Made by a program: the position numbers and the translations under genes
In this document: piece by piece, positions 1 to 64,000 of the stretch
How positions within the stretch are numbered: the first letter of the stretch is position 1
Layout of the letters: the number at the start of each line of letters is the position of its first letter
Notes under the pieces: generated by a model
What the model saw: only the letters and a program-made list of their open reading frames with translations
The model's database searches: none
Told to the model about the DNA's origin: nothing
From: Vulcanimicrobiota bacterium
GTDB taxonomy: Bacteria > Vulcanimicrobiota > Vulcanimicrobiia > Vulcanimicrobiales > Vulcanimicrobiaceae
Direction: 5' to 3'
Assembly: GCA_963820825.1 (NCBI GenBank)
Contig: CAWGBN010000008.1
Location: forward strand, 128,001-192,000
Length of the DNA stretch: 64,000 nt

Positions 1-405
1 GGAGACGTAATACGCATGCAGGTCGTAATGCGGAACCGGAAGGCCGGGGTGTCCGTGCGGCTCGTACTTGAAATCCACGTGATCGATGGTGTAGCCGGGC
101 AGCGCGCGGACGTTCGCGTAGCTGAATCCCTTTTCGAGCTGCGCGACCGTCACCATGATCTCGGTGAATACCGGCTTCCCCTTCCAAACCCCATAGATCG
201 GACCGATGGGCAGCTTCTTCGGATTGGCCCAATGCTCGCCCATCGTTGCGATGCACGGTGAGACCAGTATCGCGTCCGCGGGAATTCCGGCAGGATGAAC
301 CTTGGGCTGCGGCGGCAGCATCGGCTCGCCGGCATCCGCACCGGTACACGAGCTCTTCACTACAAACGATATCACAAGCGCAAAAAGCGCGACGAAGCGC
401 ATCAT
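1..405 (-). CDS. Secreted His-rich protein, DUF5602/TTHB210-like (3' end outside window)
   Basis: Not in ORF track. Manual translation: MMRFVALFALVISFVVKSSC...MGEHWANPKKLPIGPIYG...IDHVDFKYEPHGHPGLPVPHYDLHAYYVS. GGAGGAGG RBS; ATG overlaps the upstream TGA (ATGA). Confidence 0.7.
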   Translation of the reverse strand, partial: MMRFVALFALVISFVVKSSCTGADAGEPMLPPQPKVHPAGIPADAILVSPCIATMGEHWANPKKLPIGPIYGVWKGKPVFTEIMVTVAQLEKGFSYANVRALPGYTIDHVDFKYEPHGHPGLPVPHYDLHAYYVS

Positions 406-2978
406 CGATCTTCCTCCTCCGATCTCACGGTTTCAGCGACGCTTCTCGGAGCGCCTGTTGCTTGCGCGACCGCCTCCTTTTCGCTCATAGCCGCGCCCTC
501 TGCCAAACGGGCCGTAACTGCCTCCGCTCCGAGGGCAGTTCGCAGCGCGGTTAATGCGCGGTCGTACTCTCGCTGCTCTTGATTGTTCAGCCGGGCGGCT
601 CCCATCGCCGCAAGACGAGCGTCGACGAATCCCAAGATTCGCACGGCGCGCACGCTCTGGGAAACGCTGCTGCCGGAAGAGCCGGCGCGCAACGCCGCGA
701 TGGCGGCGAGATGCTGCAGTGCCTGTGCCGCCAGAACGCCTAGGTGCCCGCTCCCATGACGGTATTCGAGCGCGAGCGCGAGCGCCTCACGAGCGCGCCG
801 TTCGGCTTCTTCGAACCGGTCCAACAAAATGAGATAGAGCGCGATGTTGTCCAACGCCTGTGCGACGAGCGGGGTCTCGTCGAAGGTCTGTAAGGACGAT
901 ACGGCTCTGCTCGCGTACTCCAGCGCCAGCTCGACGTTGCCGGCGATGGCTTCGCATTCGCTCAGATCGTTGAACGTGAAGGCCGCATTGAGATCTGCCC
1001 CGAGCGACTGGTAAATCTGAATTGCTTCCGAGTAATACGCTCGCGCGGCGACGATATCTCCGCTGTTGACGCAGCTGTTCCAACCCAACCCTCGGACGAT
1101 ATAGGCGATTAACCGGCGGTTTCCAATCGCGCGCGCTGCGGCGAGCGCCTCGTGCAAGAGCGGTACGGCTTCCGCCGGGCGTCCGAGCGCGGTGAGCGCG
1201 TGCGCCACCAGGCTTTGCGACCGGGCGGCGCCGAGTTCGTCACCGACCGCTCGATATTGCGCTGCGGCGCGCTCGCTGCACGACAAGTGCGCGTTATGGT
1301 CGCGGACCGACCAGGCCGTAATTGCTTCGGCATAACTGATCGCGGCTCGTACGCCAAGCGGAGTTCCATCGTCTAGCAATTGGCGAGCGGATGCAAGCCA
1401 TCGCGACCCTTCGAGCGGAGCAAAATACTGCCAGACCACGCGCAGCTCTCCGACGAGTCGCTCTCCCAACAAAACGTCGCCCCGGTCGTTGAGCGTCCAC
1501 TGCAGCGCCGTGCGCCAGTTATCGAGTTCCTCCGGAACGAGGCCGCGCCAGACGTCGTCGGGTTCGGACTCGTAAACGAGCTCGAGTCGCTCGGCGAGCT
1601 CGAGGGCGAGGCACGCCTGCCGGCGCGCGACGGCCTGCGTCTCGCCGCGATCGTCGAGCTTCTCGCGGGCGTATTCGCGAAATGATTCGCAGAGCTCATA
1701 ACGCGGCGCGTCTCCCTCTAACTCGGCTGCCACCAGCGATTTGTCGACCAAGGATGAGAGCGCCGCGAAGACGTCCGCTGCAGAGGCGCCTTCGTCGGCA
1801 CAGACCGCGCTCGCACCGGCGAGCGTGCAGCCGCCGACGAAGACCGAGAGCCGTTCGAAGAGCCGCTGCTCCGGCTTTGAGAGCAGATTGTAGCTCCAAT
1901 CGATCGTCGCGCGCATCGTCTGCTGGCGCGGCAACGCCATGCGCTCACCCACGGTCAGCAGCCTGAAGCGATCGTCGAGTCTACGAGCCAGCGCGGCGAG
2001 CGAAAGCAGATTAACGCGCGCCGCCGTCAACTCGATCGCGAGGGGTATTCCATCGAGCCGCCGGCAGACTTCGGCGACGATCGGTGCGTTTTCGTCGCTC
2101 AGCTCAAACCGATGATCGACGGCACGCGCACGATCGACGAAGAGTGCGATAGCGCCGTACGATCCGGCGTCGGCGGCCCGCATCGTACCGGCGCTTTCCG
2201 CTTCGGGCACCACGAGCGGCGGTAGACGATAGGCGTGCTCTCCCGCGGCTCTGAGCGGTTCGCGGCTGGTCGCAATGACGCGCAGCGCCGGACAACGGCT
2301 TAACAGACGCTCGGCGACCACGGCCGCTTCGTCGACGACGTGCTCGCAGTTGTCGAGAATCAAGAGCAGCGGTTTTTCATGCACGTATGCAACGAGCGCG
2401 TCGAGCAGCGAACGTTCGGGGCTCTCCTTGACCCCAAGTGCTGCCGCGATGGTGCCGGTCACGAGCGACGAATCGCCGATCGGCGCCAATCCGGCAAAGC
2501 AGAGCGCGCGGTCGTCGTGCTCGAGCGACGTCGCGACCTGCAGCGCGGTCTGCGTCTTACCGATACCGCCGGTACCGGTCAGCGTGACGAGCCGATGCTT
2601 GCGCACGAGCGCCGCGATCTCGCTAAGCTCGCGTTCGCGGCCGACGAACGTTGCGAGCGATAACGGAAGGCTGAAGGCTGCGGGCGGAGCCGAAGCGCCG
2701 GTCCTTAATGCGGGACCGTAGCGCGGACGCGTCGGCCGCGTCGCGGCTGCCTCGAGATGCCGGCGTTCGTCGGGCGCCAGGGCCAACGCACGCGCCAACA
2801 GCGCGACCGTCTCCCGATGGGGCGTCCGCCGATACCCGCGTTCGAGCGCGCTGATACCATTCGCGCTCATGCCCGCGCGCTCGGCCAAGGCCTCCTGCGA
2901 GAGTCCGGCGGCAAGCCGATAGCTTCGCAATACCGTCCCGAAGTCCGACGAGCCGGTGATCTGCTCCCCGTCCTCCAT
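402..2978 (-). CDS. XRE-HTH + STAND/NB-ARC-type ATPase + TPR regulator
   Basis: N-terminal HTH (LSQEALAERAGMSANGISALERG), Walker A GTGGIGKT, Walker B LLILDNCEH, CRRLDGIPLAIEL, C-terminal TPR-like helices. Confidence 0.9.
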   Translation of the reverse strand: MEDGEQITGSSDFGTVLRSYRLAAGLSQEALAERAGMSANGISALERGYRRTPHRETVALLARALALAPDERRHLEAAATRPTRPRYGPALRTGASAPPAAFSLPLSLATFVGRERELSEIAALVRKHRLVTLTGTGGIGKTQTALQVATSLEHDDRALCFAGLAPIGDSSLVTGTIAAALGVKESPERSLLDALVAYVHEKPLLLILDNCEHVVDEAAVVAERLLSRCPALRVIATSREPLRAAGEHAYRLPPLVVPEAESAGTMRAADAGSYGAIALFVDRARAVDHRFELSDENAPIVAEVCRRLDGIPLAIELTAARVNLLSLAALARRLDDRFRLLTVGERMALPRQQTMRATIDWSYNLLSKPEQRLFERLSVFVGGCTLAGASAVCADEGASAADVFAALSSLVDKSLVAAELEGDAPRYELCESFREYAREKLDDRGETQAVARRQACLALELAERLELVYESEPDDVWRGLVPEELDNWRTALQWTLNDRGDVLLGERLVGELRVVWQYFAPLEGSRWLASARQLLDDGTPLGVRAAISYAEAITAWSVRDHNAHLSCSERAAAQYRAVGDELGAARSQSLVAHALTALGRPAEAVPLLHEALAAARAIGNRRLIAYIVRGLGWNSCVNSGDIVAARAYYSEAIQIYQSLGADLNAAFTFNDLSECEAIAGNVELALEYASRAVSSLQTFDETPLVAQALDNIALYLILLDRFEEAERRAREALALALEYRHGSGHLGVLAAQALQHLAAIAALRAGSSGSSVSQSVRAVRILGFVDARLAAMGAARLNNQEQREYDRALTALRTALGAEAVTARLAEGAAMSEKEAVAQATGAPRSVAETVRSEEEDR

Positions 2979-3176
2979 GTGCGGTGGGGGTTCGAGCCTC
3001 GGCGGAAGGCCACCCTCGCTCTCCCAGCGGCCGAGTCCGATATCGCACGCTACTCACACAAGCGATAGGGTGTGCGACCCGGTTGTTCGGTTGTGCGTTA
3101 CGGCAGACTAGGCCCGCGCGGCATGATGCATAGCGGAACAGGCGCCCTGCCTGGCCTCCTCTTCAAGGAGCAGAAC

Positions 3177-4268
3177 ATGACCTCGATCCATCGCATCAGC
3201 GCCGGCGCCGCCGGCCTTTGCATTGCAGCCGTAGCGCTCGCCGCTTGCGGCGGCGCTCACTCGTCACTCGCCGGGCCCTCCGTCCTTCCGGATCAGACCT
3301 CCGGCATTCCGGATCGGAGCTCCGCCGCGGCTAACTCGGCTGCGGCTGACGTCCAACCCGAAAAGTCGTGGATGGTTCCGACCGCCGCGACCGTCAAGAA
3401 GCTGATCTATCTCTCCGACGCAGGCCGCAACGCCGTGGTCGTCTACGATTACGCGACCGGAAAGCAGTTGGGACTGCTGACCGGCTTTCACAATCCGGCC
3501 GGCCAGTGCGTCGACCGCAGAGGCGACGTCTGGATCGCCGACTCCGACGCGCATGCGCTCGTCGAATACCGGCGCGGCGCACTCGCGCCGGCCCAGCGGC
3601 TCTCGACCTCTGGTCGTCCGGTTGGATGTTCGATCGCACCGAACGGCAACCTCGCCGCGGCCGAGGATCCCGCCCTCGAAGACGCGGGCAGCGCGGTCGC
3701 CGTCTGGAGCGCCGCCGCGCGCGCCGCCGCCTACTCGCCACACGCGGCCTCGTTCGCGGTTCCCAACTGCGACCTGCTCTCGCCACCCGGATACGACAAC
3801 CACAATAACCTCTATCTCGAGTGCACGATCGCCGACCTATCCAGCATCCGCGAACTTCCCGCCGGCGCTCGCACGTTACGGAAAGTCTCGTTCAACCGGT
3901 CGATCGTCGCCCCCGGCGGCGTTATGTGGGATGGCAAGTACATCACGCTGGCCGATCGGAACTTCCACTTCCGCCGTAGCACGGCAATCTATCGTGCAGT
4001 CGCGTCTGCCTCGGGAGCGCTTGCGGTCGCCGGCACCACGCTGCTGAGCGACGGGTGCGGCGGCGGCTTCACAAACGTCTTCTCACCCTTCATCGTCGGC
4101 GACAAGAACACGCCGGCGAACGATCGTCAGGGCACCACGGTAATCGGTGACGACCAGTCCTGCACCGGCGCCTTCGATTACTGGGCCTATCCGAACGAGA
4201 GCAATCAAGTCAAGACGCTGCCTTCGGCACCATCCTACGCAACGGGAGCCTCGGTCAGCATCTTATAG
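3177..4268 (+). CDS. Secreted lipoprotein, NHL/beta-propeller-like
   Basis: AAGGAG RBS before ATG 3177; lipobox ALAAC; beta-strand repeats (LIYLSD, VWIAD, WDGKYITL). Confidence 0.8.
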   Translation: MTSIHRISAGAAGLCIAAVALAACGGAHSSLAGPSVLPDQTSGIPDRSSAAANSAAADVQPEKSWMVPTAATVKKLIYLSDAGRNAVVVYDYATGKQLGLLTGFHNPAGQCVDRRGDVWIADSDAHALVEYRRGALAPAQRLSTSGRPVGCSIAPNGNLAAAEDPALEDAGSAVAVWSAAARAAAYSPHAASFAVPNCDLLSPPGYDNHNNLYLECTIADLSSIRELPAGARTLRKVSFNRSIVAPGGVMWDGKYITLADRNFHFRRSTAIYRAVASASGALAVAGTTLLSDGCGGGFTNVFSPFIVGDKNTPANDRQGTTVIGDDQSCTGAFDYWAYPNESNQVKTLPSAPSYATGASVSIL

Positions 4269-4296
4269 TCGAACCTATCACGAGGAAGCGGGGAAC

Positions 4297-4329
4297 GCGG
4301 CCCGGTCGTACGACCGGGCCGCACTTTTT
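4297..4329 (+). terminator. Intrinsic terminator
   Basis: Perfect inverted repeat GCGGCCCGGTCG-TA-CGACCGGGCCGC followed by ACTTTTT. Confidence 0.8.
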
Positions 4330-4488
4330 GACCGTTTGTGAACCCACACAGCTGCCCCGATGTGCGGGTCGCTTGTGCGAGCGTCCGTTATCGCGACCGA
4401 GCGCTTACGAGATGATTGAAGTGTAAGGACGACCGTCGCTATTCCGCACGTTCGTCGATCTGAAATCAACGCAAAAGGAGAACCCAAA

Positions 4489-4809
4489 ATGACTCATCTC
4501 GTTCTCGCTGCCGCGATGCACTTCGATCGTAGCATACGCTGCAGCACGCTCGCGGCCAACGTCCCCAAAGCGGCCGCTTGCGAACGCGCCGATGGAACTC
4601 TGCGCACCTTCAAGAGCCGCGCAATCGCCTGGCGCGTTCGTTACTTCGTCCGCTACTGGCAGATGCCGTGCGGCGAGTTTCCGACCGAGGAAGAGGCCTA
4701 CGTCTTCCACATGGTCACGAACGACCTCTATAACGATCCCGACCTGAGCGATGCCGATCGCATCGACATTCGCAATATCATGTTCGTGGGGCCGGTCCGA
4801 TGCCCGTAG
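4489..4809 (+). CDS. Hypothetical four-Cys protein (paralog of 5883..6221)
   Basis: AAAGGAG RBS; strong similarity to the downstream paralog (CERADGTL...VRYWxMPCGEFPTEEEAYVFHxVTNDLYxDPDL). Confidence 0.75.
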   Translation: MTHLVLAAAMHFDRSIRCSTLAANVPKAAACERADGTLRTFKSRAIAWRVRYFVRYWQMPCGEFPTEEEAYVFHMVTNDLYNDPDLSDADRIDIRNIMFVGPVRCP

Positions 4810-5840
4810 CCTCTTTGAACTCAAAAAGCTGCGCGGCACTTGCGGCGCTGACGATCCTCGCGGGTTGCAGCGGCGCGCGGGCCGGCATGTCCATCGTGCC
4901 TACCGCGCCGGCGCCGCCGTCGCAGAAGGCACAGACCAGCCACTCGCAGCGCGGCATCGGCGAATCGACGCCTCTTTACGTCTACGTTTCGAACCGAACC
5001 GATCGGGGAGCCTCGGAGCTGCTCGTCTATAACGAAGGTTCGCAGAATCCGGCTCCCATTCGCACCGTCACGAAGAACCTCGTCAACGCCGGCGGCATCG
5101 CCGTCGACTCGTCGGGAGATCTCTTCGTCGCCAATGGCACGGGCGGAAACGTCCTGGAGTACGCTCCGGGGGCGGTTTCGATCGTTCAGACCTACTCGAA
5201 AGGACTCGCCGATCCCAGCGACGTCGCCGTTGCAAACGGGACCCTCTACGTGACGGACCGAGGAGACGCCGCAAACGGATACGTTCAGCAAATCATCGAG
5301 TACCCGATCGGCGACTCCAAGCCCTCATTAGGCATCGCGGGAATCGGTTCGTCGCCCGATCTCAACGAAGGCATCGCCGTCAATCCGATCGCGACGAAAG
5401 GAACCTTCTTCGCCTCGGCGAGCACGATGACGATGGTTCCGTTTAGCGGAGAGTGCAGCGGCAGCACCGAGACCGTCGGCGAGGATATCTTTCCGACCCT
5501 CTGGATGATCGTGCCCCTTTCGGAAAACGTCCAGGCCCCGGGTCTGGCCTTCGATGCGAGCGGGAGACTCTACGCCGCGGATCCGTGCAGCAACGACGTC
5601 GCCATCTACTCCGATTCGAACAACACCTGGACCTACGGCGGCAGAGTGCCCGGAACGTTCAAGACGCCGCTCTTCCTAACGATCGACGGCCAATACTTAG
5701 CCGTTCCCAGCTCGGGAAGCCCGCAGACGCTCGAGCCCGGCTACGTAACCGTGATCGATCTGAGCGGAAACTCCTCGACCCTTACCGTCACCAACGGTCT
5801 CCAACATCCCATCGGCGCCGCGGTTGGACCGCAACCGTAA
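4800..5840 (+). CDS. Secreted lipoprotein with NHL-like repeats
   Basis: Lipobox ILAGC; repeats GIAVDSSGDLFVAN, GLAFDASGRLYAAD, PIGAAV. Start may be TTG 4815. Confidence 0.8.
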   Translation: MPVASLNSKSCAALAALTILAGCSGARAGMSIVPTAPAPPSQKAQTSHSQRGIGESTPLYVYVSNRTDRGASELLVYNEGSQNPAPIRTVTKNLVNAGGIAVDSSGDLFVANGTGGNVLEYAPGAVSIVQTYSKGLADPSDVAVANGTLYVTDRGDAANGYVQQIIEYPIGDSKPSLGIAGIGSSPDLNEGIAVNPIATKGTFFASASTMTMVPFSGECSGSTETVGEDIFPTLWMIVPLSENVQAPGLAFDASGRLYAADPCSNDVAIYSDSNNTWTYGGRVPGTFKTPLFLTIDGQYLAVPSSGSPQTLEPGYVTVIDLSGNSSTLTVTNGLQHPIGAAVGPQP

Positions 5841-5882
5841 CCGCTCTTTGCCGAACCTTGCCGAAGCGCCGATTCGGCGTGA

Positions 5883-6221
5883 ATGACGGCAACGATGATC
5901 GCGGGTCTCGTTGCCGTCCTCCTAACCGCGCACGATACGTCGCGCTGCAAGCCGTTCGCACCGCGCTTTGCGCAGTTCGTCGCCTGCGAGCGTGCCGATG
6001 GAACGCTGCAGGCATTCTCCGATCGGCAGATTACCTGGCGCGTACGCTTCTACGTCCGCTACTGGGAGATGCCGTGCGGCGAGTTCCCGACCGAAGAGGA
6101 AGCGTACGTCTTCCATCTCGTTACCAACGATCTCTACGGCGATCCCGACTTGAACGACCGGCAGCGGACCGCAATCCGCAACGCGATGTACCGGGGCAGC
6201 CCGCACTGTCTGCGCTCTTAG
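5883..6221 (+). CDS. Hypothetical secreted four-Cys protein (paralog of 4489..4809)
   Basis: Hydrophobic N-terminus; same conserved core and four Cys as the upstream copy. Confidence 0.75.
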   Translation: MTATMIAGLVAVLLTAHDTSRCKPFAPRFAQFVACERADGTLQAFSDRQITWRVRFYVRYWEMPCGEFPTEEEAYVFHLVTNDLYGDPDLNDRQRTAIRNAMYRGSPHCLRS

Positions 6222-6598
6222 TCGGTTGCGATCTTCTCGTACTCGGCAAGCGATAGGAGGCTCTTCGTTTCGTCCGGCTTCGTGGGGCGCACTTTGATCA
6301 GCCACCCCGAGCCGTACGGTTCGCGGTTTACGGCCGCCGGATCCCCATCGAGCGCGGCATTGACCTCGACGACCTCGCCCGAAATCGGCGTAAAGAGATC
6401 CGAGACGGCTTTGACCGATTCGATGACGCCGACGTTGGCGAACTGCGCGATCGTCGACCCAACCTTGGGCAACTCGACGTAGACGATATCGCCGAGCGCG
6501 TTCTGGGCGTAGTCGGTAATGCCGACCGTCGCCGAGCCGCCCTCGAGCCTCACCCATTCGTGCTCTTTGCTAAAGAGCAGATCCTCATCTGGCGCCAC
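6218..6598 (-). CDS. gcvH: Glycine cleavage system H protein
   Basis: SKEHEWV, GITDYAQ, lipoyl motif IESVKAVSD, VNREPYGSGWL; GTG start after AGGAG. Confidence 0.95.
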   Translation of the reverse strand: MAPDEDLLFSKEHEWVRLEGGSATVGITDYAQNALGDIVYVELPKVGSTIAQFANVGVIESVKAVSDLFTPISGEVVEVNAALDGDPAAVNREPYGSGWLIKVRPTKPDETKSLLSLAEYEKIATD

Positions 6599-6614
6599 TT
6601 CTTCTCTCCTTCCG

Positions 6615-7706
6615 TTACGATTTCGCGCGCTTGTAAAAGGGGAGCGCAACGACGGTCGCAGCGTGATTCTTGCCGCGAATCTCGACGTCCAGCCGTGTGT
6701 CGTCCGCCGCCGCCTCGGGAGCGACGAGTGCCGTCGCTATGCTCCGGTTGCCATATGACGGAGCGATCGATCCGCTTCGGATCGATCCCACCAGGCGTCC
6801 GTCGAACCAAACCTGATACCCCTCGCGCGCCGGGGCCCGTCCCTCCATTACGAGACCGACGATGCGCGAGTACCGGTCGACCTCGAGTTGTTCCTTGAGA
6901 GCCGCTCTTCCGACGAACTCCGGTTTATCGAGTTTGAGCGCCCACTTCAATCCGGCTTGAACCGGAGTGATCGCCTCGGTCAACTCGTGGCCGTAGAGCG
7001 GCATCCCGGCCTCGAGCCGCAGTACGTCGCGCGCACCGAGCCCGCACGGCTCGAGTCCTTCGGCGCGATGCTCCTGCAGAAGGTTTCGCCAAATCTCCGG
7101 AGCGTCCAGCGCGTCGACGAAGAGCTCGAATCCGTCTTCACCCGTATATCCGGTCCGTGCGATAACCGCAGGAATCCCGTTTACGCGCCCTTCGGCGCAG
7201 AAGTAGTATCGCAGTGCGCCGAGATCGACCTCGACGTGGGGCTGCAGGACTTCCACCGAGCGCGGTCCTTGAATCGCAACCAACGCGCTGCGGCCATGGT
7301 GGTTCTCCAGCGTGACGCCGGACTCCGGAAGCCGCTCGTTGAGCAGCCTCCACATCTTGTCGGCGTTTGCGGCATTGACGACCAGCAGCCAGCCTTTTTC
7401 GAGGCGATAGAAGATCGTGTCGTCGTGCGCGCCGCCGCCTTCGTTGCAGAAGATGTTGTACCGAGCCTGCATCGGCTTCATCGTCCCTACGGCGTTAATC
7501 GTCAGCGTATCGGCCCAGCGCGCAACCGCCTCCCCGGTGAGCCAAAACTGAGCCATGTGCGATAGGTCGAAGAGCCCGGCACGGTGCCGCACCGCATCGT
7601 GCTCTTTGAGAATGCCCGCGTACTGCACCGGCATCTCAAACTCCGCAAACGGCACCATGCGCGCACCGGCGCGAACGTGATCCTCGTGGAGCGCGGTCCG
7701 CTTCAT
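6615..7706 (-). CDS. gcvT: Glycine cleavage system aminomethyltransferase
   Basis: [45 protein letters not shown]. Confidence 0.95.
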
Positions 7707-8137
7707 TATTTCTTCGGCTTCTCTTGGGGATAGGTGTTGAGGAAATCGAGGGTCGCGTGAGCGACGATCTTCTCCCCGCTGCGAACGTAGACTTCGCCGT
7801 AGACGATGCGCCGGCCGCCGCGAAGCACCCGCGCCTCGGCGACGAGATCGTGCGGTGGACCCGCGGGCGCGAGGAAGTTGCACTGAAGCGCCACGGTCGT
7901 GGTCTCTTGCTCGCGGCCGTAGATCGAGGCGAGCGCAACGTAGAAGACGGTATCGCAGAGACTAACGATCGCGCCGCCGTGTACGGCACCGGTGCCGTTG
8001 GTGATCTCGGGACGATACGGCATGCGCATCACCGCGCGGCCGCGCTCGACGCTCTCAAGCTTCAAGTCCAGCAACGCGACGAAGTTGCTCTTCTCTTTCT
8101 CCCAGGCGTGCGGTGCTTGCGAATAATCGGTCGCCAT
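7706..8137 (-). CDS. PaaI-family hotdog thioesterase
   Basis: NGTGAVHGGAIVSLCD motif. Confidence 0.9.
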   Translation of the reverse strand: MATDYSQAPHAWEKEKSNFVALLDLKLESVERGRAVMRMPYRPEITNGTGAVHGGAIVSLCDTVFYVALASIYGREQETTTVALQCNFLAPAGPPHDLVAEARVLRGGRRIVYGEVYVRSGEKIVAHATLDFLNTYPQEKPKK

Positions 8138-8163
8138 GCTTTTCTCCTATCGGCCCTTCCGCT

Positions 8164-9051
8164 TTAAAAGGTATCGCCGCCGGCCGCCAGCATTCGCCGC
8201 AGGTAGAGCGGGAGCGCGAAGAGCCGGCGGTGGGTGAGCGAGTCGTAAAAGAAACTCTCCCCGCGAAGCCGCGCGCAATACGCGTCGATGCGCTCCGGGT
8301 CGAGGCCGGCCAGGTCGACGCGGTCGCTGCACGCGAGAAAGGCCCATTCCGTATCGAAGGCCGGGACGTGCGTCGAAGACGAGACGACGTGCGCGTAGTG
8401 GCGGCGCAGCGTGCGCGCCATCTTGCAATGGAGAGCCGCGTTGTGGACCGCGGCGGTGCTGGCCTGGAGCACGTAGATGCCGCCGTCGGCCAGGCGCGAC
8501 TTGATCAGCCGAAAGACCTCGTCGTTGAAGAGCGGGTTGCTCGGCGAATCCGCCAGCGGTTCGGTCAGATCCGAAAGGATCACGCCGTAACGCTCGTCGT
8601 TGGCACGCATGAACGCAAGCGCATCACCGACGACGACGCGGGCGCGTGGATCCTCAAATGCGCCTGCGGACCACTCGGGCAGATACTTCTTTGCCAGGTC
8701 GACGACGAGTGCGTCGATGTCCACCATCGTGCATCGGGTGACCTCGGGAGAGCGCAGCACCTCGCGCAGCGTCGCGCCCTCGCCGCCGCCCAGGACGAGC
8801 ACCTCGCGGCGGTCGGCGGCGCCCGCCAGCGCCGGATGCACGAGCGCCTCATGGTAGATGCGCTCGTCGGCTTGAGCGCTTTGCGTGTCGCCGTCGAGAA
8901 CGAGGATCTTGCCGAAGACGGGCGAGCGCAGTACCGCGACCTGTTGGAACTCCGAGCGGCCGGAGTAATAGAGCTCGTCGACGGCGTGATGGTGCCGCTC
9001 CGCCGGCTCGAACTCTTCGACGTACCAGTGCCACTCTTTCGTCTTCGGCAT
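8164..9051 (-). CDS. speE: Spermidine synthase / polyamine aminopropyltransferase
   Basis: SEFQQV, LVLDG, DERIYHEALVHP, VLVLGGGEGATLRE, MVDID, ILSDLTEP. Confidence 0.9.
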   Translation of the reverse strand: MPKTKEWHWYVEEFEPAERHHHAVDELYYSGRSEFQQVAVLRSPVFGKILVLDGDTQSAQADERIYHEALVHPALAGAADRREVLVLGGGEGATLREVLRSPEVTRCTMVDIDALVVDLAKKYLPEWSAGAFEDPRARVVVGDALAFMRANDERYGVILSDLTEPLADSPSNPLFNDEVFRLIKSRLADGGIYVLQASTAAVHNAALHCKMARTLRRHYAHVVSSSTHVPAFDTEWAFLACSDRVDLAGLDPERIDAYCARLRGESFFYDSLTHRRLFALPLYLRRMLAAGGDTF

Positions 9052-9074
9052 GCGAGCCTAGTGATTGGCGGCGG

Positions 9075-9109
9075 AAAAGAAGAACCCCGCCGTGCCGGCG
9101 AGGCCCTTC
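9075..9109 (-). terminator. Intrinsic terminator after lipoprotein gene
   Basis: Minus strand GAAGGGCCTCGCCG-GCA-CGGCGGGGTTCTTC-TTTT (with G-U pairs). Confidence 0.65.
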
Positions 9110-9131
9110 ACCGAATCGCGACTCGTACGAA

Positions 9132-9842
9132 CTAGAAGCAGTTGATCGCGAAGTAGAGCCCGGTGCCTTTCGGCGGCAGCTCGAGGCCCTGTGGAACGGT
9201 GTACTGAGTGATCGTCACGGTCTTCCCCTTGATCGGGAACTGCGAGGGAAGCGCCGACCACGCGAGACCCTTCTTTCCCGATGCGAGGATCGCGGCACCG
9301 CAGTTCTTTCCGGGCAATCCCTTCGCATCGGTGATCACGTACTTGAGGATCGGTACGTTCTTGTGCGAGAGGGGCTTGATGACTTGCGTGGTCTGGTTGT
9401 CGGCGACGGCGTAGACGATGGTCGTTCCCTTACCCTTATACACCGGGAAGCTCTTGCCCTTATACTTTACGATGTCGCCGTTCTTGTCGATCGCGTCGAC
9501 CAGATAGATCGACACGGAGCCTTTGGCGGTGTTGTATCCGATCGAACCGGTAACGCTGATGTTCTGGTATTCGCCGAGGGTAAATTTTCCGCCCGTGTTT
9601 TTGAGCGTCCACTTATCGCACGCGCCCTTGAAGATCCACATCCATTGCGGCGGGTTCTTTGCACAGGTGGTCAGAGCGAGCGGCGACATATCGTCTTGGT
9701 TCGCAGTCATCGGCGAAAACGGTGAAGACGCTTGCGGCGCGAACGACGCGGATCCCGGAACGACGCCGTGACCGCCGCACGCGGCCAGTGCGATCGCCGT
9801 AACCGCTGCGAGCGCGCTAGACCGAATCATTGATAAACGCAT
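9132..9842 (-). CDS. Hypothetical Lys-rich lipoprotein
   Basis: Lipobox ALAAC; four further Cys. Confidence 0.75.
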   Translation of the reverse strand: MRLSMIRSSALAAVTAIALAACGGHGVVPGSASFAPQASSPFSPMTANQDDMSPLALTTCAKNPPQWMWIFKGACDKWTLKNTGGKFTLGEYQNISVTGSIGYNTAKGSVSIYLVDAIDKNGDIVKYKGKSFPVYKGKGTTIVYAVADNQTTQVIKPLSHKNVPILKYVITDAKGLPGKNCGAAILASGKKGLAWSALPSQFPIKGKTVTITQYTVPQGLELPPKGTGLYFAINCF

Positions 9843-9973
9843 TTGAAATTTCTTCTCAACCTCATTCGAGAGAGCAGTGACCGTTGGAATAACGAAATTT
9901 GACGGCAGCCGCCGCAGGCCTGCCGAAAAGCGCGTTATGAAAGCTGATAATTGCTGATGATAACGGTTAAAAA

Positions 9974-10390
9974 CTATGCCGACGCGCTAAATTCGCGCGA
10001 ATCCTCGTTGCGGCTCAGCACGTGCGTGAATTCGCCGTCGCTCTTTTCGATGCCACGTTTGAGCTCCGTAGCAAGCACGCTCGTCGCTCGTAACGCGCGC
10101 GCCGCGTGCTCGCAAGCGAGCCAGGGGTCGGTGTGGTCGCCGCACGTGTAAAAGTCCATCGCCGCGTAGCCCTTCTCGGGCCACGTGTGGATCGAAATAT
10201 GGGACTCTGCCAGGATGACCGTTCCGGAGACGCCTTGCGGCTCGAAACGGTGAAATGCGCTCTCCATAATGGTAGCGCGAGCGGCTTTCGCGGCGGCGAT
10301 CATCATGGCCGCGATGCCGTTGATATCCGAAAGCAAGGAGGGGCGACAGCCCGATAGCTCGCACACGATGTGCCTGCCGAGTGCCTTCAA
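9974..10390 (-). CDS. speD: S-adenosylmethionine decarboxylase proenzyme (short SpeH-type)
   Basis: LGRHIVCEL, FEPQGVSG, autocleavage site LAE-SHISIHTWPE, DFYTCG; TTG start after AAGGAG. Confidence 0.93.
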   Translation of the reverse strand: MKALGRHIVCELSGCRPSLLSDINGIAAMMIAAAKAARATIMESAFHRFEPQGVSGTVILAESHISIHTWPEKGYAAMDFYTCGDHTDPWLACEHAARALRATSVLATELKRGIEKSDGEFTHVLSRNEDSREFSASA

Positions 10391-10634
10391 TTGTTCAGGT
10401 CTCCTTGACCCTTGAGGAATCCCACCTCCGGACTTCGTCGGCTGGCGGCTGCGGTGCAGACACGTCCCCGACCTATCGGCGAGCTCTTGCCGGCGCTTTT
10501 GACGGTGCACGGGCGACTTGCCGCGATGGCGCGAAAGGGCGCGCCCTCCCCAAAACCGTGCCCTCGGCTGCGCCCTTCCCGGGCCTCGCTGAGGACGTCG
10601 CGCCTGCGGCCCTCGGACCACAAACGCAGAGGGA

Positions 10635-10663
10635 ATCATACCCCCTCACCCCCCCGCTGTAAA
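10635..10663 (-). promoter_or_regulatory. Sigma70-type promoter for speD
   Basis: TTTACA (10663..10658), 17-nt spacer, TATGAT (10640..10635). Confidence 0.7.
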
Positions 10664-10727
10664 GCCCTTCCCCACAGCTTGCCCACAGGCGGCACCTCCG
10701 TGAAAGTGAAGCTCTTACTTTACTATC

Positions 10728-10757
10728 TTGACTATATCCCGTTGCGGGGCGTACGCT
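10728..10757 (+). promoter_or_regulatory. Putative sufB promoter
   Basis: TTGACT, 18-nt spacer, TACGCT, ~10 nt before the ATG; no clear SD, so the mRNA may be near-leaderless. Confidence 0.45.
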
Positions 10758-10767
10758 GAGTCTTGCC

Positions 10768-12192
10768 ATGGCATTGAAGCTCGAAGCCCCCGTCAAGCCC
10801 GCGGCACTCGTCGAAGAGTACCGGCACGGCTTTCACGACCCCGAAAACTACGTCTTTAAGTCCGACAAAGGCCTGACGCGAGAGATCGTCGAGCGCATCA
10901 GCGCGATGAAGGACGAGCCCGAGTGGATGCGCGAGTTTCGGCTCAAAGCATACGACCTCTTCATTCGTAAGCCGATGCCGACGTGGGGCGACACCGCCCT
11001 GCTCAGCGAGATCGACTTCGCTGACATCCACTACTTCGTCAAGTCGACCGACCAGACGGAACGCTCCTGGGACGACGTGCCGGAGGATATCAAGCGGACC
11101 TTCGATCGCCTGGGCATCCCGGAGGCCGAACGCAAGTTCCTGTCCGGGGTCTCCGCGCAGTACGAGTCGGAAGTCGTCTATCACAGTACGACCAAGGCAC
11201 TCGACGAGCAGGGCGTGCTCTTCTGCGACATGGACACCGCGGTCAAGCAGTATCCCGATATCGTCCGCAAGTATCTCGCGACGGTGATTCCGCCGGGCGA
11301 CAACAAGTTTGCGGCGCTCAACTCGGCAGTCTGGTCGGGGGGATCGTTCATTTACGTACCACCGGGCGTGACGGTCGCGATGCCGCTCCAGGCCTACTTC
11401 CGGATCAACGCGGAGAACATGGGTCAGTTCGAGCGCACGCTGATCATCGCCGATAAGGGTGCGAAGGTGCATTACATCGAGGGCTGCACCGCGCCGAAGT
11501 TTTCGACGTCGTCGCTGCATTCGGCCGTCGTCGAGCTGATTGCAATGGACGGCGCCTCGATTCGCTACACGACGATTCAGAACTGGTACCGCAACATCTT
11601 CAACCTCGTAACGAAGCGCGCGATCGCGCATGCGAATGCAACGGTCGAGTGGGTCGACGGAAACATCGGCTCGCGGCTGACGATGAAGTATCCCGCGATC
11701 TACCTCATGGGCGAGGGCGCGCGCGGTGAGATTCTCTCGATGGCCTTCGCCGGCGAGGGACAGCATCAGGACGCGGGGGCCAAAGTCATCCACGTCGCGC
11801 CGCGCACGACCTCAATGGTAACGAACAAGAGCGTCAGCGCGCACGGCGGCAAGACGACCTATCGCGGTTTGGTCGAGGTGCACGCGGGCGCGGTCGGCGC
11901 GAAGACGCGCGTACGCTGCGACGCGCTGATCATGGACGAGCAATCGTCGAGCGATACCAAACCGACGATGAAGATCCACGAGCAGCGCTCGACGGTCGAG
12001 CACGAAGCGAGCGTGAGCAAAATCGGTGAAGAGCAACTCTTCTACGCGATGTCGCGCGGTCTCTCGGAGGCCGACGCGACCGCGATGATCGTCAACGGCT
12101 TCTTTGACTTCTTCGTCAAGGAGCTCCCGATGGAGTATGCCGTCGAGCTCAACCGGCTCGTCAAGATGGAGATGGAAGGCGCCGTCGGCTAG
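10768..12192 (+). CDS. sufB: Fe-S cluster assembly protein SufB
   Basis: [65 protein letters not shown]. Confidence 0.97.
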
Positions 12193-12207
12193 AATACCCC
12201 GATCGGA

Positions 12208-13434
12208 ATGACGCCCATAGCCGTACGCGTTGCTCCGGTCGCCGCGATCGCCGCCCTCCTCGCAGGCTGTGGCGGCGGCTCCCAATCGTCGCTTCCAAAA
12301 ACGCCCGCGCAGCCGGCTTATGCAAAGCCGGGCCACGCGGTCGAAAGCGTGCTCTACTCGTTTACCGGTGGACCCGACGGCGGCGGCCCTAATGGCAGCA
12401 TCGTCTTCGACGGCGCCGGCAATGCCTACGGCACCACGCATTTCGGCGGCATTAAGACCTGCGGGGGACAAGTCGGCGGCGGCTGCGGCGTCGTCTTCGA
12501 GCTTTCGCCAAAGAAGAGCGGCGGCTGGACCGAATCGCCGCTCTACGCCTTTGCCGACGGCGGCGACGGCGGCTTCCCCAACGCGGGCGTCATCTTCGAC
12601 AAGAGCGGGGACATTCTCGGCACGGCGAGCACCGGCGGAAACACCCAATGCTCGATCGGCTGCGGCGTCGTCTACGAGTTGAGCAAGAGCAGCGGATGGG
12701 CAGAAAGCGTCTTGCATGCATTTACGGGTGCCGACGGCGAGCTTCCCAACGCCGTGCTGCTGGCCGGAACGGGCGGTGCGCTCTACAGCACGACGTGGTT
12801 CGGCGGCAGCAGCGGCAACGGAACCGTCTTCGCGCTGACGCCCGCGGGCAGCACGTGGACCGAACGCATCTTATACAGCTTCAAAGGGACGACCGATGGG
12901 AGCGCTCCGGCAGGCGGCGTCGCGTACGAGCTGCGAGGATCGGGCGGTTCGTGGAAAGATCGCGTTCTCTACACCTTTACGAACAACGGCGGAGGCGAAG
13001 ATCCGTACGCGGGACTCCTCGCGTCGGGCAAAGGAAAGTTTTACGGCACGACGATCGAGGGCGGTTCGACCGGTAGCGGCGTCGCCTTCGAACTCGTCTC
13101 CGGTTCGAAACGGCACTGGACGGAGAAGGTTCTGCACACGTTCGGAGGTGCGGACGACGGGAGCGCACCCTACGGAGGTCTGGTCGCCGATTCGTCGGGC
13201 CACCTCTTCGGAACGACGGTATTCGGCGGAAGCGGGAACGCGGGAACCGTTTACGAGCTCGATCGCGGGCGCAACGGAAAATGGAAGGAGCGGGTACTCT
13301 ATTCGTTCGGCGGCGGCAGCGACGGCGCGTATCCCAGCGGCACGTTGACGCTCGATTCGGCTGGAAATCTCTACGGAACCGCAAGCAACGGGGGCGCGAG
13401 CGGAAACGGCGTAATCTTCGAAATTACCCGATAG
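12208..13434 (+). CDS. Lipoprotein with tandem Gly-rich choice-of-anchor/GloVer-like repeats
   Basis: Lipobox LLAGC; seven repeats of ExVLYSF..DG..P...L..D..GNLYGTT..GG..G.G.VFEL. Confidence 0.85.
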   Translation: MTPIAVRVAPVAAIAALLAGCGGGSQSSLPKTPAQPAYAKPGHAVESVLYSFTGGPDGGGPNGSIVFDGAGNAYGTTHFGGIKTCGGQVGGGCGVVFELSPKKSGGWTESPLYAFADGGDGGFPNAGVIFDKSGDILGTASTGGNTQCSIGCGVVYELSKSSGWAESVLHAFTGADGELPNAVLLAGTGGALYSTTWFGGSSGNGTVFALTPAGSTWTERILYSFKGTTDGSAPAGGVAYELRGSGGSWKDRVLYTFTNNGGGEDPYAGLLASGKGKFYGTTIEGGSTGSGVAFELVSGSKRHWTEKVLHTFGGADDGSAPYGGLVADSSGHLFGTTVFGGSGNAGTVYELDRGRNGKWKERVLYSFGGGSDGAYPSGTLTLDSAGNLYGTASNGGASGNGVIFEITR

Positions 13435-13435
13435 C

Positions 13436-14329
13436 GTGTCGCGCGCGATCGTCGTGCTTGGAATGCACCGAAGCGGCACGAGCGTCATCGCTCGCGGAGT
13501 CGCGGCGCTCGGCGCCGATCTCGGCAACGACTTTCTCGACGCGCAGCCCGAGAACCCGACGGGTTATTGGGAAGACCGCGGTATCGTCGAGCTCAACGAG
13601 CGCGTGCTCAAAACGCTAGGGCTCACGTGGGATTCGCTCGAACCGATCGATCCCCGGCGGTTCGGCGGCTGGCGGATGTGGCGGCTGCGCCGCGAGGCGA
13701 GGCGCTACCTGCAGGGCCGGTTTATCGGCAAGCCGCTCTGGGGATTCAAGGATCCCCGCACGACTCGGCTCCTGCCGTTTTGGCTGCGCGTTCTGCACGA
13801 ATGCAACGCCGACGACGCCTACCTTCTCGCGATTCGCAATCCCGGCAGCATCGCCGCGTCACTTCACGCGCGGCAAGGGATGGAGGTCGAAACTGCTCAA
13901 CGCCTGTGGCTCGTCAACGTCGTACCCTTTCTCGGCAATCTCGAGGGCAAGCCGCTCGCCGTCGTCGATTACGATCTGCTCATGCGCGATCCGCGCGGTC
14001 AGCTCGAGCGAATCGCCGGGAGACTCGGGGTGGCGAAGTACGACCCGGCCGAAGTCGAGCGCTTCGCGAACGAGTTTCTCGACGCGAAGCTCCGCCACAC
14101 GCTCTTCTCGCTCGACGAGATCGATACGAGCTCGCAGGCCGGACGCGCGACCCGCGAGGCCTTCGAGCTGCTCTACGATCTCGCATCGGATAAAGCCGAA
14201 CCGGAGAAGCGATTCTGGGCGCAATGGCGCCGAATTAGCGCGTCCTTCGACACGCACGCTCCGCGCGCGGCTCAGGATGACACAGACGTGCATTGGAGAA
14301 ACGGGGTCGGGTGGCGAGACACCGAGTAG
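13436..14329 (+). CDS. Sulfotransferase-family protein
   Basis: PAPS-binding VLGMHRSGTS, NPTGYWED, WGFKDPRT, IRNP. Confidence 0.85.
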   Translation: MSRAIVVLGMHRSGTSVIARGVAALGADLGNDFLDAQPENPTGYWEDRGIVELNERVLKTLGLTWDSLEPIDPRRFGGWRMWRLRREARRYLQGRFIGKPLWGFKDPRTTRLLPFWLRVLHECNADDAYLLAIRNPGSIAASLHARQGMEVETAQRLWLVNVVPFLGNLEGKPLAVVDYDLLMRDPRGQLERIAGRLGVAKYDPAEVERFANEFLDAKLRHTLFSLDEIDTSSQAGRATREAFELLYDLASDKAEPEKRFWAQWRRISASFDTHAPRAAQDDTDVHWRNGVGWRDTE

Positions 14330-14616
14330 CGAAGGCTTCAGAAATTGCGCCGGGGACGACCCGGCGCGTCGTCGTCGATTCGACCGAAATTCTGCTCTGT
14401 AACGTCGACGGAAAGATCTATGCGATCGAAGACGTCTGCACGCACGACGGCGGCCCGCTCGATCAAGGCGAACTGGAAGGCGAACAGGTCGTCTGCCCGC
14501 GGCACGGTGCGACGTTCGACGTTCGCACCGGCGATGCGCTGACGCTGCCCGCCGTTCTGCCCGTCATGACCTTCGAGGTATCGGTCGAGGGCGACGACAT
14601 CTTCGTCGATGTCTAA
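14311..14616 (+). CDS. Rieske [2Fe-2S] ferredoxin (Suf-associated type)
   Basis: CTHD...CPRH motifs; GTG start with GGAG upstream. Confidence 0.9.
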   Translation: MARHRVAKASEIAPGTTRRVVVDSTEILLCNVDGKIYAIEDVCTHDGGPLDQGELEGEQVVCPRHGATFDVRTGDALTLPAVLPVMTFEVSVEGDDIFVDV

Positions 14617-14625
14617 CTCCGCGCC

Positions 14626-16770
14626 GTGAAAATTGCCGGGCGGGTACTCCTCGCGGCGCTCGCAATCGTCGTCGCGGCGGGGGCAGCCTTCGCACTCAAC
14701 GTCGTGCTCGGCATGCACGTTCACGCGCGGGTCGAGGGAACGATTACCGGGACGGGCGTACGCGCGCCGGTCTCGATTCTGCGCGACGACCGCGGCGTTC
14801 CGCACCTCATCGCCCAGAACGAGCGCGATCTCTTCTTCGCCCAGGGATACGTCGAGGGCTCCGACCGGCTCTTCCAAATGGACGTGCTGCGGCGGTTCAT
14901 CTTGGGTCAGCTCGCCGAAGTCTACGGCGCCGGCGCGCTGAAGACCGACGAGCGAGAGCGCGCCGTTCCGGTGAGCGCGATGGTCGCAACGCAGTGGCGA
15001 CGCCTCGACTCTGATTCCCGCGATCTCGTTCAAGCATTCAGCGACGGCGTCAACGCCGCAATCGCGCGCGAGCCGCTCCCGGTCGAGTTCCGGATCCTCG
15101 GATATCGCCCGCGCCCATGGAGCCCCCAAGATTCGCTCTCCGTCGCAATGGTCACCGTGCTCGACCTGATCGACGATTGGAACGCCATCGAATCGCGCAA
15201 CGCGGCGTACGAGAGCGGCGGCCTTCCCCTGCTCGCGGCGCGCTTTCCGTTCACCGATCCGTGCTATGACGCTCCGGTCACGGCGGGACTCACCGGGATG
15301 GCGCCGGGTCCGAGCTGCAAGCGGCACGTGGCGATGCTGCTGCGCGAGATGGCCGACGCGCGTCCGCCGGTCGGCAGCAACGAATGGGCCGCCGGCGCAG
15401 ACCGGGCGCTTCGCCGGCGTGCGCTGCTCGCCAACGATCCGCATCTCGCGCTGCAGATGCCCGGCGTCTGGTACCTCGTCGATCTGCGCGCGCCGGGTTA
15501 TCACGTCGCCGGCGCCGCGTTGCCGGGCTGTCCGACCGTCGTGCTCGGCCACGACGAATCGGTTGCGTGGGGCGCGACCGATGGAACCGTCACCTCGCTC
15601 GCGGTCTTCCGTCCACCCGCCCGGCTCGATCGCAGCGCCTGGCAGACGGAGAGCTTTGCAGTGCGCTTTCACGGCGCCGTAACCAAGCAATACTATCGAA
15701 CGCCGCGCGAATTCGGCATCACCACGACGCACGGCGATTTCGTGCTCGTCCACTGGAGCGCGTACGACGACCCCGTCTCGCCGCTGACAACCTTCGTCAA
15801 TCTCGATCGCGCGCGATCGATCGAAGATGCGACGGCCGCGCTCGCCAAGTTTCCCGGTCCGACCCAAAACTTCGTGCTCGCCGACACGAGCGGCCGCGTC
15901 GCGTATCACCTCGCCGGGGAGATCCCCGACGATCCCGTTCGCGGGCGCTGGGTTCACCCCGCAACCGATTTGAGTCAACGCTACTCGCCGATCCCATTCG
16001 CGCGTCTGCCCCGCGTAGCGCCGTCGCGCGGCGCGGTGGTTTGGACCGCCAACAACAAAATGTACGGTGACGGTTATCCATTTCCGTTGAGCGCGCAGTT
16101 CGCGCCGCCCTATCGTGCCTATCGCATCGCCCAATTACTCCGCGCGCGGCGAACGTACGACGTCGATTACTTTGCCGGTATGCAGATGGACGCACTCTCG
16201 CTTCCCGAACGCGAGTTGGCCCGCGACCTCGCGCCGGCGTTGCAGCGCAGCAACCCGGCCGCCGCGGATGCGTTGACGCGCTGGAACGGCGTCATGTCGG
16301 GCGATTCAACGACCGCGACGGTCGTCGAGGGGCTGCGACTGCAGCTGACCGATCGTCACACCGGCCGGGTGCCGACGCTGCTCACCGCCGGGATAACCGG
16401 AGATGCGATTCGCGCGATCGCGCCGCCGTCGCCGGCGCCGTGGGGGGTTGCCGGCTCGGTACCGGTGCTCCACGCTCTCGCGTCATTGGGCATCGGCTTC
16501 CTCGACGGCACGACCCTCCCCGGATACGGGGATCAGCTCACGCTGCACGTGCAGTATCCGGGATATTCGCAGAGTTTCCGCGCGGTTTGGGACGTCGGGA
16601 ACTGGGACGCCGGCGGCATTACGCTTCCGCAGGGTGAGTCGGGTCAACCGGGATCGGGTCACTATACCGATCAGGCCGCGGCGTGGATCGCCGGACGCCT
16701 CTGGCCGTTGCCGTTCAGCGACGCGGCGGTGCAGGCCACGGCGACGCAGCGGCTGACGCTGCTTCCGTAG
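14626..16770 (+). CDS. Penicillin acylase family (S45) Ntn-hydrolase
   Basis: RDDRGVPHL, AQGYV..SDRLFQMD, nucleophile GSNEW, LANDPHL, PQGESG. Confidence 0.9.
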   Translation: MKIAGRVLLAALAIVVAAGAAFALNVVLGMHVHARVEGTITGTGVRAPVSILRDDRGVPHLIAQNERDLFFAQGYVEGSDRLFQMDVLRRFILGQLAEVYGAGALKTDERERAVPVSAMVATQWRRLDSDSRDLVQAFSDGVNAAIAREPLPVEFRILGYRPRPWSPQDSLSVAMVTVLDLIDDWNAIESRNAAYESGGLPLLAARFPFTDPCYDAPVTAGLTGMAPGPSCKRHVAMLLREMADARPPVGSNEWAAGADRALRRRALLANDPHLALQMPGVWYLVDLRAPGYHVAGAALPGCPTVVLGHDESVAWGATDGTVTSLAVFRPPARLDRSAWQTESFAVRFHGAVTKQYYRTPREFGITTTHGDFVLVHWSAYDDPVSPLTTFVNLDRARSIEDATAALAKFPGPTQNFVLADTSGRVAYHLAGEIPDDPVRGRWVHPATDLSQRYSPIPFARLPRVAPSRGAVVWTANNKMYGDGYPFPLSAQFAPPYRAYRIAQLLRARRTYDVDYFAGMQMDALSLPERELARDLAPALQRSNPAAADALTRWNGVMSGDSTTATVVEGLRLQLTDRHTGRVPTLLTAGITGDAIRAIAPPSPAPWGVAGSVPVLHALASLGIGFLDGTTLPGYGDQLTLHVQYPGYSQSFRAVWDVGNWDAGGITLPQGESGQPGSGHYTDQAAAWIAGRLWPLPFSDAAVQATATQRLTLLP

Positions 16771-16779
16771 AGCAACGGG

Positions 16780-17196
16780 TTGCACGTTCGACCCGCGCAA
16801 GCCGGCGATGCCGCACCGATTGCGCGGCTGATGCATCAGCTGGGCTACGACGTGGCAGCGGATTCAATCGAAGATCGGCTGCGCCGGCGCGACTCGCGCG
16901 AAATTTTCGTCGCCGTCCGAGACCAACGCGTTATCGGTTGGGCCGCCGTCTGCGTGGAGGAGACGTTCGTCGATGGCTTGGGCGCACACCTCGACGGGCT
17001 CGTCGTCGACGAAGCGGTCCGCAGCTCGGGTATCGGCGCGAGATTACTCGAAGCGGCCGAGGCGTGGGCGCGTGCTCGCGGCTGCGCCGAGATGCGCGTG
17101 CATTCCAACGTCGTTCGGCAGCGAGCTCATGAATTTTACCGCCGTCACGGCTACGTGACGATCAAAACGCAGTCGAACTTCCGTAAGCCGCTCTAG
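16780..17196 (+). CDS. GNAT acetyltransferase
   Basis: LVVDEAVRSSGIGARLL, AHEFYRRHGY. Confidence 0.85.
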   Translation: MHVRPAQAGDAAPIARLMHQLGYDVAADSIEDRLRRRDSREIFVAVRDQRVIGWAAVCVEETFVDGLGAHLDGLVVDEAVRSSGIGARLLEAAEAWARARGCAEMRVHSNVVRQRAHEFYRRHGYVTIKTQSNFRKPL

Positions 17197-18211
17197 CGCG
17201 ACTCTTCGGCGGCACGCTGACGGTTACGCCCGTGACCTCCGCGTGGCCCTTGCCGATAAAGCCGGTAATGGTGCGAACCGGGTAGCCTCCTGCCGGGTAC
17301 TTCCAGAAGAGAATATTCGTCGAACGCGCGCGCGAGTTTCCGGTCGGGACGATAATCTTGTCGCGATAGATCCACGATTGCGTCGAACGCGGCCCAACGC
17401 CGTAGAGCTCCGTCGTACCGACAACGGTGGCGGTCGAGCCCGTGACCTGCACCTGCTCGATCGCGGGATGAATCGTCGTCGTGACGGCAATGTACTGGCC
17501 GTCCCACTGAATCTGTCCGGCGAACTGAATGTTTTGGTCGACGGTAATGTTTTGCAAGGCGTTGCCGCCGGCGGGGAGCTCGGCGAGTCCAAACTGCGAG
17601 CTCGCGTAACCGTCGACGAAAAGATTGCCGCTGTTGTCGTACGCGCAGTAGAGGAGCGACGGCATCGTGCTGTCGGAGTAGCTCTGCGGAAGCATACCGG
17701 GCGTCGTCAAGACGACGACCGATTCACCGCATCCGGTGAGGCAGAAGACGACCGCGGCGAGATCGCCGGTCACCGGGTCGATCGAACAAGAATACGCGGT
17801 GCCGGGAACCGCGTACGAAGCGATCGGCGTCGTTCCGCCGTGCGCGAATTCGACGATGCTGTTGACCCCGGTGAAAAAGACGTCGCCGTTCTCGTCCGAA
17901 CAGGTACCGAGGGCCGTCTGCGTGATGTTTCCGATGAGCTTGCCGTCGGTCGTAAAGACGAACGACCGCTGGTCGCCGCCGGCATAGATCAGCGTGCGCC
18001 CCGAGGCTGCAGGATCGATCCGCGACGAGTGCTTACCGGAAGGCGAGCGTTGCATCGCGCCCGGCGAGCCGCCGGTCTGCGCGCGCAGCATACCGCCCGG
18101 TGCGGCCGGTGACGGTACTGCGCTCTGGCCTTGCGAGCCGCCGCACGCCGTGAGCACCGCGACGATGGCACCGAATCCAATAAAACGGCGGGTTAGGCTA
18201 AGAAGTCTCAC
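17162..18211 (-). CDS. Secreted beta-propeller lipoprotein
   Basis: GTG start after GAGGAAGGGAG; lipobox VLTAC; CSIDPVTGDLAA, CAYDNSGNLFVDG, QWDGQYIAV. Confidence 0.8.
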   Translation of the reverse strand: MRLLSLTRRFIGFGAIVAVLTACGGSQGQSAVPSPAAPGGMLRAQTGGSPGAMQRSPSGKHSSRIDPAASGRTLIYAGGDQRSFVFTTDGKLIGNITQTALGTCSDENGDVFFTGVNSIVEFAHGGTTPIASYAVPGTAYSCSIDPVTGDLAAVVFCLTGCGESVVVLTTPGMLPQSYSDSTMPSLLYCAYDNSGNLFVDGYASSQFGLAELPAGGNALQNITVDQNIQFAGQIQWDGQYIAVTTTIHPAIEQVQVTGSTATVVGTTELYGVGPRSTQSWIYRDKIIVPTGNSRARSTNILFWKYPAGGYPVRTITGFIGKGHAEVTGVTVSVPPKSRARAAYGSSTAF

Positions 18212-18313
18212 GCACTCGCTCCCTTCCTCGTTGCGTTTCCAACGCACCTGCACGCGCTCGCTCGCACTGCTCTCCGACATGGCTTGGCGCATCCGGCTCG
18301 AAAAGAGCTCGTC

Positions 18314-18793
18314 ATGGCGGTAGCCATACGCCGAGCGCGCAGCGACTCCGATTTTCGTCAGCTCCACGAACTCTTCGTTGCCTATGAAGCCGGCTTACCG
18401 CCACCGCTTCGGCATGGCTGCGTTCCCAACATGCTCGCGATTGGCGAAACGTTTTCGTCGCCGAATGCCGCATTCATCGCCGTGCACGATCGCGTCGCGA
18501 TCGGCTGCGCCGCGGTCAAGGGAGCGCCGGAGGACCGAAATCGGGCAACGGCCGTCCTGCTGCGTCTCTTCGTGCGCCCGGAGAGCCGTCGGCTCGGTGC
18601 GGCGCGATTGCTCGTCGGCGCGGCGATCGCGTTTGCGCGGGAAGCCGGATTCGAACGGCTCGTCCTCGACACCGAAAAGCGGCAGCTCGAAGCGGCCTAC
18701 CGGCTTTATCGATCGCTCGGCTTCGAGGAGTGCGAACCGTACGCGGAGGTCACGTACGAGTCAGCGACGTTCATGGAGCTCGCGCTGCGTTAA
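18314..18793 (+). CDS. GNAT acetyltransferase
   Basis: RLFVRPESRRLGAARLL, LVLDT, AYRLYRSLGF. Confidence 0.85.
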   Translation: MAVAIRRARSDSDFRQLHELFVAYEAGLPPPLRHGCVPNMLAIGETFSSPNAAFIAVHDRVAIGCAAVKGAPEDRNRATAVLLRLFVRPESRRLGAARLLVGAAIAFAREAGFERLVLDTEKRQLEAAYRLYRSLGFEECEPYAEVTYESATFMELALR

Positions 18794-18799
18794 ATTCTT

Positions 18800-18871
18800 A
18801 GCCGACGATCGGATTTGAACCGATAACCTATCGCTTACGAAGCGATTGCTCTACCGTTGAGCTACGTCGGC
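18800..18871 (-). tRNA. tRNA-Thr (anticodon CGU); CCA not encoded
   Basis: Cloverleaf: acceptor GCCGACG/CGTCGGC, D-arm GCTC-AACGGTA-GAGC, anticodon arm ATCGC-TTCGTAA-GCGAT, T-arm ATCGG-TTCAAAT-CCGAT. Confidence 0.95.
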
Positions 18872-18962
18872 CTTCGCGCCGCGAGCGCGCGAGCGCCCCG
18901 GGCCGCCGCTCTTTCCACGACTCCGGCGGTGCCCCTTCCGCGGGACCGGGGCGTTGCGGCCG

Positions 18963-19223
18963 CTAGGCGTTGCCGGTCTCCGTGTCGTGGAACGTGCCGC
19001 GCCGCGCACGTTCGTCGAGCTCGAGATCCTCGAGAAAGTAATAGACGATCTTGCGGTCGTCGAATCCGACCTTGGCGAGACTGCGCCCGCCGATCTCCAC
19101 CACCTCGTGCACGTGCCCGATGCGCCCGGCATACTCGTAGTTGACGGCGGTATACGACGGATCGCCGGGCTTCGGGCGCGGCGTCGCCTTGACGCCGCGC
19201 AGCGGCGTTCGGTGCCGGTGCAT
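18963..19223 (-). CDS. Small hypothetical protein (SH3/KOW-like pattern)
   Basis: YAGRIGHVHEVVEIGGRSLAKVGFDDRKIVYYFLEDL; fills the gap between the tRNA and gamma-CA genes. Confidence 0.6.
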   Translation of the reverse strand: MHRHRTPLRGVKATPRPKPGDPSYTAVNYEYAGRIGHVHEVVEIGGRSLAKVGFDDRKIVYYFLEDLELDERARRGTFHDTETGNA

Positions 19224-19264
19224 ACCGGCGAGGTTCGACGGCGCGGCTTGCGAAGCATCGCAGC

Positions 19265-19807
19265 ATGATCATCGAATATCGAGGCAAGCGGCCAAAGATC
19301 GATCCATCCGCGTTCGTCGCTCCCAATGCCGTGATCGTCGGCGACGTCGAGGTTGGTCCCGAGTCGAGCATTTGGTTCGGCGCGGTGCTGCGCGGCGATA
19401 ACGGACCGATCCGCATCGGCGCGCGCACGTCGATTCAGGACAATGCGGTAGTGCACGTGAGCGAGGGCGGCGCGACGCTCGTCGCCGACGATGTGACCGT
19501 CGGTCACTGCGCGGTGATGGAAGACTGCACGATCGAGCGTTACGCGCTCATCGGCAGCAACGCGACGCTACTCAATGCATCGACCATCGGCGAAGGTGCT
19601 TTGATCGGAGCCGGCAGCGTCGTCGGGCAGGGTGTCGTCATTCCACCGCGCGTCGTCGCGGCGGGGGCGCCCGCGACCGTTAGAAAGGCCCTCGAAGGCG
19701 AAGCCGCTTCGTGGATCGAGATCTCCGCCGGCGAGTACGTCAAACTCTCGCGCACGTACCTGGCGCAGAGCATCGGTGTCGTCGAGAACCAGGACGTTAC
19801 GATCTAA
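19265..19807 (+). CDS. Gamma carbonic anhydrase-family hexapeptide-repeat protein
   Basis: IWFGAVLRGD, SIQDNAVVH, VTVGH, hexapeptide repeats. Confidence 0.9.
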   Translation: MIIEYRGKRPKIDPSAFVAPNAVIVGDVEVGPESSIWFGAVLRGDNGPIRIGARTSIQDNAVVHVSEGGATLVADDVTVGHCAVMEDCTIERYALIGSNATLLNASTIGEGALIGAGSVVGQGVVIPPRVVAAGAPATVRKALEGEAASWIEISAGEYVKLSRTYLAQSIGVVENQDVTI

Positions 19808-21078
19808 GCGGGACGGACGAGGGTCCAAATCAGGATCGCGTTGAGCGTTAGAATGATCGCGGTGGCCGCGACCGCTAGAACGCTAACCCAGCGCGCGTTC
19901 ACCATTCTCCCCATGGTGCCGGTGCGCGCCGTAAAGAATACCAGCGCGATCACCGGCACCGGCAGCACGAAGCTCAGGACGACCTGGCTGACGATGAGCG
20001 TCTGCGTCACGTTCAAGCCGAGCGCGACGACCGCGACGGCCGGAAGCATCGTCACGAACCGGCGCAGCCAGAGCGGCACCGTGAATCCCACGAAGCTCTG
20101 CATGACGACTTGTCCGGCCATCGTTCCCACGACGGAACTCGAGATGCCCGAGGCCATGAGGGCCACGAGAAAGACGACTGCCGCGAGGTTTCCCAGCAGC
20201 GGCGTCAGCGTTCGATAGGCGGTCGTAATATCGGCGACGTTCGTATGGCCGGTCGCATGGAAGACCGCGGCGGCCATGTACATCATCGCGATATTGACCA
20301 GGCCGGCGATGGTGAGCGCGATAAGGACGTCGATGTGGGAGAAACGCACGATCGCGCCGGCCTGGCGTGAATTCTCCGGCACGACGCGCTCGGCGGTCAG
20401 CGCGGAGTGCAGATAGATCGCATGCGGCATAACCGTCGCTCCGACGATACCGACGGCGATCAGGACGCTGGACGATCCCCCGAGCCACGGCACGACCGAG
20501 TGATAGGCCACGAGCGGCCAATTCGGCCTGGCGAGCACCGTTTCGACGATATAGCAGATCGCCACGACGGCGACGAACCCTCCGATGAGCGCCTCCATCG
20601 TGCGAAAACCGTAGCGGTGAAGTGCGAGAATCGCATACGTCACGATCGCCGTGATGACGGCGCCGGCGAGCATCGGAATGTGAAAGAGCAGATAGAGGGC
20701 CACGATCGCGCCGAGAAACTCGGCGAGATCGGTGGCCATCGCACCGAACTCGCTGACGATCCACATCGCATAGCCGACCGGCTTTGGCGCGTGCGCGCGG
20801 GCGAGTTCGGCGAGGTTCTTCCCGGTTGCGATGCCGAGTTTCGCCGAGAGACTTTGGAAGAGCATCGCCATCAGGTTGGCGAGCACGACGACCCAGAGCA
20901 GGCGATAGCCGAAGCCCGCGCCGCCTTGAATGTTCGTCGCGAAGTTTCCCGGATCGATGTATGCGACCGACGCGACGAAGGCGGGCCCGGTGAAGGGCAG
21001 CAGCGCTCGCCAACCGCGCCGGTTTCCCGCAAGCGCGTCGCGCGCCGCGGCGACGACCTGCTCGCTGCTCGAGCCCAC
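19804..21078 (-). CDS. mntH: Nramp-family Mn2+/Fe2+ transporter
   Basis: YIDPGNFATN, GATVMPHAIYLHS, GTMAGQVVM, SQVVLSF. Confidence 0.95.
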   Translation of the reverse strand: MGSSSEQVVAAARDALAGNRRGWRALLPFTGPAFVASVAYIDPGNFATNIQGGAGFGYRLLWVVVLANLMAMLFQSLSAKLGIATGKNLAELARAHAPKPVGYAMWIVSEFGAMATDLAEFLGAIVALYLLFHIPMLAGAVITAIVTYAILALHRYGFRTMEALIGGFVAVVAICYIVETVLARPNWPLVAYHSVVPWLGGSSSVLIAVGIVGATVMPHAIYLHSALTAERVVPENSRQAGAIVRFSHIDVLIALTIAGLVNIAMMYMAAAVFHATGHTNVADITTAYRTLTPLLGNLAAVVFLVALMASGISSSVVGTMAGQVVMQSFVGFTVPLWLRRFVTMLPAVAVVALGLNVTQTLIVSQVVLSFVLPVPVIALVFFTARTGTMGRMVNARWVSVLAVAATAIILTLNAILIWTLVRPA

Positions 21079-21085
21079 GCCGTAG

Positions 21086-21778
21086 CTACGGTCCAAGACG
21101 CACCATTGCCGCATGCGCGCGGCGGACGGCGACGAGACGTTTCCCGCGGCGCACGAATAAGCGGTCGCCCTCCGCGCGTTCGACGCGTACCCGCGCACCG
21201 GGGAGCAGACCCGATTCGGCGAGCGTAGCGACCGCGTCTTCGTCGCGATCGTCGAGGCTGAGCACGCGAGCGCTGCTCCCCACCGCGAGGGTCGCCAAGC
21301 TCGGCAGCGGCTTGCGCCGCGGAGTCGAGTCGCCGTAGGGAATCGGATGACCGTGCGGATCGGAGCGAGGATGTCCGAGAAGCTCGGCGATTCGCAGTGC
21401 GACATCGTCGGAGATGACGTGTTCGATGCGCTCCGCTTCGGCATGAATTCGTTCCAGCGGCATGCGCAACGCGCGGTGGAGAAACGTCTCGAGCAACCGG
21501 TGGCGGCGAACCATCGCAACGGCGAGCCGCTCGCCGCGCGCGCTCAATTGCAGCGGCTCCGACGGCGCGCGCTCCTCGAGCAACCTGTGGGCCTCCAGGA
21601 GACGCTTCGCCTTGCTTACCGAAACGCGGCTGACGTTTAAGTAACGTGCCAACGCGGCCGCGCGGACCGGAGCGCCCGCACCGAGTTGGTAGATCGCCTT
21701 GACGTAGTCTTCGCGGGCACGAGCCGGCGAGCGATCGGAGCCGACGGAGAGCAGCTCGGCACCTAATTTGTTAGCCAT
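21086..21778 (-). CDS. mntR: DtxR/MntR-family metal-dependent repressor with FeoA domain
   Basis: EDYVKAIY, RRHRLLETFL, HAEAERIEH, DPHGHPIP, C-terminal FeoA-like domain. Confidence 0.9.
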   Translation of the reverse strand: MANKLGAELLSVGSDRSPARAREDYVKAIYQLGAGAPVRAAALARYLNVSRVSVSKAKRLLEAHRLLEERAPSEPLQLSARGERLAVAMVRRHRLLETFLHRALRMPLERIHAEAERIEHVISDDVALRIAELLGHPRSDPHGHPIPYGDSTPRRKPLPSLATLAVGSSARVLSLDDRDEDAVATLAESGLLPGARVRVERAEGDRLFVRRGKRLVAVRRAHAAMVRLGP

Positions 21779-21801
21779 GGGTAACGCTAACCATGGTTAA
21801 C
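21770..21801. promoter_or_regulatory. Tandem palindromic DtxR/MntR-like operator over the mntR start
   Basis: Adjacent 16-bp near-palindromes GTTAGCCATGGGTAAC and GCTAACCATGGTTAAC (7 of 8 pairs each). Confidence 0.7.
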
Positions 21802-21841
21802 AGTTGTTAGAGCGCGCGAACGCCTCCTGCTCTGCGTTCTT

Positions 21842-22031
21842 GCCTAGGAGCCGATTTTTCTCAGTTCAAGGAGCCGCGTGCCCGAAGTTTACTATGGTAA
21901 ATGAGGGCCGAGGCGACGATGAAATGTGCCTAGAACCTGATTTGGTTCAGTTCAAGGAGCCGCGTGCCGAAGTTTACTATGGTAAATGAGGGCCGAGGCG
22001 ACGATGAAATGAGCCGAATCAGGTTCTAGGC
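21842..22031. repeat. Tandem pair of MITE-like elements (86-bp period); second copy has terminal inverted repeats
   Basis: ~65-bp core at 21861..21926 and 21947..22011 differing by one indel; copy 2 bounded by GCCTAGAACCTGATT...AATCAGGTTCTAGGC. Confidence 0.8.
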
Positions 22032-23393
22032 GGGGGCGAAGTGAGATTCGTCGCCGTACGGCAAGAACAGCGTGTACTCGCGCTGGAAGCGCAGCTTCAC
22101 CGTACCGGTCGGACCGTTGCGATGCTTGGCGATGATGAACTCGGTCAGATCCGGCTCCTGGGTTTCGGGGTTATAGTAGCCGTCGCGGTAGAGAAAGGCG
22201 ACGACGTCGGCCTCTTGCTCCAACGAACCGGAATCTCGCAGATCGGCGAGCATCGGCCGCTTCTCGCTGCGAATCTCGACGCCGCGATTGAGCTGCGCGA
22301 GCGCGATGATCGGAACGCCGAGATCTTTCGCCGTCGCCTTGAGCGAGCGGCAGATCTCCGATAACTCTTCGTTCCGGTTGACGTTGCGTGCGAGAACGCC
22401 CGGACGCAGAAGCTGCAGGTAATCGATGAAGATCGCCGAGAGTCCGACCGTCGACCTCAATCGCCGGCATCGGCTGCGTACGTCGCTGATCGTCAGCGCG
22501 CCGAGATCGTCGAGGTAGATCGGAAGATCGTTGATCGCGCCCATCGCGCGCGAGATCTCCTCCCACTGATGCGCCTTGATATTACCGCGGCGCATGTCGT
22601 TCATCGAGATGCGGGCTTCGGAGCAGATCAACCGCTGAATCAGTTCGTTATTCGACATCTCCAGCGAGAAAAAGGCGATCGGGCCGCCCTCGACGCGGGC
22701 TGCGGCGACGGCCATGTTGAGTGCAAACGACGTCTTGCCCATACCCGGCCGCGCTGCAACGATCACGAAGTTGCCCGGCTGGAAGCCGGTGGTCATCACG
22801 TCGATGTCACGGAACCCCGAAGTCAACCCGGTCCGGTCGCCGCGGATGTGATAGAGACGATCGATGTGGTCGAAGGCGTCCTTCATGAGGCGGCTGACCG
22901 GCATGAACTCGGTAACGCCGCGCCGCTCGCCGATGGAGTAGACGAGTTGCTCGCAGCGATCGAGCGCGCCGGGCACGTCTTCTTCGCCCTCGAATCCGCA
23001 CTGCGTGATCTCCGTTCCGGCGTGGATCAGCGATCGCAGGACCGACTTTTCGCGAACGATCGTCGCGTAGTAGCGAGCCGACGCCGCGCTCTGCACCGTC
23101 TCCATCAGCGCGCTGATGTACGAGAGTCCGCCGACGCGCTCGAGCGCACCCCGCCGGCGCAGCTCCTCGCCGATCGAAATCTTGTCGAGCGGCTCGCCGT
23201 GTTCGTAGAGATCGAGCAACACGGCGAAGATCGTTTCGTGCACGTGCGCGTAGAAGTCGGAGGGCCGGATGATCTCGCCGACGGCGGCGAAGATCTCGCG
23301 GTCGACGAGGATCGAGCCGATCACGGCCATCTCCGCCTCGAGATTGCTCGGGGGAATGCGATCGATCGGCGTCGGTAGAGGTTGAGCTGTCAT
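22026..23393 (-). CDS. dnaB: Replicative DNA helicase
   Basis: PPSNLEAEMAVIG, AARPGMGKT, FFSLEMS, IDYLQL, LAQLNR, DLRDSGSLEQEAD, AKHRNGP. Confidence 0.97.
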   Translation of the reverse strand: MTAQPLPTPIDRIPPSNLEAEMAVIGSILVDREIFAAVGEIIRPSDFYAHVHETIFAVLLDLYEHGEPLDKISIGEELRRRGALERVGGLSYISALMETVQSAASARYYATIVREKSVLRSLIHAGTEITQCGFEGEEDVPGALDRCEQLVYSIGERRGVTEFMPVSRLMKDAFDHIDRLYHIRGDRTGLTSGFRDIDVMTTGFQPGNFVIVAARPGMGKTSFALNMAVAAARVEGGPIAFFSLEMSNNELIQRLICSEARISMNDMRRGNIKAHQWEEISRAMGAINDLPIYLDDLGALTISDVRSRCRRLRSTVGLSAIFIDYLQLLRPGVLARNVNRNEELSEICRSLKATAKDLGVPIIALAQLNRGVEIRSEKRPMLADLRDSGSLEQEADVVAFLYRDGYYNPETQEPDLTEFIIAKHRNGPTGTVKLRFQREYTLFLPYGDESHFAPA

Positions 23394-23469
23394 CGGCGTC
23401 GACCCGCTGTCCGGCAACCCGGCGGTGAACGCCTTGTGGGCCGCTTGTGCATAGCTATGAAATTATGCG

Positions 23470-23500
23470 AGCAGTGTGCCACACGTGGTGGCACACTGCT
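23470..23500. other. 13-bp perfect inverted repeat between lonC and dnaB
   Basis: AGCAGTGTGCCAC-ACGTG-GTGGCACACTGCT; no U-tract; adjacent to minus-strand CATAAT (23467..23462). Confidence 0.6.
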
Positions 23501-23503
23501 GCG

Positions 23504-25444
23504 TCACGAGGCGCGCCGGCGATGGCGCCTGGTCGCCAAGTCCCCCAAGACTTGCTCGACGTTGGCGACCGGAACGATCTCCAACCCGGCAAGCGGCGAA
23601 TCGACTTCGCGCGCGTTCTCTTTCGGCAGCAAAACGCGGTGCATACCCGCCTGACGCGCAGCATAGAGTTTTTCGACGACGCCGCCGACGCCGCGAATCT
23701 TTCCTTGAATCGAGAGCTCTCCGGTGACGGCGACGTCCTGCGGAAGCGCCGTCCGCGTCACAGCCGAATAGAGCGCGAGAAAGATCGCAAGCCCCGCAGA
23801 GGGACCGTCGATGTTCCCGCCGCCGACGACGTTGATATGCAGATCGTATTCGGCAATGTCGGTCCCGGTGACGGCGCGCAGTACGCTGGTCGCGTTGAAG
23901 ACCGAATCTTTAGCCATCGATCCGGCCGTGTCGTTGAAGCGAATCGTTCCCTTCCCCGGTTGCGCCGCCGGAAAAGCGACCGCCTCGATCTCGATGATGC
24001 TGCCGAGGTGATGCAAGACGCCCAGTCCGAAGCTCTTGCCGATCTCGCGCCGCGCGCGGCCCTTTACCTGCGTGTGCTGCACGAGGCGGCTCGTCTGCAC
24101 GACGGCGCGGACGTCTTCCTCGAGGATTGAGGGGCGCTTCGGCTTCTCGGAGCGACGGCCGGGATGAAGCCGATAGAGCGCCTGTCCGTAGGCATCGGCA
24201 ACGATCTGCACGGCTTTGCGTCCTTCGATCGTATACGACGCGATGAGCTTGGAGACGGCGCGCGTTGCGCGCGCGCCGAGGCGTTTGATCGCGCCCTGCA
24301 CGATCTCGAGAACTTGGCTCTGGGTGAGCGGTTCGAAAAAGATCTCGGCACATCGCGAACGGATCGCCGGATCGATGTCGTCGGGCTCGCGCGTGGTCGC
24401 ACCGATCAGAATGAAATCGGCGGGTGCTCCCTCGCGGAAGAGGCGTTTGACGTACTCGGGAACGTTCGGCGCGCTCTCGTCGTAGTACGACGACTCGAAG
24501 GTCACGCGCTTATCTTCCAGCACCTTGAGCAGCCGCGCTTGCAGCGAGGGATCCATCTCGCCGATCTCGTCGATGAAGAGCACGCCGCCGTGCGCGCGGG
24601 TCACCAGCCCGAGCTTCGGTTCGGGGACGCCGGCATCGGCGAACTCCTTGCGGCTGCCTTGATAGATCGGATCGTGCACGCTGCCCAGCAGCGGATTGAT
24701 CGTTTCGCGCGGATCCCAGCGCAGCGTCGTGCCGCTCGCCTCAACGAACGGCGCGTCTTTGGCAAAGGGCGTGTGCGGCCGCGCCTTCGCGACCTCCAAG
24801 ACCAACCGCGCGACGGTCGTCTTCCCTACACCCGGCGGCCCGTAAAGAATCGCGTGCTGCGGATAGGGAGAGCTGATCTTTGCCAGGAGCGCGCGAATCG
24901 CGGCCTCTTCGCCGACGACGTCGCGCAGGCTCTGCGGACGCAGCTGCGCGAGGGCCGAGGCTGCGAGCGTTCGTTGGGAGAGTGCGTTGAGTTCCTCGAG
25001 CTTCGTTTGCGAGGCAGGCGTCTCGGGACCGCCCGTCTCGCGCAGCGCCTCCCACTTGAGATCCTTGACGTACTCCTGATGGCGTTCGGCCATCTTCTCG
25101 TTGACGCGCCGCTCGATCGAATCTTCGGCGTGGCGCTGCGCGATGACGTCGGCCATCGCCTCCTCGATCTCCGCAAGCACTTTACGCTGCTGCGCGCGGG
25201 TCGTTGCGCGCTCGCGGGTCGGATCCTCAAAGACGAGACGCTGGAGGCCGCAAAGCCGATCGGGGAGATTCTGCGAGCGCATCATCTTGAGCGCGTTGAC
25301 CTTACCGGCCCGCAGAACGACTTTGTCCTGGCCCAGCACCGATCCGAGCATCTCGTAGAGCGCGCTGACGTACCGGCTCAGTTCGTCCTCGACACCGAAT
25401 TTGCGACGAAACCGCGTCGCGTAGACCTGTCCGGCGTTCGCCAC
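23504..25444 (-). CDS. lonC: LonC-type ATP-dependent protease
   Basis: YGPPGVGKTT, LRWDPRE..NPLLGSVHDPIYQG, LFIDEIGE, Lon protease IDGPSAG; rplI-lonC-dnaB order. Confidence 0.9.
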   Translation of the reverse strand: MANAGQVYATRFRRKFGVEDELSRYVSALYEMLGSVLGQDKVVLRAGKVNALKMMRSQNLPDRLCGLQRLVFEDPTRERATTRAQQRKVLAEIEEAMADVIAQRHAEDSIERRVNEKMAERHQEYVKDLKWEALRETGGPETPASQTKLEELNALSQRTLAASALAQLRPQSLRDVVGEEAAIRALLAKISSPYPQHAILYGPPGVGKTTVARLVLEVAKARPHTPFAKDAPFVEASGTTLRWDPRETINPLLGSVHDPIYQGSRKEFADAGVPEPKLGLVTRAHGGVLFIDEIGEMDPSLQARLLKVLEDKRVTFESSYYDESAPNVPEYVKRLFREGAPADFILIGATTREPDDIDPAIRSRCAEIFFEPLTQSQVLEIVQGAIKRLGARATRAVSKLIASYTIEGRKAVQIVADAYGQALYRLHPGRRSEKPKRPSILEEDVRAVVQTSRLVQHTQVKGRARREIGKSFGLGVLHHLGSIIEIEAVAFPAAQPGKGTIRFNDTAGSMAKDSVFNATSVLRAVTGTDIAEYDLHINVVGGGNIDGPSAGLAIFLALYSAVTRTALPQDVAVTGELSIQGKIRGVGGVVEKLYAARQAGMHRVLLPKENAREVDSPLAGLEIVPVANVEQVLGDLATRRHRRRAS

Positions 25445-25448
25445 GCTC

Positions 25449-25895
25449 TTACGCCGGTACGACGTTGACCGCCGTCTTCGCGATGACGTTCTTGTGGAGC
25501 TTGATCTCCACCGGATACGAGCCGAGCGCTTTGATCTGCCCGGAGAGCTCGATCTTATGTTTGTCGAGACCGACCGAGAGCACCGCTGCGATTGCTGCCG
25601 CCACGTCGGCGTTGGTCACCGCACCGAAGAGCTTCCCGGTCTCGCCGGCTTTCGCGCGGATGGTCAGAGTCGCCGATTCGATGCGCGCGGCGAGCGCTCG
25701 CGCGTCGGCAAGCTCTTGCGCCTCGCGCCGGGCGTTCGCCTTGTGCTGCGCGTCGAGCTGCGCGAGCGCCCCTCTGTCGGCCTCGCCGGCAAGCTTGCGC
25801 GGGAGCAAAAAGTTGCGAGCGTAGCCGTCGGCAACGTCGACGACGTCGCCGCGTTTGCCCAACGCCTTCACGTCGGTAAGGAGAACGAGCTTCAC
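25449..25895 (-). CDS. rplI: 50S ribosomal protein L9
   Basis: LGKRGDVVDVADGYARNFLLP, KLFGAVT. Confidence 0.97.
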   Translation of the reverse strand: MKLVLLTDVKALGKRGDVVDVADGYARNFLLPRKLAGEADRGALAQLDAQHKANARREAQELADARALAARIESATLTIRAKAGETGKLFGAVTNADVAAAIAAVLSVGLDKHKIELSGQIKALGSYPVEIKLHKNVIAKTAVNVVPA

Positions 25896-25902
25896 GCCCG
25901 GG

Positions 25903-26154
25903 CTACTCCGAGCCGAAGGGCAGAAAGGCGATCAGCCGCGCGCGCTTGACGGCCGTCGTGAGCATCCGCTGGTGTTTGGCGCAGTTCCCCGAGATGCGCC
26001 GCGGCACGATCTTGCCGCGCTCGGAGACGTACTTCTTGAGCCGCCCGACGTCGCGGTAGCTCACCGCGATCGACCGCTCGGTGCAGAAACTGCAGGGCTT
26101 ACGTTTGGTGCGCCGCTCCTTCGGAGCGCGCTTCATCTTCATCTTCGGTGGCAT
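25903..26154 (-). CDS. rpsR: 30S ribosomal protein S18 (Zn-binding C+ type)
   Basis: [36 protein letters not shown]. Confidence 0.97.
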
Positions 26155-26292
26155 TGGTCTTCCTTTCGACTAGGTGGTTAACGGTTGCCGGCCTTGCCTA
26201 AGGCCGAAAACCCTAGCCAGGTGGAGCGGCAGAAGTCGCGCCACCACCGCCCTTCGGCTACGCTCGCGATGAGCCGGCCGGGGCGGATTTCC

Positions 26293-26306
26293 GGAACGTA
26301 TGTTCG
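26293..26306. promoter_or_regulatory. Putative LexA box (GAAC-N4-GTTC type)
   Basis: GGAACGTATGTTCG (minus strand CGAACATACGTTCC) in a divergent intergenic region. Confidence 0.55.
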
Positions 26307-26470
26307 GTGGGGCCGGGGCGACTCCTCCGGGTCCGAGGGCGTGGCGCGACGGCTCGTCTTGGTGTATAGTAGGTTGGTTACCCAGGTTTCGAAGTCCGCG
26401 AAGTTCTCACTGAGCGAATCGGATCCGGAGAACAATATCATCAAACCCTCTTAGGAGATTCGCTCGATCC

Positions 26471-26764
26471 ATGTATACAGACGAAATGCTCACGTGCGTT
26501 GACTGCGGAGCGCAGTTCCCCTTTACCGCCGGCGAGCAAGAGTTCTTCGCGATGAAGGGCTTTACCAATAAGCCGAGCCGTTGCACCGACTGCCGCGCCG
26601 CCCGCAAGGCGGGTCGCAGCCCGAACGGCGGCCGCGGTATGGCACGCGAGATGTTCAAGGCAACCTGCAGCCAGTGCGGCGGCGTTGCCGAGGTCCCGTT
26701 CCAGCCGCGCGGCGATAAGCCGGTCTACTGCCGCGACTGCTTCAGCAGCCGGCGCGCATACTAG
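26471..26764 (+). CDS. Zinc-ribbon + CxxC-x17-CxxC domain protein
   Basis: LTCVDCGAQFPFTAGEQEFF..KGF.NKPSRCTDCR and REMFKATCSQCG..AEVPFQPRGDKPVYCRDCF. Confidence 0.9.
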   Translation: MYTDEMLTCVDCGAQFPFTAGEQEFFAMKGFTNKPSRCTDCRAARKAGRSPNGGRGMAREMFKATCSQCGGVAEVPFQPRGDKPVYCRDCFSSRRAY

Positions 26765-26794
26765 CTACTCGCCGCTTAGCGAACGACTAGTTCG

Positions 26795-26823
26795 AAAGAG
26801 CCTGCCTCGGCAGGCTCTTTTTT
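26795..26823 (+). terminator. Intrinsic terminator
   Basis: AAAGAGCCTGCC-TC-GGCAGGCTCTTT followed by TTT. Confidence 0.85.
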
Positions 26824-26881
26824 GTCTCCGCGCCAAATCGCCAAGACGTCCTCAAACGATATCGGCGCGAAGTGGAGCGGC

Positions 26882-27724
26882 ATGGATCGAATCTCTAGGT
26901 ACGGCACGGGCATCGGGCTCGCGCTGATTCATCTCGGTGCGCTTGCGGCCTTCATCCCGGCGTTCTTCCGCCTCTCGGACCTGATCGTCTTTGCAATTGT
27001 GTCGTATTGCACGGGGGTTCTGGGCGTTACGCTCTGCTACCACCGCGTGTTGACGCATCGGAGTCTGCGGCTACGCAAGCCGCTCGAATACTGCTTCGCA
27101 CTCTTCGGAACGCTGGCGCTGCAAGGCGATCCGATTCGGTGGGTTGCGGTTCATCGCAAGCATCACGCCCACGCCGATCACGACGGCGATCCCCACAGTA
27201 TCGGGCTCGGCTTCAAATGGGCCCACGTCGACTGGCTCTACCGCCACAACATCGCCTATCCGTCCCCCGAGGAGATCGCGCGCTACGCGCCCGACCTCTC
27301 CGCCGACCCCTTCTACCGCGCGCTGGCCCGCCTGGCCTTACCCTTGCAGCTCGCCTTCGCGGCCGCGCTCTTCTTCCTCGGCGGCTGGGCCTGGGTCGTT
27401 TGGGGAGTCTTCCTCCGTCTCGTCTTCTGCTACCACTCGACCTGGTTCGTCAACAGTGCCGCGCACATGCTGGGGTACCGTACCTATCGCACCAGCGATC
27501 GCTCGACGAACTGCTGGTGGGTGGCCCTGCTCTCGTTCGGCGAGGGCTGGCACAACAACCATCACGCCTTCCCGTTCTCGGCCCGGCACGGCCTGAGCTG
27601 GTTCGAGATCGACGTGACGTGGTGGCACGTCCGGCTGCTTGCCTTCCTACGCCTCGCCGACCGGATCCGCATTCCCAGCGAAATCACACGCCGCCGCCTC
27701 GCGTACGCAAACTCGCGTTCGTGA
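26882..27724 (+). CDS. Delta-9-type membrane fatty acid desaturase
   Basis: His boxes YHRVLTH, HRKHH, GEGWHNNHH; DGDPHS. Confidence 0.93.
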   Translation: MDRISRYGTGIGLALIHLGALAAFIPAFFRLSDLIVFAIVSYCTGVLGVTLCYHRVLTHRSLRLRKPLEYCFALFGTLALQGDPIRWVAVHRKHHAHADHDGDPHSIGLGFKWAHVDWLYRHNIAYPSPEEIARYAPDLSADPFYRALARLALPLQLAFAAALFFLGGWAWVVWGVFLRLVFCYHSTWFVNSAAHMLGYRTYRTSDRSTNCWWVALLSFGEGWHNNHHAFPFSARHGLSWFEIDVTWWHVRLLAFLRLADRIRIPSEITRRRLAYANSRS

Positions 27725-27758
27725 GGTATACTCTCGGGACTCGACGAAGGGAGGCCCC

Positions 27759-27866
27759 ATGAAGAAGCCACGCGCGCGATACGAGCGCCCCGATTTTCAA
27801 GAGCATCCGCTCGGCGCCGAGGTAACGGCCTACCTTTCGGCACCGTTGCGCGATCCGAAGCTCTAA
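27759..27866 (+). CDS. pqqA: PQQ precursor peptide (35 aa)
   Basis: MKKPRARYERPDFQEHPLGAEVTAYLSAPLRDPKL with ExxxY motif (EVTAY); GGGAGG RBS; TATACT at 27727..27732; first gene of the pqq cluster. Confidence 0.9.
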   Translation: MKKPRARYERPDFQEHPLGAEVTAYLSAPLRDPKL

Positions 27867-27872
27867 GCCCAA

Positions 27873-28568
27873 ATCATCGCCGAGAGCTCCGGCCTAGTCG
27901 CGCGGCTGCATGCCGTCGGCCGCGAGCGCTATCACGACAAGCACCCATTCCACGAGCGGCTCGTCGCCGGAGCGCTCGACCGCGCCCAGGTCCAGGCCTG
28001 GGTCGCGAATCGCTATTACTATCAGAAGCAGATCCCGGTAAAGGACGCCGCGATTCTCGCCAACTTACCGTCGGCGCAGTATCGCCGCGCGTGGATTTCG
28101 CGCATCGTCGATCACGACGGCGACGGGCACGGCGAACCCGGCGGAACGGTCTCGTGGCTCGCGCTTGCACGCGCCGTCGGGCTCGACGAGGAGTACGTTC
28201 GCTCCGAGCGCGGCGTGGCGGCCGGGACGCGGTTCGCGGTCGACGCCTATGTGACGTTCGCCCGCACGCGGCCGTGGATCGAAGCCGTCGCATCTTCGTT
28301 AACGGAGCTCTTCGGGCCACCCGTGATGGAGCGGCGCGCCGCAGCCATTCTGGCGAAGTATTCGTGGATCGATCCTGCCGGGCTGGCCTACTTTCAACAC
28401 CGCATCCCGCTAGCGAAACGCGACGCCGATACGGCGCTCGCGTGGGTGCTTCAAGAGGCGACGACGCCGGAGATCGAGCAGCGCTGCGTCGACGCACTGC
28501 GCTTTAAATGCGACGTCCTTTGGTGCATCCTCGACGCGACGGCGCTTGCATGCGGCCTCTTCAAGTGA
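27873..28568 (+). CDS. pqqC: Pyrroloquinoline-quinone synthase; no canonical start codon (ATC assumed)
   Basis: Open frame from 27867: RYHDKHPFH, WVANRYYYQKQIPVKDAAIL, RIVDHDG, EAVASSLTELF, FKCDVLW. First ATG/GTG/TTG is at 28215, mid-protein. Confidence 0.88.
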   Translation: MIAESSGLVARLHAVGRERYHDKHPFHERLVAGALDRAQVQAWVANRYYYQKQIPVKDAAILANLPSAQYRRAWISRIVDHDGDGHGEPGGTVSWLALARAVGLDEEYVRSERGVAAGTRFAVDAYVTFARTRPWIEAVASSLTELFGPPVMERRAAAILAKYSWIDPAGLAYFQHRIPLAKRDADTALAWVLQEATTPEIEQRCVDALRFKCDVLWCILDATALACGLFK

Positions 28569-28828
28569 GAGACGACGCGCGGCCGCGATTCGGCAAGGGC
28601 GTTAAACTGCGCCGCGAATCCAACGGCAGCGCGATGCTGCTCGTTCCGGAAGCAGTGCTGGCCTTGAATCCTCCCGCGGCGACCGCGCTCGAGCTCGTCG
28701 ACGGTGACCGCACGCTCGTTGAGATCGTCGACGGCGTCGTCGAGCAGTTCGAAGTCGAACCGGCGCAAGCGCGCGAGGATATCGGCGGTCTCTTCGACCG
28801 GCTCGCCGAACGCGGGTTCGTGCGGTGA
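28565..28828 (+). CDS. pqqD: PQQ peptide chaperone (RRE domain)
   Basis: LLVPEAVLALNPPAATALELVDGDRTL; GTGA overlaps at both ends. Confidence 0.92.
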   Translation: MRDDARPRFGKGVKLRRESNGSAMLLVPEAVLALNPPAATALELVDGDRTLVEIVDGVVEQFEVEPAQAREDIGGLFDRLAERGFVR

Positions 28829-29886
28829 AGCGACCGCTCTCGCTGCTCTGCGAGCTGACGTATCGCTGCAACTTGCAGTGCCCGTATTGCTACAACCCGA
28901 TCGCGCTCGCCGCGTATCGCGACGAACTTTCGACCGAGCAATGGTGCGGCGTCTTAGAAGAGGCCGCGCGCCTCGGCGTTCTCCAAGCGCACTTCTCCGG
29001 CGGCGAGCCGACGCTGCGCCGCGACCTTCCCGCGCTCGTCGAAGCGGCGTCACGCGCCGGTCTCTACACGAACCTCATCACCCAGGGAACCTTTCTCGAC
29101 GAGCCGCTGCTCGAAAGACTGCTCGGCAACGGGCTCGATCACATCCAGATCAGCGTGCAGGCCCCGCAAACCGATCTCGCCGATACCATCGCGGGCGCCG
29201 CGGTCCACGAGAAGAAGATCGAAACCATCCGCCGGGTCGGCGAACGCGAGGTCGCGCTCACGCTCAACTGCGTTCTCCATCGCCGCAATCACGACGAAAT
29301 CGCCGGCGTCATCGAGCTCGCCGAACGCTACGGCATACGGCGGCTGGAACTCGCGAACGTTCAGTTTTATGGATGGGCCTTTCGCAATCGCGAAGCGCTG
29401 ATGCCCACGCGCGAACAGGTTCGCCGCGCGCAAGAGATCGTCGAGGCGGCGCGCGAGCGCCTGCGCGGAGCGATGGAGATCGTCTACGTCCTTCCCGACT
29501 ACTTCGGCGAGTACCCCAAGCCGTGCATGAATGGGTGGGGCAACGAGTTCATGACGGTCACGCCGAACGGCGAGGTGCTGCCGTGCCCGGCGGCGGCGGC
29601 GATTCGGACGCTGCGCTTTGAAAACGTTCGCGACCGTTCGCTCGGTGAGATCTGGCGGAACTCCGAAGCCTTCGAACGCTATCGCGGCACGGCATGGATG
29701 CGCGAACCGTGCCGTTCGTGCGAACGCCGCGAGATCGATTTTGGCGGGTGCCGCTGCCAGGCGTTTCTTCTTGCGGGCGATGCGGGCGCAACCGACCCGG
29801 CCTGTTCGCTGAGCCCCCATCATTCGATCGTCGAGGCCCTCCGCGAGCCGGCGCCGGAGGTCGAGCTCGTTCCGCGTCGCGCGTGA
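28825..29886 (+). CDS. pqqE: Radical SAM PqqA peptide cyclase
   Basis: ELTYRCNLQCPYC, FSGGEP, QFYGWA, PKPCMNGWG, SPASM motifs CRSC...GGCRCQA...DPAC. Confidence 0.96.
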   Translation: MKRPLSLLCELTYRCNLQCPYCYNPIALAAYRDELSTEQWCGVLEEAARLGVLQAHFSGGEPTLRRDLPALVEAASRAGLYTNLITQGTFLDEPLLERLLGNGLDHIQISVQAPQTDLADTIAGAAVHEKKIETIRRVGEREVALTLNCVLHRRNHDEIAGVIELAERYGIRRLELANVQFYGWAFRNREALMPTREQVRRAQEIVEAARERLRGAMEIVYVLPDYFGEYPKPCMNGWGNEFMTVTPNGEVLPCPAAAAIRTLRFENVRDRSLGEIWRNSEAFERYRGTAWMREPCRSCERREIDFGGCRCQAFLLAGDAGATDPACSLSPHHSIVEALREPAPEVELVPRRA

Positions 29887-30797
29887 TCGTTCGCGTTCTC
29901 GGCTCGGCGGCCGGCGGGGGCGTCCCGCAGTGGAACTGTGCCTGCGCGAACTGCGCCGCCGCGCGCGAGGGCCGCGCACCGCGTCGCACTGAGTCGACCA
30001 TCGCGATCGGCCCGAAGGCGGCCGAAGGCAGACGCTGGTTGCTGCTCAACTGCTCGCCGGACGTCGCGTCGCAGATCGAGTCCTTTTCGCCGCTGCAGCC
30101 GAAAGATCGACGCTCCACGCCGGTCGCCGGTATTCTGCTCACCGATGCGAACCTCGACCATATCGGCGGTCTCGCCGTACTGCGTCAATCGGCGGACGAG
30201 CGCATCCGCGTGCGCTCGAGCGCCGTCGTTCGCAAGATTGCCTCGGCCCAGCCGAGTTTCGCACACTTTGTGTCGCCGCCGCACGTTTGGCTCGAGGTGC
30301 CGCTCGGCGAAACGATCCCCCAGCAGGGCGATGACGATGTGGTCGGCGATTCGCTGCAGGTGCGCGCGATTGCGGTTCCCGGAACGACGCCGGGCTACGA
30401 CGGCCGGCGGTCCGAGCGCGGCGCAGTCGTCGCGTACGAGATCTCCGATCGAGGAAGCGAGAATCGCCTGCTCTTCGCGCCGGTCTTCGGCGAAATCAAC
30501 GAAGCGCTCGCCGCTGCCATCGCCTCGGCCTCGGTCGCCTTTTTGGACGGCACATTCTATAGCGACGACGAGTTGGAGGCGACCGGATTGGGAACCAAAC
30601 GCGCGCGAACGATGGCTCACCAGCCGGTCGGGGGCGCCGGCGGAACGCTCGCGCAGATTCGCGATGCGAATGCTCGCATCGTCTTCACCCACCTCAACAA
30701 CTCCAATCCGATGCTCGAGTCGAAATCGCAGGCCTATGCCGCCGTGCGCGAATCCGGCGCCGAAATCGCCTACGACGGGATGGAGCTAACGCTCTAG
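29883..30797 (+). CDS. pqqB: PQQ biosynthesis metallo-beta-lactamase-fold hydroxylase
   Basis: VLGSAAGGGVPQWNCACANC, FLDGTFYSDDEL, HLNNSNP, IAYDGMEL. Confidence 0.95.
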   Translation: MIVRVLGSAAGGGVPQWNCACANCAAAREGRAPRRTESTIAIGPKAAEGRRWLLLNCSPDVASQIESFSPLQPKDRRSTPVAGILLTDANLDHIGGLAVLRQSADERIRVRSSAVVRKIASAQPSFAHFVSPPHVWLEVPLGETIPQQGDDDVVGDSLQVRAIAVPGTTPGYDGRRSERGAVVAYEISDRGSENRLLFAPVFGEINEALAAAIASASVAFLDGTFYSDDELEATGLGTKRARTMAHQPVGGAGGTLAQIRDANARIVFTHLNNSNPMLESKSQAYAAVRESGAEIAYDGMELTL

Positions 30798-30928
30798 TCG
30801 AAGAGAGCCTATTATGATCGCTCCGGTTGGCGACGGTGATTTCACCACCAAGGGCAGACCCCATTTTCACGCGGCGGATCGGGCGGTGGTCGATGGAAAG
30901 ACGCCCCTCGCATCGATTCGCTCGAGCC

Positions 30929-32938
30929 ATGACTCGTAGCCGTACGGTGCGCCCGTTGCCCGCGCTGGCAACGATTCCGCTCGCAGTGCTCGCGCTTACC
31001 GGCGCGGCGGCGCTCCAGACGATCGCCGAGAGGGATTTTCAACGGCTCGTTTCGATCGGTCCGCCGTCGATCGCTCCCGACGGAAAGCACGCCGCTGCGG
31101 TCGTTTCACGGATTTTATGGGACGAAGATAAGCGTTTGCACGATCTCGTGCTCGTCGACCTTACCACGATGTCGCAGCAAACGCTGCTCGTCAATCGTAC
31201 CGGGCTCTCGGATCCCGCATTCTCACCCGACGGTTCGCAAATAGCGTTCTTGGCCGACGACGGCGCAGCGAAGGACTCGCACACGCAGATCTTCGTGATG
31301 CCGGCCGCCGGCGGCGAGGTTCGCGCCGTGACGCATGGGAGCGTCGACGTCGAGCAGTTCGCCTGGCGCGGCGACAGCCACGCGTTTGCCTACGCGGCCG
31401 AAGATCCAAAGGACACACAGAGCGGATCCGACCGCTTTCGCGACAGTTTCATCTTTACCACCGAACCGATCGTCGCGCGCGAACTGCCCCGCGCCGTGCA
31501 TCTCTTCACCATCTCGCTCGACGACGGGACGACGACGCAGTTGACCGCCGGCACGCAGAGCGTCGCAACCGGCGAAGCCGAGTCGACGCTCTCGTGGTCC
31601 CCCGACGGAGAGTCGATCGCCTTCACGCTGGTACCCAATGCGATCCTCAACGATCAAAGCTACTCGAGAATTGCGCTCGTAGACGTCGCCGCCCGAACGG
31701 TACGAACGATCACCGGCGCATCCGCCTGGGAGGGCGACCCGCGATTCTCACCCGACGGAACGCATATCGCCTACTCCTGCGCGAAGGGCGACGATCAAGT
31801 CAACCTTACCGAAATCTGCGTTACCACGCCGCAGGGCGGCCGAGGCATTTCGCTCTCCGCGCGAATCGATCGCCCGATTGCCGCTGCCGCCTGGAGCCCC
31901 GATTCGTCGAGCCTCTATCTCCTCGCGCCGGATCGCGCCGCGGTCGCGCTCTATCGTGCGCCGCTTCACGGCGAACCGGAACGTCTCGATACCAACGGAA
32001 TCGCCATCGACTCTCCGCTCGCCGGTGCGGTGGCGCAGAACGGGACGATCGTCTTCACCGGCAGCGCGACGAAGCAGCCGCAAGAACTCTTCGAGCGCGC
32101 GCCGAGCGGCACGGTCACGCGAGCAACCGATTTCAATGCGGCCATCGCCAAGCTCGATCTGGCGAGCGCGCAGCGCATTACCTTCCCGACGTCGACGGGA
32201 ACGCGCGCCGACGGCGTGCTCTACTCTCCGCCGGGCTTTTCGCCGGGTAAGCGATATCCGCTCGTCGTCTTCATTCACGGCGGCCCGACGAGCTCGTCGG
32301 CGTTGACCTTCAGCATGATGGCACAAGTGATGGCCGCTCGCGGATGGCTCGTGCTCCAACCCAACTATCGTGGGAGCGACGATCTCGGCCTGGCCTATCA
32401 ACGGGCCGTGCTCTACGATCCCGAAGACGGCCCCGGCAAAGACATCATCTCCGCCGTTGCCGCCGTACGCGCCCGCGGCATCGTCGACTCGTCGCGCATC
32501 GCGGTCTGCGGCTGGTCGTACGGCGGCATCATGACCGCTTGGATGATCTCCAGGTATCACATCTGGAAGGCTGCGGTTTCGGGCGCATCGGTCGACGACT
32601 GGACCGCCGATTACGGTACCGCCGACGACAGCCTCTCCGACGTCGACCTCTTCCACGGCTCGCCGTTCGTCGGCAACAACGGCGCCGAGTGGCGCCGCGC
32701 CTCGGCGATCGCTTACGTCGCCGACGTGACCACGCCGGTGCTCATTCTCTCCGACGTCGGCGATAACCGCGACAGCTTCGCGACGTCGTCAATGTATTGG
32801 CGCGCGCTTCGCGACAACCACAAAGACGCGACGCTGCGCGTCTGGCCGGTCGACGGGCACTTCCCGCACGATCCGGTGCGGGCCGCCGACGTCTATCACT
32901 ACTGGATCGACTACATCGCCCAGCATTTCGCTCGGTGA
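30929..32938 (+). CDS. Secreted S9-family peptidase (beta-propeller + alpha/beta hydrolase), paralog 1
   Basis: Signal peptide, WSPDG repeats, IHGGP, PNYRGS, GWSYGG, GDNRD, GHFP. Start uncertain. Confidence 0.9.
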   Translation: MTRSRTVRPLPALATIPLAVLALTGAAALQTIAERDFQRLVSIGPPSIAPDGKHAAAVVSRILWDEDKRLHDLVLVDLTTMSQQTLLVNRTGLSDPAFSPDGSQIAFLADDGAAKDSHTQIFVMPAAGGEVRAVTHGSVDVEQFAWRGDSHAFAYAAEDPKDTQSGSDRFRDSFIFTTEPIVARELPRAVHLFTISLDDGTTTQLTAGTQSVATGEAESTLSWSPDGESIAFTLVPNAILNDQSYSRIALVDVAARTVRTITGASAWEGDPRFSPDGTHIAYSCAKGDDQVNLTEICVTTPQGGRGISLSARIDRPIAAAAWSPDSSSLYLLAPDRAAVALYRAPLHGEPERLDTNGIAIDSPLAGAVAQNGTIVFTGSATKQPQELFERAPSGTVTRATDFNAAIAKLDLASAQRITFPTSTGTRADGVLYSPPGFSPGKRYPLVVFIHGGPTSSSALTFSMMAQVMAARGWLVLQPNYRGSDDLGLAYQRAVLYDPEDGPGKDIISAVAAVRARGIVDSSRIAVCGWSYGGIMTAWMISRYHIWKAAVSGASVDDWTADYGTADDSLSDVDLFHGSPFVGNNGAEWRRASAIAYVADVTTPVLILSDVGDNRDSFATSSMYWRALRDNHKDATLRVWPVDGHFPHDPVRAADVYHYWIDYIAQHFAR

Positions 32939-34956
32939 GCGCACTGCGACCGCGGTACCGCGCGCTCTTGCTGAGCTGCGCCTTCTCCCTCGTGGCCGCG
33001 GCACCGCTGCCCAGCATTCGTGGCGACGACTATCAACGGCTCGTCACGCTCGGCTCACCGGCGATCGCTCCGGATGGAAAGCATGCCGCGCTGATCGTCC
33101 GGCACGTCCTCTGGAACGACGACCGCCGCAGTGAAGAGGTCGCGCTGGTCGATCTCACCAGCGGCGCGGTGCAGACAATCGTCTCTAACCACACCGGGCT
33201 CTCGGATCCCATCTTCTCGCCCGACGGCACGCGTCTCGCCTTCGTGGCCGACGAGGGGAGCGGGAGTGAGACGCGCTCGCAGGTTTTCATCGTCTCCGCG
33301 ACCGGCGGCGAGGCGCGTGCGGTAACGCACGATACCGACGGCGTCGACGCCTTCGCCTGGCGCCCCGACGGCAACGCGCTCGCCTACACGGCTGCCGATC
33401 CGGAATCAGAGCGATCGGGCGCCGAGCGCTTTCGCGACAGCTTTCTCTTTACGACCGAACCGATCACCTCGCGCGACGCGCCGCGGCCGACGCACCTCTT
33501 TACCGTCGCGCTCGACGATGGGGCAACGACGCAGCTGACCTTCGGACTCGAGAGCGCCGCCGGCGGCTCGTCGATTAGTTGGTCGCCCGACGGCAAGACG
33601 ATTGCAATCACGCTCTGCCCTAACGCGATATTGAACGATCAGAGTTACTCGCGCGCGGTCTTGGTCGACGTTGCGACGAAACGGATGCGCCAGTTGACCG
33701 CACGCACGATGTGGGAGGGCACCCCGCTCTTCTCGCCCGACGGCGCGCACGTCGCCTACGCCTACTCCAGCGGCGATCCGCAGATCAGCCTCACCCAAAT
33801 CTACCTAACGACGCCGAGCGGAGGTGCGGGACGCGCGCTCTCCGCCGCGATCGACCGGCCGATCGGCGATTTCGTCTGGTCGCCCGATTCGAAGAGTCTC
33901 ATCGTCACCGCGCCCGATCGCACGACCAACGCGCTCTACCGGCTCTCGCTCGACGGCAGCGCGCGGCGGATCGACGTCGGAGCGATCGTTCCCGGCATGC
34001 CGTTGTCGACGACCGGCGGCGCCGACGCCCCCGCACTCGAAAGCGCGCTGGCCAACGATGGCACCCTGGTCTTTCTCGCCAGCTCGACGGCGCAGCCGCC
34101 CGAGCTCTACAAATACTCGCCCGACGGTACGACGACGAAGGTGACGGCCTTCAATGCCGCGCTCGCGCAATATCAGTGGGCCGCGGCCGAACGGATGACG
34201 TTTCCGTCGAGCACCGGCGTGACCGGCGACGGCGTGCTCTACCTTCCGCCGGGATTCTCACCCGCGCGACGGTACCCGCTCGTCGCCTTCATTCACGGCG
34301 GTCCCGACGACCCGTCGATGCTCGAGTTCGATTTTTGGGCGCAAGTAATGGCCGCGCGCGGATGGCTCGTGCTTCGTCCGAACTATCGCGGCACGCCGAA
34401 TCTCGGTTTGAAATACCAACGCGCGATTCTCTACGACCCCGAGGACGGCCCGGGCAAGGACATCGTCGCGGCGATCGATGCGGTTCGCGCCCGCCGCATC
34501 GTCGACGAATCCCGCGTCGCGGTCTGCGGGTGGTCGTACGGCGGCATCATGACCGCCTGGCTCATCTCGAAGTATCACTTTTGGCGCGCTGCCGTCTCCG
34601 GGGCATCGGTCAACGATTGGATTACCGACTACGGGACCGCCGACGACAGCCTCGCCGACTCCGACCTTCTGCACGGATCGCCCTTCGTCGGAAACGAGGC
34701 GGCGGAGTGGCGGCGCGTCTCCCCGATCTGGTACGCGCGCAACGTGACGACTCCGGTCCTCATTCTCTCCGACGTCGGCGACAATCGCGATCCGTTCGCG
34801 ACCTCGTCGATGTATTGGCGCGCGCTACGCGACAATCATAAAGACGCGACGCTGCGGGTCTGGCCGGTCAACGGACACTTCCCGACAGACCCGGTGCGCA
34901 TCGTCGACATCTACCACTACTGGATCGACTTCATCGCCCAGCACTTCGAGAACTAG
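32935..34956 (+). CDS. Secreted S9-family peptidase, paralog 2
   Basis: GTGA-coupled to paralog 1; same motifs and near-identical C-terminus (MYWRALRDNHKDATLRVWPV.GHFP). Confidence 0.9.
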   Translation: MSALRPRYRALLLSCAFSLVAAAPLPSIRGDDYQRLVTLGSPAIAPDGKHAALIVRHVLWNDDRRSEEVALVDLTSGAVQTIVSNHTGLSDPIFSPDGTRLAFVADEGSGSETRSQVFIVSATGGEARAVTHDTDGVDAFAWRPDGNALAYTAADPESERSGAERFRDSFLFTTEPITSRDAPRPTHLFTVALDDGATTQLTFGLESAAGGSSISWSPDGKTIAITLCPNAILNDQSYSRAVLVDVATKRMRQLTARTMWEGTPLFSPDGAHVAYAYSSGDPQISLTQIYLTTPSGGAGRALSAAIDRPIGDFVWSPDSKSLIVTAPDRTTNALYRLSLDGSARRIDVGAIVPGMPLSTTGGADAPALESALANDGTLVFLASSTAQPPELYKYSPDGTTTKVTAFNAALAQYQWAAAERMTFPSSTGVTGDGVLYLPPGFSPARRYPLVAFIHGGPDDPSMLEFDFWAQVMAARGWLVLRPNYRGTPNLGLKYQRAILYDPEDGPGKDIVAAIDAVRARRIVDESRVAVCGWSYGGIMTAWLISKYHFWRAAVSGASVNDWITDYGTADDSLADSDLLHGSPFVGNEAAEWRRVSPIWYARNVTTPVLILSDVGDNRDPFATSSMYWRALRDNHKDATLRVWPVNGHFPTDPVRIVDIYHYWIDFIAQHFEN

Positions 34957-36404
34957 AACAGGCTCCACAGGTACTGGTTGTAGACCTCGTGGTGGTAGAT
35001 CACTTCCTGCGACTTGACGAACGTTCCGAGTAGGCGCGGACAGCGATCGGCACTCGCCTGTTTGAGATCGGCGTAGCGCTTCTTTACGTCGTCGCCGAGC
35101 AGCTTGCCGGTCCACTCCGATTCGCGGAACGCCGCAAGCGCGTCGTAGATGTTGTCGGGCAGATAGCGATCGGCTTGACGCAGATTTTTGAGACTGCTGG
35201 TCGTTCCTTCGAGACCCGTCTTGAAGACCGCGAGCATCACCATATAGGGATTGGCGTCGGGCGCAACCGAACGCACTTCAGTACGCATGCTGCGCTCGTT
35301 GCCGATCGGGATGCGAACCATCGAGCCGCGATCGATCGCCGAAGCCTTGAGCTGATTGGGGGCTTCGAAATGCGGGTCGAGCCGCCGGTACGAGTTGACG
35401 CTCGAGTTGAGCATCAAGCAGATGTCGTTGCCGTGGGTTAGGATCCGGTCGACGAACTTCCAACCGAAGCCGCTGAGCTGCTCTTGGCCTTTGGGGTCCC
35501 AAAAAAGGTTCTTGCCGTTCTTGCTGACCGAGACGTTGGTGTGCATGCCGCTGCCGTTGACGCCGACGACCGGCTTGGGCAGGAAGCTTGCGGTCATGCC
35601 CAACTTCGTCGCGACTTGGCGACAGATCAGCTTGTAGAGCTGGATCTGATCGGCGGCCGCGACGACCTCGCCGTAGCTGTAGTTGATCTCGAACTGCGAA
35701 GGCGCGACCTCCGGGTGATCCTTTTCGTTTTGGAAGCCCATCGCGCGCTGCACCTCCGCGACCGTGTCGATGAAGTTGCGCAGCGGATCGCCCGGAAGCG
35801 AATGATAGTAGCCGCCGGTGTTGACGTACTCGAACTTACCGGTCTCGTGATAGCGGCGTTCGGCGTCGAGATCCTTGAAGAGGAAGCCTTCGATTTCGTT
35901 GGCAGCATTGAGTGCGTAGCCTTCCTTCGCGTAGCAATCGTTCGCGAACTTCTTGAGCGCGCCGCGAATGTCGCCGGCAAACGGTTTGCCGTCGCGGTCG
36001 AAAACGTCGCCGAAGACCAGCACTTTCCCCGGCCCGAAGATATCGGCAGGGCCCCAATAGAACGCGCTCCAGTCGAGCGAGAGACGCAGATCGCTCTCTC
36101 GCTGCGGCGTAAAGCCGCGAATCGAGGAACCGTCGAAAGTTAGGTTATCGTGGGAGCGCAGTAAAAACTTTTTGTCGTAGTCGAGCATGTGCAGGCGCCC
36201 CTCGAGGTCGCTGAAGAGCACCGTGAGTGCTTTGATGCGCGGCTCGCCGGCGAGATAGCGGAGGCGTTCCTCTTGAAGCGCTCGCAGCGGCACGCGTTCT
36301 TGGCGTTGCGCCTTCGCGCGCAGGTTGAGCTCTTCGAGCTCGGAGTAAGGCAACGTGAGAAAGTCGCGCAGTTCGGCGCCGGTCGGCAGGTCCGTCGAAT
36401 GCAT
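34953..36404 (-). CDS. glnA: Glutamine synthetase-family protein
   Basis: FDGSSIRGF..ESDL, HPEVAPSQFE, PKPVVGVNGSGMHTN, NSYRRL...FEAP, EVRSVAPDANPY. Confidence 0.85.
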   Translation of the reverse strand: MHSTDLPTGAELRDFLTLPYSELEELNLRAKAQRQERVPLRALQEERLRYLAGEPRIKALTVLFSDLEGRLHMLDYDKKFLLRSHDNLTFDGSSIRGFTPQRESDLRLSLDWSAFYWGPADIFGPGKVLVFGDVFDRDGKPFAGDIRGALKKFANDCYAKEGYALNAANEIEGFLFKDLDAERRYHETGKFEYVNTGGYYHSLPGDPLRNFIDTVAEVQRAMGFQNEKDHPEVAPSQFEINYSYGEVVAAADQIQLYKLICRQVATKLGMTASFLPKPVVGVNGSGMHTNVSVSKNGKNLFWDPKGQEQLSGFGWKFVDRILTHGNDICLMLNSSVNSYRRLDPHFEAPNQLKASAIDRGSMVRIPIGNERSMRTEVRSVAPDANPYMVMLAVFKTGLEGTTSSLKNLRQADRYLPDNIYDALAAFRESEWTGKLLGDDVKKRYADLKQASADRCPRLLGTFVKSQEVIYHHEVYNQYLWSLF

Positions 36405-36564
36405 CGTCGCTCGAATCTCCTTTAGTGCGGCGAGTTGTTGGGACGACGATTACCCGGCCGGCCGGGCGCGCCTTTGTCCACTTGGTACACGTGCTTGGGA
36501 CAAACGTGGGCCGGACCGCTCTCCCAAGGGCATCGAAAAGCAGTATCGGGCGCCTCGAGTGCCA

Positions 36565-37161
36565 ATGAGTCGCCTGATGAAGCCATTGCGTACGAGCGCC
36601 TTGACGCTACTTGCTCTACTCGGTACGCTGCCGGCGGTAGCCGCCGAGAGCTGGACCGTGGACCCGGTCCACTCGACGGCGCAGTTTACCGCACGCCACT
36701 TCGGCATCGTTCCGGTCATCGGAACGATACCGATCGTCCGGGCCTCGCTCGAGCTGAACTCCGGCTCGCAGATCCCCGCGGTCGTGACGGCGGAGCTCGA
36801 TGCCTCGAAGGTCGACACGCACAACGACATGCGCGATTCGGATCTTCGATCCGTGCACTATTTCAACGTCGACGCGACGCCGGCGATCAAATTCGTCAGC
36901 ACGAAGGTCACCGCCGGAACCGATTCGGCACACTTCACCATCACCGGCGATCTGACGATGCACGGCCAGACGCATCCCGTCACCATGAGCGCGCAGATCG
37001 TCGCTTCGGGCAAGACGCCGCGCGGCCGATCGGTCATCGCGTACTCTGCGGTAGTTACGATCGATCGCACGCAGTGGGGAATGACCTACGGCCCGCTCAT
37101 CGTCGGCAATAGCGTCGACATCTCGATCAACGTGGAGGCGGACGCTCCGCCGAGCTCTTAA
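36565..37161 (+). CDS. YceI-family protein
   Basis: Signal peptide, WTVDPVHS, RDSDLRS..YF, ITGDLTMHG, IDRTQWG. Confidence 0.9.
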   Translation: MSRLMKPLRTSALTLLALLGTLPAVAAESWTVDPVHSTAQFTARHFGIVPVIGTIPIVRASLELNSGSQIPAVVTAELDASKVDTHNDMRDSDLRSVHYFNVDATPAIKFVSTKVTAGTDSAHFTITGDLTMHGQTHPVTMSAQIVASGKTPRGRSVIAYSAVVTIDRTQWGMTYGPLIVGNSVDISINVEADAPPSS

Positions 37162-39302
37162 GGCGGCAATACCTGGGGCGCGACGGAGGCATCGCCGCGA
37201 AGGCGCAGCGCATCGGAAGCGGATCCGAGCGACGCGTCGTACGAACCTCCGCCAACCACCCATTCGTCCTTTGCCGCATCGAAGTCGGCGAGCAGCCGCG
37301 GGTCGGCGACGACGGTGAGGCTGCGGCTCGCGCCCGGCGCGAGCGTCACCGCCATCCACCCAAGCAGCCGCATCGCGGGTTGGCCGAGCCGCGCGGTGAG
37401 GTAAATCTGGGGCACGTCGGTTCCGGCACGCCCTCCGGTGTTGGTGACGGTGAAGCTTGCGGTCAACGTTCTGCCGCCGGTCACGCGGAAGTCGCCGTAG
37501 CGAAAGCTCGTGTACGAAAGACCGTAGCCGAAGGCAAAGAGCGGCTGCAGGTTCTCTCTTGCAAAGCGCCGGTAACCAACGTCGCTCCCTTCGGAATACT
37601 CCACGGAGAATGGACGAAGGTCGAGCGCCGTTCGGTATCCGCGGACGCCCGCGGCTTCGAGCGAGAGCAGTTCCTCGAGCCCTGGCAGGTCGGGATGGAC
37701 CAGCTGCGATTGTGCCGCCGGAAAGGTGATCGGGAGCCTTCCGCTCGCATCGACTGAGCCGAAGAGCACGTTCGCGATCGCCTCTCCGCCCCGCTCGCCC
37801 GGATACCAGGCTTCGAGTACCGCACGCACGCGATCGAGCCATGGCATCACGATCGGATTGCCGGTCTCGAGCACGACGACGGTGCGCGGATTGGCCGCCG
37901 CGACCGTGGCGATCAGAGCATCTTGGCCCGACGGAAGCTCGAGTTCGGGGAGGTCGGTGCCCTCCGACGCCCATTGCGTGGCGAAGACGATCGCAACGTC
38001 GGCATCCTTCGCCAGTTTCGCCGCCACGCCGGGATAACGGCCGTCGTTGAAGCTCACCGCGGCGCGCGGCGCGATCGCGCGGATGGCGGCCAGCGGCGGC
38101 GAGCGATCGAAGAACATGAAGGGCGTATCCTCGCCGCCGATTGGGACGAGCAGCGCCCGCGCGACGGGCAGAACCTGCGACGAGCCCCCGCCCGACAAGA
38201 CGCCGGCATCGGCGTAGCCGCCGATCACCGCGATGCGCGATACCGAATGCCCGAGCGGCAGTATCCCGTCGTTCTTGAGCAGGACGCTGCCGCGCTGCGC
38301 GACCTGTAAGGCAACGTTGCCATGCGCGGGGGCGTCGATCGGCGACGGTTGCGGCGGCTGCTCGAAGAGTCCGGCCGCGAGCATCGATCGTAGGATGCGA
38401 CGATTCATGTCGAGCAGCCGCGACTCGGGAACCGCGCCCGCCGCGAGGACCGCACGATTGCTCTGCGCCGCCGACTCTTGATCGAGTCCGTTCGTTGCCG
38501 CATCGAGCGCGTGAACGGCTCCCCAATCCGACATCACCCAGCCGGAAAAGACCCAATCGCGTTTGAGGACGTCGTCGAGCAGGTGTGCGTTTTCGCAGGC
38601 GTACGTGCCGTTGACGCGATTGAGCGCGCACATAACCGCGCCGGGCCGGCCGCGCTCGAGCGCGAGCTCAAAGGCCAGCAGATCGCTCTCGCGCATCGCG
38701 GCTTCGCCGACATCGGCCGAGAGCACGAAGCGTCCCGTCTCCTGATCGTTCACCGCAAAGTGTTTCACCGCGGCGACGACGTGCTGGTCCTGGATGCCGC
38801 AGATTGCTTCGCCGGCGAGCCTTCCGGCGAGCAGCGGATCCTCGCCGAAGTATTCGAAGGTTCGGCCGTTGCGCGGATCGCGCGCGAGATTGAGTCCGGG
38901 TCCCAAGAGGACGTTAAAGCCCTTGCGCCAGGCTTCATCGCCGACGACCGCTCCGTAGCGATAGGCGAGCTGCGGGTCCCACGTTGCGGCCAGCGCAATC
39001 GCCGACGGCATCGCGGTCGCCGGCGCGTGACGGCGCGTATTCGTCGAGCTTGCGACGCCGAGGCCGGCATCGGTCTCCTGCAAGGCCGGAACGCCGAGGC
39101 GCGGTATCCCGGGCACGTATCCCGCCGAACCGATTGCGCCGGTGCGTACGCCGTCACGAACCGGTACGCCCGATTCGCCGCGCACGAGTACGAAGCGTTC
39201 GTCCGGCGTCATTGCCGAGACGATCTGCGTACTCTTGGCCTCAATCGCGGCCGACGTAAGCAGCGATCCGCAGAGCGCTACTGCAAGGATCACCTCTTCC
39301 AC
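37158..39302 (-). CDS. GH3 beta-glucosidase
   Basis: RDPRNGRTFEYFGEDP, VKHFAVN, VMSDW, AWYPGE, FGYGLSYT, Fn3-like C-terminus. Confidence 0.93.
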   Translation of the reverse strand: MEEVILAVALCGSLLTSAAIEAKSTQIVSAMTPDERFVLVRGESGVPVRDGVRTGAIGSAGYVPGIPRLGVPALQETDAGLGVASSTNTRRHAPATAMPSAIALAATWDPQLAYRYGAVVGDEAWRKGFNVLLGPGLNLARDPRNGRTFEYFGEDPLLAGRLAGEAICGIQDQHVVAAVKHFAVNDQETGRFVLSADVGEAAMRESDLLAFELALERGRPGAVMCALNRVNGTYACENAHLLDDVLKRDWVFSGWVMSDWGAVHALDAATNGLDQESAAQSNRAVLAAGAVPESRLLDMNRRILRSMLAAGLFEQPPQPSPIDAPAHGNVALQVAQRGSVLLKNDGILPLGHSVSRIAVIGGYADAGVLSGGGSSQVLPVARALLVPIGGEDTPFMFFDRSPPLAAIRAIAPRAAVSFNDGRYPGVAAKLAKDADVAIVFATQWASEGTDLPELELPSGQDALIATVAAANPRTVVVLETGNPIVMPWLDRVRAVLEAWYPGERGGEAIANVLFGSVDASGRLPITFPAAQSQLVHPDLPGLEELLSLEAAGVRGYRTALDLRPFSVEYSEGSDVGYRRFARENLQPLFAFGYGLSYTSFRYGDFRVTGGRTLTASFTVTNTGGRAGTDVPQIYLTARLGQPAMRLLGWMAVTLAPGASRSLTVVADPRLLADFDAAKDEWVVGGGSYDASLGSASDALRLRGDASVAPQVLPP

Positions 39303-39748
39303 CCATAGAGCGCATCGCGCTCACGCTCTTCGTTTCCCGAACCGTCAGTCGTCTGCACTAGGTTAAATCCGGCGCGCTCGTAGAACGCGATCGCCTCGAC
39401 ATTGCGCTGAAAGACCCATAGCTGCAGGGCATCGTGGGCTTCCATCGTCCGCGCCAGCAGTGCGGAACCAATCCCGTGTCGTTGCTGCAGCGGATGGACG
39501 TACAGATGATTGAGCCACCCGTTTCGATAGGCGCAATACGCAACGACGGTGCCGCGAAGCTCCGCGACCAGCACTGCGCTCTCGCACAGAACGCCGAAAA
39601 AATATGCGACGTCTTCCTCAGGTGTATGAAGGTCCGGTAGATACGGCATGCAGGCTTCTCGCACCAGCCGATGGAGTCGCGCAATCGACACGACGTCGCT
39701 AGGCGTCGCGGGCCGAATCCGTGGCAGGTCCTTTGCATCGGAGAACAT
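39290..39748 (-). CDS. GNAT acetyltransferase
   Basis: LYVHPLQQRHGIGSALL, LWVFQRN, FYERAGF, NEERE. Confidence 0.85.
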   Translation of the reverse strand: MFSDAKDLPRIRPATPSDVVSIARLHRLVREACMPYLPDLHTPEEDVAYFFGVLCESAVLVAELRGTVVAYCAYRNGWLNHLYVHPLQQRHGIGSALLARTMEAHDALQLWVFQRNVEAIAFYERAGFNLVQTTDGSGNEERERDALYGWKR

Positions 39749-39851
39749 GAGCGTTCGCTCTTACGGTTTTGAAGAAAAACTGCCTGTAGAGCGGCTAGGC
39801 TTCCGCGCGAGCTTCGAGGAGCGGCCGAATCGAGAGTGAAGCATCGAGAGG

Positions 39852-41240
39852 ATGAGATTCGATTGCCGTTGCCCGCACGCTCGATACTCTCCGCTGGTCT
39901 TCGCCGAGGCCCAGCGCGTCCTTGGCCGGCGCGCCTTTCTGGCCGGCGCCGGCGCCGCAGGCGCTGCGCTCCTCTTGCCGTGGCGCGCCCGAGCGGCCAC
40001 CGTCACCGTCATCAAGACGACGCGGCTCTTCGACGGCCACACGATGCACGCACCCGGCGTGCTGGTCATGAGCGGCGACCGAATCGTTTCGATGTCGGAA
40101 GGCGACGCGGGCGCGGGAGCGGCGGTCGTCGAGCTCGGCGACGCGACGATCATGCCGGGCCTGATCGACTGTCACACGCACGTCGCCGATTTTGTCTTGC
40201 CCTCGCACTACCTCACGATGCTGTTTCCGAAGTACCGCGCGGCCGATAACGTTCCGGAAGCGACGATTTACAGCGTTCGCAACGCGCAGACGATGCTGCG
40301 CAACGGGTTCACGACCGTGCGCGACGTCGGCGGCGGGGCGGGCATCGATCTCGCCGTTCGCAATGCCATTGCGAACGGGGCCATCGTGGGACCGCAGATC
40401 TTTGCGGCCGGACAGGCGCTCTCGATCACCGGCGGACACGGCGACTCCAACGACGTTCCGGGGTGGGTCGAGGAAGACCCCAGCGTACGAGTCGGCGCGA
40501 TCTCGTACGGACCCTACGGATTTCGCGAGCTCGTCCGGCAGAACGTGAAGCTGCACGTCGACGTCATTAAGATTCTCGCCACGGGCGGCGTGCTCTCCTA
40601 TGGCGACGTGTGGGATATCCCGCAGTTCAACCTCGACGAAGTGCAAGCGGTCGTCGAAGAGTCGACGAAGTTCCGGCGCAAGGTTGCCGCCCACGCGCAC
40701 GGGGACGAAGGCATCGCCGTCGCCGTCAACGGCGGCGTGCACTCCGTCGAACACGGAACCGGCGTAAGCGAGAAGACCCTCGACGTCATGGTGCAGCGCG
40801 GAACGAATCTCGTGCCCACGATCTGGGCACTCGATTCGATTCTGCAACCCGGCAACCCGAACCACATCCCGCCGGGATCCGTGCAGAAGGCCGAGTACGC
40901 CGCGCAGCTTCGCAACGCCGGCATGCACCGCGCCGTCGCGTCGAGCGTGAAGATCGCCTACGGAACCGATGCCGGCGTCTTCCCGCACGATCAGAACAAC
41001 AAGGACTTCGCGCTGATGGTGGGGCTTGGCATGCGCCCGATCGGCGTGCTGCGCTCGGCGACCGCGAACGCAGCCGAGCTGATCGGCGTGACCGATCGCG
41101 GCGTGTTGGCGCCGGGCAAACGCGCCGACGTCGTCGTCTTCAACGGCGATCCGAGCCGCGATATCGCGTTGATGGAACGCCAGCCGGCGATGGTCGTTCT
41201 CGGCGGCCAAAAGATCGACATCGCGATTCTTCCAAGTTAG
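39852..41240 (+). CDS. Tat-exported metal-dependent amidohydrolase (Xaa-Pro dipeptidase-like)
   Basis: GRRAFLAG, MPGLIDCHTH, GFTTVRD, AAHAHG, SVEHG, GTDAG. Confidence 0.88.
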   Translation: MRFDCRCPHARYSPLVFAEAQRVLGRRAFLAGAGAAGAALLLPWRARAATVTVIKTTRLFDGHTMHAPGVLVMSGDRIVSMSEGDAGAGAAVVELGDATIMPGLIDCHTHVADFVLPSHYLTMLFPKYRAADNVPEATIYSVRNAQTMLRNGFTTVRDVGGGAGIDLAVRNAIANGAIVGPQIFAAGQALSITGGHGDSNDVPGWVEEDPSVRVGAISYGPYGFRELVRQNVKLHVDVIKILATGGVLSYGDVWDIPQFNLDEVQAVVEESTKFRRKVAAHAHGDEGIAVAVNGGVHSVEHGTGVSEKTLDVMVQRGTNLVPTIWALDSILQPGNPNHIPPGSVQKAEYAAQLRNAGMHRAVASSVKIAYGTDAGVFPHDQNNKDFALMVGLGMRPIGVLRSATANAAELIGVTDRGVLAPGKRADVVVFNGDPSRDIALMERQPAMVVLGGQKIDIAILPS

Positions 41241-41245
41241 CGATC

Positions 41246-41767
41246 TTGGTTCCGGTCATCGAAACGCCGCGTCTGCGTCTGCGCGGGCACCGCTACGGCG
41301 ATTTACCCGATTGTGTCGCGATGTGGTCGGATCCGAACGTGACGAAGTTCATCGGCGGGCGAGCCTCGACCGAGCAGCAGACCTGGGCGAGGCTGCTCGC
41401 GTATGCCGGACACTGGTCGCTGATGGGCTTCGGTTATTGGGCGATCGAGGAAAAGCTCTCGAAAGATTTCGTTGGAGAGGTCGGCTTTGCCGATTTCAAG
41501 CGCGACATCGCGGCTTCGATGAAAGGCAAGCCCGAGCTGGGATTCGCCTTGGCATCCCGATTTCACGGAAAGGGTTATGCGACGGAGGCCGTACGTGCCG
41601 CGCTCGCGTGGGCCGACGCGCATCTGGGGTACGCCGGCACCGTCTGCCTGGTGAGCCCGCAGAATCTCGCATCGTTGCGGGTCGTAGAGAAATGCGGCTA
41701 TAGCCTCTTCGAGCGGAGCCTCTATAACGAGCAGCCGGTGCTCTTTCTTTCGCGCGGCGCGGGCTGA
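41246..41767 (+). CDS. RimJ/RimL-type GNAT acetyltransferase
   Basis: IETPRLRLR, GHWSLMGFGYW, HGKGYATEA, NLASLRVVEKCG. Confidence 0.85.
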   Translation: MVPVIETPRLRLRGHRYGDLPDCVAMWSDPNVTKFIGGRASTEQQTWARLLAYAGHWSLMGFGYWAIEEKLSKDFVGEVGFADFKRDIAASMKGKPELGFALASRFHGKGYATEAVRAALAWADAHLGYAGTVCLVSPQNLASLRVVEKCGYSLFERSLYNEQPVLFLSRGAG

Positions 41768-41782
41768 CGCGCACGACGCACT

Positions 41783-43015
41783 TCAGGCGAACGCGGTTTC
41801 GCGCCGTGCCTCCCAATCGATGCGCGTCAACGGGCCGGTGAGGAAGACCCAGGCTGCCGCACCGACCAGAGCAACCGCCGCTTCGATGGTGAACGGCAGC
41901 CTGAAGCTGCCGGTGACGTCGACCAAAATGCCGGTCAGCGCCGGCGCGATCAAGCCGGCGAAATTCGCGATGAAGTTCTGCACTCCCGTCCATCGCCCGG
42001 CGGCAGCGCTACCACCGCGCACTTGAGCGACGACGTAGCAATGCACCGCAAAGGTTCCGCCGAAGAGGCCGCCGATCACGAGCCACACGGTCGAGCCGAT
42101 GGTATCGGAGTAGCCGACTCCGATCAGCGAGATCGCCAGCCCCACGCCGCCAATCGCCCAGCACGACTTTCGAACCATCGTCGGCGAACCACCGTTGCGG
42201 ACGAGCCGGTCGGCAACCCAGCCGGTTACAATTGCCGACGTACCCGATGCCAGATACGCCGCACCACCGATCACCGCCATCTGCTGCAGCGACCAGTGAC
42301 GCTCGTGCACCAGATAATACGGAATCCACGTAGTGTTGAAATAGAGAACGAAGTTGCCGCAAAAATGGCCGATCGACGCGCCCCAGAGCGATGGCTCGCG
42401 TAAGATCAGATCCATCGGCACGGCGTCGGGCGATCGAGTGCTTTCGGTCCGCCGCACGTAGCCGTGCGCCAACGTCAGCCACGCGAGTGCCCAAAGTAAG
42501 CTGAACGCGCCGAAGCTAACGAAAAACAGGCGCCATCCGAACGCCGCCGTCAGCATCCCGCCGAAGAAGACGCCAAAGGCTGGGCCAAAAGAGATTCCCG
42601 CCATCACAATTCCATTTGCGATGCCGCGCCGCTCCTCGTCGACGGTTTCCGCCAGGAGCTTCGCGGTTGCCGGGAACGAAACCGATTCACCGATGCCGAG
42701 CAACAATCGGCACGCAAAGAGCGCGGCAAAGCCGGCCACGAGTCCGGTGACGACCGTTGCGAACGACCAAATGAGAAAGCCCGCAAGCAGGACGCGGCCT
42801 GCACCGAAGCTCTCGACGAGCCAGCCGACTACCGGTTGCATCGGCACGTAGGTGATGAAAAATGCCGTCAGCAGAAAGCCGAGTTGCGTCGCGCTGATGT
42901 GCAACTCGGCTTTGATGAGCGTCGAGGCGGTAGCAAGATTACCGCGATCTACATAGTTGATGAGGATCGCAAGACCAAGCAGAATCAGAATCGCCGTTAT
43001 TTGGCGCTGCCTCAC
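41783..43015 (-). CDS. MFS transporter (ACS-like)
   Basis: INYVDRGNL, RLLLGIGES; ~12 hydrophobic segments. Confidence 0.9.
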   Translation of the reverse strand: MRQRQITAILILLGLAILINYVDRGNLATASTLIKAELHISATQLGFLLTAFFITYVPMQPVVGWLVESFGAGRVLLAGFLIWSFATVVTGLVAGFAALFACRLLLGIGESVSFPATAKLLAETVDEERRGIANGIVMAGISFGPAFGVFFGGMLTAAFGWRLFFVSFGAFSLLWALAWLTLAHGYVRRTESTRSPDAVPMDLILREPSLWGASIGHFCGNFVLYFNTTWIPYYLVHERHWSLQQMAVIGGAAYLASGTSAIVTGWVADRLVRNGGSPTMVRKSCWAIGGVGLAISLIGVGYSDTIGSTVWLVIGGLFGGTFAVHCYVVAQVRGGSAAAGRWTGVQNFIANFAGLIAPALTGILVDVTGSFRLPFTIEAAVALVGAAAWVFLTGPLTRIDWEARRETAFA

Positions 43016-43057
43016 AGCGCCGGCTTATTCCTCACCGTACGAAAAAGCCCTCGGTCG

Positions 43058-43966
43058 CTACCGCCGAGAATACCACCTCAGGACGCGCATCGCGCGCAGC
43101 GTGTTCCAGCGGCTCGCTCTACCGGTCTCTACTTCCAATGGAAAGCCCAACCGATCCGCGTGGAGATGGTTCATCGGCCACCGTCCGTTTTGATGGCGTC
43201 GCGCCTCGACGATGCCGATCGCTTCGGCGACGCGTTCGTCGGGCTCGAGACCGGCGCTTGCCAGATACGCAAGGCCACGCAAGACGTCGTAATGCCACAC
43301 GGTAGGAAATGCAAAGCGCGTCCACATGCGGTCGACGATCTCTCCGGTAGACAACCGCCTGAACATCCGGCGCTCCAGCAGATACTCGTGCGCTCTCCGG
43401 CGCGCCTCGGTAACGGCCGCCGCGGCGCCCCATCGCCGTTCGAACTCCAATAGACCTTCCAATACGCGGCTCGTCGAATGAAATGACGCGCGGGTGCTCG
43501 GCGGCGCCTTGCAGTTCCATCCGCCGTCAGCGAGTTGTTCGCCGAGCAGACCCTCGACGACGCGATCGCAGCGCTCGCCAAAATAACTGCCGAACGCAAG
43601 AATCGCACCGTTGATGCACGGCTCGGTCTCGCCCTCAAAATAGGGACGGTTCTCGAGGCTCTCCCACTTCAGATTCTCGTTCACTCGCGAGATCGCACGG
43701 CGGGCCCCGTCGCTCGACGGATCCAGACCCATTTCGCGCAAGAGCGCGAGCGCATCCATCGTGATCATCCAGCCTCGATCGTTTGGGGTCCACCACCCCT
43801 GCGGAGCCTGACGCTCGAGCAACGCTCGCCCCCAGCCTTCGCGCGCCACGCGCGCTCGCTCCACGGCGACGGCCTCGGCGGGCTCGTCGGTCAGATCGCG
43901 CATAACCTGCCATCGAATCGCCGGGTCGCCGTCGAGAAGCCAGCGGATAACGCTCGCCTCGCTCAC
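43058..43966 (-). CDS. Conserved hypothetical with prenyltransferase/squalene-cyclase-like QW repeats
   Basis: WLLDGDPAIRWQV, EPCING, QLADGGWNC, WHYDVLRGL, SRWNTLRA. Confidence 0.75.
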   Translation of the reverse strand: MSEASVIRWLLDGDPAIRWQVMRDLTDEPAEAVAVERARVAREGWGRALLERQAPQGWWTPNDRGWMITMDALALLREMGLDPSSDGARRAISRVNENLKWESLENRPYFEGETEPCINGAILAFGSYFGERCDRVVEGLLGEQLADGGWNCKAPPSTRASFHSTSRVLEGLLEFERRWGAAAAVTEARRRAHEYLLERRMFRRLSTGEIVDRMWTRFAFPTVWHYDVLRGLAYLASAGLEPDERVAEAIGIVEARRHQNGRWPMNHLHADRLGFPLEVETGRASRWNTLRAMRVLRWYSRR

Positions 43967-43979
43967 CGGCGTTTCGTGC

Positions 43980-45407
43980 TTAGTCCGAGTCCGGCGGACG
44001 CTCGTCGAGCGGCTGGTGCAAGAAATAGTTCCGGCTGTACGGTGCCGTAAACGGCACGAACGCACGCGGTGACTGATTGAAGTCGAAGCAGAATTTCTGG
44101 GGCGAGTTGGCGCGCGTATCGCTCGCCTCCATGCGGGGCAGACCGAACTGATCCTCGACAAACTTCAGGATGCTGCCGTGCTCGTAGTGCTCGTGCGAGA
44201 CGAGTCCTTTTCTCGCGTAGGGCGAGATGATGAGCATGGGAAGGCGGAAGCCCAGCCCGTCGTTATCGAGATACTTCGGCGGTTCGGGATCGTACCAGCC
44301 GCCATAGTCGTCCCAGAAGATGAAGATCGCGCTCGACTCCCAATACTGCGACTCGCCGACGGCGTTGACGAGCGAGGTAACCCACGACGGTCCGGTGTCC
44401 GAGTCGTTGCCGCCATGATCGGAGTTCGCGAAGGTCGGCGTGACCCACGTTACCGATCGCAGATTACCGTTGTGGACGTCCGTGATGAACTGCTGTGGCG
44501 GCGTAATGACGTCGTTCTTCCAGTCGGGATGCTTGTAGATGTGCTGGATCGCCTGATAGGCGCTCCATATGCCGTGTCCGTTCGAAGATCCGCTGTCGGG
44601 GTCGGCGGCCTTCTGACCCGGAAGCGCAACCGCGTAGAAGGCCCACGAAATCTTCTTGGCGTCGAGCTCGTCGCCGAGCGTCGTCGGATTCCAGCACGGC
44701 CGCTCCGTCTCGGGGCCAAGCTTCCGATCCGGTCCGAGGATTTTGATTTGATCGGCCTTGCCGCCGGGGCAGCCCCAGGCGCCATCCGGCGAACCGACCG
44801 ACGACTTCGGATTGACGCCGGCGATGATGTACTGGTGCGACGTGAAGCTCTCGGAGTCGAAATTCGATGCGTACATTTGATCGGCCAAAACGTACTGGCC
44901 GGCCATATCGAAGTACGGCTGAACTTCGGATTGTGGAACGTATGCGTACGGCGGAAACTTGATCGGGCAGTGCGGCTCGGAGGGCTGATTGCATTTCCAG
45001 GACTCGTTATTGAAGCCGTTCATCCGGCAATGAGTGCCGGGGATCTTGCCCTTGCCGTTGCAAGCGGCCTCCATCCCGTTGGGATTATGCTCCAGATCCC
45101 ACTGCGTCTTTATGCTGACGGGCTGCAGCTCGACCTTCTTGCCGGTCGAGGTGTAGCCGTACGATTGCGTCATTGCACCGGGATAGCCGAAAAAGAGATT
45201 GTTGAAGCTCCGGTTCTCTTGAACGATGATGATAACGTGCTTGATCTTGCCCTGCGTAGTGAGCGGCTGGAGTGCATCGAGAGCGTCCGTTACGCGGGCG
45301 ACCGGCGGCATGGGCGCTGAGGCCGGTCCGTTCCCGCCCGCGCACGCCGATAACGCGGCGAAGGCTAAGCTCGCCGCGACCAGAGGCCGGGTCCACGAGG
45401 TGCTCAT
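43980..45407 (-). CDS. Phosphoesterase / phospholipase C-family lipoprotein
   Basis: Lipobox ALSAC; IKHVIIIVQENRSFNN, SDHG, WDDYGGWYD, GFRLP, EHGSILKF. Confidence 0.9.
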   Translation of the reverse strand: MSTSWTRPLVAASLAFAALSACAGGNGPASAPMPPVARVTDALDALQPLTTQGKIKHVIIIVQENRSFNNLFFGYPGAMTQSYGYTSTGKKVELQPVSIKTQWDLEHNPNGMEAACNGKGKIPGTHCRMNGFNNESWKCNQPSEPHCPIKFPPYAYVPQSEVQPYFDMAGQYVLADQMYASNFDSESFTSHQYIIAGVNPKSSVGSPDGAWGCPGGKADQIKILGPDRKLGPETERPCWNPTTLGDELDAKKISWAFYAVALPGQKAADPDSGSSNGHGIWSAYQAIQHIYKHPDWKNDVITPPQQFITDVHNGNLRSVTWVTPTFANSDHGGNDSDTGPSWVTSLVNAVGESQYWESSAIFIFWDDYGGWYDPEPPKYLDNDGLGFRLPMLIISPYARKGLVSHEHYEHGSILKFVEDQFGLPRMEASDTRANSPQKFCFDFNQSPRAFVPFTAPYSRNYFLHQPLDERPPDSD

Positions 45408-45623
45408 CAAGGTTCTCTCCCCAAAACGAAACGGATACGCGCATAAGAACGTTCGGCAAAGGCGGTCCGAGTTCCATCGTAGCAACCAGGCTCCAGGCAG
45501 TGACCCCTAACGACGCCTCATTGCGCAGGCCTATCGCTCAGAAGGGCGCGTGATCTCATGTGCGAGCGTCTTGGGATCACCCGCTGAAAGTTGTACCGCA
45601 GCTACGGCTAAGGCGCTAACGCG

Positions 45624-46058
45624 CTAAAAGGGTATTTCGTCTTCGAGTTCGTCGCCGAAGGCGTCGCCCGCGCTCGCCGGGCGCGAAGCGGCGGCGCCGC
45701 CGTTGAACGAGCCGCCTGCCTCGGCGTCACCGCTGCGGTCGCGCGGCGAACCGAGCATCTGCATGTTGTCGATCACGACCTCGGTCGCTTTACGCTTGTT
45801 GCCGTCTTTGTCGTCGTAGCTGCGAATGACCAAACGGCCCTCGACGAGGCAGTTCGAGCCCTTCTTCAAATAGGTATTGCACGTTTCGCCGAGCCGGTCC
45901 CAAGCGACGATGTCCACGAAGGTCGTCTCTTCCTTGTTGCGCGGATTGTTCACCGCAAGGGTAAACTTCGTCACCCCCTTGCCCGACTGCGTGTACCGAA
46001 TCTCCGGGTCGCGGGTTAGGTTGCCGACCAGGATGATGCGATTGTAAGAACCTGCCAT
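45624..46058 (-). CDS. ssb: Single-stranded DNA-binding protein
   Basis: NRIILVGNLTRDPE; C-terminal EDEIPF. Confidence 0.97.
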   Translation of the reverse strand: MAGSYNRIILVGNLTRDPEIRYTQSGKGVTKFTLAVNNPRNKEETTFVDIVAWDRLGETCNTYLKKGSNCLVEGRLVIRSYDDKDGNKRKATEVVIDNMQMLGSPRDRSGDAEAGGSFNGGAAASRPASAGDAFGDELEDEIPF

Positions 46059-46151
46059 TGCTTATCCTCTTTTGCCGATTGCGTTGGTTCGAAGCTATCG
46101 CCCCGGAGTGTCAACTGTATGGCACAGATGTTGCCGAAAGGCTGCCCCCTC

Positions 46152-46502
46152 TCAGGGCTGGGGCAGCGGGGCCGGCGGAGCGGCGGCGGCCAGCGCCGCC
46201 ATGTGCGTCAGCATCTTCGCGTCGAGCCGGACGATCAGCGCGCGCAGCACGTCCTCGTGCAGCTTGAGCTGGCGCTCGAGCTCCTTCGAGACCGCGGCGT
46301 CGCTCTTGAACTGCATGACCACGTAGTTGCCTTCGCGCAGGTCCTTGATTTCATACGCGAGACGCTTCTTGCCGAGTCGCTCGGTGCTGCTTACTTCGCC
46401 CCCTTGACCCTTGACGATCTCGGCGATCGCGTTGAGGCGCTCTTCGACCTCGCTCTCTTCGAGCGACGGTCGCAAGATATAGGTTACCTCGTAGATGCTC
46501 AT
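46152..46502 (-). CDS. rpsF: 30S ribosomal protein S6
   Basis: YEVTYILRP, GKKRLAYEI, EGNY, VLRALIV. Confidence 0.95.
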   Translation of the reverse strand: MSIYEVTYILRPSLEESEVEERLNAIAEIVKGQGGEVSSTERLGKKRLAYEIKDLREGNYVVMQFKSDAAVSKELERQLKLHEDVLRALIVRLDAKMLTHMAALAAAAPPAPLPQP

Positions 46503-46570
46503 TCGTGTCCCCATACTATGGACGCCCGCTACTGCGGGCGGCCCACCCGTAGCGAAGTGGGCAGCAGGTA
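46503..46570 (-). ncRNA. Structured rpsF leader (candidate S6:S18 autoregulatory RNA)
   Basis: Hairpins GCCCAC..GTGGGC, CGCCCGC-AGTA-GCGGGCG, and a small stem over the GGGGA RBS; CCG at the junction. Confidence 0.5.
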
Positions 46571-46650
46571 AAGCGGCCTACTTCGGTCACGATGAAGAAA
46601 TCCCCATCCGTAGGAGCCCGAGTCGCTCTTTTTGAACCAGCGGCTTTCAG

Positions 46651-48108
46651 ATGTTCTCCAAAGCGTTAGCCGTTTTCGTGCTCGGCGTGGCCGTTTTTGT
46701 CGCAGGGTGCGGCTCGAACGCGGCGGGCGTAACCGGCGCGCCCGAGCGCAGCGTCGTGCCTACGGCGGGTCGCCACCACTCTGGCGGCAAGATCGAGAAC
46801 GTCATCGTCATCGTTCAAGAGAACCGCAGCTTCGAGAACTTCTTCGCCGGATACCCGAACGCGGACGCGCCGCTGACCGGCTGCGCCTCGCCGTCGCCGA
46901 GCGGCAGCTTGCGCGGCTTCAATCCCGCCACGGCAACTCCAACGCCGTCGCCGTCGCCCTCGCCGACGCCCTCCGGTTGTCCGGCCGGCGATACGCTGGT
47001 CTCCTTGCACAAGGTCACGTTCGCCAACAATTCCGATTTGAAGCATAACTGGAAGTCGTCGATGATCGATTGGAACAACGGACAGATGGACGGCTTCTCG
47101 GAGTGGGGCAAGAAGAACGGCCTCTACAAGGCCTATGCCTACGTCGAGCATAGCCAGACGAAACCGTACTGGACGATGGCGCAGCAGTACGTGCTCGCCG
47201 ACGAGATGTTCCCCACGGAGTTTGGCGGGAGTTTCACCGCGCACCTCACCCTCGTCGCCGGCACCGACGATATCAAACTGCCGGGGAGAGCCGAGGTGAA
47301 CTTCCCCAACGCCGCGCCCGACGATTGCGACTCCCCGCCCGGCACGAAGAGCTCATACGTCTCCGCCGTGCCGTACCGGAGGATCCACCCCTGGCAGGGC
47401 GGCTTTCCGTGCTTCGACCAGTTCAATACGATCGCACAGGTGCTCGACAACGCCGACATCTCGTGGAAGTACTACGCAACGCGACTGCTCGATGCCGGCT
47501 TCTGGGAACCCTTCGAAGCGATCAAGTACGTTCGTTACGGCCCCGATTGGAAGACAAATATCATCGCTCCGCAAACGAAGGTGCTCACCGACGCACAATA
47601 CGGGCAGCTTGCTTCCGTAAGCTGGGTTACGCCGACCGGCCCGGATTCCGATCATCCGAGCTATCACAGCGATCAGGGACCGTCGTGGGTATCGTCGGTC
47701 GTCAACGCAATCGGCGAGAGCAAGTACTGGCCGAACAGCGCGATTATTATTATTTGGGACGATTGGGGCGGATTCTACGACGACGCACCGCCGCCGCAGC
47801 TCGACTATCGCGGCCTCGGCATTCGCGTGCCGTGCTTGATCATCTCGCCGTACGCCAAGAAAGGATACGTCTCGCACGTACCTTACGAGTTCGGCAGCAT
47901 CCTAAGATTCATCGAGGAAGTCAACGGGCTTCCCGCCGGCAGCATCGGGTCGACGGAACAAGGGTACACCGACGCTCGCGCCAGCAGCCTCGACGACGCC
48001 TTCGACTTCAGCCAAAAGCCGCACAAGTTCTCCGCGATCAAAGCGAAGTATCCGCTCGAGCATTTCTTGAAAGAGCCGCCCTCGAACGGTCTGGTCGATA
48101 GCGAATAG
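46651..48108 (+). CDS. Phosphoesterase / phospholipase C-family lipoprotein (paralog)
   Basis: Lipobox FVAGC; IVQENRSFEN, SDHP, WDDWGGFYD, GIRVP, EFGSILRF. Confidence 0.9.
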   Translation: MFSKALAVFVLGVAVFVAGCGSNAAGVTGAPERSVVPTAGRHHSGGKIENVIVIVQENRSFENFFAGYPNADAPLTGCASPSPSGSLRGFNPATATPTPSPSPSPTPSGCPAGDTLVSLHKVTFANNSDLKHNWKSSMIDWNNGQMDGFSEWGKKNGLYKAYAYVEHSQTKPYWTMAQQYVLADEMFPTEFGGSFTAHLTLVAGTDDIKLPGRAEVNFPNAAPDDCDSPPGTKSSYVSAVPYRRIHPWQGGFPCFDQFNTIAQVLDNADISWKYYATRLLDAGFWEPFEAIKYVRYGPDWKTNIIAPQTKVLTDAQYGQLASVSWVTPTGPDSDHPSYHSDQGPSWVSSVVNAIGESKYWPNSAIIIIWDDWGGFYDDAPPPQLDYRGLGIRVPCLIISPYAKKGYVSHVPYEFGSILRFIEEVNGLPAGSIGSTEQGYTDARASSLDDAFDFSQKPHKFSAIKAKYPLEHFLKEPPSNGLVDSE

Positions 48109-48127
48109 TGCGTCCACCGCATCAAAG

Positions 48128-48163
48128 GCGAAGGGACCTCCAAGCGGAGGTCCCTTCGTTCTT
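48128..48163. terminator. Terminator hairpin between convergent genes
   Basis: GCGAAGGGACCTCC-AAGC-GGAGGTCCCTTCGT. Confidence 0.75.
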
Positions 48164-48178
48164 ACGCGCGGGCTCGAT

Positions 48179-49342
48179 CTACGGCTCGAGCTCTTGCAGA
48201 TTGTTCTTATTGGTGTCGGTAAAGAACAGCTTGGTATCGGTATCGTTTGTCCCGGTCGCTCCAAGCCCGAAAACGGCCGCGGTCTTATTGGTGTCGACGA
48301 CCTTCGTGTCGAGCACTTGTCCGGTCGGCGTCATTTCGACGAGCGTGTTTCCGCCCGCCGTGTTGGCAACGACAAGATTACCGTTGGGGAGGATCGTCAT
48401 CGCCACGGGCGCGTTGAGCGGGCTGCCGGACTTCACCAGCGTGCCGCAGGTGGTCTTCGGATACTTGCATTTGAAGGTTTTGCCGCCTTTTTGAACGACG
48501 ATCTCGTCGGATACGAGCAGCTCGCTCGCGTGCGAGAAGGCGACCACCGTATTGTCAACACCGTCGACGGCGTAGAGCGTGTCTTTCTTCGCATTATATG
48601 CCAGGCCCGACGGACCGAGCGCGGTCCATCCCGACTTCTTGTTCACGTCGAAGCCGGAGATGACCGCGGTCGGCTTCGTGTTGCCGTAGTAGTTGATGCT
48701 GAAGCTCACGATCGATCCGCTGCCGGCATCGCTGGCGAAGATGTACTCGGCCGCATACAAGTTCGGATTCGACGCGTCGAGCACCGAGAACGGCGCGACG
48801 AACGGCGCGCCTTTCGTATCTTTGCTGATGAGCTTACCCTTGTCGGTGTAAAGGGCGAGATAACCGCTCGTCATGCCCGCCGCGGCGACGTCGTTGGCGC
48901 TCGTAATGGCATCGCCGGCGCAGCCTTCGCTCTTGGCATTCTGCACGAGCGTCGTCGGCTTCGAGCCGGGCGATGGATTGAAGACGTCGACGGTCGTGCC
49001 CTTGCCGGCCGCACCGGTCTTGTCTGCGAAGTTGCAGACGAGCACTTGCCCCTTCTTCAACCCGTAAGTCCCCTTGACGATTGCGACACCGTGGCCGAGC
49101 TTGTCTCCGTTCTTCGGATCGACCGTCGAGCCGATCACGACGTCCTTCTTCAGCTTCTTGAGAATCGACGTCGTATCGTCGGGTTGGATGCCGAGCGGTT
49201 CGATACCAGCGCCGGCCTGTGCCGCTGCGGCATTGGGCGCTCCTTGCGCCATGGACGGTACCGCGTTGTTTCCGCCACAAGCCGAAACTGCCACGAGCAA
49301 CGCCGCCGAAAGCAGCGCTATTCGTGTATTGGAAAACGTCAT
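48179..49342 (-). CDS. Hypothetical Lys-rich beta-propeller lipoprotein
   Basis: Lipobox AVSAC; GPSGLAY, LYAVDG, NGNLVVAN, LFFTD. Confidence 0.8.
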   Translation of the reverse strand: MTFSNTRIALLSAALLVAVSACGGNNAVPSMAQGAPNAAAAQAGAGIEPLGIQPDDTTSILKKLKKDVVIGSTVDPKNGDKLGHGVAIVKGTYGLKKGQVLVCNFADKTGAAGKGTTVDVFNPSPGSKPTTLVQNAKSEGCAGDAITSANDVAAAGMTSGYLALYTDKGKLISKDTKGAPFVAPFSVLDASNPNLYAAEYIFASDAGSGSIVSFSINYYGNTKPTAVISGFDVNKKSGWTALGPSGLAYNAKKDTLYAVDGVDNTVVAFSHASELLVSDEIVVQKGGKTFKCKYPKTTCGTLVKSGSPLNAPVAMTILPNGNLVVANTAGGNTLVEMTPTGQVLDTKVVDTNKTAAVFGLGATGTNDTDTKLFFTDTNKNNLQELEP

Positions 49343-49437
49343 TCTAAACCTCGCGTATTAGCGTAGTGCGCACGTTCATCGCCCTTCGAATCGCTTTTTT
49401 GCCCACCCTGCAAGAACAAGCGACCGCCGTTAATCTT

Positions 49438-50187
49438 TTAAACGAAAGTTTTGAGAAAAAATACTAAAGTCATCGCGCATCCGATCGAGACGACGATCGA
49501 ACGCGCAACCGGTTGGGGTACGCGCCGAAAGAAGCGAGCGCCGAAGTAACCGCCAAGCAACGCTATGAGTGCCATCGGCACGGCAAATCGCCAATCGACG
49601 ATACGCGCGACGACGAACGGAATGAGTGCGACGCCGTTGATCGTAGCCGAGAGCACGTTCTTGATGGCATTCTGCGCGTTGAAGCTCGGCAGGCCCGAGA
49701 AGGCAAGCACGGCGAGCATCAAAATTCCCATGCCGGCCCCGAAGTACCCGCCGTAAATTGCAACGGCGAACTGCACGGCGATCTGCCACGGCAGGTGCCG
49801 CGGCGCCGCGTGCAGGCCGCGCGTCAGGCGCGGACTCGCGGCAAAAACGAGCGTTGCAAAGAGCAAGAGCCACGGTATCAATCGTTCGAAGAGCGCCGGC
49901 GGCGTAACCAACAGCAAGCAGGCTCCGATGAGCGATCCAGCGACGCTGACGACGACGACGGGAAGCAAGAGCGCTCGATGTTCGCGCAGCTCCTCGCGGT
50001 AGCCGTGCGCGCTGCCGAGCGTGCCGACCCACATCGCCGCGTTATTCGTCGCGTTGGCCGAGATCGGCGCGATGCCGGCAAAGAGCAGCGACGGAAACGA
50101 GAGAAAGCTGCCGCCGCCGGCGACGCTGTTCATTCCGCCCGCTACGAACGCCGCTATCGCGGGGACGAGGAGATGTGCGCTCGGCAC
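49438..50187 (-). CDS. TauE/SafE (TSUP) family membrane protein
   Basis: NSVAGGGSFLSFP, ANATN, YGGYFGAGMG, NAIKN; AGGAGG RBS before GTG. Confidence 0.9.
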   Translation of the reverse strand: MPSAHLLVPAIAAFVAGGMNSVAGGGSFLSFPSLLFAGIAPISANATNNAAMWVGTLGSAHGYREELREHRALLLPVVVVSVAGSLIGACLLLVTPPALFERLIPWLLLFATLVFAASPRLTRGLHAAPRHLPWQIAVQFAVAIYGGYFGAGMGILMLAVLAFSGLPSFNAQNAIKNVLSATINGVALIPFVVARIVDWRFAVPMALIALLGGYFGARFFRRVPQPVARSIVVSIGCAMTLVFFLKTFV

Positions 50188-50192
50188 GCCTC

Positions 50193-52355
50193 CTACAGTG
50201 CCGTTCGCTCGCGCTTGGTAACGCGGTAGACGCGGCGCACGTTCTTGAGCGTTTCGAGCTTCGTCAACAGCTTGTGGAGGTGATCGAGATCGCGGATCTG
50301 CACCGTCAGGCTGGCGACCGCGACGCCATCCTTGCGCACGCGCGCGTTGACCGAACTCACCTGCGTCTTGATCTCGGCGAAGACGCCCATGATATCTTGC
50401 AGCAGCTGCGTGCGATCGTCGGCTTCGACCTCGACGTCGACGCCGTGGGTCAGCCCGGCGTCGTCGAGCCACTGCGCCTGCAGGATCCGCTCCGGCGTGG
50501 CGTTCATGAAGGCGACGTTCGGGCAATCGGCGCGATGGACGCTCACGCCGCGACCGATCGTGACGTAGCCGATGATCGGGTCGCCGGGCACCGGCGAGCA
50601 GCACTTCGAGAGGCGCACGAGCACGTCGTCGACGCCGGCGATGCGCACGCCGCTCGTCCGGCGCACGGTTTTGCGCGGGACCGGTTTGCGCCCAATCTTG
50701 GTAAGGTCGACGACGTTGTCGTGCTTGAGTTCGTCGCGAACCCGGTTGGCGACGGCCTGTGCCGACGCGTCGCCGAAGCCGATCGCGGCGTAGAGGTCGG
50801 TCGGCGTGGCGTAGTTCAAGCGCGACGCGATGCGTTCGAGCAACGCACCGCGCGCGGCGTCGGTCCGCAGCCCCGCGCGCGCCAGCTCCTGCTCGAGCGA
50901 CTCTTGACCGGCGAGCACGTTCTCCTCGCGCCGTTCCTTGCGGAACCACTGCTTGATCTTGTGCTTCGCGCTCGAGGTCTGGACGATCGAGAGCCAGTCG
51001 AGCGACGGGCGTCCGCTCGACTTATTGACGAGAATCTCGCAAATGTCGCCGTTCTGCATCGCGTAGTCGAGCGGGACGATCCGCCCGTTGATCTTCGCGC
51101 CGACACAATGGTTACCGACGTCGGTGTGCACTTGGTAGGCGAAATCGAGCGGCGTACCCCCGGCGGAAATCGAATAGACGTCGCCCCGCGGCGAGAAGAC
51201 GAAGACCTGCGAGTCGAAGAGATCGAGCTTGAGGTTCTCCATGAAGACGCGCGAGTCGCGCATGTCTTTCTGCCATTCGAGCAGCGCGCGCAGCCACGAC
51301 AGCTTGTTCTCGAACTGGTCGGCCTTGCCGCCTTCCTTGTATCGCCAGTGGGCCGCGATCCCATACTCGCTCGTCCGGTGCATCTCCCAGGTGCGGATCT
51401 GGATCTCGAGCGGTTCTCCGCTCGGGCCGACGACCGTCGTGTGGAGCGACTGATACATATTCGGCTTGGGCATCGCGATGTAATCTTTGAACCGGCCCGG
51501 GAGGGGCGTCCACATCGCGTGCACCGCACCGAGCGCGGCATAGCAATCCTTCACCGAGTCGACGATGATGCGGATCGCCGTGAGGTCGTAAATCGTCGAA
51601 AAGTCTCGACCCTTGCTGATCTTGGAGTAGATCGAGTAGAAGTGCTTGGGCCGTCCTTGGATCTCGGCGTTGATCTTTAGGTCTTTGAACTCGACGCGGA
51701 GCCGGGCAATCGCCTTGTCGACGTCGGCTTCGCGTTCGCGCCGCGTCTTTGCCACGCGCTCGACGATGTCGCCGAACGAGGCCGGATCGAGGTAGCGCAG
51801 GCATTCGTCCTCGATCTCCCACTTGATCTTCCAGATTCCGAGCCGGTGCGCGATCGGTGCGTAAATGTCGAGCGTCTCGCGCGCGATCGACTGCCGCTTC
51901 GCATCGGGGAGGCTCGCAAGCGTCCGCATGTTATGGAGGCGATCGGCCAGTTTGATGATGATGACGCGAATGTCTTTGGCCATTGCCAAGAACATCTTGC
52001 GGAGGTTCTCGACTTGCGCGTCTTCCTTCGATTGGTATGGAATGCGCGTAAGCTTGGTGACGCCTTCGACGAGGCGAGCGACCTCTTCGCCGAACTGCTC
52101 GCCGACCTGCTCGCTGGTAATCGAGGTATCCTCGACCACGTCGTGCAGCAGGGCCGCGGCGATGGTTTGATGATCGACTTCAAGCTCGGCCAGGATCCCC
52201 GCTACCGCGAGCGGGTGCTCGATATACGACTCACCCGAGGCGCGGCGTTGCCCCCGATGGGCGGCATCGGCGACGTCGTAGACGTGACGAAGCCACTCCG
52301 GGTCGGCGGAGGGCTCGTAGCGCCGAACTCGCTCGATGAGCTCCTCGATGGTCAT
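50193..52355 (-). CDS. relA: Bifunctional (p)ppGpp synthetase/hydrolase
   Basis: AALLHDVVED, IKLADRLHNMRTL, RPKHFYSI, YQSLHT, EIQIRT, TGS domain, CC-P-PGD, ACT domain. Confidence 0.97.
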   Translation of the reverse strand: MTIEELIERVRRYEPSADPEWLRHVYDVADAAHRGQRRASGESYIEHPLAVAGILAELEVDHQTIAAALLHDVVEDTSITSEQVGEQFGEEVARLVEGVTKLTRIPYQSKEDAQVENLRKMFLAMAKDIRVIIIKLADRLHNMRTLASLPDAKRQSIARETLDIYAPIAHRLGIWKIKWEIEDECLRYLDPASFGDIVERVAKTRREREADVDKAIARLRVEFKDLKINAEIQGRPKHFYSIYSKISKGRDFSTIYDLTAIRIIVDSVKDCYAALGAVHAMWTPLPGRFKDYIAMPKPNMYQSLHTTVVGPSGEPLEIQIRTWEMHRTSEYGIAAHWRYKEGGKADQFENKLSWLRALLEWQKDMRDSRVFMENLKLDLFDSQVFVFSPRGDVYSISAGGTPLDFAYQVHTDVGNHCVGAKINGRIVPLDYAMQNGDICEILVNKSSGRPSLDWLSIVQTSSAKHKIKQWFRKERREENVLAGQESLEQELARAGLRTDAARGALLERIASRLNYATPTDLYAAIGFGDASAQAVANRVRDELKHDNVVDLTKIGRKPVPRKTVRRTSGVRIAGVDDVLVRLSKCCSPVPGDPIIGYVTIGRGVSVHRADCPNVAFMNATPERILQAQWLDDAGLTHGVDVEVEADDRTQLLQDIMGVFAEIKTQVSSVNARVRKDGVAVASLTVQIRDLDHLHKLLTKLETLKNVRRVYRVTKRERTAL

Positions 52356-52367
52356 GGTATCCCGGTA

Positions 52368-52889
52368 TTATAACGCTTTTTGGGGCTGGCTAGGAGTTGC
52401 CGACGGGGACGGGGTGACCGTCTCGACGTCCATCCGGTTCTTGAAGAAGATCGTGGCGATCTTGCCGTCGGCGTTGAGGGCCAGCCAAAGATAGACGTTT
52501 CCGAGGGTGCAGCGCATCTGATAGATGTAGCCGGAGACCCCGGGCGGGAAGTCCGGATTGACCCAGCGTCCCATATAAACCATGTCGGTCAGTGCGCCGA
52601 GCTGGGCGAGCAGCCGGGAGGTCTCGGAGACCTTATCATCGGTGAGTTGGGCCAGAACCTGCGGCGCGTAGAGGCTCTTGTTGATGTCGCCGGCCTGCCA
52701 TTGGACGAACTGGTGCCGCGCGATATTCGTAATCGCCGGATCGGCACTCGGAGCCGCAGTCGGCGATGGAGTCGGCGTCGGATGCGCGCGGGCCCAGCTC
52801 GCCGGCGGAAAGGCGATTGCCAGTGCGGCGAGTGCCGCTGCAGGTAGGATCCAGCCTACGCGATCAGTACGAAACGAACGAAACGACAT
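52368..52889 (-). CDS. Hypothetical secreted protein
   Basis: Signal-like stretch, Pro/Thr linker, globular domain; start uncertain. Confidence 0.65.
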   Translation of the reverse strand: MSFRSFRTDRVGWILPAAALAALAIAFPPASWARAHPTPTPSPTAAPSADPAITNIARHQFVQWQAGDINKSLYAPQVLAQLTDDKVSETSRLLAQLGALTDMVYMGRWVNPDFPPGVSGYIYQMRCTLGNVYLWLALNADGKIATIFFKNRMDVETVTPSPSATPSQPQKAL

Positions 52890-53376
52890 CGGCATCACCG
52901 AGCTTTGCGCGTCCTCCCAGTGCCGTCAGCTCGACCAAAAACGCGAAGGCTTCGACGTGTGCGCCGAGCCGCTCGAGAAGCCGCCCCGTCGCAGCCGCGG
53001 TGCCGCCGGTCGCGAGCAGATCGTCGACGACGAGCACGCGCTCTCCCCGAGCGAGCGCATCGGCGTGGACTTCCAACGAATTCGTGCCGTACTCGAGCGC
53101 GTACTCTTCGCTCAGCTTCTGGAAGGGCAGCTTGCCGGGCTTTCGTACGGGGATGAACCCCGCGCCGAGCGCGTAAGCAATCGGTGCGCCGAAGATATAG
53201 CCGCGCGATTCGATGCCGACGACGTGCTCGATGCCTCGGTCGCGAAATCGATCGACAAAGAGGTCGACCGCGCGCCGGAAGCCTTGCTTATCTTTCAACA
53301 ACGGGGTAATGTCACGGAAAAGGATCCCTGGAATCGGAAAATCCGGGATCGCTCGAATTAAGGCTTCGATCTCCAC
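52864..53376 (-). CDS. apt: Adenine phosphoribosyltransferase
   Basis: PDFPIPGILFRDITP, GIESRG, RKPGKLP, YALEYG, VVDDLLATGGT. Confidence 0.97.
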   Translation of the reverse strand: MEIEALIRAIPDFPIPGILFRDITPLLKDKQGFRRAVDLFVDRFRDRGIEHVVGIESRGYIFGAPIAYALGAGFIPVRKPGKLPFQKLSEEYALEYGTNSLEVHADALARGERVLVVDDLLATGGTAAATGRLLERLGAHVEAFAFLVELTALGGRAKLGDADVVSFVSY

Positions 53377-53426
53377 GAAGTCCGGGTTGGAGCCGGGGGG
53401 TCGAATGGCCTGCAGAAAGGACGGAC

Positions 53427-53735
53427 ATGAAGAAACCGCAAGCCCTAGCTGCCGTGCTCACCGCAGCGCTTGCTGCAAGCATCGCGGCTCCCGCGCTTGC
53501 CGACGGCTCGGGCAGCACGAATACCATCATCCTCGTAACCGCGGCTGCCGCAGCCTCAGTACCGTTGGTCGTCAACTACAACCACAAGGTCCGCGAAAAG
53601 CGCGCCGAACAGCAAGAAGTGACGCGCAGGCAAGACGCTTATCGCGACTGGTTCTACCACAAGTACGGCTACTATCCGACGTACGACCAGTTCAAGCAAT
53701 GGTACGTGCAGACGTACAACACGAGCCCTGAGTAA
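53427..53735 (+). CDS. Small secreted hypothetical protein
   Basis: AAAGGA RBS; signal peptide ending ALA-D; Tyr/Trp-rich tail. Confidence 0.75.
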   Translation: MKKPQALAAVLTAALAASIAAPALADGSGSTNTIILVTAAAAASVPLVVNYNHKVREKRAEQQEVTRRQDAYRDWFYHKYGYYPTYDQFKQWYVQTYNTSPE

Positions 53736-53748
53736 GCACCGCCTCCTT

Positions 53749-53790
53749 GACGCCGAGCCCTTCTCTACCGAACGGCTCGGCGTTTTCTTT
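53749..53790 (+). terminator. Intrinsic terminator
   Basis: GACGCCGAGCC...GGCTCGGCGTT followed by TTCTTT. Confidence 0.6.
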
Positions 53791-53865
53791 GGGGGCTCGA
53801 ACGGCCGCCGGCTTGCCATCGCTTTTGCGATCGCCATCGCGATCCACGAAGTCGCCGCGGGACTC

Positions 53866-54606
53866 GTGCCCGCCAATTCCGCGCGTCGCCCGCCGCGCGA
53901 AGAGATCGTCAGCCGCATGCAGATCGCAACGCTGAGCGTCCGCTCGACGCCGGCCCCAACGCCGACGCCGCTTCCGCCCGCACCGGCGCCGCAATGGGTC
54001 GCAGCGCTCTCCAAGGCGGTCGCGAGCCCCGCCGCTGCGAGCCCGTCCCGCGCGCGACCCGCTGCACGCGCCGCGGCGGTCGCGCGCAACTCGGCGCGGC
54101 TTACCGCGACGAGGCCGATCTGGGATGTCGCAGCCGCGCGCAAGAGTGCCTTCGCGACGGATGCAGGCAACGCGACGACGAGTGCGGGCAACGCCTCCGG
54201 CGCCGGCACGCAAGGTAGCGGCGGCGCAACCGGCGGAGCGCCTCCGTGCGGTTACGTAACGTTCTCCGATCCGCACGGCTCGCATTACGACGCGCGGACG
54301 CACGGCTTCTGGGTCGACATCCGCATGTCGGTGCACTTTGCCGACGGTTCCGCGCAGTCAATGGTACTCGACTATCCGTGGTACTATCCCAGCGAAGCGG
54401 CGAACCCGTGGTCGGATCGCAACCTCAACGATCCGAGGTTTCCAACGCGATTCCAGCCGCCGCCCTCGGAGAAGATCGCCGACGAGCCGCAGCTGGTGAA
54501 GTACGTCATGGAGCACAGCACGCCCGAGGGGACGACGCTCTTGCGCGACTGCCCCGAAGCGCCGCCCACACCGGCGAAGCGGCGCTTACTCTTTAGAGCG
54601 CGTTAG
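53866..54606 (+). CDS. Hypothetical TonB-like Pro/Ala-rich protein (true start probably upstream)
   Basis: Open frame extends upstream through a TM-like segment RRLAIAFAIAIAIHEV; Pro/Ala/Gly linker; C-terminal domain with two Cys. Confidence 0.6.
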   Translation: MPANSARRPPREEIVSRMQIATLSVRSTPAPTPTPLPPAPAPQWVAALSKAVASPAAASPSRARPAARAAAVARNSARLTATRPIWDVAAARKSAFATDAGNATTSAGNASGAGTQGSGGATGGAPPCGYVTFSDPHGSHYDARTHGFWVDIRMSVHFADGSAQSMVLDYPWYYPSEAANPWSDRNLNDPRFPTRFQPPPSEKIADEPQLVKYVMEHSTPEGTTLLRDCPEAPPTPAKRRLLFRAR

Positions 54607-55613
54607 AGTACGGTGTCGGGGCTGACGGCGATCGGCCACTCGCCGTAGGTCTTGCTGCTGATTTTGGTCGTCAACGAGGTGCCTTTGGGGTAGCCGAGTG
54701 TTTGCACGATGAAGCCGCCGCTCACCTCGACGCTGACGTAGACCTGCGTCTCTTTCTTATTGAGGCTGAGGGCGAACGGATAACCGGCGGTTACCGGGAT
54801 TTCTTTCGACGGTTGCGTCTGTCCGGCTTGGAAAACGTCGATGCCGCCGGTGCTCTCGTCGATGATGATGATGTTCCCCGACTTGTCGACTTCCAGCGCA
54901 CCCGGCGAGCCGATGTTCAGGTTGAGGTCCGTTCCACTCGTCGATCCGGGCGGATACTTGTAAACGTTGTAGCCTTCCGAAGCGTACAGATTGTCCTGCC
55001 CGTCGATCGCGAGATACTCGGCGAATGCATCGATCGTAAGCGAGGGCGACGTCTTGCCCTTCGGGTACTCCGTGATCGTTTGGTTTCCGACGTTCGCGCA
55101 GTACACCGTACCTTCGGCGTCGACGGTGAGACCCGTCGGGCTGTTCACGCCGTTGCTGATCGTGATAAAGGGCGAGCCGACGCCGCGCTTGTACGCGGTG
55201 ATCGTGTTGTTGCCCAGGTTCGTCGCGTAGACGTTGAGCGACTTATCGACGAAGAGCCGCTCGGGGTTGGAGAGACCCGTGGTGATCTGCCCTTTCTGGG
55301 GCGGATCGGTGCCCTTAGCGGTAAAGACGTCGATGGTGCTAGCGTCGAAGCTGCCCCAGTAGATCAGGGTCTTTTTCTTCTTCTTCCGCTTTGCATCCGG
55401 CGCCATCCAGCCCGGCGACGCAGCCCTGTGGCTGGAGACCGCGCCGAAGCCGCGCGAGTGCATTTCGTTCAGGCCCGTTTTTGCGGCGGGAGACGCGCCG
55501 AGTTGAGCCGTGCTCGATGATGTGGTGGAGTTCGTGGAACAGCCGGCGAGCGCTGCCCCGAGCAGCACGGCGCAGTTAAGGCGGCGCACGCGCGACGTGA
55601 GGTGGTCAGGCAA
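54603..55613 (-). CDS. NHL-repeat lipoprotein
   Basis: AAGGAG RBS, TTG start, lipobox ALAGC, repeats PTGLTVDAEGTVYCAN. Confidence 0.8.
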   Translation of the reverse strand: MPDHLTSRVRRLNCAVLLGAALAGCSTNSTTSSSTAQLGASPAAKTGLNEMHSRGFGAVSSHRAASPGWMAPDAKRKKKKKTLIYWGSFDASTIDVFTAKGTDPPQKGQITTGLSNPERLFVDKSLNVYATNLGNNTITAYKRGVGSPFITISNGVNSPTGLTVDAEGTVYCANVGNQTITEYPKGKTSPSLTIDAFAEYLAIDGQDNLYASEGYNVYKYPPGSTSGTDLNLNIGSPGALEVDKSGNIIIIDESTGGIDVFQAGQTQPSKEIPVTAGYPFALSLNKKETQVYVSVEVSGGFIVQTLGYPKGTSLTTKISSKTYGEWPIAVSPDTVL

Positions 55614-55711
55614 GGTAGACTCCTTTTGATAGCGTGTGTTGGCGGGGAAAACGCTACTCTACTACCACGCTGCGTTCCAACTGCCTTGCCGAGTAAGCCG
55701 ACGGCGGGCGG

Positions 55712-56596
55712 CTAAACCTTCAGCTCTACCTTTTCGAGCGCACCCTTCGTGGAAACGACGTGGTGGTTGAGGCGCAACTGATCCGGCTCGAAACCGAACG
55801 CCAAGCCCAAGAGCTGCGGCAGATGGAAGATCGGCACGCCGATATCTTTCTTGAGCACGCGTGCCGCGTCGGGCTGCTGTCCGTCGAGATTGAGGTGACA
55901 GAGCGGGCACGGCGTCACGAGCAGATCCGCGCCCTTCTCCTTGGCCTCGATGATGTGATTGCCGCCCATCGCCAGCGCCTTGTCGCGATTGAAGGTGAGC
56001 ATCGGAAATCCGCAGCACTTGGTCGCGCCGCGATACTCGACCGCCTCGGCTCCCAGCAGCTCGATGAGCCGGTTGAGATACGTCTTCCGTTCCGGGCGCT
56101 CGCGCAGCCCGAGCGCTTCGCTCGGTCGCAGAATGTAGCAGCCGTAGAACGGTGCGATCTTCAATCCGGTCAGCTTGCGCTTGATCGCGGCGGCGACCCG
56201 GTCGATCCCGATATCTTCGAAGAGCATCCAGAGCAGATGCTTGACCGTCGCTTTGCCTTCGTAACGGAACCCTTGGTCGGCGATCGTCGCGTTCGCCTTC
56301 TCGCGCCGCGCCTCGTCCTTCTTGAGGTGGTAATTATGATCGGAGAGCACCCCCTGGCAGGTGCTGCAGATCGTCATAAGATCGGCGCCTTCGGCCTCGG
56401 CCATCGCCAGCGTCAACCCGTTGAGCGCGTCGGCGAGTTCGCGATTCTGCTCGCTCAGGACGCCGGCGCCGGTGCACGGTGCCGACTGGAGTTCGTGCAG
56501 CTCGAGGCCGAGCGGCTCGGCGATCAGTTTTGCCGAAATGTAAAGCTCCGGACAGGCGCCCTTCGAGACGCAGCCGGGATAGAACGCAACCTTCAC
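55712..56596 (-). CDS. HdrB-like CCG-domain subunit (putative SDH membrane anchor)
   Basis: FYPGC..CTGAG..CSTC and FYGC..CCG..CPLC; GTGA-coupled to sdhB. Confidence 0.85.
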   Translation of the reverse strand: MKVAFYPGCVSKGACPELYISAKLIAEPLGLELHELQSAPCTGAGVLSEQNRELADALNGLTLAMAEAEGADLMTICSTCQGVLSDHNYHLKKDEARREKANATIADQGFRYEGKATVKHLLWMLFEDIGIDRVAAAIKRKLTGLKIAPFYGCYILRPSEALGLRERPERKTYLNRLIELLGAEAVEYRGATKCCGFPMLTFNRDKALAMGGNHIIEAKEKGADLLVTPCPLCHLNLDGQQPDAARVLKKDIGVPIFHLPQLLGLAFGFEPDQLRLNHHVVSTKGALEKVELKV

Positions 56597-57600
56597 TTGA
56601 ACCGTCCTCCGACGCGCTCGAAAATTTTCCTGATGCGATTGACCCCTGGTATGGCTTTATGGATTAGCGGCGGCAACTTGCCGGCGCGCGCCATGTTGAT
56701 CGCGCTCGGCAACGTCTTGAGCTGTCCGACGATGTTGAAGAGTCCGGTCGACTTCGGCATCAGCGTGAGTTCGTTGAGCCGCCCGCTATGCTTGACCGAC
56801 TCGGCGAACGCATCGGCGTGACGCGTTCCGGCATTGTGCGTGTAACCGGCGTCGACCGCCATCTTCCGCAGCTTGAGAATCTGCTCGAGCGGGGCGACGC
56901 CTTTGGGACACTGCGTCACGCACTCGAAACAGTGGGTGCAGTCCCAAATTCCACCCGGCTTGCTGAGTTCGCCCAGACGCTCTTTCGTCTTGTCATCGCG
57001 CGGGTCGCCGACGTAGCGATAGGCCTGCGCGAGCGCCTGCGGTCCAAGGAACTCCGGATTAACCGCGAACGACTCGCAGTCCATCAAGCACGCGCTGCAG
57101 CTGATGCAGCTCACCTCTTGAATGAGCTCTTCCATCGAGGCATTGGGAACGCGATACTCTTGGTCGGGCGGCGGAACCGGCTTGTTCTCCAGCCAGGGCT
57201 TGACCGCTAAGTGTTTATCCCAAAACGGTTTCATGTCGCAGACGAGATCGCGGATGATCGGCATCGAGGGTGGCGATTCGACGCGCGTCTTGCCCTCTTG
57301 GGTGAAGGCGGCGAGCTTGCTCTTGCACGCGAGGTTGGCGTGTCCGTTGATCCACATCGCGCACGAGCCGCAGATCGCGCTGCGGCAGGCGCAGCGGACG
57401 GCAAGCGACGGATCCTGGTACTCGCGGATCGCGATGAGCGCATCGAGGACGACCGCATGCTCGGGAAGCTCGACCGTGTAGGTCTGATACCGGCGCACCG
57501 GCGACGCATTCCACGGTGCAGGAAACGGCTGGCCCGGCTGGGCCGCGTCGGCGTAGCTGCCCTCGGGATTGTACCGTCCGACTTCGATCGTAAACTGCAT
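56593..57600 (-). CDS. sdhB: Succinate dehydrogenase/fumarate reductase Fe-S subunit
   Basis: CRSAICGSC..LAC, CISCSACLMDC, CTHCFECVTQCP. Confidence 0.93.
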   Translation of the reverse strand: MQFTIEVGRYNPEGSYADAAQPGQPFPAPWNASPVRRYQTYTVELPEHAVVLDALIAIREYQDPSLAVRCACRSAICGSCAMWINGHANLACKSKLAAFTQEGKTRVESPPSMPIIRDLVCDMKPFWDKHLAVKPWLENKPVPPPDQEYRVPNASMEELIQEVSCISCSACLMDCESFAVNPEFLGPQALAQAYRYVGDPRDDKTKERLGELSKPGGIWDCTHCFECVTQCPKGVAPLEQILKLRKMAVDAGYTHNAGTRHADAFAESVKHSGRLNELTLMPKSTGLFNIVGQLKTLPSAINMARAGKLPPLIHKAIPGVNRIRKIFERVGGRFK

Positions 57601-59282
57601 TAGTAGGTGCGTACCTCGGGCTTCCAGCGAGTAATCGTCACGGGAACGTGCGAGATCTCGGGCTCCTCGCCGTCGCGGCGCAGCGTAAGCAGCGTATGCT
57701 TGAGCCAATCGCGATCGTTGCGCTCGGGATAATCGACGTGCGTGTGGGCGCCGCGGCTCTCTTTTCGCACGATCGCGTCGCGAATGATCGTCTCGCCGCA
57801 GTCGAGCAGAAAGCCAAGCTCGAGGACGAAGGTCAGAGCCTGATTGAAGACGCGCCCCTTATCGCCGACGGCGACGTTCTCGTAGCGTTTGCGGAAACCA
57901 TGAAGCGCTTCCAGCGCCTCGTGCAAGCCGGTATCGCTGCGATAGAGACCGACCTTCTGATCCATCATCGTCGCCAGCTCGAGCCGCAGCCCCGCACAGG
58001 TCTCTCCGGTGTACGGCCGCGCGAGCAGATCCTCCAGGCGCTTCTGCTCCGACCGCAGCAGCTCTTCGCCGCCGGTGCTAGGCTGCACGCCTTTGGCGTA
58101 GCCGGCCGATGCGAGTCCCGAACGCCGGCCGAAGATGATCGTGTCGAGCAGCGAGTTCGCACCGAGGCGATTCCCGCCGTGGACGCTGACGCAGGCAACT
58201 TCGCCGGCCGCATAGAGTCCCGCAATGAGCGTCGCACCCTCGACGTCGGTCTTGATGCCGCCCATCTGATAATGCATTCCCGGGCGAACGGGAACCGGAT
58301 CCTTGATCATGTCGATGCCGAGATAATCGAGCGCCATTTCGTGAATCTGCGGCAGCTTCTTGAGGATGACGTCGGGACCGAGATGGCGCAGGTCGAGCAG
58401 CACGTTGCCGTCAATGCCGCGCCCTTCGGCGATCTCGGTCGCTTCTGCGCGCGAAGTCACGTCGCGTGCCGCCAGCTCCATTTTGTTCGGCGCGTACTTC
58501 TTCATGAAGCGCTCGCCGAGCGAGTTCAGGAGGTAGGCGCCCTCGCCGCGGGCCGCTTCGGTCATCAAAAAGCCGCTGCCGGCGAGCGTCGTCGGATGGT
58601 ACTGCACCATCGACATGTCCATCAACGGCGCGCCGGCGCGATAGGCAAGCGAATAGCCGTCGCCGGTGCAGATCAAGGCGTTGGTGCTCGGCTCGTAGAG
58701 GCGTCCCAAGCCGCCGCTGGCAACGACGACTGCCTTGGCGCGCAGCAGGTGCAGCCCGCCGCTGACCATCTCGAGTGCGACGACGCCGCGACAAGCACCG
58801 CCGTCCATGAAGAGGTTGGTAGCGAACCACTCTTCGTAGACCTTGACGCCGGCCTTCAGAATTTGGTCGTAGAGCGTAACGAGCAGCGCCTGGCCGGTAA
58901 TGTCTCCGACGAAATACGTCCGGGCCAGCGAGGCGCCCCCGAAGGCGCGCGTGCCGAGCTTACCGTCTTCGTTCCGATAGAAGATGACGCCCATGTGCTC
59001 GAACTCGATGATGTCCTGGGGTGCTTCCCGGCACATCACCTCGACGGCGTCTTGATCGGCGAGATAATCGCTGCCCTTGATGGTATCGAAGGCATGCGAT
59101 TCCCAGCTATCGAGCTCGCCGATGGCGGCGTTGATGCCGCCTTGCGCCGCGCTCGAATGGCTACGAATAGGATGAACCTTGGTGACGATGGCCACGTCCG
59201 CGCCGGCGCGGGCCGCTTCGAGGGCCGCACGCATACCGGCCAGACCGGCACCTAATACTATGACGTCGTGATCGGCAATCAC
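57600..59282 (-). CDS. sdhA: Succinate dehydrogenase/fumarate reductase flavoprotein
   Basis: GAGLAG, RSHSSAAQGG, QYHPT, EAARGEG, HYQMGG, SVHGGNRLGANSL, ESRGAH. Confidence 0.95.
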   Translation of the reverse strand: MIADHDVIVLGAGLAGMRAALEAARAGADVAIVTKVHPIRSHSSAAQGGINAAIGELDSWESHAFDTIKGSDYLADQDAVEVMCREAPQDIIEFEHMGVIFYRNEDGKLGTRAFGGASLARTYFVGDITGQALLVTLYDQILKAGVKVYEEWFATNLFMDGGACRGVVALEMVSGGLHLLRAKAVVVASGGLGRLYEPSTNALICTGDGYSLAYRAGAPLMDMSMVQYHPTTLAGSGFLMTEAARGEGAYLLNSLGERFMKKYAPNKMELAARDVTSRAEATEIAEGRGIDGNVLLDLRHLGPDVILKKLPQIHEMALDYLGIDMIKDPVPVRPGMHYQMGGIKTDVEGATLIAGLYAAGEVACVSVHGGNRLGANSLLDTIIFGRRSGLASAGYAKGVQPSTGGEELLRSEQKRLEDLLARPYTGETCAGLRLELATMMDQKVGLYRSDTGLHEALEALHGFRKRYENVAVGDKGRVFNQALTFVLELGFLLDCGETIIRDAIVRKESRGAHTHVDYPERNDRDWLKHTLLTLRRDGEEPEISHVPVTITRWKPEVRTY

Positions 59283-59530
59283 CAGCCGGTAGTTTCCCGA
59301 AAAGAGGCGGCCCCATTCCGAACGCTTGTTCGGCCGGATAGGTAAGCCGGAATAGGTTGGATCATCTGGTAAAGAGGATACCGGCCGGCCCGCGAGGCCG
59401 ATATGCGTTTCGTAGCGACCAGCAAAGGTAGGTGTTCGCCGTGTGTACGTGCCGTTCTCATCGTTGCTCCTCGCTCTTCGGGTTACCGCTCGCTGGGAGC
59501 GTGCATGCGTGCATGGCCGGCGATCTGCCA

Positions 59531-61564
59531 ATGCCGCGCCGCAGTTGGCTCTCCGCGGTCGGCTCGGCCGCCGCAGTAGCCTGGGCGTCGCCGGCATTTG
59601 CCGCCGCCAAGCTCTATGGCAGCGCGGTCGAGTACGACTTCGTTTCGTCAGGCATCGTCAAGGGCTCGCAAACGACGGTACGCCTGCCCGACGGCTCGCT
59701 TTACGTGCGCTTCGAGTACGTCGATCGAGGGCGCGGACCGAAGGTGCGCAGCACGATCGCGCTCGACGACGCCGGCCTGATTCGAACGCTGCAAACGAGC
59801 GGATACAACTACCTCAAAGTTCCGGTGAACGAACGCTTCATCGCGCGCCACGAAACGGCCACCTGGAAGAACTCCGCCGAGCGAGAGACGCAGGCGTATT
59901 CGGCGCCGCGCTTTTACGTGAGCATGGACGGAACGCCGGAGGAAGGCGCGATCCTCGTGCGGGCGGCGCTGCGCGCGCCGCACGGCTCGCTCGATCTTTG
60001 GCCGAGCGGCACCACGAAGGTCGCTGCAATCAAGACGCTCACCGTTCGCGGCGGCACCTCGAGCCGGCGCGTGACGATGTACGAGGCGACGGGTCTCGAT
60101 TTTACGCCGGTGCGGATCTGGCTCGACGAGAACGGCCAACTCTTCGCCTCCGGCGCCATCTGGGGCGCGGTCGTGCAGCGAGGATGGAGCTCGGTGCTGC
60201 CTCAGCTCTTCGACGCGCAGAACCTACGCGTCACCGAGCTTGGCCGCGAGGTTGCGCGATCGCTGCCGCAGCGCAGCGCAACGGCGATCGCGATCGCCAA
60301 CGTCTCGCTCTTCGACTCGGAGGCCGGTGCCGTCGTTCCGAACGCGACGGTCGTTTTCGGCGGCGAGCGCGTGGTCGCGGTCGGCGGATCGGAGATGACG
60401 GTTCCAAGCGACGCGCGCCGGATCGACGGCAGCGGTAAGATGCTGCTGCCCGGGCTGTGGAACATGCACATGCACCTCTTTGCCGATTTCGGTCCGCGAC
60501 TGCTTGCTGAGGGCGTTACCACGATTCGCGATCCCGGAAACTCACCCGAGTATATCGCCAAGACGAAGGCGCAGTTCGAGAGCGGTGAGCTGGTCGGGCC
60601 GCGGGTGATCATCGCCGGGCTGATGGACGGCACGGGAAAGTATACCGCCCCGATCGGCACGACGACCGCGACTCCGGACGAAGCGATCGCGCAGGTGCGC
60701 ATGTGGAAGCAACTCGGCGCGGTGCAAATCAAGATCTATAGCTCGATGGATCCGAAGCTCGTGCCGGTCATCGTGAAAGAGGCGCACGCGCAAGGAATGC
60801 GCGTAAGCGGCCACATTCCCAGCGGAATGCTCGCGCAGGACGCGGTCCGCGAGGGGTTCGACGAGATCCAGCACGTGAACTTTCTCTTCCTGAACTTCAT
60901 GCCGGATACGGAGAGTCTCACCCAGACGCCCGTCCGGTTGACGGCGACGGCGCAGCGCGCCGGGACGATCGATTTGCAGAGCCAGGCAGTCAAAGAGTTC
61001 CTCGCGCTGCTCAAGGCCAAAGAGATCGTCAGCGATCCGACCGTCGGCATCTTCTACACCGACACGATGACCCGGACGGGAGATATCGCGTCAACGGGCT
61101 TCGCCGAAATCGCCGATTGGCTGCCGCCGCAGGTGCGTCGAACGCTCACTACCGGCGGCCTTCCGCTCGGCCCGGGGCTCGACGCGAAATATCGCGCCTC
61201 CGCGCAGGCCTATCTCGACATGGTCATGCTGCTGCATACCAACGGTATTCGCATCGTCGCCGGAACGGACGACATTCTACCGGGTTTCGACCTCATCCAC
61301 GAGTTGGAGCTCTACGCGCAAGCCGGCATTCCGGCAGGCGACGTGCTGCAAAGCGCCACGATCGTGCCGGCGCGGGTGATGCAGATGGACGAATCGCTCG
61401 GTTCGCTGAAAGCCGGCAAGCTCGCCGACGCGATTTTGGTAAACGGCAATCCGATCGCTTCGATCGCGCAGCTGCGCAACGTCGAAACGACCTTCAAGGG
61501 CGGCGTGATGTACGACACTCGCGCGCTGTACGCCAGCGCCGGCGTTACCGCGCCGCCCGCGTGA
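59531..61564 (+). CDS. Secreted amidohydrolase with N-terminal beta-rich domain
   Basis: Tat-like RRSWL, LPGLWNMHMH, GVTTIRD, QIKIY, VSGH, AGTD, GKLAD. Confidence 0.85.
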   Translation: MPRRSWLSAVGSAAAVAWASPAFAAAKLYGSAVEYDFVSSGIVKGSQTTVRLPDGSLYVRFEYVDRGRGPKVRSTIALDDAGLIRTLQTSGYNYLKVPVNERFIARHETATWKNSAERETQAYSAPRFYVSMDGTPEEGAILVRAALRAPHGSLDLWPSGTTKVAAIKTLTVRGGTSSRRVTMYEATGLDFTPVRIWLDENGQLFASGAIWGAVVQRGWSSVLPQLFDAQNLRVTELGREVARSLPQRSATAIAIANVSLFDSEAGAVVPNATVVFGGERVVAVGGSEMTVPSDARRIDGSGKMLLPGLWNMHMHLFADFGPRLLAEGVTTIRDPGNSPEYIAKTKAQFESGELVGPRVIIAGLMDGTGKYTAPIGTTTATPDEAIAQVRMWKQLGAVQIKIYSSMDPKLVPVIVKEAHAQGMRVSGHIPSGMLAQDAVREGFDEIQHVNFLFLNFMPDTESLTQTPVRLTATAQRAGTIDLQSQAVKEFLALLKAKEIVSDPTVGIFYTDTMTRTGDIASTGFAEIADWLPPQVRRTLTTGGLPLGPGLDAKYRASAQAYLDMVMLLHTNGIRIVAGTDDILPGFDLIHELELYAQAGIPAGDVLQSATIVPARVMQMDESLGSLKAGKLADAILVNGNPIASIAQLRNVETTFKGGVMYDTRALYASAGVTAPPA

Positions 61565-61574
61565 AGGTTAGCAG

Positions 61575-62066
61575 GTGAAACGAGTGTGGCTCGCGTGCAT
61601 CCTCGCGGCCGCCGCGGTTGCAACGGCCGATGGGCAGACCCCGAGCGAAATGGCGGCAATGCAGTACTTCGTCGGTACGTGGGCGTGCGTCGCCGGACCG
61701 GTCGGGATGGCCCCGTACGCGGCGACGGCTACGTTCGCAATCGATTCCGGCATCATGCGCGAATCGGACGTCGTTCAGATTCCGCACCGGGCCGCGCCGT
61801 ATACCGTAAGCAAGTCGATCTCGTACGACGCGAAGAACGTCCGCTGGGTCCAAACACAGCTCGACGACGAAGGCGCCTGGAGCGTGTCGTATTTGAAGCC
61901 TTGGACCGGGAAGAACGAGGAGTGGTTGGACCAGTCGAGTTCCGACGGTCGGCTCGGGCGAAACGAGACCGTTCGCACCGGCGCGAACGACTTTGCCTTT
62001 TACGGCTATGCCGCTCCCGCCGACACCAAACCGGACTTCGCGGGGAAGTGCACGCGCTCCACGTAA
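61575..62066 (+). CDS. Secreted hypothetical protein (beta-barrel-like)
   Basis: Signal peptide, MQYFVGTWAC, C-terminal Cys. Confidence 0.7.
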   Translation: MKRVWLACILAAAAVATADGQTPSEMAAMQYFVGTWACVAGPVGMAPYAATATFAIDSGIMRESDVVQIPHRAAPYTVSKSISYDAKNVRWVQTQLDDEGAWSVSYLKPWTGKNEEWLDQSSSDGRLGRNETVRTGANDFAFYGYAAPADTKPDFAGKCTRST

Positions 62067-62132
62067 GCGACGTCTAGTCGTCCGGCGTCTTCGTCGCAGT
62101 AGGCCTCCGCAATCACCGCTTCAGGAGGCTTC

Positions 62133-63371
62133 ATGCTGCAGAACGTCACCGTCACCCCATCTCGCCGGTCGCTCGAGTTCGGCATCTACCGCGACGGCGA
62201 CAACAATCTCGACCGAATTCAGGAGTCGACGCTAACGCAGGCGCTTCGGACGAGTGCGCGCGACGGGCGAATCGAGTTCACCGTCGAGGATACCACCCAT
62301 CTTCGCGCCGGCGACGATTGGATCGCTTCGGGCAAGCTCCACACCGAACGATACACCATTGCGGGCGGCGACGTCGCACACGTGCGCGTCGACAAGGCAC
62401 ACGATATGAGCGACGAGGAGAACTTAGCGCGTTTCGTTGCGAGCACGCTCGACAACGCGGAATCGAACGGTGCGCGGCAGACGTGGATCGATCTCGTCGA
62501 TCACGGCGGCGGCGACGGCGGCGGCCTCGAAACCGGAGACGGCGACGTGATGCCGATGCCGGAGATCGCTCGCGCAATCGCCGACGGCATTGCACTTCAT
62601 ACCCGCGCGCATCCCGAAGATCGAGAGCGCGGCGTCGACGGCGTGGTTGCCAACCAATGCTTGATGGATACCATGGGCTTCGCCGACGCGCTCTCGCGCG
62701 TCGGGGTGCACTATCTCGCCGCGAGCCCCGAGACGATGCTGGCGCCCGGCGTCCCGAGCGGCGTCGCCCACGCGATTGCATCGCACGAAAACGATCCCCG
62801 CGCGATGGCGAAGGCCGTCGTCGGAGAGGTGATGCGCACGAAATACGACGCCGGCGACTTCGGAGGATTCGGTCCCGCGGCCGCCTTCGACGTGCTCGAC
62901 CTCGATTCGCAGAAGATTCAGCACGCCGAAGCGACGATCAAGGCCCTAAACGACGACGTAGCGAGCGAAGCCGCCAACGCGGGCATTCGCCGTGCCGTGC
63001 GGGAAGATGCCCGCGCGATCGACGGCATGATCCGCTTTCCGCAAGGTTCGAAGGACATGCCGTGGCATGCCGACCGTCCGGCAATCGCGTTCTACGACAC
63101 GCTCGCCGGCGACGGGCGCCTCGACGACCGCCTCCGCAACGACGCCGGCGCTTCGCGCGACGCCGTGCGCGATCTCGTCCTCGCGCATCGCGAGAGTGCC
63201 TCGTTCGGACCCTTCGGCGGCGCCGATTACTCCGATGCGGCCGGGCCGACGATCCATCTTCCGACGTCCCGTGGCCAAATCGATCCGTGGGCCGCTGACG
63301 GCGTCAAAGAGACCGACAACGATTTCTATCGCAACGTCGACGAAGCGAAGATGACGCACGTCTTGGCGTAG
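62133..63371 (+). CDS. Clostripain-like (peptidase C11) protein
   Basis: YRDGDNNL, His-Gly motif DHGGG, catalytic Cys in NQCLM, LAASPE; AGGAGG RBS. Confidence 0.7.
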   Translation: MLQNVTVTPSRRSLEFGIYRDGDNNLDRIQESTLTQALRTSARDGRIEFTVEDTTHLRAGDDWIASGKLHTERYTIAGGDVAHVRVDKAHDMSDEENLARFVASTLDNAESNGARQTWIDLVDHGGGDGGGLETGDGDVMPMPEIARAIADGIALHTRAHPEDRERGVDGVVANQCLMDTMGFADALSRVGVHYLAASPETMLAPGVPSGVAHAIASHENDPRAMAKAVVGEVMRTKYDAGDFGGFGPAAAFDVLDLDSQKIQHAEATIKALNDDVASEAANAGIRRAVREDARAIDGMIRFPQGSKDMPWHADRPAIAFYDTLAGDGRLDDRLRNDAGASRDAVRDLVLAHRESASFGPFGGADYSDAAGPTIHLPTSRGQIDPWAADGVKETDNDFYRNVDEAKMTHVLA

Positions 63372-63385
63372 TTCCGCAGCGCGGG

Positions 63386-64000
63386 CTAGCGCCGCAGCTC
63401 GATGCGCGACGGATAGATCGGCCGGTTGATGATGCGCTCGAGCGTCGTCGCCGGCGCGCTCAATGCGATCTCGGCAAAGCGCGTGAAGGCTTCGCGCGTC
63501 GCCTCTCCTTCCGCATAGCGCTCGTTGTGCTCCATCTCGACTCGACCGCGCACCGGCAGCAAGCGGATTGCGCGCCCGTCGTCGTCCTCGCCGATCTCGG
63601 CAAGCTCGGAGTCGGCAAAGATGCGCAACGCCGCGCCAACCGTGCGATCGCGCGCCCGGTCGATATCTAAGGTTCCGGCGATCTCCGCATCGCCGCCGCG
63701 CACGACTCCGGAGCGTGCCAATCCGCGAAGTCCGCGATAGATCTCGCGCAGAACGCCGATCGGCGGCGCGTCGAGATCGATGAGAAACTCGTTGAGCCCG
63801 CGATCCTTCTTCCCGTAAAGCAAGTGGATGCGCGCGGCGTCGCCGTCGCGGCCGGCGCGGCCCGCCTGCTGGTTGAACTCGCCGAAGTCAAAGTTGAGGT
63901 GATAGAGCACGACGTCGGCGACGTCCGGAAGATCGATCCCCTCGCCGAACGCGGACGTGGCGATCACGACGCGCAAGCGACCTTCGCGAAAGAGCCGCTC
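63386..64000 (-). CDS. 3' end of a RecQ-type SF2 helicase domain (possibly a RecJ-helicase fusion)
   Basis: VIATSAFGEGIDLPDV, QQAGRAGRDG; 5' part outside the window. Confidence 0.75.
   Translation of the reverse strand, partial: ERLFREGRLRVVIATSAFGEGIDLPDVADVVLYHLNFDFGEFNQQAGRAGRDGDAARIHLLYGKKDRGLNEFLIDLDAPPIGVLREIYRGLRGLARSGVVRGGDAEIAGTLDIDRARDRTVGAALRIFADSELAEIGEDDDGRAIRLLPVRGRVEMEHNERYAEGEATREAFTRFAEIALSAPATTLERIINRPIYPSRIELRR

Follow-up and report, generated by a model that had tools for sequence, protein, structure and literature searches.

The natural starts other than AUG that have been described in bacteria are few; each is fixed and has a strong Shine-Dalgarno (SD) sequence. At infC (IF3) and at cvfC1, ccpN and citZ of S. 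aureus, a conserved gene is kept low by an AUH start, the sites being described as one fixed codon with an extended SD (PMC13009471). Reporters with the AUU and AUA sites of S. aureus gave, in the same source, about 10% of AUG, and initiation at AUC, AUA, AUU or CUG in E. coli is reported to be 1-2% of AUG (10.1101/063800). A second described device is termination-reinitiation coupling, where stop and start overlap or lie a very short distance apart and no SD is needed (PMC10666635, PMC2268962). For E. coli gene pairs, re-initiation is reported to weaken by 40-80% when the start is at +14 nt and to be almost abolished at +38 nt (PMC10666635), and IF3 is reported to be inhibitory both to non-canonical starts and to SD-less re-initiation (PMC2268962). 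The couplings presented in these two sources use canonical starts or engineered initiator tRNAs, with non-canonical restart only on inactivation of RRF. As to the pathway considered here, the Klebsiella-type pqq operon specifies the same proteins (TIGR02107, TIGR02111, TIGR02109 and TIGR02108) and needs an excess of the precursor; PqqA protein is given, after earlier work, as 20-fold over PqqC or PqqE (PMC2294125).

The locus described below lies in a window of 64,000 nucleotides, i.e. the whole stretch of DNA that was analysed. Its gene order, A-C-D-E-B, distinguishes it from the Klebsiella-type operon. In contrast to the infC, cvfC1, ccpN and citZ sites, its pqqC has no SD, adjoins an upstream stop codon and has a candidate start that varies by species; in contrast to the published couplings, the putative restart codon is near-cognate and the operon is natural. 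Taken singly, non-AUG starts, translational coupling and an excess of PqqA are all known. What is new is the combination, namely a clade-wide, SD-less, codon-degenerate start behind a precursor peptide, echoed in other genes. A search of the open-access literature (titles and abstract openings) found no report of a start-less pqqC or of start-codon usage in the phylum.

The pqq operon of the window

The operon is ordered desaturase - pqqA - pqqC - pqqD - pqqE - pqqB, with the following features.

26882..27724, + strand: DesA-family fatty acid desaturase (PF00487; NF049918 below cut-off), directly 5' of pqqA
27750..27754, + strand: SD site of pqqA, GGAGG (from the sequence; the 3' end of the genome's 16S rRNA has the CCUCC anti-SD)
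27759..27866, + strand: pqqA, precursor peptide of 35 aa (TIGR02107, 26.8 bits versus a cut-off of 20; E-V-T-A-Y core)
27867..27872, + strand: spacer of 6 nt from the pqqA stop to the proposed pqqC start, with no SD and no hairpin
27873..27875, + strand: proposed near-cognate pqqC start ATC (alternative: ATC 27876-27878)
27873..28568, + strand: pqqC, PQQ synthase of 231 aa from the proposed start (TIGR02111, PF03070, solved PqqC chains)
28215..28217, + strand: GTG, first canonical codon in the pqqC frame (from the sequence)
28565..28828, + strand: pqqD-like chaperone (TIGR03859, 38.5 bits, below the cut-off of 46), with a GTG start over the pqqC stop (GTGA)
28825..29886, + strand: pqqE, radical SAM enzyme (TIGR02109), GTGA overlap with pqqD
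29883..30797, + strand: pqqB (TIGR02108), GTGA overlap with pqqE

The PqqA peptide has the E-x-x-x-Y arrangement (EVTAY) and its tail reads P-K-L before the stop, TAA 27864-27866; a motif scan found a single pqqA copy in this 85%-complete genome. By gene order, the desaturase directly precedes pqqA in the four genus loci compared, and does so too in genera g36 and g65. The three downstream junctions (C-D, D-E and E-B) are all -4 GTGA overlaps of the kind seen in termination-reinitiation coupling. A promoter scan of 26500-31000 gave 0 sites, and the pqqA-pqqC junction has no terminator. A full-length PQQ alcohol dehydrogenase was not found with TIGR03075 in the 85% of the genome that is covered.

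Two side observations concern the peptide. Two tandem genes of the S9 prolyl-oligopeptidase family lie directly 3' of pqqB (30929-34956) and are candidates for the PqqA-trimming protease. A P-K-x-stop tail (27855-27866 in the window) is present, with synonymous variation, in most loci whose pqqA is of the LGAEVTAY type and absent from those of the GFE type; this conserved tail could have a role in processing or termination.

The frame of pqqA stays open from 27867 to TGA 28566-28568 and codes for a full PqqC, with a predicted activity of converting AHQQ to PQQ. The match to TIGR02111 scored 309.2 bits versus a cut-off of 240 and covered profile positions 6-223. Alignment with the solved PqqC chains 5vrc, 1otw and 3hml spans residues 8-225 (E 1e-71) and begins at residue 8-16; the YH..HPF, NRYYYQ, DHDG, YF..R and FKCD.LW motifs are shared, and the N-terminus is shorter here. 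At the position which we take to be Klebsiella H154, the window's PqqC has Met and 5vrc has Ile; Met is also found there in ATG-bearing genera, hence it is not tied to the loss of the start. The first in-frame ATG, GTG or TTG is GTG 28215, 116 codons past the pqqA stop and 95 past the Y of the RYH motif, and a start at this GTG would drop the YHDKHPF, NRYYYQ and DHDG motifs. An earlier, sequence-only reading of this locus had pointed out the absence of any canonical codon over these 116 codons of the shared frame and the unfitness of GTG 28215 as a start; the open reading frame with its TIGR02111 match bears out the former, and the conserved N-terminal motifs that would be lost bear out the latter.

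Loss of the canonical pqqC start across the genus and related genera

The window's genus is Ca. Cybelea (Eremiobacterota/Vulcanimicrobiota), with its closest named relatives at 79-84% identity. PqqC was matched in 35 of 36 relatives from the genus, 15 of 19 genomes from the sister family and 47 of 200 genomes from the family. The 35, the window's own genome, 14 of the 15 (one unpublished genome excluded) and 40 of the 47 (3 duplicates, 2 unpublished genomes and 2 partial matches left out) were used, which gave 90 loci: 40 from the genus, 36 from other genera of the family and 14 from the sister family. Codon positions are counted relative to the Y of RYH.

Within the 30 codons preceding RYH, an in-frame ATG is missing from all 40 genus genomes. 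In 32 of them there is no ATG, GTG or TTG at all before the conserved first helix (marked by a nearly invariant Arg at -9); the other eight have GTG or TTG between -16 and -10, at Leu or Val positions, among them L134 with a GTG at -16. All 14 sister-family loci have a canonical pqqC codon; there the order is pqqB-pqqC and an SD is present in 93%. A canonical start is likewise found in all 20 of the remaining loci from the family's genera, at codon -21 in 14 of the 20. When the loci of the window's family are sorted by pqqA, those of the GFE[VI]T[AM]Y type have ATG or GTG in 17 cases out of 17, and so do three loci of the LGAEVTAY-type group (59 loci), L142, L155 and L168. The other 56 LGAEVTAY-type loci, from 9 genera, have no ATG; this start-less set was defined after the trait was seen, the genus count being the only prior grouping.

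The canonical start of pqqC has thus been lost across the genus and several related genera. The loss is confined to pqqC within the operon: at scorable loci of the LGAEVTAY group, canonical starts are found for pqqD in 56/56, for pqqB in 56/56, for pqqE in 54/56 and for pqqA in 57/58. The sequence-only reading, which dealt with one genome, was right that the start is missing and overlooked that the trait is clade-wide. On a tree of PqqC plus PqqE three changes are needed to explain the trait: the start was lost twice and regained once, by L142, which sits inside the larger clade (SH-aLRT 92). One start-less clade is, however, not rejected (p-AU 0.26). The idea that relocation of pqqB removed the pqqC start was rejected, because other genera with the same A-C-D-E-B order retain ATG or GTG. 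A separate oddity, the pqqA of genome G028 (L051), has Ile where its relatives have the initial Met; there are frameshifts at that locus and this is probably an error.

The segment ahead of the first canonical codon behaves as coding sequence. Over codons -12 to +54, comparison of 33 full-length genus loci, each with the window, gave a dS of 1.08 and a dN of 0.095 (ratio 0.088). Stop codons are absent from codons -14 to +95 in all 56 loci. Among the full-length start-less loci, YH..HPF is kept in 51/51, NRYYYQ and R..DHDG in 48/51 each, and FKCD.LW in 47/51. Because dN/dS is low, stops are absent and the motifs are kept, we conclude that the region 5' of any canonical codon is selected as protein.

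The pqqA-pqqC junction and the start of pqqC

Pairing with the anti-SD differed sharply between the two genes, with a median of -1.3 kcal/mol before the best pqqC candidate (51 loci) versus -8.1 kcal/mol for pqqA; it reached -5 kcal/mol at 8% of the 51 pqqC loci versus 76% for pqqA. A strong or extended SD before a weak pqqC codon was therefore not the pattern of these 51 loci, as the sequence-only reading had it for the window. A hairpin between pqqA and pqqB is known from other bacteria. The start-less clade has no counterpart of it: spacer hairpins of -25 kcal/mol or stronger between pqqA and pqqC were found in 6 of 11 ATG-bearing loci of the family, in none of 9 GTG-only loci and in none of 55 start-less loci, bearing in mind that the six represent three genera only and that short spacers cannot hold hairpins. 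Two of the six have U-rich tails (7 of 10). L142, the ATG locus nested in the start-less clade, has a spacer hairpin of -27.7 kcal/mol. This distribution suggests that a spacer hairpin and a weak start may be alternative devices for a step-down in expression. In the other five ATG loci and all nine GTG-only loci the spacer is short and free of hairpins, and an SD is mostly absent; hence many relatives manage with neither device.

To locate candidate starts, codons -23 to -15 were considered. ACG, ATH or CTG is present there in the pqqC frame of 46 of the 56 loci, versus 25 and 9 loci when the two other frames are read and 23.3 ± 3.6 after base shuffling, related loci not being independent. GTG is rare among the Val codons of this segment (1/30 versus 30% in the gene body), and the proportions of GTA (12/30 Val codons versus 8%) and of ATA (6/24 Ile codons versus 5%) are raised. 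The commonest candidate is ACG, found at -17 in 16/56. ACG as a selected start was nevertheless rejected, since it makes up 30 of 54 Thr codons in the segment versus 63% in the gene body; some candidates may thus be ordinary Thr or Ile residues. Avoidance of canonical codons is modest (4 observed versus 9.8 ± 2.8 in shuffles). Seven of the 56 loci are devoid of any candidate of a wider codon set between -24 and -14, and four of these have TTG at -12, where a canonical start may lie. No codon or position is universal, so that a fixed near-cognate codon at a conserved position was not found. The nearest wide-set codon, in a set that is broad and yields candidates only, is -23 to +17 nt from the pqqA stop in 50 of 55 loci and at +6 nt in the window.

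Some junctions are suggestive in themselves. L006, L013, L017 and L170 read TAACG where TAATG would be expected, and L147, L150 and L165 read ATAG in place of ATGA; both look like degraded coupling overlaps. ATC or ATA occurs exactly 6 nt past the stop in L001, L002, L003, L015, L026, L048 and L134. The window's I-I-A-E aligns by eye with the M-I-A-E of the ATG-bearing L168, and ATC 27873 is the best single candidate for the window's pqqC start, with about an even chance of being the codon used. The sequence-only reading had proposed this ATC or the one at 27876; what it overlooked is that among relatives the codon would be degenerate (ATC, ACG, ATA, CTG, GTA and others).

We consider it likely that the intact, start-less pqqC is translated by SD-less restart at a near-cognate codon after pqqA, which would lower the enzyme cassette relative to the peptide. 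Ribosomes would terminate at pqqA, a gene presumably well translated, since it has a strong SD and an ATG, and restart without an SD a few nucleotides away, most likely at ATC 27873 in the window and at ACG, ATA, CTG, GTA or similar codons in relatives. Since the weak, SD-less codon is near the pqqA stop, re-initiation is the simplest route. Little PqqC would be made per PqqA, and with pqqD, pqqE and pqqB chained to it by GTGA, the weak pqqC start would lower all four proteins relative to PqqA, the substrate peptide, of which one is consumed per PQQ made. Because each of the three downstream genes overlaps the preceding stop, the whole cassette is probably lowered, and not the last step alone as the sequence-only reading supposed. 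Of that reading's options, near-cognate initiation at ATC is the one that survives. As IF3 opposes both types of start, PqqC may be made in very small amounts, which may vary with IF3. The components of this proposal differ in strength. Initiation at a near-cognate codon is very probable and its dependence on pqqA termination fairly probable, and that the step-down between precursor and enzyme is the selected purpose we regard as evenly balanced. If true, this would be a different way to set the substrate to enzyme ratio in a peptide-derived cofactor pathway.

Several other explanations were weighed. Sequencing error or a pseudogene, to which the apparent frameshifts of the assembly (rsmH in two pieces, rsmD partial) and a start-less tmk private to it (1/29) could lend colour, has a negligible probability, for the loss in pqqC is common to 40 separate genomes, dN/dS is 0.09 and the motifs are kept; the ATG>ATC mutation or sequencing error that the sequence-only reading listed as one option is excluded by the absence of ATG in 40/40 genus genomes together with the purifying selection. 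As to junction reads, two DNA runs contain 5-7% of the sequence words, no RNA run was among the matches, and none of the contig pieces seen at 80% likeness (16 of 48) spans 27864-27880, so that the reads carry no weight either way. The same reading had also envisaged readthrough of the pqqA TAA to give a 269-residue PqqA-PqqC fusion. The two genes are in frame in the window. Among the 39 genus loci where pqqA could be scored, however, pqqC is at frame 0, +1 or +2 relative to it in 18, 9 and 12; the 40th, cut by a contig end, is at +1. With 21 of the 39 out of frame, in both directions, a shared frame in 18 of 40 is incidental. The pqqA stop is moreover mixed (TAA 26, TAG 25 and TGA 4 of 55 loci), and the 21 junctions folded share neither a fold nor a 3' stop context. 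Readthrough as a general mechanism is refuted on these comparative grounds, and a fusion is highly improbable. Free variation of frame and spacing, which the earlier reading had named as evidence against its proposals, is indeed what relatives show; it disposes of the fusion and leaves near-cognate initiation standing. Spacing does vary within bounds, the pqqA stop being 35-95 nt 5' of the RYH tyrosine at all 55 scorable loci of the start-less group, from which we conclude that the pqqC start region stays beside the pqqA stop. In L018, L021 and L028, with 32 nt between stop and Y, the end of pqqA runs, in another frame, into the stretch that codes for the first helix of PqqC. C-to-U editing of the RNA, which would turn ACG, GCG and UCG into AUG, GUG and UUG, could account for the frequency of ACG in pqqC (16/56 at -17) and of NCG in queD, where 12 of 19 genus loci have it in place of the Met codon (see below). 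It could not repair the window's ATC, nor the ATC, ATA, GTA, CTG or GTC of many loci, and we know of no editing of start codons in bacterial mRNA; we hold it to be exceedingly unlikely.

The two remaining rivals keep the near-cognate start and differ as to what surrounds it. The start could be made de novo, independently of pqqA termination, or ribosomes on pqqA could merely keep the region unfolded. In L018, L021 and L028 the only ACG, ATH or CTG candidate (ACG at -17) lies inside pqqA, 5' of its stop, and the junction of the window can form a fold that covers the candidate codons (-34.6 kcal/mol over 81 nt, a value taken without a shuffle control). Against this, there is no SD to bring a 30S subunit to the weak codon, whereas the non-AUG starts described for S. 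aureus carry extended SDs (PMC13009471), and no structure is common to the folded junctions; independent initiation is improbable. A serious rival to the step-down purpose is drift under permissive initiation: the mechanism would be the same and would serve no purpose, little PqqC being needed, near-cognate starts being tolerated, and the ATG having been lost and never restored. The free variation of candidate codon and position fits drift, as do the similar losses in several unrelated genes, the many ATG or GTG relatives that have neither hairpin nor SD, and L134 with its in-frame GTG. On the other hand, ATG never returns in 56 loci despite a highly diverged junction, where GTG is depleted, and the sole ATG locus inside the clade also has the -27.7 kcal/mol hairpin. 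Start codons are, besides, generally selected towards AUG, with switches to CUG or AUU put at 3 in 61,358 annotated AUG starts (PMC5622118). We therefore rate drift as rather unlikely, if still to be reckoned with.

Apparent degenerate starts in other genes

This genome was screened against 1.2 Mb from two relatives in the genus, in 682 pairs that include some antisense shadow frames. Of the 25 pairs flagged, four were judged by eye to be genuine start-less genes common to the genomes, namely pqqC, queD, pckA and one that is ymdB-like (TIGR00282). The start-less share is at least roughly 0.6-1%, a figure obtained without a matched control phylum. An earlier pass over 283 pairs had also pointed out scpA and a secreted protein. 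The genes other than pqqC are as follows.

L192:1931-2296; G000:C7:304430-304795, + strand: queD (TIGR03367), after the TAA of a dihydrolipoamide acyltransferase gene, with GCG at the Met position
L302; G000:C2:360754-361536, - strand: ymdB-like metallophosphoesterase (TIGR00282), no canonical start in 19 of 24 genera
L331; G000:C5:77345-78916, + strand: pckA, ATT behind AGGAGG
L194:1074-1841, - strand: scpA, apparent CTG start overlapping the upstream TGA (CTGA), in this genome and G030
L196:811-1626, + strand: protein with a signal-peptide-like N-terminus, apparent ATC start behind GGAG, in this genome and G030; no NCBIfam match at E 1e-10

The SD of queD lies inside the last codons of the upstream dihydrolipoamide acyltransferase gene. 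In 19 of the 35 matched genus genomes, the codon at the Met position was GCG (7), GTC (4), TCG (3), ACG (2), CTG (1), ATT (1) or ATG (1), in most cases with AAGGAG or GAGG ahead of it. Alternatively, initiation could take place at an ATH two codons further on, which 16 of the 19 possess. Outside the genus, queD has ATG or GTG in 7/7 loci. For the ymdB-like gene, 28 matches less 3 unpublished and 1 without the motif left 24 loci from different genera, where the homologous site, read by eye, was ATA (12), CTA (3), CTG (3), GTA (2), TTA (1) or ATG (1), with 2 unclear. For pckA, 29 loci were reduced to 17 by exclusion of 4 without the motif and 8 with a longer N-terminus; in 11 of these an ATH follows a purine-rich site and no canonical codon precedes it, 1 has ATG at that place and in 5 a canonical codon lies slightly upstream. 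The infC gene of this genome starts at ATA behind GGAG(G).

It is conceivable, and in our estimate somewhat doubtful, that the family routinely sets expression by degenerate starts and that in pqqC an SD-less restart replaced a transcription hairpin as the device for the precursor to enzyme ratio. The initiator at pqqC, queD, pckA, the ymdB-like gene and possibly scpA would then swap freely, with or without an SD, among ATH, ACG, CTG, NTA, GTC and even GCG or TCG. This would mean that start codons are chosen with unusual permissiveness by a machinery whose IF3, IF1 and initiator tRNA look ordinary, and the companion genes would offer a natural start-codon series at one homologous site. In practical terms, gene callers restricted to ATG, GTG and TTG would report a PqqC of only 117 aa here and misplace the starts of queD, pckA and the ymdB-like gene; the synthesis of PQQ and of queuosine could consequently be under-called in an abundant soil phylum.

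A further candidate, tmk (L193:1158-1790, - strand), was rejected as a second start-less case, being private to this genome (1/29) and possibly an assembly error. Given this and the apparent frameshifts of the assembly, start-less cases seen in a single genome are unreliable. An SDR gene (L195:1163-1930, - strand) has GTA where G030 has GTG, and this too may be an assembly error.

No sign of an altered initiation machinery was seen in IF3, IF1, the initiator tRNA or four genes for rRNA methylases, all of which look ordinary. IF3 keeps Y75, K110 and R131, presumably the fidelity positions of E. coli IF3, and its sequence is much alike in start-less and ATG genera; the three G-C pairs of the initiator tRNA are present. 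The 16S 1338-region motif was not matched by the pattern used. The ksgA, rsmH, rsmI, rsmD and infA genes were found in 5/5 genomes. The split rsmH and the partial rsmD of this genome (G000:C6:91770-92631 and C5:154941-155327) are intact in four relatives and probably reflect consensus indels. Matches to infA (IF1) above the cut-off number three in this genome (G000:C1:51424, C8:15053 and C8:512974), two each in G029 and G022 and one each in G199 and G044.
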